DNA of 32,000 nt from an uncultured Chloroflexia bacterium (GCA_963704755.1 OY969938.1:2910001-2942000); one strand, 5' to 3'; shown: positions 1-32,000, numbered from the stretch's first letter. Translations and numbers: made by a program. The notes: a model not told the origin generated them from the letters alone.

Positions 1-111
1 ACAGCCTGGTGAAACGAATCAAAAAGGTTGGCAGCTCCTAGGGGGCTGCCAACCCGTTTTCATCTTTCAGGTTGGAATGGAAACGATAGCGGGCTTATTG
101 GGGGAGCAGGC

Positions 112-444
112 TCAGGCAGCCTTCTCGAGCAGCACGGCCGTTCCGTAGCACAGCACTTCGGTGACGCCGTCCATGACGTCATTGGCATCATAACGTACAC
201 CCACGATGCCTTGAGCCCCCATCTGGGTGGCGTGCTGGAGCATGATGTCGTAGGCTTCCTGGCGGGCGTGTTCGCACAATTCGGTGAAGACGGTAATGTT
301 GCCGCCTACCAGCGTCTGCAAGCCGCCCACAAAATTGCCGACCACGCTCCGGGAGCGGACCGTGACCCCGCGCACCATGCCCAGGTTGCGGACGGTGCGA
401 TAGCCGGGGATATCGAAAGTTGTCGAGACGAATTCCGGATTCAT
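112..444 (-). CDS. YbjQ/UPF0145-family (putative heavy-metal-binding) small protein
   Basis: The translation MNPEFVSTTFDIPGYRTVRNLGMVRGVTVRSRS...GNITVFTELCEHARQEAYDIMLQHA...GIVGVRYD has the typical length and motif pattern of the YbjQ family. I prefer the ATG at 444 (AAAGGA upstream) to the TTG-extended ORF that ends at 474. Confidence 0.8.
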   Translation of the reverse strand: MNPEFVSTTFDIPGYRTVRNLGMVRGVTVRSRSVVGNFVGGLQTLVGGNITVFTELCEHARQEAYDIMLQHATQMGAQGIVGVRYDANDVMDGVTEVLCYGTAVLLEKAA

Positions 445-483
445 TAAATATCCTTTCTTATTGGGAGTACTCAAAGTTTGTTA

Positions 484-526
484 TTTTGTATACGGAAACG
501 GGCGAAACCCGTTTCCGTATACAAAA
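484..526. repeat. Perfect 19-bp-stem palindrome (TTTTGTATACGGAAACGGG-cgaaa-CCCGTTTCCGTATACAAAA) in the intergenic gap
   Basis: Read directly from the sequence. It lies between the YbjQ start and the HXXEE gene stop. The loop and apex resemble the dispersed hairpin family listed below. Confidence 0.8.
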
Positions 527-627
527 ACCGGACGGCTTTTTCGTACATCCTTCTCATTCAAGCGCATGATTTCTGTGAAAACAGGAAACAGAGAAGCGGA
601 CATTCCCCCGCACCCCGCCTGGGGACG

Positions 628-1248
628 CTAACGCTGCGAGGGGATCAGGAAGCGGGCCGGGAAGACGTAAGGCGTGTTCTCGTCTTTCAGCCAATCGATC
701 ATCTTGAGGATGCCGGCGACGTTCAGCGCCACCCCCAGGAGGATACCCACCAGCCAGTCCAGCGGCGTGGCGGCCTGCTGCCGGATCAGCGTGGTGAAGA
801 AGATCCCCACCAGGGGCAGGAACAGGACGATGGCCGTGAGCATACCCGGGTTGTAGCGGGTTTTGCCTTTGATGTTGAACAGGAAGGTGTGGGCGATAAA
901 GTTACCCAACGAGACCAGCAGCGTGGCGATGCCCAGCCACATGGCGCGCCCGGCCAGGATTGCCGCCAGGAAATAGGCCAGCCAGCCGACCCCCAGGTTG
1001 ACGACCAGGGCGATCTGCGGGTTGAGCGGGTAACGGTCCGGCCGGCGGCTGTGGAACATGACCACGTTCATCATGCCGGGGAAGTAACCCGGGTAGCGGT
1101 ATTCCTCGGCCTGGTGCAGAAAGAGCGTGATGAGACTTAGCCAGAGCAGCAAAGCCAGTCCGCCGGGACGGAAAAGCAGCACCCCGCCGGCGGTCAGGAG
1201 CGCCAGCCCCAGGCCAAGGTCGAACCAGTGGAATCGTAGGAAGGTCAT
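628..1248 (-). CDS. HXXEE domain-containing integral membrane protein
   Basis: 206-aa ORF with several hydrophobic helices and the motif LFLHQAEEYRYPGYFP (H-x-x-E-E). It has an ATG start. Confidence 0.75.
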   Translation of the reverse strand: MTFLRFHWFDLGLGLALLTAGGVLLFRPGGLALLLWLSLITLFLHQAEEYRYPGYFPGMMNVVMFHSRRPDRYPLNPQIALVVNLGVGWLAYFLAAILAGRAMWLGIATLLVSLGNFIAHTFLFNIKGKTRYNPGMLTAIVLFLPLVGIFFTTLIRQQAATPLDWLVGILLGVALNVAGILKMIDWLKDENTPYVFPARFLIPSQR

Positions 1249-1540
1249 ATGGGGATATTATACTTGGGGAAGAGGGGGTGGTGGGGAATGGGGAAAGGAA
1301 GAAATTGTGATATATGTGATAATTGAGGAATAACATGGTTTTTGTGCCTATTCAATTAATATTGGCTTGACGGTTAGAAAAATATATTTTATTTTGTGGG
1401 CAATTTATTCACTCGATTTAATCACCTGGAGAAAGTATGTTTCTTTGCGGTTTATATTATTTAGGCTTGTTATCGTTACAATAATAAAAGCTGATTTGAA
1501 ATATACAGAAGAAAAATATAATTGGGTAATAGGGGAATAA

Positions 1541-2386
1541 ATGGATTCGCAAATTACGCATAAATTGATCATTCTTTTTGATAGAAATCAAATAGACATA
1601 AGTCAACTAGATGATTTTGCCAGGAAAACTTTTAAAAATGAAGTGACTACACATGTTGGCCTTACAGGGGACAATAACGTTGAGATCACCATTGAAGGAT
1701 CTCTAGAGGCTGTTGATGAAAGCCACAATAGAATTTCGAAAGATTTTATTGAAAGGAAACATTTAAGTTCGTTTCGACTGAAAGATACGGCCGGAGATGA
1801 AATTCGTTTTAAGGCATATCCTATCCTCTCCACAATTGAACAAGAATTAAGATCTTTTATTAATCATTGTTTGATTGACGCACTAGGGTTTACTTGGTGG
1901 GCTTCATTGGGGGAAATCACTTTACCCGGAGTCATAACGCCTCTTCCACAAAGAAGCTATCACCCATTGGAGTTTATGTCCATTGAGCAACTTATCGACT
2001 TTGTAACTTTTGAAAAAGCTGAATGGGACGAAGAAAGTCCATTTCTCTTAAAAGATTTAATTACGGTATTAGAAAAATCTAAATCTTTCGATAATTTCCG
2101 AATACACATTCAACAAAAAGTTCATAAAATATCGTTATGGCAAGATGTGTTTTCGAAATATCTTAATGTCGATAAAGATTCTTGGCAGCAATTTAGAAGC
2201 AAGGACCTAAAATTTATTGTGGATTTGAGAAATCGGGTAATGCATTATCGGCCAGTGCACTTGAATGAATTATCAGCTTTGGAAGAAAAGCAAACGAAAA
2301 TTTTTGGGCTTATTGCATCGGCCAGGTCTTCCTTATCTGATGAAGAGAAGAACGAAATAGCAAGATTTAACAAAACAAATTCGTGA
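1541..2386 (+). CDS. Swt1-like HEPN domain protein (predicted RNase effector) with an uncharacterised N-terminal domain of about 90 aa
   Basis: 281-aa ORF in the AT-rich island. Helix-1-type motif STIEQELRSFINHCLIDALGFTWW. C-terminal Rx4H motif DLRNRVMHYRP (R230-H235, nt 2228-2245). AGGGGA lies upstream of the ATG. Confidence 0.65.
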   Translation: MDSQITHKLIILFDRNQIDISQLDDFARKTFKNEVTTHVGLTGDNNVEITIEGSLEAVDESHNRISKDFIERKHLSSFRLKDTAGDEIRFKAYPILSTIEQELRSFINHCLIDALGFTWWASLGEITLPGVITPLPQRSYHPLEFMSIEQLIDFVTFEKAEWDEESPFLLKDLITVLEKSKSFDNFRIHIQQKVHKISLWQDVFSKYLNVDKDSWQQFRSKDLKFIVDLRNRVMHYRPVHLNELSALEEKQTKIFGLIASARSSLSDEEKNEIARFNKTNS

Positions 2387-2399
2387 TGTTTATGCAGAA

Positions 2400-4142
2400 A
2401 TGATCTATGAATATTCTGAAAAAGATCCGTATTCGGAGTTTTATCGAAATCTGCGAAAAACCCACAATCCCTCGGTGATAATTAAGTTGCTTTCCGAGAT
2501 AGACGTATTTCAAATAAGTGGGACGATTTCCGAAAAAGAAAGTTTAGAGTTAAGGGCAATCGCATTTAATCAACTTCGAGAAATTGCTGATAATCAATTA
2601 GAGCAAACCCAAAATATTATCCTTAACGAACTGTTGCCTTTAAGTTTGCAAGACGATGAGGATTTGCGTAGTCAATACCGTAGTTTTAGAGAGATTCTTT
2701 CAAAATGGATCGAAGAGCATTCACAAGAAGATATGGAATTTCTTCGAAACGAAATAATAAAAATGCTCATTCCGTTGATTGGTGGGGATAAACATAAGCC
2801 CGTTTGTTGGCTAATTTCAACAATTGGATATGGAAATCCAAATCTATATAAAGAACTTTGGAATCATGCAATTGCCTGGAATAATGAAAATGGTGATTTG
2901 TCACTTTCAACATTGTCTTGGATTGGTTTATCCATTGAACAAAAGAAAATTGTTTCGGAAGAACTTCACAAGCGTTCCGAGGAACGCTTTAATAATCATC
3001 TTGCATTTGCAATTGCGCGTCTTAAAGATACGGAGAGCATAAAAAAAATTATCTCAAATTGGTTAGAACGAAAAGGTCGCAAGACCTTAAATGTTGATGT
3101 ATCGCTTGCCTTTACAGCAATTCGAGAAATAATAGATTCCTTTGATAGCGATTTTATACTTCAGGATTATGTTTGGCATAATATGGTTGAATTGATCAAT
3201 TCCGAACCTAAAGAATTGTTTTGGAATTTTAACATTGGACACATTTTTGAATCATGCAATAGTTTCGAAGTAATACCCACTATATTTAATTGGATTGCTG
3301 AGAAAAAAGACTGGTTTGAGAACCCCAATTGGACGCTTTATCTTATGGAATTAAGAGCACAAAGCTGTATAAAACCAAGGCAGTTAGAAGGTTGGCATCA
3401 AATTAATAATGATCATTTCTTTGAACTTCTTAAATCGCAAGTAACAATAAACACTGATAACGATAGTTTCGCTTCATCTCAAGAAGAAATTGCAAAAGAA
3501 AATGCGTGGAAAACTTTACTGTATGCTGGATATGAACCTGCTTTACAATTGTTTGACCAAGTTGTTTCGAATGAAAGGGGGCGTTTCATTCGTGGAAGAA
3601 TAATGAAATATTTAGAATGTTTTCGCTATGAGTCATTACCCCAAAAAGTTGTTGATTGGGTCACAGAAACTTATGATGAACCAAAAACACAAGACGGAAG
3701 AGAATTATCTTTTCGTATAGAAGCAATTCACATGGCGAAGAGTGCTTCAACAATAGAAGCTTTTGACGTGCTTCTAAATTTTGGTTTAACAGTTGAAGGA
3801 CAGGTACTTGACGAGACAGTAAAAGCAATATCAACGGTGGCAATAACTTTACTCAGTCAAGGGAATACCGAGGTTATTAATAAGCTTTTTACCTTTACAA
3901 CTGAAAGTCAAGTCGTTCGTCAACGAATGGCCTGTACTTATGTTTTGGCCAGAATTGCTTCTTTCTCCGATTATAAAGAGCTATTCTTGCGATATATAAA
4001 CAGTTTTTTATCAATGTTAGATGATGAAAATCGTTCTCCAATTGAACATGAGCAAATTATACGAATATTAGATCGGTGTGCTGACTGGAACATTCCAGAT
4101 AATCTGATTTCCAAATTAAAGCTTGTGGGCTCACGAACCTAA
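2400..4142 (+). CDS. Large all-alpha repeat protein (HEAT/ARM-like), function unknown
   Basis: 580-aa ORF starting 13 nt after ORF1 ends. The composition is helix-rich. C-terminal segments resemble PBS-lyase-type HEAT repeats (SFRIEAIHMAKSASTIEAFDVLL, VVRQRMACTYVLARIAS). I saw no Walker A or other catalytic motif. Confidence 0.6.
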   Translation: MIYEYSEKDPYSEFYRNLRKTHNPSVIIKLLSEIDVFQISGTISEKESLELRAIAFNQLREIADNQLEQTQNIILNELLPLSLQDDEDLRSQYRSFREILSKWIEEHSQEDMEFLRNEIIKMLIPLIGGDKHKPVCWLISTIGYGNPNLYKELWNHAIAWNNENGDLSLSTLSWIGLSIEQKKIVSEELHKRSEERFNNHLAFAIARLKDTESIKKIISNWLERKGRKTLNVDVSLAFTAIREIIDSFDSDFILQDYVWHNMVELINSEPKELFWNFNIGHIFESCNSFEVIPTIFNWIAEKKDWFENPNWTLYLMELRAQSCIKPRQLEGWHQINNDHFFELLKSQVTINTDNDSFASSQEEIAKENAWKTLLYAGYEPALQLFDQVVSNERGRFIRGRIMKYLECFRYESLPQKVVDWVTETYDEPKTQDGRELSFRIEAIHMAKSASTIEAFDVLLNFGLTVEGQVLDETVKAISTVAITLLSQGNTEVINKLFTFTTESQVVRQRMACTYVLARIASFSDYKELFLRYINSFLSMLDDENRSPIEHEQIIRILDRCADWNIPDNLISKLKLVGSRT

Positions 4143-5475
4143 CGATCGAGTAGGCGGGGCTAGTTTGGAGTTTTTAGCCAATCATGGTTACTTAGAAAAA
4201 GATGTAAGTATGATGTCTGAAATCATGGGATTAGAAAGGAAAGGCGCTTATTGGGAAGTAACCAGGAAAGTAGAGTTAGATTGGTTTTCATATACAATCG
4301 GGATTCTTTACGATCGGGATTCGGATGCCTTCACCTCTGTAATATGTTCTATTATTTCAGGTAATGAATGGCAATCTGTGTTTCAAATAATTCATTCTCT
4401 TGTTTTTGCTCACAGAGAAAAAGGGAAAAAAGAGTTACCTCGATCTATTGCTGAAGCAATAATTGCAAGAATGGAAAATTTTTCTGCTTTCTATTCAGAA
4501 ACAGAATTATTCGATTTCCTTGGAGAGTTAGCACCAGTTATTCTAATTGACTCGATAAGTAAAATAGATGTTTCTAAATGGATGCCAGATGCACGTGTTG
4601 CTTTAGCAAATACTCTGGGAAGAATCAATTTGCATTCAGTACCAGAAACCGAAATTATGACCTTATTAAAATCTTTAACTGAAGATGAATTGTATCCGGT
4701 CAGACGTGCTGCATATAGGGGAATTTCTAGACAATTGCCAGTACGTCTGCATGCTCTTATTCAATCGTGGTCAGAATCGCCAATATTAGCTCTTGTACAA
4801 AGAGCAGCAGAGGCTATAGGATGGGCTGAGACGAACGAAGACGAGGATAGCCAAAAAATACTGACTGATTTAATCGAGAAATTTATAAGCCACCCTGAAC
4901 GAAAAATTCGTGAAGAGATCGAACGTGCTCAGAGTGAACATCGAAAGAGAATTTGGGCAAAAGAATATTTACAAAAGATTCTTGACGTACAAGAAGGGAC
5001 TAACCAAGAAATACTGCAAAATTGGTGTTTTGGAGAAGCATTAAGTCAAATAGGAGATGATGAATGTCTGGATATTTTATATAAACATATTATGAAAGTG
5101 TCATTACCCAATGTCGCCTATTGGCTTGGACGAATATACAGAAACCTTAATGACAACTGGAGAAAAATCACTCTTAAGTGGCCTGACCCATGGTTAGATA
5201 TGAGAGGTACTCTTGAAAAGGGAGAGGGTAAATTTATTTACAATCATGAAAAAAGTGTTGCTGTACAATATTCGATTTGGTATTCTCCCGCTACAACCCC
5301 AGATGAAAAGCATTCTTGGGGGGGAGTAATGACAGTACAAGATATGGAATTGCTAATTAGTTTTAAATCAGGCCAACTTGAGGTAAGTGATGGAAGGAGA
5401 GGAGAGGTCGTTATTACTAGAATCCAAGGCAATATTTCTGTGTTTTTAGGAAATGGACTTTTTCCAGCTCCGTAA
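4123..5475 (+). CDS. HEAT (PBS-lyase-like) repeat protein with a C-terminal non-repeat, beta-rich domain
   Basis: 450-aa ORF from a TTG at 4123 that overlaps the ORF2 stop (alternative ATG at 4210). HEAT-like units are spaced about 31-35 aa apart: DARVALANTLGRI, YPVRRAAYRGISRQ, LALVQRAAEAIGWA, CFGEALSQIGDDECL. The start is uncertain, and it may be one gene with ORF2 (see findings). Confidence 0.6.
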   Translation: MWAHEPNDRVGGASLEFLANHGYLEKDVSMMSEIMGLERKGAYWEVTRKVELDWFSYTIGILYDRDSDAFTSVICSIISGNEWQSVFQIIHSLVFAHREKGKKELPRSIAEAIIARMENFSAFYSETELFDFLGELAPVILIDSISKIDVSKWMPDARVALANTLGRINLHSVPETEIMTLLKSLTEDELYPVRRAAYRGISRQLPVRLHALIQSWSESPILALVQRAAEAIGWAETNEDEDSQKILTDLIEKFISHPERKIREEIERAQSEHRKRIWAKEYLQKILDVQEGTNQEILQNWCFGEALSQIGDDECLDILYKHIMKVSLPNVAYWLGRIYRNLNDNWRKITLKWPDPWLDMRGTLEKGEGKFIYNHEKSVAVQYSIWYSPATTPDEKHSWGGVMTVQDMELLISFKSGQLEVSDGRRGEVVITRIQGNISVFLGNGLFPAP

Positions 5476-5513
5476 TTAAACGCATTCACATACTGAGACT
5501 TTACTGAATTAAA

Positions 5514-6226
5514 AAAGATGGTGGGTTACGGGCAAGGTTAGGGATGTCCTGCCGTCCGGCGATCCGCCGGTGTTATCAATGGGCCTTGCACCCACCCTAC
5601 GGCATTGCAATGTCGACGTAGGGTGGGTGCAGGGGCGGTGCACCTGGATTCGCCGTTTTGCTATTACCGCCCCGTAACCCACCGAAGGGATGTAACCTGG
5701 TTATTCACAGGCGTAAACGTAAAGATGGTGGGTTACGGGCAAGGTTGGGGATATCAGGCTGGCCGGTGATCCACCTGTGTTATCGATGAGCCCTGCACCC
5801 ACCCTACGGTATGCAATGTCTATGTAGGGTGGGTGCAGGGGCGGTGCACCTGGATTCTCCGTTTTGCAATTACCCCGCCCCGTAACCCACCGCTGGGCTG
5901 CAAACCGCTTGCTAAAATAGGCACATATAAAGATGGTGGGTTACGGGCAAGGTTGGGGAAATCAAGCCGGCCGGTGATTCGCCGGTGTTATCAATGGGCC
6001 CTGCACCTACCCTACGGCATTGCAATGTCGACGTAGGGTGGGTGCAGGGGCGGTATACCTGGATTCTCCGTTTTGCAATTATCCCGCCCCGTAACCCACC
6101 GGTAGGTCGAAAATCGGTTATTCAAAAACGTAAACGCGAAGATGGTGGGTGCAGGGCAAGGTTAGGAAAATCAAACCGGCCGGTGATCCGCCGGTGGTAT
6201 CGATGAGCCCTGCACCCACCCTACGG
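5514..6226. repeat. REP family A array: 3.5 units with a period of about 207-210 bp
   Basis: Units start at about 5514, 5721, 5929 and 6139 with AAAGATGGTGGGTTACGGGCAAGGTT. Each full unit has outer arms GGTGGGTTACGGG / CCCGTAACCCACC. Its inner inverted pair is CCCTGCACCCACCCTACG ... CGTAGGGTGGGTGCAGGG. Confidence 0.9.
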
Positions 6227-6252
6227 TTGTTGCAATCCGGCGGGATTAACCC

Positions 6253-6825
6253 TTAGGGAACCTCGAACCCTGCCGTATTGCCCGATGCCGGTCTGGCTAT
6301 TTCTGCCTCGTAATCTCCCCCCCACGCCTTATCGTAATACCCCATCGCCACGTAGCGGTGAAAGCTCGACCAGGGCCAATCGACCACCGCTTTAACCAGG
6401 CCGTGTTTGACCGGGTTGTAATGGATGTATTCGATATGCCGTTTCAGGTCCTGCCAATCGTAAATGGTATGTTCCCAATACCGGCGCTGCCAAACTCCAA
6501 CTTCACCCTTTTGGGCTTTGGAAAGGCTGATTTCTCCAGCCAGACCACCGTTTCGTAAATAGGCCTTGCTGAACGAGGTTTTAATCTTTTTCCATCGCCC
6601 AGGGTAATCGTGGTCCCCTTCGGGCAGGGTCCAAATACAATGCAGGTGTTCGGGCAATAAACTTATCGCATTGATTTCGAAAGGATGTTCCTTTTGAGTA
6701 TCGACTATGGCTTCTTTTAATAATTGCCGTGCCAGCGGTTCAACAAAGATCGTACGGCGCTGGTTCGTAATCAGGGTAAAAAAGAAGGTTCCTCCTGGAA
6801 TAAAGGCTCGACGATATTCTGGCAT
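6253..6825 (-). CDS. REP-associated tyrosine transposase (RAYT; IS200/IS605-like Y1 HUH transposase family)
   Basis: 190 aa. HUH motif LPEHLHCIW (HLH at nt 6640-6648). WQRRYWEH and the C-terminal Tyr motif EYIHYNPVKHGLV are typical of RAYT/TnpA(REP). Confidence 0.88.
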   Translation of the reverse strand: MPEYRRAFIPGGTFFFTLITNQRRTIFVEPLARQLLKEAIVDTQKEHPFEINAISLLPEHLHCIWTLPEGDHDYPGRWKKIKTSFSKAYLRNGGLAGEISLSKAQKGEVGVWQRRYWEHTIYDWQDLKRHIEYIHYNPVKHGLVKAVVDWPWSSFHRYVAMGYYDKAWGGDYEAEIARPASGNTAGFEVP

Positions 6826-6859
6826 TTAATAATTGTATAGTCATATGCCAAAGACAGGG

Positions 6860-7189
6860 CTGTAACCCGGTTATTCACATGCATAAACGTAAAGATGGTG
6901 GGTTACGGGCAAAGCCTGGATTGTCAAGCCGGCCGGTGATCCACCGGCGCTATTGAGGAGCCCTGCACCCACTCTACGGCCTTGCAATGCCGATGTAGGG
7001 TGGGTGCAGGGGCGATACCTTATGTGACGCTGGTGAGCAATCACCCCGCCCCGTAACCCACCGGTTGGCTGAAACCCACTTGCTAAAATGGGCACATATA
7101 AAGATGGTGGGTTACGGGCGGGGTTGGGGATGCCAAGCCAACCGGTAATCCGCCGGCATTATCGACGAGCCCTGCACCCACCCTACAGG
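6860..7189. repeat. REP family A array: 1.5 units on the other side of the RAYT gene
   Basis: It has the same AAAGATGGTGGGTTACGGGC ... CCCTGCACCCAC(C/T)CTACGG ... TGTAGGGTGGGTGCAGGGGC ... CCCCGTAACCCACC architecture as 5514-6226, including the same two alternating spacer types. Confidence 0.9.
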
Positions 7190-7327
7190 CTAACAGCTAC
7201 CCGCTAACCGCTCCCTGGTTACCAAACTGTAACCGCGGCGAAACCGGGCTGAAACCTGGCTTCAGTACACTGGGGGAGATGTGAAAATCCAGGGATCGCC
7301 TGGAAATCTTCATTCCCGGAGGAACTC

Positions 7328-8709
7328 ATGAAGCGTTGGTTCATCACCGGCGGTATCGTTGTAGCGATTGTTTTAGTGGGCGCCATGGGCTGGGTAGGCT
7401 ACAGCTCGACCCAGGCCCAGGCCACCCCACCCCCCGCGCCGCCTACCACTCCTGTATCGGTCTGCGACGTCCAGCAGACCATTGATTCGCCCGGAAGCGT
7501 GGTCAACACCCGGGTGGAAAGCATCCAGATGCCGGCCAACGGCAGCCTGGCCGATATCCTGGTCAGCCCGGGCGACACGGTCAGCGCCGGGCAAGTACTG
7601 GCCCGCCTGGCCGACCCGGACGCCCTCTCGGCCGCCCTGGCCGACGCGCACGTCAAGCTCTTACAGGCCCAGCGCGACCTGCAAGACGTCACCGATCAGG
7701 CGCCGGTCAAAACGGCTCAGGCCTACCAGGCCCTTCTGGACGCCCAAAAAGCGCTGCAAACCGCCCAGACCCACCGCTTGAGCAAGTCGTACCAACGCGC
7801 CTCGCAAAACACCATCGACATTGCTTACGCCAACATGATTATCGCGAAAGATGCCCTGAAAAAAGCTCAGGACATTTACAACGCCAACAAAGGCCGCGAT
7901 AAAGACGACCCGAACTTTGCCAACGCGCTCAGCCATATGGCCGCCGCCCAGTCCAATTACGACCGCTTGAAAGCCAATTACGACTACCTGAACGGCAACC
8001 CGGACCAGATGGAGATCGACCAGGCCGATGTGGCTATCCAGATCGCCCAGGCCCAACTGCAGGTAGCCCAATCCGATTGGGACCGGGTTAAGGACGGGCC
8101 GGATGCATTGGCGCTCCAGCAGGCCCAGGCTAACGTGGACCTGGCCGATGCCCAGTACAAGGTGGCTCAGGCGGCCAACGACTCGATCGAGATCAAGGCG
8201 CCTTTTGCCGGTGTAATTGGTGAAGTGGATGCCAAAGTCGGCGACGACATCCCCGCTTCGACCACCCTGTTTACCCTCATCGACCCAACTTCGATAGAGG
8301 TGCAGGGCAGCGTCACCGAAGAGGATTACCCCTACGTGTCGGTGGGCCAGCCGGCCGGCATGTACTTCGATGCCTTGCCCGACCTGAACATCACCGGCAA
8401 GGTGACCGGCATCGTCCCGCAACGGCTCTCGGGTAACAGCCCCACTTACCTGGTACGCTTCTCGCTCGATAGCGTGCCCGACAAACTGGTGGACGGCATG
8501 ACCTCCGACGCGACCATCGTCATCGACCAGCGCCAGGGCGTACTGTGCCTGCCGCGCTCGTTGATCCACACCTCCGGCGGCGACAAGGCCCAGGTGAGTG
8601 TTTGGAACGGCACCTCGGTCAGCGAACGCCAGATCACCGTTGGGCTGCGCGGCGATTCGAACGTGGAAATCCTGGACGGGTTGCAAAAGGGCGAAGAAGT
8701 GGTCACCCA

Positions 8710-8713
<4 letters not shown>
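7328..8713 (+). CDS. HlyD/MacA-family periplasmic adaptor (membrane fusion protein)
   Basis: 461 aa with an N-terminal TM anchor, a long Q/A-rich coiled-coil segment, the lipoyl/beta-barrel hallmark IKAPFAGVIGEV, and a GGAGG RBS. Confidence 0.85.
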
Positions 8714-9421
<708 letters not shown>

Positions 9422-9435
<14 letters not shown>

Positions 9436-10714
9436 CTTACTGCGCACCGCCTGGGTCGGCGTTTCTTCCAACAAGTTGCGCGCTGTATTGACCACCCTGG
9501 GTATCATCATCGGCGTGGCCTCGGTCATCAGCACCCAGGCGTTGGGGAACGGCGCCAGGGCAGCCGTAGCCAGCCAGTTCCAGTCGCTGGGCGCCAACGA
9601 TATTCAAATCAACACCCGAATGCAGCTCAAGAATGGCAGTATCGAGCAGGCCGATAACCCGCTCACCTATGAGGACGGGCTGCAAATGCCCTACAACGTA
9701 CCCGAGGTAGAGCGGGTGGATATGTCTGTGCAAACCTCGGCCCGGCTGCGCAACGAACGCAATACCCTGGACGTGAACATCCAGGGCGTGACATCCAGCG
9801 CACTGGACCAGGTGGTGGCGTCCGGCCAGGTCCAGCCGGCCAACTGGCCCACCGGAAAGGCAGTGACCGGGACAGACTTTTTGGCTGAGGGGCGTTTCTT
9901 CACCGACAGCGAGGTGCTCAACGGCGATGATGTATGCATCCTCGGCTCGGAAACCGCTCAAGACCTGTTCAACGGCGACGACCCGATCGGGCAGACCGTC
10001 CAGGCCGGCCGCAAGCACTGCCAGGTGGTGGGTGTACTGGCCGAGCTGGAGCCAACCGACGCCAGCCAGCGTTACACCCAGGACTACAACACTACATTCT
10101 TTATGCCCATCAGCACGGTCATCCAGCAGTATTACGACACCGAACCCTCGGTCAATATGACCGTGGTGGTCAAGGATGCTAAAAAGATCGACCAGGCCAA
10201 GCAGGAAATCATCGACTACCTGCGCCAGCGCCATAACATCCAGCCGGACGCCGATGGCAACTACACCGACGACTTCGACCTGACCACCCGCAGCGACATC
10301 CTGGGCGCCCAACAGCAAGCTGCCAGCGCCTTTGCCCTGCTGCTGACCGCCATGGCAGTTGTTTCTCTGATCGTCGGCGGGATCGGCATCATGAACGTTA
10401 TGCTGGTCAGCGTGACCGAGCGTACCCGCGAAATTGGCGTGCGTCTGGCCGTGGGGGCGCGCCAGCGGGATATCGTCACCCAGTTCCTGGTGGAAGCCGC
10501 CATCATCAGCGCCGCGGGAGGTGTGCTCGGCATCCTGGTGGGCATCTTCAGCATCCCGCTGGCGGCCGCGCTTAATAGCGGCAATGCCTTGCTGGCCCCA
10601 GGCAGCATCCCGCTCTCGTTCGGGGTCGCGGAACTGACCGGCCTGTTGTTCGGCCTCTACCCGGCCCTGCGCGCCGCCCGCCTGGATCCAATCGAGGCCC
10701 TGCGCTATGAGTGA
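9422..10714 (+). CDS. ABC transporter permease, MacB/FtsX family
   Basis: The N-terminus MTFINLLRTAWVGVSSNKLRAVLTTLGIIIGVASVI is followed by a large extracytoplasmic domain and a C-terminal FtsX-type 3-TM bundle (ERTREIGVRLAVGA). GAGGAG lies 9 nt upstream of the ATG at 9422 (alternative ATG at 9404). Confidence 0.9.
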
Positions 10715-10726
10715 TGGGAAAACTCC

Positions 10727-10777
10727 CCGATTTGGGGTGTATGGGCGGGCGAAGCCCGCCCATACACCCCAAATCGG
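10727..10777. repeat. Dispersed hairpin family copy (23-bp perfect stem, CGAAG loop)
   Basis: CCGATTTGGGGTGTATGGGCGGG-cgaag-CCCGCCCATACACCCCAAATCGG, immediately after the permease stop. Confidence 0.9.
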
Positions 10778-10833
10778 AGCCCCTACTCGTCAGAAACAGA
10801 AGAGCATTAATTCAAAAAAATGGAGCATAAAGC

Positions 10834-11491
10834 ATGATGCAAGAACCAGTACAGAATGAACCCATCCTTCCAGAAGATATACTCCCGCCGGCGGAATCGG
10901 CGACCAAGAAAAAACGCACTGCCCTTTGGGTGATCATTGGCGTAGTTGCCGTCATCGTGCTGGGCGGGGCGGCCTTCCTGGCGGGCCGTTTCTTTTAACA
11001 ATCAGGCGCTTTCTTCTCAAAATGGGCCGATTATCTCGACAGGCCCGAGTGGGAACACCACGGTCAGAATGGACAAAAGTAATTTCAGCGACTGGCCGTC
11101 CGAGATCCCCCAGACCGACCCGGACGTACGCGGCATGTTTGTCAGCCGCCAGGATAACGTGCTGACCATCGGCACCGGCCAGGTGACCGTCCTGGCCAAG
11201 ACCAACCCAAGCGGTACGGCTGAAATCAAATCCAATTACAGCGGCCCGCAGACCGAAGTCGTGGTAAACGGCCAGACCAAAGTCTATCGGGACGCCACTA
11301 TGGACGACCTGACCAATGGTATTCCCCTGGACGGCCAAAAGATAGAGCGCAAAATAGCCGACGGTTCTCTGGACGAGATCGGTGAAAACAGCTCGGTTAC
11401 CGTTTGGGGTCGCAAGACCGGCGACCGCTACATCGCCGATGTGTTGATCTACTCCACCCCGTTGATCTTCAAAGCGTCCAGCAGCAAGTAG
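10834..11491 (+). pseudogene. Frameshifted paralog of the 11688-12344 membrane-anchored protein
   Basis: ATG at 10834 (GGAG RBS) encodes MMQEPVQNEPILPEDILPPAESATKKKRTALWVIIGVVAVIVLGGAAFLAGRFF, then TAA at 10996-10998. The rest of the homology (NNQALSSQNGPIISTGP...) continues in the next frame to 11491. One extra T in the run at 10993-10996 explains the break. Confidence 0.6.
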
Positions 11492-11568
11492 AAGAAATAG
11501 CGGAATTCACCTCATCCTATTGGCTGTCCAAGGATTAGCGCGCCTACTCGGGCCTATGCCATAAACCT

Positions 11569-11623
11569 CCCGAATTTGAGGTGTTTGCGGAGGCGAAGCC
11601 CCCGCAAACACCTCAAATTCGGG
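11569..11623. repeat. Dispersed hairpin family copy
   Basis: CCCGAATTTGAGGTGTTTGCGGAGG-cgaag-CCCCCGCAAACACCTCAAATTCGGG, with one mismatch. Confidence 0.9.
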
Positions 11624-11687
11624 GTTCTTACCCGTCAGGCCGAGCAGCTACAAATTACCTTTGCTAGATTTTTAAGGAGTATTTACG

Positions 11688-12344
11688 ATGACTCAAGAAT
11701 CCTTACCAAATGAACCCCTTGATCCCGGAAAGATTCCCCAACCGGCGGAACCGGCGCCCAGGAAGAAACGCACTTTCTTGTGGGTGGCTATTGGTGTGGC
11801 CGCGGTCCTGATCCTGGGTGGGGCGGCCTTCCTGGCCGGCCGGCTGTTCAACAACCGGGCGGCGGGCTCACAAAACGGGCCGATTGTGTCCACCGGGCCG
11901 AATGGCCAGCAGTCCGTGCGGATCAGCCCGGGCGACTTCACCGCCTGGCCAACGCCAATTCCCCAAACCGACCCGGATGTCAACGGTCTTTTTGTCAGCC
12001 GCCAGGACAACGTGATCACCATAGGAACGGGCAACGCTACCATAGGGGTCAAACAGGGCCCCGGGGGAGGTACGCCAGAAGTAAGTTCGAATTACACCGG
12101 GCCGCAGGTCGAGGTGGTGGTCACCGGCCAGACCAAAATCTACCGGGACACCACCATGGACGACCTGACCAATGGTATTCCCCAAAACGGGCAGAAGATC
12201 CAGCGCAAGGTCGCGGACGGTTCTCTGGATGAGCTTGCCTCGACCAGTAATGTGATCGTCTGGGGCCGCAAGACCGGCGACCGCTACGTGGCCGACGTGC
12301 TGATCTACTCATCCCCGCTGATGATTTCCGATCAGGGAAAGTAA
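11688..12344 (+). CDS. Single-pass membrane-anchored protein of unknown function (intact paralog)
   Basis: 218 aa with an AAGGAG RBS, an N-terminal K/R patch plus TM helix (FLWVAIGVAAVLILGGAAFLAG), and a beta-rich extracytoplasmic domain of about 150 aa. It is collinear with 10834-11491 and highly similar to it. Confidence 0.75.
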   Translation: MTQESLPNEPLDPGKIPQPAEPAPRKKRTFLWVAIGVAAVLILGGAAFLAGRLFNNRAAGSQNGPIVSTGPNGQQSVRISPGDFTAWPTPIPQTDPDVNGLFVSRQDNVITIGTGNATIGVKQGPGGGTPEVSSNYTGPQVEVVVTGQTKIYRDTTMDDLTNGIPQNGQKIQRKVADGSLDELASTSNVIVWGRKTGDRYVADVLIYSSPLMISDQGK

Positions 12345-12437
12345 TGACAAAAAATTTGCGTTCGATCTCAAAATTGGCCTTGTGGTGACATTAACGAAGC
12401 TGTGTTCGGTACTGGTGCGGTATCGCTATAATTGGGT

Positions 12438-14099
12438 ATGAAAGGAATATTCACTATGAAGCGTCGATCGATCCGTTGGCAGTTACCCCTCAGTTACGCC
12501 GCAATTGCCTTGTTGGCCGCACTGGCACTGGGCCTGGTGCTGCTGGTTGCTCTTACTCGTTACTATAACCGGCTTGAGGCCAATTATCTGTCGAATTACG
12601 GCATGTCCATCGATGCTACATTATCGAATCTCCCCTTGAAGGACCTTACGACGGACCAGCTCAATGCTCAAGTGAAAAGCTATTCTTTGATCAGCCAGAG
12701 CCGCATCCAGATCTTAGACCCAAACGGCAACATCCTGGCCGATTCAGGCTCTCCGGTACTGGATAAAAACAATCTGGTCTTCTTCTCCTTACCGGTTAAA
12801 GCCGGCCCGACGACCGCCTCGCCAAGTTCCGCGAACGGGAGGCTGTTAACGTACACAGTTATCCTGAATCAAGATCGCGTCACGGGGACCGCCCAGAGCG
12901 GCCTCGCGGTCCGCGTTAATCCAGACGGGGAAAACATGGATGGCACGATAAGCGCCAGCCCAAGTTCGGCTTTGCCTCCGGCTCTTGGCCAGAGCGGTGA
13001 AACATCAGGGATGGTGACAGAACCTGCTTCGGTAGCCATCGTCAGTTCGATGAAAATCGTTGAACCCTTCAGCCAGGAAATAAATGCAGCCGGCCGGTCG
13101 AATACTAAAATGTCGATCCTTCTGAATGATGCGAGCGGGAGCCGCTTTGGCACCCTGGTGCTCAGCGATGGCCCGGCTTACAGCCGCCAGATTGTATCGA
13201 TCGTGGCCATCTCCTGGCTGATCGCGGCGGTTTTAGCCGTGCTGGTGGCCGCTTTGACCGGCTACTTCGTCTCCCGGCGTATCAGCCGCCCGGTGACCGC
13301 CCTGGCCGTGGCGACCACCCGCATGGCCCAGGGCGATCTCTCGGCCCGCGCGCCGGGCGCCTCGATCCTGGAACTGGGCCAGCTCAGCAGCGCCTTCAAC
13401 CTGATGGCCGGGCACATCGAAGAGACGATCCTGGCCCTGCGTCACTTTGCCACCGACGCCGCTCATGAGATGAAAACCCCGCTCACTGCGCTGCGCACCA
13501 ACCTGGACCTGGCCCAGGGCGAGGCCGATCCCACTCGCCTGGCGACCTACCTGCAGCGAGCCGGCGAACAGGTGCTGCACCTGGATCGCCTGGTCGGCGA
13601 GTTGCTTGACCTTTCGCGCCTCGAAGCCGGGGTGCACCCGGCCGTGGAAGAGACCTTCGACCTGGCCGAACTGGTCCAGCGCACCAGCGAATTGTATGCC
13701 ACCCGCGCCGAGCAGGCCGGGCTGATGTTTAGCCTGGAATTACCCGATCATCCTGTGACCATTGTAGGCCGCCCGACCCAAATCGAACTGGCCGTCAGCA
13801 ACTTGCTGGATAATGGGCTCAAGTTCACCCGCCCGGATGGCTGGGTGAAGGCCAGCCTGGCCCAGGAAGCGGACCAGATCGTATTCACCGTCAGTGACAA
13901 CGGTATCGGCATTCCGGAAGAAGATTTGCCCCTGCTGTTCGATCGCTTCCACCGGGCGGCCAACGCCCGCTCGCGGCAGGGCAGCGGGCTAGGGTTGGCC
14001 ATCGTCAACGCGGTCGCCCAGGCGCACAAAGGCCGCGTCCGCGCCGAGAACCTGCCCGAGGGTGGGGCGCGCTTTACCTTCAGCCTGCCGAAAAATTAG
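12438..14099 (+). CDS. Sensor histidine kinase (2 TM, extracytoplasmic sensor domain of about 230 aa, HAMP, HisKA, HATPase_c)
   Basis: H-box FATDAAHEMKTPLTAL, N-box LLDNGLKFT, G-boxes DNGIGI and GSGLGLAIV. No response regulator gene is present in this window. Confidence 0.9.
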   Translation: MKGIFTMKRRSIRWQLPLSYAAIALLAALALGLVLLVALTRYYNRLEANYLSNYGMSIDATLSNLPLKDLTTDQLNAQVKSYSLISQSRIQILDPNGNILADSGSPVLDKNNLVFFSLPVKAGPTTASPSSANGRLLTYTVILNQDRVTGTAQSGLAVRVNPDGENMDGTISASPSSALPPALGQSGETSGMVTEPASVAIVSSMKIVEPFSQEINAAGRSNTKMSILLNDASGSRFGTLVLSDGPAYSRQIVSIVAISWLIAAVLAVLVAALTGYFVSRRISRPVTALAVATTRMAQGDLSARAPGASILELGQLSSAFNLMAGHIEETILALRHFATDAAHEMKTPLTALRTNLDLAQGEADPTRLATYLQRAGEQVLHLDRLVGELLDLSRLEAGVHPAVEETFDLAELVQRTSELYATRAEQAGLMFSLELPDHPVTIVGRPTQIELAVSNLLDNGLKFTRPDGWVKASLAQEADQIVFTVSDNGIGIPEEDLPLLFDRFHRAANARSRQGSGLGLAIVNAVAQAHKGRVRAENLPEGGARFTFSLPKN

Positions 14100-14139
14100 C
14101 CACAGATACACACAGATGGATACAGATAAAACTTAGTTA

Positions 14140-14182
14140 TTTCGAATCAAAAAAGCGGCATCGCCGCTTTTTTGATTCGAAA
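14140..14182. terminator. Bidirectional intrinsic terminator-like hairpin between convergent genes
   Basis: TTTCGAATCAAAAAAGCGGC-atc-GCCGCTTTTTTGATTCGAAA. It is a long stem with A/T runs on both sides, lying between the kinase (+) and the small membrane protein (-). Confidence 0.6.
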
Positions 14183-14277
14183 CTACCCGGCTGGTTTAAC
14201 TGAGTTTTCAGCTTGTTTATCGAAAGACACAGACAAGGTGCTTTTTAAAATCTGTGTCCATCTGTGGCCTATCTCAC

Positions 14278-14454
14278 CTAGAATATCGCCACGAGAATCA
14301 TGATCGGGATGGCCAGAATGGCCAAACCCAGGATCAGTCCGATCAGGCCCACGACCAAACCCAGGATGCCACCGACCAACCCGAAAACGCCTGAGATCAG
14401 GCCGAAGACCAGGCTGAAGAAACCCCCAATAATCCCAAAAATCAGTTTAAACAT
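14278..14454 (-). CDS. Small (58 aa) Gly-rich hydrophobic membrane protein
   Basis: On the minus strand, GGAGGCGCAA precedes an ATG. The translation is MFKLIFGIIGGFFSLVFGLISGVFGLVGGILGLVVGLIGLILGLAILAIPIMILVAIF. It falls below the 60-aa cutoff of the supplied track. The plus-strand ORF 14300-14551 is its mirror artefact. Confidence 0.55.
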   Translation of the reverse strand: MFKLIFGIIGGFFSLVFGLISGVFGLVGGILGLVVGLIGLILGLAILAIPIMILVAIF

Positions 14455-14540
14455 TTGCGCCTCCTTTTCAACCGCGCCATGCGGTTATAAATCCGGTTTA
14501 TGTAAATTTTTCGTAACTGCACAGCCCAGCGGGGATGAAA

Positions 14541-14595
14541 CCCGAATTTGATGTACGTGCGGGGGCGGAGCCCCCGCACGTACATCAAATTCGGG
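14541..14595. repeat. Dispersed hairpin family copy
   Basis: CCCGAATTTGATGTACGTGCGGGGG-cggag-CCCCCGCACGTACATCAAATTCGGG. Confidence 0.9.
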
Positions 14596-14851
14596 AACTT
14601 CTTAACAGGAGCCTGAGTAGTTACAATTTTTCGCAGCTTTTAGCATCGCAGGAGAACAGGGTGTTTTTATTTTTTTACATGGTTTGCATGCAAAAAATAA
14701 TAAAAACACCCCCCTCTTCTGAACCCGCTTGAATTGTCACATTTATTCATCCCACCGGTTATCCGCCGGTATTCCATATACGAGAAAGCCTCGGCAGGGT
14801 TGCACAGGCGTGGTAGAATCTCGGTTCTTTGGGAATTACCGGAATGGTTTG

Positions 14852-14902
14852 TATATATGGGGGTTAATCGTGCGCGAAGCGCACGATTAACCCCCATATA
14901 TA
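14852..14902. repeat. Perfect palindrome with a GCGAAGC apex
   Basis: TATATATGGGGGTTAATCGTGCGC-gaa-GCGCACGATTAACCCCCATATATA. Confidence 0.85.
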
Positions 14903-14980
14903 ACTTATTCCACGGTAGATCCCAAAGGCCCAGAATCTCTCTCCTGCACATTTTAATGTGATACTGGTAGAATAAAAAAC

Positions 14981-16291
14981 ATGCTTTACAAACCGAAAAG
15001 AAGTAACCGGCGGCGCTGGCTCCCGTACCTGGTAGCCGCAGCCGTTTTTTTAGGGCTAGCCTTTGCTGTTGCCCAGATCCCTTCCATAAAATCGCGCCTG
15101 ACCTGGCACATTGAGATCGTTCAAGCTTACGTTCGGGGGGTCATCGACCCCATTGGGGCCATGCCAACCGCAGACCCGCTCACCCCGGACGCAAGCCTTG
15201 CGGAAATCTTCACACCCACCCCTACGGTGACGCCTTCTCCAACCCAGCCCGCTGCCAACCCAAGCGGGACCATTCCCCCCACACCCAGCCCGACCTCAAC
15301 CCAGGCTCCAACAGCGACCTCAACCCCGCAGCCGTTGCCGGAGAAAGTGATCCTCACCCCGCCAACGCACATCGTTCAGGATATCAACAACTGCGGGCCG
15401 GCGACCCTGGCCATGTTGCTTTCCTACTATGGCTGGGATGGCGACCAGTACACCATCGCCGACGTGGTCAAACCCATACCGTCGGACCGCAACGTCAACG
15501 TGGATGAGCTGCTTTCTTTCACCCAGAACAACGTCAATTTCCTGGAAACCCAATTCCGGGTAGGCGGGACGGTGGATATGCTCAAGCAGTTCCTGGCTGC
15601 CGGCATGCCGATGATGATCGAGGAAGGCTTCATCATGGACGAGTCCTACTGGCCGAACGACGACCGCTGGGCCGGCCATTACCTGCTGCTAACCGGCTAT
15701 AACGACATCACCCAGACCTTTATCACCCAGGATTCTTTCCTGGGCGCCAACCGGGTAGTATCGTATAAAGACCTGGATAACTCCTGGCAGATCTTCAACC
15801 GGGTCTATTTCATGGCCTTCCCGCCGGAAAAAGAGCAAGATGTGAAAGACATCCTCGGCGATAATTGGGACGAGAAGCAGAACCGCCAGAACGCCCTGGA
15901 CGCCGCCCAGGCCCAAACCGAGGCGGATCCGAATAATGCCTATGGCTGGTTCGACCTGGGCACCAACATGCTCTATTTCGATATGTACGGTCAGGCGGTC
16001 GGCGCCTACGATAAAGCCCGTGCCCTGGGACTGCCGCAGCGCATGCTGCGCTACCAGTTTGGCCCGTTCATCGCCTATTTCCAGACCAATCGCATCGACG
16101 ACCTGATGGAACTGGTCAATTACGCCCTGAAGATCACGCCCAATTCGGAGGAGGCCCTCTTGTGGAAAGGCTGGGCGCTCTACCGCCAGGGCAAGACCGA
16201 CGACGCACTCAAAAGCTTTGACGAGGCCCTGAAAGACCACCCCGGCTACTCGGATGCGCTCTACGCCATCAAATTTGTCAACGGCGGGTAA
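14981..16291 (+). CDS. Membrane-anchored C39-like cysteine peptidase domain protein with C-terminal TPR repeats
   Basis: It has an N-terminal TM helix, a Pro/Thr/Ser-rich linker, NNCGPATLAMLLSYYGW (the Cys motif of the Peptidase_C39_2-like family), and a C-terminal TPR-like region (EEALLWKGWALYRQGKTDDALKSFDEALKDHP). Confidence 0.8.
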   Translation: MLYKPKRSNRRRWLPYLVAAAVFLGLAFAVAQIPSIKSRLTWHIEIVQAYVRGVIDPIGAMPTADPLTPDASLAEIFTPTPTVTPSPTQPAANPSGTIPPTPSPTSTQAPTATSTPQPLPEKVILTPPTHIVQDINNCGPATLAMLLSYYGWDGDQYTIADVVKPIPSDRNVNVDELLSFTQNNVNFLETQFRVGGTVDMLKQFLAAGMPMMIEEGFIMDESYWPNDDRWAGHYLLLTGYNDITQTFITQDSFLGANRVVSYKDLDNSWQIFNRVYFMAFPPEKEQDVKDILGDNWDEKQNRQNALDAAQAQTEADPNNAYGWFDLGTNMLYFDMYGQAVGAYDKARALGLPQRMLRYQFGPFIAYFQTNRIDDLMELVNYALKITPNSEEALLWKGWALYRQGKTDDALKSFDEALKDHPGYSDALYAIKFVNGG

Positions 16292-16452
16292 GCACACGCT
16301 CCGTAGACAATAAATTTCCAGCCGGTTATATGGCTTTTGTTTACCTGCTCCCGAAGGGGAAATGCGGGTTCCCCTTCGGGAGCAGGGGATGAGGGCGAGG
16401 CCTCGGGTCGTACAAGTCCTTTTGGATTTCAAGTACAGCCCGGTAAAACAGA

Positions 16453-17415
16453 CTTTGTAGGTTGGGTTCGGGCTCATGAATAAGGCCCGGGCATGAACAG
16501 GTTTCTCGCTTATCTATGCCCTGCCCGAACCCAACATTTGCAATCACCAAACATAGCGTTTTTGTTGCCGCGACCTTGGCCGCCGTTCTTGCCCCTCGCC
16601 CGTTTCTGGGAGAGGGGTTGGGGTGAGGGCGAAACGCCGTGGATGCACACCGCCGGCCAGGGAATAGCTTTGTAGGTTGGGTTCGGGCTCATGAATAAGG
16701 CCCGGGCATGAACAGGTTTCTCGCTTATCTATGCCCTGCCCGAACCCAACATCTGCAATTGCCAAACATAGCGTTTTTGTTGCCGCGACCTTGGCCGCCG
16801 CTCTTGCCACTCGCCCGTTTTTGGGAGAGGGGTTGGGGTGAGGGCGAAACGCCGTGGATGCACGCTGCGGGCCGGGGAATAGCTTTGTAGGTTGGGTTCG
16901 GGCTCATGAATAAGGCTCGGGCATGAACAGGTTTCTCGCTTATCTATGCCCTGCCCGAACCCAACATTTGCAATCGCCAAACATAGCGTTTTTGTTGCCG
17001 CGACCTTGGCCGCCGCTCTTGCCCCTCGCCCGTTTTTGGGAGAGGGGTTGGGGTGAGGGCGAAACGCCGTGGGTGCACACCGCCGGCCAGGGAATAGCTT
17101 TGTAGGTTGGGTTCGGGCTCATGAATAAGGCTCGGGCATGAACAGGTTTCTCGCTTATCTATGCCCTGCCCGAACCCAACATTTGCAATCGCCAAACATA
17201 GCGTTTTTGTTGCCGCGACCTTGGCCGCCGCTCTTGCCCCTCGCCCGTTTTTGGGAGAGGGGTTGGGGTGAGGGCGAAACGCCGTGGGTGCACACCGCCG
17301 GCCAGGGAATAGCTTTGTAGGTTGGGTTCGGGCTCATGAATAAGGCTCGGGCATGAACAGGTTTCTCGCTTATCCATGCCCTGCCCGAACCCAACATTTG
17401 CAATTGCCAAACATA
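16453..17415. repeat. Tandem array of a 215-bp unit, about 4.5 copies, near-identical
   Basis: Unit starts (CTTTGTAGGTTGGGTTCGGGC) fall at 16453, 16668, 16883, 17098 and 17313. Each unit is an inverted REP-B pair plus a TTGTTGCCGCGACC...CCCCTCGCCCGTTT(C/T)TGGGAGAGGGGTTGGGGTGAGGGCGAA module. Confidence 0.92.
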
Positions 17416-17499
17416 AGGTTGGGTTGCGGGTAGAGCCTGGAAAGTTACTCGATCCGGTAATTCGCCGGAGTAGCAAATGAGCCCGCAACCCAACCTACA
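17416..17499. repeat. REP family B inverted pair
   Basis: AGGTTGGGTTGCGGG ... GCCCGCAACCCAACCTACA separated by about 50 nt. Confidence 0.85.
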
Positions 17500-17709
17500 A
17501 GTCCTTCGTGATAAGCGTGAATGCTGGATACCGATAGACAAAAAAAGTTTCTCCTGCTTTCCCATGTCACCGGCGAGTAGTGCTTAACGCCTTCCCGCTC
17601 GCAGGGGGAAGGAAGGGATGAGGGTTTACGCTGGCAGGTCGAGATATCCGCGACCTGTAATTCAAATTAGCCCTGGCCGCGTTTTTATGGTTTAATCAAC
17701 CTTATATCC

Positions 17710-18639
17710 ATGAACCATCAACACACCTCTGCACTTAATGGCAAATCCCTGCTGGATGCGTTGGCCCGCAATACCGGCCTGGCGGATCTGCGCAATGCCA
17801 ACCTGGATGGCTGCGGCTTGACCGCCTTTCCGCGCGAGGTGTTGGCCCTGTCGGACCTTGAGGTGCTCAGCTTTTACGACAACCAACTGGCCGAGCTGCC
17901 GGCCGACCTGGCCCAGTTGAACCAGTTGCGCACCCTCAACCTTGGGCAGAACCTGCTGGAGGCCATCCCGGGGAGCATCGGTCGCCTGGAACAGCTCGAA
18001 ATGCTCGACCTGGGCCATAACCGTCTTTTGGAACTGCCGGCTGCTTTGGGCGACCTGAAAAACCTGGTTTTTTTGTATGCCAGCAACAACCGGCTCAGCG
18101 CGCTGCCCGACTCCCTGGCCGGGTTGGGCCGGCTGCGCTACCTCAACGTCACCGATAACCGCTTCAGCCAACTGCCGGGCTGGATCGGCTGCCTGGAGGG
18201 GCTGATCGAACTGCGCGTGTACAATAATGCCCTGGAAAGCCTGCCAACCGAGATCGGCAGCCTGCCGCGGCTGGTCGAGCTGCACGCCAATAAGAACCAG
18301 CTCGCCGCGCTGCCGGAGTCGATCGGGAACCTGCACACGCTGGCCAGGCTGACCTTGCAGTCCAACCGCCTGACCGCCCTGCCGGAAACGATCGGCGATC
18401 TGGTCCACCTGATCGAACTGGACCTGCGCTTCAACAACCTCTCTTCGCTCCCCGCGAGTTTCGCCAGCCTGCACGCGCTCGAATACCTCGACCTGCGCGC
18501 CAATGCCCTGACGGATCTGCCGGAGGGCCTGGGGCAGCTCGAGCGTTTGCGTAAGATCGATTTACGCTGGAACCGCCTGGAAAGCTGCCCATCCTGCCTG
18601 GCGGAACTGGCCAGGCGGGACTGCATTGTTTATACCTGA
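17710..18639 (+). CDS. Leucine-rich repeat (LRR) protein
   Basis: 309 aa with eleven consecutive 23-aa repeats fitting LxxLxxLxLxxNxLxxLPxxIgx. I saw no signal peptide and no attached enzymatic domain. Confidence 0.9.
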   Translation: MNHQHTSALNGKSLLDALARNTGLADLRNANLDGCGLTAFPREVLALSDLEVLSFYDNQLAELPADLAQLNQLRTLNLGQNLLEAIPGSIGRLEQLEMLDLGHNRLLELPAALGDLKNLVFLYASNNRLSALPDSLAGLGRLRYLNVTDNRFSQLPGWIGCLEGLIELRVYNNALESLPTEIGSLPRLVELHANKNQLAALPESIGNLHTLARLTLQSNRLTALPETIGDLVHLIELDLRFNNLSSLPASFASLHALEYLDLRANALTDLPEGLGQLERLRKIDLRWNRLESCPSCLAELARRDCIVYT

Positions 18640-18731
18640 CCGGCTGTAGTCTTCACACCTGCATTCGGGCGAAGGGTTGCCCCATTCTCCCGGACTGCGC
18701 TTAACGATTTCGTTTCAAAAGGAAGCCAACT

Positions 18732-20168
18732 TTGTCCAAACGTGTCCTGATCGCTATCCTGGTCTTCATTTGTGTAATTTGCATTTGTCTCGTCTCGGTC
18801 CTGTGCCTGACCGGCGGCGTGTCTTATCTGATCACCAGCCAGAGTAACAGCAATACTTCTATCCCTATTCTGCAAAGCACGACCGAGTTTCAAATTCCTG
18901 AAACGACCGGCGAGGCCACGCAGACTGGCAACACGCCTACCCCGGATGCCCAATCCGCAGACATCATCGCCCAGATGGACCAGATCGAAAGCCAGGTCTC
19001 GCACCTGCGCGAGCTGCCACAGTTGGCCCCGGTGGACCGCCAGTTGATTTCCTCCGACGAGTTGCGCCAAAAGGTCGAGCAGGATTTCTTCAAAGATTAC
19101 ACCCAGCAGGACGTCCAGAACGACCAGCGCACCCTTTCGACTTTTGGCCTGCTGGAGCCGGGTTTCGATTTGTATGATTTGTACGTCAACCTGTATTCCG
19201 AGCAGGTGGCCGGCTACTACGACAGCGAAACCAAACAGATGTACGTCATCCAGGAGCAGGGTTTTGGCGGCCCCGAGCGCACCACCTATGCCCATGAATT
19301 TACCCACGTTCTGCAGGACCAGCATTACGACCTGCAAAACGGGCTCAAGCTCAGCGCGGACGATTGCAAGCAGGACAGCGAGCGCTGCGCGGCCGTGACT
19401 GCCCTGATCGAAGGCGACGCTACCCTGACCGAGCAGTACTGGCTGTACACTTACGGCAGCGACCAGGACCGCCAACAGTTGAACGATTTTTACAGCAATC
19501 TGGAAAGCCCGGTTTATGATTCGGCCCCCGAATTTCTGCAAAAGGATTTGATGTTCCCCTACAGCCAGGGCCTGGATTTCGTCGGCAACTTTTTTACCGC
19601 CGGCGGCTACAGCAAGATCGATGAAATTTACCAGAACCCCCCGGTCTCGACCGAAATGATTCTGCACCCCGAGAAATACCCGGACGAAAAGCCGATCAGT
19701 GTAAAACTGCCCGATTTGAGCAGTTTGCTCAACCGGCCTCTGGATAAGGTCGAAGACGGCGTATTGGGCGAATGGTATACCTACCTGGTGTTGGCCGATG
19801 GCCGCGACACAAACGCGCGTATTTCGGATAGCGAAGCCCAAAGCGCGGCCGCCGGCTGGGGTGGTGACGCTTACACGGTCTATTGGGATGACAAAGCTAA
19901 TCTACCGGTCATGGTGCTGGATACGGTCTGGGATACGGCCAATGACGCCGGCGAGTTCGCCAATACTTTCGATCAATACGCCGGTGTGCGCTGGGGCGAC
20001 CCGGACCTGTCCGAGCCGGGCGATACCGCCTGGGTGAATACGGACGATGGTGCCGTGGCGCTATATGTGGACGGCAACGAGACTCTGTGGGTGATCGCGC
20101 CCACAATCGATGACGTCACAGCGATTATTGCCGACCTTACTGTGCCGGTTTCGATAGGCATGCCCTGA
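18732..20168 (+). CDS. Membrane-anchored putative zinc metalloprotease (HExxH)
   Basis: TTG start with AAGGAAG upstream, an N-terminal TM helix, the motif YAHEFTHVLQDQHYD (HEFTH), and a downstream IEGDATLTEQYW that could supply the third ligand. Confidence 0.7.
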   Translation: MSKRVLIAILVFICVICICLVSVLCLTGGVSYLITSQSNSNTSIPILQSTTEFQIPETTGEATQTGNTPTPDAQSADIIAQMDQIESQVSHLRELPQLAPVDRQLISSDELRQKVEQDFFKDYTQQDVQNDQRTLSTFGLLEPGFDLYDLYVNLYSEQVAGYYDSETKQMYVIQEQGFGGPERTTYAHEFTHVLQDQHYDLQNGLKLSADDCKQDSERCAAVTALIEGDATLTEQYWLYTYGSDQDRQQLNDFYSNLESPVYDSAPEFLQKDLMFPYSQGLDFVGNFFTAGGYSKIDEIYQNPPVSTEMILHPEKYPDEKPISVKLPDLSSLLNRPLDKVEDGVLGEWYTYLVLADGRDTNARISDSEAQSAAAGWGGDAYTVYWDDKANLPVMVLDTVWDTANDAGEFANTFDQYAGVRWGDPDLSEPGDTAWVNTDDGAVALYVDGNETLWVIAPTIDDVTAIIADLTVPVSIGMP

Positions 20169-20169
20169 G

Positions 20170-20853
20170 ATGGGCCTGGACATACCGCGTTTGCAGGCGA
20201 TTTGTTTCGATATCGACGGTACCCTGTCCGATACGGACGACCGCTGGATCCAGCAGTTCGAACGGCTGCTGCGGCCGTTACGCTGGTTGTTTCCCCGCGG
20301 CGATACTTCTCGTTTCGCTCGTTGGGTTGTCATGGGCATGGATGCGCCCGGCAATTGGGCCTACAACCTGCTCGACCGGTTGGGCCTGGACGATGAGGCC
20401 GGCCGGCTGATCAGTGCGCTCAGCCGGCAGCGCAAGGACCGCCCGAACAAGTATTTAATCGTCCAGGACGTGTCGGAGATGCTGGCCGGTTTGCATAGAC
20501 GCTGGCCGCTGGCGGTGGTCAGCGCCCGCGGAGAGCGCTCGACCCTGGCCTTCCTGGACCAATTTACGCTGCGGCCGTATTTCCATACCGTGGCCACCGC
20601 CCTGACTTGCGAACACACCAAGCCCTTTCCCGACCCGATCCGTTGGGCGGCCGGGGAGATAGGCGTCCCGCCCGAAGCCTGCCTGATGGTCGGCGACACG
20701 GTGGTGGACATCCGCGCGGGCAAAGCCGCCGGCGCTCAGACGGTCGGAGTATTATGCGGTTTCGGCAGCCACCGCGAGCTGGCCCGTGCCGGTGCGGACC
20801 TGATCATCGAGTCCACCGCCGATCTGGCGGGGGTGCTGGGGGATAAGTCGTAG
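20170..20853 (+). CDS. HAD-superfamily hydrolase (phosphoglycolate phosphatase-like)
   Basis: Motif I CFDIDGTLSDTD, motif II VVSAR, and motif IV MVGDTVVDIRAGKAAGA. Confidence 0.85.
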   Translation: MGLDIPRLQAICFDIDGTLSDTDDRWIQQFERLLRPLRWLFPRGDTSRFARWVVMGMDAPGNWAYNLLDRLGLDDEAGRLISALSRQRKDRPNKYLIVQDVSEMLAGLHRRWPLAVVSARGERSTLAFLDQFTLRPYFHTVATALTCEHTKPFPDPIRWAAGEIGVPPEACLMVGDTVVDIRAGKAAGAQTVGVLCGFGSHRELARAGADLIIESTADLAGVLGDKS

Positions 20854-21006
20854 GGTGCGTTTGAGGGCTGAGCTCCCCGGCATGGTTGGACGACCAGGCC
20901 ACTGGCCTGCCCTGACGTGCCCGGAACGCACCATTATAGCGTTGCCCCGTAAGTAACCCGGCTTTCAAAGCCGGGGGGTAGCTGAGGATACCGGGAAGGC
21001 ATAGCC

Positions 21007-21192
21007 CGTAGGTTGGGTTCGGGCCCATCAGGAATACTGGTGAATTGCAGGTTTGGGTATCATTTCAGGCCTGGCCCGTAACCCAACATTTTGTTTGGTG
21101 ATCGCCGATGTTGGGTTGCGGGCAAGGTTTAGATAACCGGAGATCCTGTTTATTCCCACGCTCCTTGAACGAGCCCGCAACCCAACCTACAG
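21007..21192. repeat. REP family B cluster (two inverted pairs)
   Basis: CGTAGGTTGGGTTCGGGCC ... GGCCCGTAACCCAACAT ... GATGTTGGGTTGCGGGCAAGGTTT ... GAGCCCGCAACCCAACCTACAGG. The architecture is the same as family A. Confidence 0.85.
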
Positions 21193-21200
21193 GCTAACCG

Positions 21201-22637
<1,437 letters not shown>

Positions 22638-22675
22638 TCACCACCCCGCTCTGGCTAACCGAACGGGCACAAGTT

Positions 22676-23641
22676 TTAGCGTTTGCCGCCGGGTACGGGC
22701 AGGTCCAGCGATTTTGGGGTATGGGCAGGTAAGGCATCCAGATCGTAGGGTGTCTCCTGATATACGTAATAATTCATCCAGTTCGAGTACAGCAGGTGGG
22801 CATGCCCGCGCCAGCGCACCAGGGGCGGCTGGGTGGGGTCATCCTGCGGGAAATAGTTACGCGGCACGTCGATTGGCAGGCCCAGCTTGACGTCGCGCTC
22901 GTATTCCAGCTTGAGCGTCTGGGGGTCGTATTCGGAGTGGCCGGTGACGAAGACCTGGCGCCCATCCCGGCTGGCGACGATGTACACGCCCGCCTCATCC
23001 AATTCGGCCAACACATCAAGTTCAGGTACCTGCTCGATGTCTTCGCGGCGAATCTCGGTATGGCGCGAATGGGGCGCGTAGAACACGTCATCGAATCCGC
23101 GCAGCAGGGGGACGTTCTGTTTTAGAACGTTGTGGGGGAAGATGCCGAACTGTTTGGACGGCAGGGGATATTTGGGGATGCCAAATTGGTGATAGAGCCC
23201 GGCCTGTGCGCCCCAGCAGATGTAGAACAGGGCGAACACGTTGGCCAGGCCCCAATCCATGATGCACTTCAATTCATCCCAATAATCGACTTCTTCGAAA
23301 TCGAGGTGTTCCACCGGGGCCCCGGTGATAATCAGGCCGTCGAACTTGCGGTCCTGGATTTGATCGAATGTTTTGTAGAACGTGCGCAGATGTTCTTCCG
23401 AGATGGTTTTGTTGTGGTGCGAAGCGGCCCGGACCAGGGTGGCTTCCACCTGCAAGGGGGTATTTCCCAGCAGGCGCAGCAGTTGGGTTTCGGTCGCGAT
23501 TTTCGTCGGCATCAGGTTGAGAATGGCGATCTGCAGCGGACGGATGTCCTGGTGGATGGCCCGGTCTTCGTCCATGACGAAGATATTCTCATTGGCCAGG
23601 GTTTCTCTGGCCGGAAGCCGGTTGGGGATTTTGATAGGCAT
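22676..23641 (-). CDS. metA: Homoserine O-acyltransferase, MetA family (acetyl versus succinyl specificity not determinable from the sequence; the metY neighbour suggests acetyl)
   Basis: [47 protein letters not shown]... is the canonical MetA N-terminus. GGAG RBS. The tracked ORF to 23737 is an upstream extension. Confidence 0.9.
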
Positions 23642-23690
23642 ACTTTTCTCCTTGGATCTACCGTATAAATAAGGCGGTAACAGTGTATAC

Positions 23691-23745
23691 CCCGAGTTTT
23701 GGGTGTTTGCGCGGGCAAATCCCGCGCAAACACCCAAAACTCGGG
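23691..23745. repeat. Dispersed hairpin family copy inside the metA 5' leader
   Basis: CCCGAGTTTTGGGTGTTTGCGCGGG-caaat-CCCGCGCAAACACCCAAAACTCGGG. Confidence 0.9.
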
Positions 23746-23771
23746 AACTCTTTGTATAAGCCTCAAGAAAA

Positions 23772-23806
23772 ACTAAAAAACCTCTTCTTGAGATAAGAAG
23801 AGGTTG
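23772..23806 (-). terminator. Riboswitch expression-platform terminator
   Basis: The minus strand reads AACCUCUUCUUAUCUCAAGAAGAGGUU followed by UUUUUAGUUUUU. The 5' half of the stem can compete with P1 of the aptamer. Confidence 0.7.
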
Positions 23807-23821
23807 ATTAAGTGAATCCGT

Positions 23822-23932
23822 CTCCTCTCATCTTCCAGAAAACTTTTTCTGCAGGAATTGACACCATGCTCTTCGTGAGCGGGTTGTCGAGGTTTCACAG
23901 GGCCTGTCCCTCCACCTCTCTGGATAAGAGTA
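23822..23932 (-). promoter_or_regulatory. SAM-I (S-box) riboswitch aptamer upstream of metA-metY
   Basis: The minus strand reads CUCUUAUCCAGAGAGGUGGAGGGACAGGCCCUGUGAAACCUCGACAACC...GGUGUCAAUUCCUGCAG...GAAGAUGAGAGG. This matches the conserved SAM-I core (UUAUCNAGAG-GGNGGAGGGA-GGCCC-UGAA-CC-CAACC-GGUG-AAUUCC-GC-AGAUGAGAG). Confidence 0.9.
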
Positions 23933-24147
23933 CCGAAAATATTCGATTGTCAGCGAGCAAACTATTGGCTCCTATTATAAGACCTTTTTAGGGGGTTTTG
24001 TCAAGTGCTTTTCGCGTTTTGGGGTGAGCTTGGTTGGCCGGGGTGCTTTCCGGGATGCGAAAAAGAAAGAAACAAGAGAAAATATAGGTAAACCACGGAG
24101 GCACGGAGAGCACGGAGAAGAGGAAGAGAAGAGAAAGAGAAGAGGAA

Positions 24148-24183
24148 GAAAAAGAAAAAGAAAAAGAAAAAGAAAAAGAAAAA
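24148..24183. repeat. (GAAAAA)6 microsatellite inside a polypurine tract of about 150 nt
   Basis: Gs fall at 24148, 54, 60, 66, 72 and 78 with A5 between them. The plus strand around it (about 24060-24215) is almost pure A/G. Confidence 0.9.
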
Positions 24184-24771
24184 GAGAGAAGGATAGAAGA
24201 GAAAAAAATGTTTACAAGAAAGGTGGACCCAAATGGATCGGCCCGGTCCTTCGCAACCCTCGGCCGAGGCCGCTCTTCAGCGCAGTTATTTCAAGCCCTT
24301 AGGCTGGTTGGTCGGCGCATCTTGCCTTCTATTAATCTCCCCTAAAATCCAAAGTGCAGATTTTTTTGGGAGGTCTGGCCCTTCCCTCCAAATCGGTTTT
24401 TGATTTGGGGGGAAGCGGGGAAGGGGGGCAGAGCGCCGGTTTTACAAGTCAATGAACTGTTTGGCCAGCGCATCTTGCCTCCTCCTAACCTCCCCCAAAA
24501 TCCAAAGTGCGGATTTTAGGGGAGGAATCTGGCCCATCCGTCCCAATAACCTCAGCTACCTCCCGGCTTCGAAAGCCGGGCTACATTGGACAGGGATTTT
24601 ACATCAAAAATTCTCCTCCGTGCCCTGTGTGCCCCGTACCCCTTGTTATTCTTCCTGGCAGGCCGAGAAGAGCGGCCTCGGTCTGGAGACCGGGCCGATC
24701 CGCTTTGGGCCATTGTTCATTTGATTAGCACATTTTTCTCGCTTTTTCTTTCTTGACAATTCGCACCGTTG

Positions 24772-25617
24772 CTAGCATGCCCGGGCGGTGATGGTCCGGT
24801 TGCGCCCTTCTTTTTTGGCCTGGTACATGGCCTCGTCGGCGCAGTGGATGAGGGTGTGGATGCTTTCGATATCTTCGCCGAAGCTGGAGATACCGATGCT
24901 GATGGTCAGGTGCACACTGACGTGTTCCTCATTCTCGGCGCTCATATCGAAGGCCTCGTCCTCGACCTGCTGGCGGATGCGGTCGGCCAGGCGGTAAGCG
25001 GCCTTCTCGGTGGTGTTGGAGGCGATAACCATGAACTCGTCGCCGCCGTAGCGGGCCACCACGTCGGTGGCGCGGATGCAGCCCAGGATCAAATGGGTCA
25101 GTTCGACCAGCACCAGGTCGCCCACCTGGTGCCCGTAGATATCATTCAGGCCCTTGAAATTGTCCACATCGATCAGCAAGATCGAAAAAGGCAGGCGGTA
25201 GCGCTCGGCGCGAGAGAACTCTTCGTGCAGGCGTCTTTCCATGTAGCGGCGGTTGAAAATCCCGGTAAGCGGATCGGTCACACTCTCCTGCTCCAGCATG
25301 GATATGCGGTGGACATCGATAGCCGTTTGCAGCGAAAGGTGGGCCGAGAACCAGACAAAGATCGAGCCGGCCAAAAAGATGCCTGGGACAATCAGGTCCA
25401 CGTTTTGCGAATGGCTGTTCCAGAAAGCGATGCCATAAACCAGGTAGCCGAGAATGAAAACCACCGTCAGGCCCATCAGCATGACCCAACTGCGATATAC
25501 CTCACCGCCCCGGATGTGGATGAGGAGTTTCCGCATGGGCAGCAGCGCCATGATCAGGATAAACATGCCACCGAAGATAAAGACATGGGAAAGCGCTGCG
25601 ATAGATGCAGAACTCAT
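24772..25617 (-). CDS. Membrane-bound diguanylate cyclase (GGDEF domain)
   Basis: About 4 N-terminal TM helices, then DPLTGIFNRRY, LLIDVDNFKGLNDIYGHQVGD and RYGGDEFMVI (GGDEF active site). Confidence 0.9.
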   Translation of the reverse strand: MSSASIAALSHVFIFGGMFILIMALLPMRKLLIHIRGGEVYRSWVMLMGLTVVFILGYLVYGIAFWNSHSQNVDLIVPGIFLAGSIFVWFSAHLSLQTAIDVHRISMLEQESVTDPLTGIFNRRYMERRLHEEFSRAERYRLPFSILLIDVDNFKGLNDIYGHQVGDLVLVELTHLILGCIRATDVVARYGGDEFMVIASNTTEKAAYRLADRIRQQVEDEAFDMSAENEEHVSVHLTISIGISSFGEDIESIHTLIHCADEAMYQAKKEGRNRTITARAC

Positions 25618-25812
25618 GCCTTGCCAAAACCTGAATTGGTAATTTTTTTATTCCCCATGATCATGCCCCACTACTATGTACTTTTATAGCCGCTGCCCAG
25701 CGCCTTTTAATGGGCCTTATTCTTGCTTGCCTGGGCGGCAACGCTATCATGATCTATTCTTGTAACCACTCAGCCTATCCGGGGACTCCTTCACCAGAGC
25801 GCGAATAGTTAC

Positions 25813-26613
25813 CTATTCTTTTTCCACCACGCTGGAGCGCACCGCCGGGCAGCGTTCGCACTCCGCGTCGTCGCACAACAGCGCCAGCGGATTCTCGCGG
25901 ATCAGCCCTACAATCATGTCGATCATCGCGTTCAGCGGCAGGGCTTTGACCGCGGCTTCGCCAATCTTGACCTCGCGGGTGATATCGGCCAGGTAGGGAG
26001 CGGCCTGTTCGAAACCCAGCGAGCAGCCGGGAAAGCCCGGGCATTCGACTACGCCCTGGGGCGTCAGCGCCCAGCGGATGAATTGTTTCCGCCCGGCCAG
26101 CTTTTCGGCGTAATGGATGCTGGTGTTGACGGTATGGTTGACCCCCATCAGCAGCACCCAGCCTTCTTCGCCGGCCAGCACCCGGATCGGCGCAAGCGGG
26201 TCGGCCAGGGTCTGTGCGTCCAGGGCAGCCTCCACGCCGATACCGGCCATGGAAAGCAGCGGGTGCATCGAGCGTTTGGCCTTCTCCTGGGTGCGCAAGG
26301 TTTCCGGCAGAACGCCGATCAGGCTGTCGGCCGGCATATCCGGGGTGAAGAATTCGGCCATGGCGTTCTGGTCAATGCCAGACCCGTAGCGGACGCCGTT
26401 ATCTTCCGGGCCCTCTTCGGGAATAACCATCGGTTTGTAGGTGTGGGTAGGCATCATCAGGCGTGGTTGGACGGCCAGTAAAGCACCCAGCACTGTGTCT
26501 GGGCCGCCGCGGACCTCACCGAATGATTTCAGTGATGCATGCGCGATTACCGGTACATCGGGCTTTAAACCCAGGCTGCGGAACCCGCGGACCAATTCGT
26601 GAAATGACACCAT
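25813..26613 (-). CDS. AAC(3)-family (Antibiotic_NAT fold) N-acetyltransferase
   Basis: From MVSFHELVRGFRSLGLKPDVPVIAHASLKSFGEVRGGPDTVLGALLA...MMPTHTY. GGAGG RBS before the ATG at 26613. The tracked ORF to 26694 is an extension. The substrate cannot be inferred. Confidence 0.75.
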   Translation of the reverse strand: MVSFHELVRGFRSLGLKPDVPVIAHASLKSFGEVRGGPDTVLGALLAVQPRLMMPTHTYKPMVIPEEGPEDNGVRYGSGIDQNAMAEFFTPDMPADSLIGVLPETLRTQEKAKRSMHPLLSMAGIGVEAALDAQTLADPLAPIRVLAGEEGWVLLMGVNHTVNTSIHYAEKLAGRKQFIRWALTPQGVVECPGFPGCSLGFEQAAPYLADITREVKIGEAAVKALPLNAMIDMIVGLIRENPLALLCDDAECERCPAVRSSVVEKE

Positions 26614-26633
26614 AGCGTCCTCCCCGGGAATGA

Positions 26634-27338
26634 CTATCCGGCATCGCCAGCACGCACCACTTGCCCGGATAACCGCATTGCGGTCGGGCTGCACAACGCC
26701 AGTACCAGTTCTTGCAAAGCGGCCAGGTCGATCGCGGACCCTTCGGGATGGACAATTCCGGACGGCGCCCTGGCCTCGATTGCATGACAGTTAATATTAT
26801 ACGTCATAAGTTCTGGCGCGGCTTGCCGGACGAGGGTCGTCAAAGCGGCTTGCGCGCAGGCCAGCGCCAGCGATTCGGCGCTGTTCCCGCACAGGACCAG
26901 TAAGATGGTCCCGCCGCCCTGCGGTCGCATCACCTCGGCCGCGGCCTGCATCAGTAATAGCGGGCCGTTCAGGTTCATTTCCAGGCTGTGCTGCCAGTCC
27001 CACTCGTCCTGCGCGAGCAGGTCGCCGCGCGGCGCCGCGGAAATGGCGTGCACCAGCACATCCAGGCGGCCAAAATCCGCCAGGACGTCATCGATCAATG
27101 CCTGTACCGGCAGGCTCTTGCCGGTATCGTTGATGTAGGAGCGGAATGAGACTTTGAACGGCTGGATTTCCGCGATGGTCTCTTCGAAGTGAATCGGGGT
27201 CAGGTCGTGCAAAGCCAGGTTTGCACCGGCCCGGGCCAGCGCCGTGGCTGCTGCGCGCCCTTCCGGCCGGCCGGCGCCGCAAACCAGCCCGACTTTCCCG
27301 CTCAAAATCCCTGGCGTGTTGGTCATGGATGAGTCCAT
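26634..27338 (-). CDS. SDR-fold (Rossmann) protein with degenerate cofactor and catalytic motifs
   Basis: GKVGLVCGAGRPEGRAAATALARAGANLALHD resembles the SDR N-terminus. AAGGAG RBS before the ATG at 27338. The further upstream part of the tracked ORF runs into a palindromic repeat. Confidence 0.65.
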   Translation of the reverse strand: MDSSMTNTPGILSGKVGLVCGAGRPEGRAAATALARAGANLALHDLTPIHFEETIAEIQPFKVSFRSYINDTGKSLPVQALIDDVLADFGRLDVLVHAISAAPRGDLLAQDEWDWQHSLEMNLNGPLLLMQAAAEVMRPQGGGTILLVLCGNSAESLALACAQAALTTLVRQAAPELMTYNINCHAIEARAPSGIVHPEGSAIDLAALQELVLALCSPTAMRLSGQVVRAGDAG

Positions 27339-27380
27339 TGAAAAACTCCTTTGAATCAACTCAGGCTCAGGTTTTGAATT

Positions 27381-27441
27381 CCCTGAAATCGAGGTATTTG
27401 CGTGCGTGAACTTCACGCACGCAAATACCTCGATTTCAGGG
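27381..27441. repeat. Dispersed hairpin family copy (stem of about 30 bp)
   Basis: CCCTGAAATCGAGGTATTTGCGTGCGTGAA-c-TTCACGCACGCAAATACCTCGATTTCAGGG. Confidence 0.9.
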
Positions 27442-27458
27442 TGGTTCTTTAAAAGTGC

Positions 27459-28181
27459 TCAAGACAGATCGGCTAGAGTGGCACACACCGGGATGTCGTC
27501 CGGGTTCTGGTTGGCATTGAGATGTAAATTGAAATAGGGAGAGGGGTCCAGGGTGTTGCCAATGTGGGTCTCGTTGGTAAAGCTGCCCTGGCCGTCGTCC
27601 TTGACGATCGAAAAGTGCAGGTGTACTCCCACCGGGCTGTTGGGGTCGCCCGAATAATCCCCTTGATAGCCCAAAAATGTACCGGCTTCGACGAAAACCT
27701 CATTGGTGCCGGCCGGAAACTCGGGGGAAATGTACGAGTTGCCATTTGCATCGGCCATGTGGGCGTAATAAGTCCAGATCTGGCGGGACGGATCGAGCGG
27801 ATCCTGGGGGATGCGGATAATCACGGCCGATTTCCAGCCTGGTAGACGGGTCAGGTAGCCGGCGTAGGCTGCCCGTACCGGGGTGACTCCCGGGTCGCTC
27901 CCGGCAAAAATATCCAGGCCGGTGTGGCGGTGGCCTGCTTGAAATGTGTCATTCCACAGGTAGCCGATGAAACCATCGGTTGGGAAGGCAAACACGCCGT
28001 CCACACAGCGCTGGCCGGCGCTGATTTTCCAGCCGGCGTGCTGTTCCGGGCTGCGGATGAACTGCACCACCCGCAGGCTGCGGGCTGAAGATGCGCCTGG
28101 GCGCAGCACCAGGTAATAGAAAACCGCTGCGCCAACAGCGGTCATCAATCCCAGAACCACCAACCAGGTGGATCGCTTCAT
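27459..28181 (-). CDS. M23-family metallopeptidase, membrane anchored
   Basis: MKRSTWLVVLGLMTAVGAAVFYYLVL (TM), HRHTGLDIF (HxxxD) and GVHLHFSI (HxH). The ATG overlaps the miaB stop (ATGA at 28178-28181). The tracked ORF to 28427 is an extension inside miaB. Confidence 0.85.
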   Translation of the reverse strand: MKRSTWLVVLGLMTAVGAAVFYYLVLRPGASSARSLRVVQFIRSPEQHAGWKISAGQRCVDGVFAFPTDGFIGYLWNDTFQAGHRHTGLDIFAGSDPGVTPVRAAYAGYLTRLPGWKSAVIIRIPQDPLDPSRQIWTYYAHMADANGNSYISPEFPAGTNEVFVEAGTFLGYQGDYSGDPNSPVGVHLHFSIVKDDGQGSFTNETHIGNTLDPSPYFNLHLNANQNPDDIPVCATLADLS

Positions 28182-29500
28182 GCGGATTGGGCCAACCGGC
28201 CTTGCATCGACCAGGGCCCGCTGCGGGTAATTTCGACCGGCAGCACCTGCCCAAACAGGTCGTCTTCGGCTTCGACGAAGACCAGCTTGTTGGTGGGGGT
28301 ACGCCCCTTCCAGCGCCCGCGGACGAGTTCTTCGAAGAGGATGTCCACGGTTTGGCCCTCGTAAGTGGCATGGATTCCGGCCGCGATGCTTTCCTGAAGC
28401 TCTTCCAGGGCGCGGAAACGACGCCATTTCTCTTCGTCAGGCACGTCGTCGGGCATACGCCGGGCTGAGACGGTGCCCTTGCGCGGTGAATAGCGGGCCA
28501 GGTGAGCCACGTCCAGCTTGAGCTCGTTCAGCAAGTCGTATGTGCCCTGGAATTGTTCGTCGCTCTCGCCGGGGAACCCCACAATGATATCGGTGGCGAT
28601 CGAAACGCCCGGGATGCGCTCGCGGATCTTGCCGACCAGGTCACGGTACTGGCCGGTGGAGTAGCCCCGGTGCATGTTGGCCAAAACCTGGTCGTCACCG
28701 GCCTGGACGGGCACCTCGATATGGGGCATCACCTTGGGCAGTTCGGCCACGGCATCCAGCAGGTCATCCGTCATCCAGTTGGGGTGCGAGGTCAGGAAGC
28801 GGATCCGCTCCAGACCCTCGATCTGCTGCAGCCGGCGCAGCAGCCCACTCAAGGTGGGATATTCGGGCTGGTCCTTGCCATAGCGATCCACGATCTGGCC
28901 CAACAAAGTGATCTCGCGCACACCCTGGTTGACCAGGGCGCGGGCTTCGGCCAGGATCTCTTCAGGCGGCCGGCTTTGCTCGATCCCGCGGCGGTAGGGG
29001 ATGATGCAAAAAGTGCAGGCGTGCGAGCAGCCGTACACGATGGGGATGAAACCGGAGACCAGGCTGCCGCGTTGTTCGACCGGCAGAACCAGGTCTTCGT
29101 CCTGCCAGGCGAAGCGGCGGGCGGTCTCGGCTTCTTCCAGCGAGTGGACGTCGCGCTGCAGCAGGTAATCGACCAGGGGGGAGGGGTCAGATGGGGGCGA
29201 GAACACGTCCACGATCGGGAAACGTTCGACCAACCGCGGGTTGCCTTTGACGCCTACCAGGCAGCCCATCAAATTGATGACCATGCCTGGCCGGGCTTTC
29301 TTGATCGGCCGCAGCGAGTTAAGCCGCCCATAGGCTTTATCCTCGGCCGACTGGCGCACCACACAGGTGTTCAGTACGATCACGTCGGCGTCCTCGGCCT
29401 GGGGGGTATTCTGGTAGCCCATATGCTCCAGGGCAGAGGCCACCCGCTGCGAATCGGCCACGTTCATCTGACAGCCTTCAGTCCAGATGTAGTATTTCAT
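28178..29500 (-). CDS. miaB: tRNA-2-methylthio-N6-dimethylallyladenosine synthase (radical SAM methylthiotransferase)
   Basis: MKYYIWTEGCQMNVADSQRVASALEHMGY...ADVIVLNTCVVR (UPF0004 domain Cys triad), radical-SAM CSHACTFCIIP, and a C-terminal TRAM-like segment. Confidence 0.88.
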   Translation of the reverse strand: MKYYIWTEGCQMNVADSQRVASALEHMGYQNTPQAEDADVIVLNTCVVRQSAEDKAYGRLNSLRPIKKARPGMVINLMGCLVGVKGNPRLVERFPIVDVFSPPSDPSPLVDYLLQRDVHSLEEAETARRFAWQDEDLVLPVEQRGSLVSGFIPIVYGCSHACTFCIIPYRRGIEQSRPPEEILAEARALVNQGVREITLLGQIVDRYGKDQPEYPTLSGLLRRLQQIEGLERIRFLTSHPNWMTDDLLDAVAELPKVMPHIEVPVQAGDDQVLANMHRGYSTGQYRDLVGKIRERIPGVSIATDIIVGFPGESDEQFQGTYDLLNELKLDVAHLARYSPRKGTVSARRMPDDVPDEEKWRRFRALEELQESIAAGIHATYEGQTVDILFEELVRGRWKGRTPTNKLVFVEAEDDLFGQVLPVEITRSGPWSMQGRLAQSA

Positions 29501-29600
29501 GGGCAGAATTATATCAAGATTTGAGATTGAAATCGAATAAGTTTAGTCCGAATATAAGCGCCATTCAAGAGATAGATTGTCGTAGCGGGCTCTGTTCTTG

Positions 29601-29881
29601 GCCCCTCTCCCGTTTCTGGGAGAGGGGTTGGGGTGAGGGCCAGCGCTGGCCGATCAACCTCCGTTGGGTTACGGGCAAGGCCCAGTAAACCGAAGCCCCT
29701 CCGTGCGCCGGTGTCATAAAAGAGCCCGCGACCCAACCTACATTTCTCCAGCTTCGAAAGCCGGCCATAAAAAGGAAATCCGCGCCGGGTTGAACCCCAC
29801 GCAGGTGGGGCTTCGTGTCCTTGTTGCTGCGACCTCGGTCGCCGCTCCGTTTCTGCGACAGAGATTGGTTTGAGGGCGAAG
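29601..29881. repeat. Composite of dispersed repeat modules
   Basis: 29601-29641 GCCCCTCTCCCGTTTCTGGGAGAGGGGTTGGGGTGAGGGCC. 29663-29742 is a REP-B pair (GTTGGGTTACGGGC ... GCCCGCGACCCAACCTACA). 29749-29765 CCAGCTTCGAAAGCCGG. 29815-29881 is a degenerate copy of the second half of the 215-bp unit. Confidence 0.8.
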
Positions 29882-30134
29882 TTCCTGCTGAGGTGTATTT
29901 ATTTCGTCCATCGGCCCGTGCGCCTGGAAACGGGAGTATACTTTAATCTAGAAAGGGTAAGATAGAACTCTCGGTGGCTCATTTCCGCCTGCGTCGAAAC
30001 CATCTGCTGCACGGAGTGGCTTCCCAACCGGACATCGATCGAAGGTTAGCGGTTGAGATGTGAGTTTATCGGTTCAAGGGGAACCAGTGAATAGCCTGAT
30101 CGTTTCAGGCTGGCCAGTTTAAGGAGTTGAAAGA

Positions 30135-30527
30135 ATGAGAAACGTTTGGAAATGGGTTGTCATCATCGGCGGGATACTGATCCTGGCCTTTTTGGTAGCC
30201 CTATTTTTGTTCGGCAGGGGGATCGGGTATCGGTGGTTTCCTGGTTATATGCCGATGATGAACGGGCCCTGGCAAATGGGTCCGAACATGTTCGGTTTTC
30301 GTGGAGGGGGGCTTTCAGGAGGGTGGACCGTGGTCTTTGGAATAATTTTTGTCTTACTGGCTTTATTAGCACTGGTGGTGTTGGTAGGCGTGGGCATCTT
30401 TTTCCTGGTGCGTGCGTCGAACCGGGCCCAAACCCAGCCGGCGGTCAGCGCCAAGACCTGCCCGAGCTGTGGTAAACCGGTGCAGGCGGATTGGGCGAAC
30501 TGCCCCTATTGCGGCACAAAATTGTAA
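30135..30527 (+). CDS. Small membrane protein with a C-terminal zinc-ribbon
   Basis: 130 aa, AAGGAG RBS, two TM helices, and CPSCGKPVQADWANCPYCGTKL (CxxC-x10-CxxC). Confidence 0.7.
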   Translation: MRNVWKWVVIIGGILILAFLVALFLFGRGIGYRWFPGYMPMMNGPWQMGPNMFGFRGGGLSGGWTVVFGIIFVLLALLALVVLVGVGIFFLVRASNRAQTQPAVSAKTCPSCGKPVQADWANCPYCGTKL

Positions 30528-30560
30528 CTGTTCTGCCCTGATCCGCATGCTCGCAGTTCG

Positions 30561-30589
30561 TTGACAGTCTCTGCCTTCCTTGGTATGCT
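30561..30589 (+). promoter_or_regulatory. Sigma-70-type promoter for the SRP RNA
   Basis: TTGACA (30561-30566), a 17-nt spacer, then TATGCT (30584-30589), just upstream of the SRP RNA 5' stem. Confidence 0.5.
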
Positions 30590-30593
30590 TAAG

Positions 30594-30713
30594 CCCGCGT
30601 CCGGGCGGGACCGGCGCGGCAGAATCCGCCGAACCCTGTCAGGTCCGAGAGGAAGCAGCAGTAAGGTGGCCACTCTGGGCGCCGCCGGAAAACCTGCCCG
30701 GCGCATTTTTTTA
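30594..30713 (+). ncRNA. ffs: Signal recognition particle RNA (small bacterial 4.5S type)
   Basis: Conserved domain IV CCUGUCAGGUCCGAGAGGAAGCAGCAGUAAGG with a GNRA (GAGA) tetraloop. The 5' GCGUCCGGGC pairs with the 3' GCCCGGCGC. It ends in a U-run. Confidence 0.85.
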
Positions 30714-30772
30714 AGTAAAACCAGTCCGAAAAATATTTTTAGGTAACTACGCAGGATTAGGTTAAAGGGTCC

Positions 30773-30829
30773 CCGAATTTGAGGTGTTCGCGGGGGCGAA
30801 GTCTTCGACCGCGAACACCTCAAATTCGG
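30773..30829. repeat. Dispersed hairpin family copy
   Basis: CCGAATTTGAGGTGTTCGCGG-gggcgaagtcttcga-CCGCGAACACCTCAAATTCGG. Confidence 0.9.
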
Positions 30830-30909
30830 TTTCCTTACCCGATAAGTTGAGCAGTGACTACCTGAAACAATATTCGGATAGAAAACACAATTTAAATTCC
30901 GGCAGGTAC

Positions 30910-31791
30910 ATGAATAACCCTCCAGTTTGTAATTATGAAGGCTCCGACTACCAGCGAACCTTTTGGGAAGAAGGCGGGCGTAACTATGAGGACGCCGTCG
31001 AAGCCGTCGCTTTAGGCCGTTTGCTGCCCTCTTCGGGCAGGCTGATGCTGGAACTGGGCGCCGGTGCAGGCCGGAATACGCCCCGCTACACCGGCTATCA
31101 AAAGATCGTCCTGCTCGATTATTCGCGCAGCCAGCTCGAGCTGGCTCGCCAGCGCCTGGGCGACAGTGATCGATATATCTATGTGGCCGCCAATGTGTAC
31201 CATTTACCTTTCGTGGATGGTCTCTTCGACGGCGCTACCATGATCCGGACCCTGCATCACATGGCCGAGCCACGCCAGGCCCTGGAAGGCATTCGCAAGG
31301 TGCTGCAAAAGGATGCGGCTTTTATTCTGGAATACGCCAACAAGCGCAATTTAAAATCGATTTTACGGTTCAGCCTGGGCCGCCAGAGCTGGAACCCCTT
31401 CAGCCCCGAGCCGATCGAATTCGCGGCGCTCAATTACGATTTTCACCCGGCCACCGTGCGCGCCTGGTTGAAGGCCAGCCGGTTCGCGGTACGGCGCCAG
31501 TTGACCGTCTCGCACTACCGCATGGGCTTCTTCAAGAAGCTGTTTCCGCTGCGCCTGCTGGTCTGGATGGACAGCCAGGCCCAGCTCAGCGGTGATCTCT
31601 GGCAGCTTTCGCCCAGCGTGTTCACCCTTTGCCATGCCATGGGCGAGACGCCCAACGCTTCCGAAGGCGCTTTCTTCCGCTGCCCGCACTGCGGCGGCCT
31701 GTTGAAAGATACCCCGCCGCTGATCGCCTGCCCTTCGTGTGGTAAAACTTACCCGGTCGAGGGCGGCATTTACGACTTCCGGGATGAGTGA
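30910..31791 (+). CDS. Class I SAM-dependent methyltransferase with a C-terminal Trm112-like zinc ribbon
   Basis: Motif I LELGAGAGRNT. C-terminal FFRCPHCGGLL...ACPSCGKTYPVEGGIYDF. I prefer the ATG at 30910 because the tracked upstream extension runs through a palindromic repeat. Confidence 0.8.
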   Translation: MNNPPVCNYEGSDYQRTFWEEGGRNYEDAVEAVALGRLLPSSGRLMLELGAGAGRNTPRYTGYQKIVLLDYSRSQLELARQRLGDSDRYIYVAANVYHLPFVDGLFDGATMIRTLHHMAEPRQALEGIRKVLQKDAAFILEYANKRNLKSILRFSLGRQSWNPFSPEPIEFAALNYDFHPATVRAWLKASRFAVRRQLTVSHYRMGFFKKLFPLRLLVWMDSQAQLSGDLWQLSPSVFTLCHAMGETPNASEGAFFRCPHCGGLLKDTPPLIACPSCGKTYPVEGGIYDFRDE

Positions 31792-31792
31792 G

Positions 31793-32000
31793 ATGGACAC
31801 CATGGATGAGGCCCGATTACAAAAAGCCGCCGAACGGGGCGAGCCTTCCTACGTCTGGCGTGCCGGCCAGGACCGGCGCCTGGAGATGATCCGGGCTGCG
31901 GCCGGCGAGCGTCTGCACGGCCGCATTTTCGTGGACGGCTGCGGCCTGGGCATGTACCTGGGGCATCTGGCGGCCGAAGCACAGCAGGCGGTGGGCCTGG
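31793..32000 (+). CDS. Class I SAM-dependent methyltransferase, 5' fragment (runs off the window)
   Basis: ATG at 31793, then MDTMDEARLQKAAERGEPSYVWRAGQDRRLEMIRAAAGERLHGRIFVDGCGLGMYLGHL... (motif I VDGCGLG). The frame stays open to the window end. Confidence 0.6.
   Translation, partial: MDTMDEARLQKAAERGEPSYVWRAGQDRRLEMIRAAAGERLHGRIFVDGCGLGMYLGHLAAEAQQAVGL

What the first reader, a model, noticed from the sequence alone, without database searches (positions are those of the whole stretch)
1250..5513. AT-rich three-ORF island (HEPN protein plus two giant HEAT-like repeat proteins): candidate undescribed conflict or defence system
Seen in the sequence:
- G+C drops abruptly from about 60% to about 25-30% (hand-counted lines) exactly between the HXXEE gene start at 1248 and the REP array at 5514.
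- The island holds only three co-directional, tightly packed ORFs (13-nt gap, then a 20-nt overlap).
- ORF1 carries a HEPN Rx4H signature.
- ORF2 (580 aa) and ORF3 (450 aa) are alpha-solenoid proteins with PBS-lyase-type HEAT units.
- I found no Walker A motif, helicase, methylase, integrase or antitoxin-like small ORF.

Established knowledge: HEPN RNases are recurrent suicide or abortive-infection effectors (Cas13, Csm6/Csx1, RnlA/LsoA, AbiD/F-type Abi proteins, HEPN-MNT toxin-antitoxin pairs). Large repeat scaffolds such as TPR, WD40 and LRR serve as invader-sensing modules in Avs/NLR-type systems.

Inference: a HEPN effector gated by ATPase-less HEAT-repeat sensors would be an architecture I cannot assign to any named system.
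Basis: partly seen in the sequence, partly recalled or inferred. Interest (0 to 1): 0.86.

Follow-up and report, generated by a model that had tools for sequence, protein, structure and literature searches.

The report
One frameshifted HEPN–HEAT defence-like gene
The three ORFs are pieces of one horizontally acquired gene of about 1,310 aa, a HEPN-like RNase module fused to a giant HEAT-repeat sensor. It belongs to an uncharacterised family that sits next to phage-defence genes, and this copy is interrupted by two single-base frame changes.

Summary
The AT-rich island is real: the gene is about 36% G+C against about 58% in the flanks. The ORFs, the 13-nt gap, the 20-nt overlap and the Rx4H motif are all as described.

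The "three-ORF cassette" is one gene. In relatives a single 1,300-1,340-aa ORF covers ORF1, ORF2 and ORF3 colinearly. The window copy carries two +1 frame changes, each a one-base T insertion, near 2366-2368 and 4122-4125.

The protein has four parts:
- a ferredoxin-like domain;
- a Swt1/Abi2-type HEPN-like domain, with Rx4H invariant in 19 homologs;
- a HEAT solenoid of about 920 aa (AlphaFold2 pLDDT 88);
- a small C-terminal β domain.

The solenoid family is large (630 representatives) and modular. Most members stand alone directly after a NACHT-like NTPase gene. Others are fused to NACHT, to HD-CE, or to this HEPN module. Eight of 15 loci lie beside BREX, type I/III R-M, OLD/Gabija-like or other defence genes. 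No PADLOC model matches.

It is most likely an uncharacterised effector-sensor anti-phage protein built like Dsr1/DSR2 or Avs. In this window it is broken, or mis-assembled. That makes it a new variant of a known kind, of moderate interest.

The parts
1249..1540 (+). AT-rich upstream leader of the island, with a Shine-Dalgarno-like AGGGGA at 1531-1536, 4 nt before the ATG.
   Evidence: Sequence read. There is one promoter-like site at 1367-1395, but the number of such sites is no higher than in shuffles. No direct repeats flank the island.
1541..2365 (+). Segment 1 (the ORF1 frame): the N-terminal module, made of a ferredoxin-like beta-alpha-beta-beta-alpha-beta domain (residues 7-82, nt 1559-1786) followed by a helical Swt1/Abi2-type HEPN-like domain.
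   Evidence: AF2 model with pLDDT 74. HEPN_Swt1 is the top Pfam family in 5 of 9 members, best E 1.5e-5, always below the cut-off. The segment is 51% identical to residues 7-277 of the intact 1313-aa P0008.
2228..2245 (+). Codons for R230-N-R-V-M-H235, the Rx4H dyad, followed by YRP.
   Evidence: R230, M234, H235, R237 and P238 are invariant in 19 homologs down to 26% identity. The motif is present in all HEPN-fused forms.
2366..2368 (+). Frame break J1: TTT where relatives imply TT, a 1-nt insertion. The reading frame moves +1. The conserved LTKQIRDVYAEM continues in the next frame upstream of the ORF2 ATG.
   Evidence: Three-frame translation. tblastn shows query 1-278 in frame 2 and query 276-861 in frame 3. 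L001, L004, L006 and L008 read straight through this point.
2367..4122 (+). [quoted passage not shown]
   Evidence: 47% identical to residues 54-626 of the single 1080-aa L001 protein. The AF2 model of homolog P0012 is helical from 1 to 923.
4122..4125 (+). Frame break J2: CTTG, 4 nt where 3 are expected. The frame moves +1 again. The next frame has a TAA at 4117-4119, and the conserved WAHEPN starts at 4126.
   Evidence: Homologs read ...L-x-x-W-A-H-x-P-D... in one frame.
4126..5475 (+). Segment 3 (ORF3): the C-terminal part of the solenoid plus the small C-terminal beta domain (about nt 5209-5457), then the stop codon.
   Evidence: 45% identical to residues 629-1077 of the L001 protein. HEAT_2 scores E 5.8e-4 here and above Pfam's cut-off in homologs. 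The six-stranded beta domain is at 936-1015 of P0012.
5480..6250 (.). REP-like array of four units of about 208 nt. It marks the right boundary of the island and is not part of the gene.
   Evidence: A further copy lies at 6857-7000, on the other side of the ORF at 6253-6825(-).

Best explanation
The island is one horizontally acquired gene that would encode a protein of about 1,310 aa. Its N-terminal module of about 280 aa is a ferredoxin-like domain plus a Swt1/Abi2-clade HEPN-like domain with an intact Rx4H dyad, and is the presumed RNase effector. This module is fused to a HEAT-type alpha-solenoid of about 920 aa and a small C-terminal beta domain, the presumed sensor.

Proposed mechanism (inferred, not shown): the solenoid binds a phage-derived molecule, probably a protein. 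This relieves autoinhibition or drives oligomerisation. Two HEPN domains then form the composite Rx4H active site and cut RNA, which stops the infected cell. This is how Dsr1/DSR2 and Avs proteins couple a repeat sensor to an effector.

In most family members the same solenoid works with a NACHT-like NTPase, either encoded just upstream or fused. The HEPN fusion is an NTPase-less variant.

In this window the gene is interrupted by two 1-nt insertions, each a +1 frame change. As written, it yields a free HEPN module and two solenoid fragments, and is most likely inactive. The alternative is that the two indels are assembly errors.
For: Single gene:
- tblastn of the reconstructed polyprotein gives three abutting segments in three frames in the window. 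It gives one continuous frame in L004, L006/7, L008, L011, L021, L022 and L023.
- ORF1 is 51% identical to the N-terminus of the intact P0008.
- ORF2 and ORF3 align end to end on one 1080-aa protein.

HEPN-like effector:
- The Rx4H dyad is invariant.
- Sub-threshold HEPN_Swt1 hits recur in divergent members.
- There are partial hits to PD-T4-5 and PDC-M34B. PD-T4-5 is described as an AbiF/D relative with an abortive-infection phenotype (PMC9519451).

Sensor:
- The solenoid model is confident (pLDDT 88.3, pTM 0.85).
- Foldseek matches HEAT superhelices at E down to 6e-8.

Modularity typical of immune proteins:
- The solenoid also occurs fused to NACHT (P0101, P0155) and to HD-CE (P0158, E 2.9e-28).
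- In 7 loci it directly follows a NACHT-like NTPase gene of about 625 aa.

Defence neighbourhoods:
- BrxL/PglX in L006 and L008.
- Type III REase in L009.
- HsdS/HsdM in L010 and L023.
- DUF4276/HEC-01B in L012.
- OLD/GajA-like in L014.
- PD-Lambda-4_A in L015.

Foreign origin: gene G+C is 0.36 against 0.58 in the flanks here, and 0.33 against 0.56 in L004.

Recent disruption:
- There are 0 in-frame stops in 1,311 codons, against 7-11% stop density off-frame.
- 92% of family-invariant residues are kept, within the 85-100% range of intact homologs.

Precedent: the Avs7 sensor is shared with the NTPase-less Dsr1 and with a HEPN-like protein (PMC13581612).
Against: - No HEPN family reaches Pfam's cut-off.
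- Foldseek of the ORF1 model finds no HEPN structure. Only the ferredoxin-like part is recognised, and weakly. The model is poor over residues 117-170.
- No experimental data exist for any member.
- In the window, L004 and L011 the flanks are housekeeping or transport genes, not defence genes.
- No trigger is known, and nothing here shows RNase activity, oligomerisation or a phage phenotype.
- The state of the window copy is uncertain. Two other apparently broken copies turned out to be sequencing artefacts.
Confidence: 0.6

Rival explanations
1. The gene is intact in the organism. The two frame changes are uncorrected indel errors in a long-read-type assembly, and the cell makes the full 1,310-aa protein.
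For: - Both breaks are single-T insertions in short T runs.
- The record is a single 4.87-Mb contig, so a long-read assembly is plausible. That last step is my inference.
- Two other broken relatives proved to be artefacts. L003 differs from intact L022 by one gap and has many Ns. L025 differs from L023 by 0 mismatches and 21 indels.
- The three segments show no decay.
Against: - About 20 other genes in the window give end-to-end domain matches with no frame breaks.
- The gene has 32 homopolymer runs of 5 nt or more, including A8 and G7, and all are in frame. The breaks lie in runs of 2-3 nt.
- A real frame change exists in this family: the same break occurs in two 99.9% identical but distinct assemblies, L001 and L002.
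Confidence: 0.3
2. One reading: a three-protein system in which a free HEPN toxin (ORF1) is gated by two separately translated HEAT proteins (ORF2 and ORF3). This would be a functional gene fission.
For: - All three ORFs are open, and ORF1 has a good Shine-Dalgarno sequence.
- ORF2 starts with ATG 13 nt after the ORF1 stop, so translational coupling is conceivable.
- Stand-alone N-module proteins exist elsewhere.
- Sensor and NTPase are separate polypeptides in the two-gene form of the family.
Against: - No other locus has this three-way split.
- Conserved residues continue across both junctions, outside the called ORFs (LTKQIRDVYAE before the ORF2 ATG).
- ORF3 has a TTG start with no Shine-Dalgarno sequence and begins in the middle of the solenoid.
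- The break points fall inside a continuous helical repeat array, not between domains.
Confidence: 0.07
3. The gene is not an immune gene. It is a selfish toxin or addiction-type element, or an RNA-processing or regulatory protein that happens to be mobile.
For: - In the window, L004 and L011 it is a lone gene among housekeeping or transport genes.
- Shorter N-module relatives sit near TA pairs, MNT-HepT and PIN-PhdYeFM.
- Some shorter relatives carry an N-terminal extension that JGI names 'DNA-binding phage protein'.
- HEPN domains also occur in non-defence RNA processing (PMC3710099).
Against: - Eight of 15 loci adjoin recognised defence genes.
- The solenoid is swapped between HEPN, HD-CE and NACHT partners, a hallmark of immune sensors.
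- No antitoxin-like partner is conserved.
- Distribution is patchy, with a compositional signature of horizontal transfer.
Confidence: 0.15
4. Programmed +1 ribosomal frameshifting at both junctions produces the full-length protein at low level.
For: Both shifts are +1 and occur at YUU codons (UUU-A and CUU-G).
Against: - Intact relatives need no recoding, and their sequences at these positions are in frame.
- There is no stop or rare codon in the A site and no upstream Shine-Dalgarno-like stimulator.
- The break positions are not conserved in any other locus.
Confidence: 0.03

Closest known systems
Dsr1/DSR2 (defence-associated sirtuins) and the Streptomyces HEPN-like protein that shares the Avs7 sensor (PMC13581612)
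   Same: A single large protein with an N-terminal enzymatic effector fused to a long helical-repeat sensor and no NTPase. The sensor module is shared with STAND NTPase-containing relatives. They are found in defence islands.
   Different: The effector here is HEPN-like, not SIR2. The solenoid has no detectable sequence relation to Dsr models in PADLOC or to any PDB chain. A structural relation to those sensors could not be tested beyond the top Foldseek hits. No trigger or phenotype is known.
Avs / bNACHT (bacterial NLR-like STAND NTPases)
   Same: A tripartite logic of effector, NTPase and repeat sensor. Family members P0101 and P0155 are NACHT-solenoid fusions. Seven loci encode a NACHT-like NTPase directly upstream of the solenoid gene. 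The NTPase profile's best PDB hit is Avs4 (E 6.7e-4, P-loop region only).
   Different: The window protein has no NTPase. In the common form the NTPase and the sensor are two polypeptides. No PADLOC Avs model hits above noise.
Abi2/AbiD/AbiF-Swt1 clade HEPN proteins, including PD-T4-5 (PMC9519451, PMC3710099)
   Same: The same HEPN clade is suggested by the Pfam HEPN_Swt1 hits and the partial PD-T4-5/PDC-M34B hits. It has an RNxxxH dyad and an E..LR first helix. HEPN genes recur next to R-M and BREX loci (PMC12839542).
   Different: Those are small stand-alone proteins. Only 30-50 residues match the PADLOC models. Here the HEPN domain is preceded by a ferredoxin-like domain with its own invariant H62/R79/D82/R89 and followed by a 1,000-aa sensor.
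LA2681-family HEPN fused to TPR repeats (Anantharaman et al. 2013, PMC3710099)
   Same: HEPN fused to a helical-repeat array.
   Different: The repeats are HEAT-type rather than TPR. Homology to that family was not tested here.

Membership tests
HEPN superfamily (Swt1/Abi2 clade) | Conserved Rx4-6H motif | tested here: met
   RNRVMH at residues 230-235. R230 and H235 are invariant in 19 homologs and present in all 7 HEPN-fused solenoid representatives.
HEPN superfamily (Swt1/Abi2 clade) | Significant profile match to a curated HEPN family | tested here: inconclusive
   PF18731 HEPN_Swt1 is the top hit in 5 of 9 members (best E 1.5e-5) and in distant members P0033 and P0034 (23.8 and 23.0 bits). 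All are below the 27.5-bit cut-off.
HEPN superfamily (Swt1/Abi2 clade) | Four-helix up-down bundle fold | tested here: inconclusive
   The AF2 model is helical after residue 83, with the motif on a confident helix (212-234), but residues 117-170 are poorly modelled. Foldseek found no HEPN structure at E<=1e-3.
HEPN superfamily (Swt1/Abi2 clade) | Metal-independent endoRNase activity | not testable with these tools
   Needs biochemistry.
HEAT-repeat alpha-solenoid | Tandem antiparallel helix pairs forming a superhelix | tested here: met
   The model of P0012 (40% identical to ORF2+ORF3) has pLDDT 88.3 and about 55 helices over residues 1-923. Foldseek hits CAND1, importin-beta and SF3B1 at E 6e-8 to 2e-5.
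HEAT-repeat alpha-solenoid | Pfam HEAT_2 above the gathering score | tested here: met
   Homologs score 30.4-36.0 bits against the 27.7 cut-off. Window ORF3 alone scores 20.5 bits.
Named defence systems in PADLOC-DB v2 (PD-T4-5, PDC-M34, Dsr, Avs and others) | Full-length match of the component proteins to a system model | tested here: not met
   Only residues 74-122 of ORF1 match PDC-M34B or PD-T4-5. ORF2, ORF3, P0012 and the NTPase partner have no meaningful hit.
Avs / NLR-like STAND | STAND NTPase domain in the protein | tested here: not met
   There is no P-loop family hit in ORF1-3 or in P0008/P0013. The domain is present only in sister architectures.
HEPN-MNT or other type II toxin-antitoxin pair | Conserved adjacent antitoxin gene | tested here: not met
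   No conserved small partner exists across L004, L006, L008, L011, L021-L023 or in the window.
Programmed ribosomal frameshift gene | Frameshift site conserved among homologs | tested here: not met
   Seven related loci are in one frame across both positions.

The most novel reading that the evidence does not exclude
The 1,000-aa solenoid plus beta domain defines a so far undescribed phage-sensing receptor module, with about 630 representatives, mostly in Chloroflexota and other environmental bacteria. It is plugged into at least four output configurations:
- fused to a HEPN-like RNase;
- fused to HD-CE;
- fused to a NACHT NTPase;
- most often, encoded as a separate polypeptide right after a NACHT NTPase gene whose product has its own N-terminal effector-like domain.

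The last arrangement would be a two-polypeptide 'split NLR', in which sensing and nucleotide-driven oligomerisation reside on different chains. The HEPN fusion would then show that the same sensor can fire an effector with no NTPase at all.
Probability: 0.4. Interest if true: 0.6.

Novelty: new variant of a known kind. Interest (0 to 1): 0.45.

Why it matters
If the family is an immune receptor, it adds a large sensor class that no current Pfam or PADLOC model names. It also gives a second, independent example of one sensor being shared between NTPase-driven (NLR-like) and NTPase-less effector fusions. That principle was only recently shown for Avs7/Dsr1.

The common two-gene form, a NACHT NTPase plus a separate sensor, would be a convenient system for asking how ligand sensing is transmitted to a STAND NTPase in trans.

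For genome annotation, the practical lesson is that tightly packed, overlapping ORFs in successive frames should be tested for being a single frameshifted gene before they are read as a multi-gene system.

Tried and rejected
1. Recurrent inactivation of a toxic gene. At first every HEPN-type locus looked frameshifted (window, L001/2, L003, later L025). This is rejected as a general pattern. The exhaustive searches found at least 7 intact loci. L003 and L025 are near-identical to intact alleles and differ only by indels and Ns, so they are sequencing artefacts.
2. Fold evidence for HEPN. Foldseek of the ORF1 model against PDB and BFVD gave nothing at E<=1e-3. A profile search against PDB sequences gave nothing.
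3. Nuclease in the type-B partner. From memory, its N-terminal domain (invariant GG..GYxYQ, E, D, D..QxK) resembles Cap4/DUF4297 PD-(D/E)xK nucleases. Pfam, PADLOC and two PDB profile searches gave no support. It remains only a lead.
4. Relation between the HEPN N-module and the NTPase partner. hhalign probability was 0.3%, so none.
5. Host identification. Exact look-ups returned no accession or name. The genome scan did not retrieve the window's own genome.
6. Viral, plasmid or phage carriage. There were no relatives in IMG/VR, PLSDB or INPHARED.
7. Island mobility signals. There is no tRNA, no flanking direct repeats and no integrase.
8. Promoter and terminator scans were no better than shuffles.
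9. Sequence relation of the solenoid to solved defence sensors: none.

Full report
**Observation.**
- The compositional island is real. G+C is 0.54-0.65 on both sides and 0.28-0.40 between about 1250 and 5500. The gene averages 0.359 against 0.577 for the rest of the sampled window.
- The three co-directional ORFs, the 13-nt gap and the 20-nt overlap are as described.
- The flanks are a YbjQ gene and an HXXEE gene upstream. Downstream lie a REP-like array of about 208-nt units, an ORF at 6253-6825(-), then MacA/MacB-type efflux genes.
- No tRNA, integrase or flanking direct repeat marks the island.

**The three ORFs are one gene.**
- ORF1 has only a handful of relatives in the word-indexed search.
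- In L001 and L002 its homolog is followed by a single protein of 1080-1091 aa. Residues 54-626 of that protein align with ORF2 (47% identity) and residues 629-1077 with ORF3 (45%).
- Three-frame translation shows that conserved sequence runs across both window junctions in the neighbouring frame. LTKQIRDVYAEM lies upstream of the ORF2 ATG. WAHEPN starts right after a frame-specific TAA.
- tblastn with the reconstructed 1,310-aa polyprotein gives three abutting segments in three successive frames in the window. It gives one uninterrupted frame in L004, L006/7, L008, L011, L021, L022 and L023.
- ORF1 is 51% identical to residues 7-277 of the intact 1313-aa P0008.
- The breaks are single-base insertions: TTT for TT at 2366-2368, and CTTG (4 nt for 3) at 4122-4125.

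**State of the window copy.**
- The three segments have no in-frame stop in 1,311 codons, while off-frame stop density is 7-11%.
- They keep 92% of the residues that are invariant in ten intact homologs, inside the 85-100% range those homologs show in leave-one-out tests. Any inactivation is therefore recent.
- About 20 other genes in the window give end-to-end domain matches.
- All 32 homopolymer runs of 5 nt or more in the gene are in frame. Both points argue against a generally error-ridden assembly.
- On the other hand, L003 and L025 first looked like independent broken copies and turned out to be artefacts. L003 is 99.4% identical to intact L022 with a single gap at the break and many Ns. 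L025 differs from intact L023 by 0 mismatches and 21 indels.
- The L001/L002 break is shared by two 99.9% identical but distinct assemblies and is probably real.
- I put about 0.3 on the window breaks being assembly errors. Either way the native unit is one ORF.

**Anatomy of the protein.**
- *N-module (ORF1).* The AF2 model has pLDDT 74. It shows a confident ferredoxin-like beta-alpha-beta-beta-alpha-beta domain (residues 7-82) followed by helices. The Rx4H dyad sits on a confident helix (212-234), and residues 117-170 are poorly modelled.
- *HEPN evidence.* HEPN_Swt1 is the top Pfam family for 5 of 9 close members (best E 1.5e-5) and for distant members P0033 and P0034, always below the 27.5-bit cut-off. 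PADLOC gives only partial hits of the first HEPN helix to PDC-M34B and PD-T4-5. PD-T4-5 is described as a distant AbiF/D relative acting by abortive infection (PMC9519451).
- *Conserved residues.* Across 19 homologs down to 26% identity the invariant residues are R230, M234, H235, R237, P238, E100 and R104. H62, R79, D82 and R89 in or next to the ferredoxin-like domain are also invariant.
- *Fold searches.* Foldseek found no HEPN structure. Only weak ferredoxin-like, ACT or PII-type matches appeared for the first 90 residues. The HEPN call therefore rests on the motif plus consistent sub-threshold profile hits.
- *Solenoid.* The model of P0012 (1023 aa, 40% identical to ORF2+ORF3) has pLDDT 88.3 and pTM 0.85. 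It is all-alpha from 1 to 923, with a six-stranded beta domain at 936-1015. Foldseek gives 208 hits at E<=1e-3, led by CAND1, importin-beta family proteins and SF3B1. These are generic large HEAT superhelices. HEAT_2 passes Pfam's cut-off in several homologs.
- *Relation to solved structures.* No PDB chain is sequence-related to the solenoid.

**Family and architectures.**
- The exhaustive HMM search found 630 representatives at E<=1e-3 and 407 at E<=1e-30. The family is not rare; the word-indexed searches had missed most of it.
- Among the best 150:
  - 95 are stand-alone proteins of about 1020 aa;
  - 7 carry the HEPN N-module, all with Rx4H[HY]RP;
  - 2 carry an N-terminal NACHT/AAA_16 NTPase (P0101, P0155);
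  - 1-2 carry an HD-CE domain (P0158, E 2.9e-28);
  - a few have unknown N- or C-terminal extensions.
- In seven loci (L005, L009, L010, L012-L015) the stand-alone solenoid gene directly follows, often overlapping, a gene of about 625-650 aa. That gene has a NACHT/STAND-like P-loop domain (NACHT E 1.8e-5; best PDB profile hit Avs4).
- The N-terminal 230 aa of that partner has an invariant GG..GYxYQ ... E ... D ... D..QxK pattern. It reminded me of Cap4/DUF4297 nucleases, but no tool confirmed this.
- The HEPN N-module is itself mobile. It occurs in 330-526-aa proteins of cyanobacteria, Acetothermia and others, with Q-rich repetitive tails.

**Genomic context.** Recognised defence genes adjoin the family in 8 of 15 loci:
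- BrxL, an ImmA/IrrE-type peptidase, DUF4411 and an integrase in L006/7.
- A PglX-type methylase and BrxL in L008.
- A type III restriction enzyme in L009.
- HsdS/HsdM in L010 and L023.
- DUF4276/HEC-01B in L012.
- An OLD/GajA-like ATPase-nuclease in L014.
- PD-Lambda-4_A in L015.

In the window, L004 and L011 the gene is a lone insertion among ordinary genes. In the window and L004 it is strongly AT-shifted relative to the flanks. No relatives were found in viral contigs, plasmids or phage genomes. Members come mainly from Chloroflexota (Anaerolineae, Ktedonobacteraceae), with Brocadiaceae and a distant Abditibacterium member.

**Mechanism.**
- *Shown:* one gene; the domain order; conservation of the Rx4H dyad; the HEAT solenoid; interchange of HEPN, HD-CE and NACHT partners on the same solenoid; frequent defence neighbours.
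- *Inferred from established knowledge:* HEPN RNases need dimerisation to form the composite active site (PMC3710099). Sensor-effector proteins such as Avs7 and Dsr1 use a shared repeat sensor to bind phage proteins and release an effector (PMC13581612). On that basis, the solenoid would sense a phage product and license HEPN-mediated RNA cleavage, with or without an NTPase.
- HEPN genes as auxiliary effectors beside BREX loci are documented (PMC12839542), which fits L006 and L008.

**Comparison and novelty.**
- The design is known: an effector plus a helical-repeat sensor, with the sensor shared with STAND relatives.
- This particular solenoid family, its ferredoxin-like plus HEPN N-module, and the common two-gene arrangement of NTPase plus separate sensor are not covered by any PADLOC (2023), Pfam or NCBIfam model I could query. 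I found no paper describing them.
- I cannot exclude that the NACHT-fused members are among the 684 sensor structural clusters catalogued in PMC13581612.
- I rate it a new variant of a known kind. The specific finding in this window is a broken (or mis-assembled) copy, not a three-component system.

**Verdict.**
- Confidence that the three ORFs are one gene is about 0.97.
- Confidence in a conflict or defence role is about 0.7.
- Confidence in the HEPN-RNase-plus-sensor mechanism is about 0.5.
- Interest is 0.45.

Noticed in passing
window 5480-7000: There are four tandem REP-like units of about 208 nt (5480-6250), and a fifth copy at 6857-7000 on the other side of a 190-aa ORF at 6253-6825(-). 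The ORF's sequence (LPEHLHCIW ... YIHYNPVKHGL) looks like a REP-associated Y1 transposase (RAYT) to me. Pfam gave no hit at E<=1e-5, so that name is unverified.
   Followed up: partly
L016:8990-10573: An Anaerolineae MAG has a 527-aa ORF with a CoA_binding_3/PglD_N N-terminus. Its last 190 aa or so match only the C-terminal end of the solenoid family (P0008 residues 1119-1309, 38% identity). This is either a chimera or a remnant of a decayed family member fused in frame.
   Followed up: partly
L022:4134-4949, L023:4134-4949, L003:2-511, L025:3-509: A 272-aa ORF is conserved immediately upstream of the HEPN-solenoid gene in one sub-lineage. It carries its own RNLFVH (Rx4H-like) motif and may be a second HEPN-type protein.
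   Followed up: partly
L009:3666-5543, L010:1941-3821, L012:801-2696, L013:7968-9914, L014:7984-9912, L015:6183-8204: These are the NACHT-like NTPase partners of the stand-alone solenoids. They have an uncharacterised N-terminal domain of about 230 aa with invariant G7 G8 G14 Y15 Y17 Q18 E62 D67 D79 Q85 K87 N131 R132 (L010 numbering). It could be a PD-(D/E)xK-type nuclease, but no library or PDB profile search supports this.
   Followed up: partly
P0017-P0034; L017:6001-6999; L018:6001-7410: The ferredoxin-like plus HEPN-like N-module also exists as 330-526-aa proteins in cyanobacteria, Acetothermia and others, with Q-rich repetitive C-terminal tails. Three of them (P0021, P0022, P0024) have an N-terminal extension of about 100 aa that JGI names 'DNA-binding phage protein'. 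Two examined loci sit near TA pairs (MNT-HepT and PIN-PhdYeFM).
   Followed up: partly
L003 vs L022; L025 vs L023: Public metagenome contigs L003 (many Ns, one gap) and L025 (0 mismatches, 21 indels against a sister-sample contig) carry sequencing-type indels that mimic frameshifted genes. Proteins P0003, and probably P0004, in the protein collection are truncated products of such errors.
   Followed up: yes
window 21201-23930 (-): A SAM riboswitch (RF00162, 98 bits) at 23825-23930 lies upstream of homoserine O-succinyltransferase (22676-23737) and a Cys/Met-metabolism PLP enzyme (21201-22490). This is an ordinary S-box methionine operon.
   Followed up: no
window 30603-30702 (+): A small bacterial SRP RNA gene (RF00169, 56 bits).
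   Followed up: no
window 14981-16291 (+) and 17710-18639 (+): A Peptidase_C39-like plus TPR protein and a 309-aa leucine-rich-repeat protein lie a few kb downstream of the island. Their function is unknown and no link to the island is evident.
   Followed up: no
whole window: Every housekeeping protein tested is a singleton cluster at 90% identity in a collection of 15 billion proteins, seen only on the one 4.87-Mb contig. The host therefore has no close sequenced relative in the collection, and its identity could not be established.
   Followed up: partly
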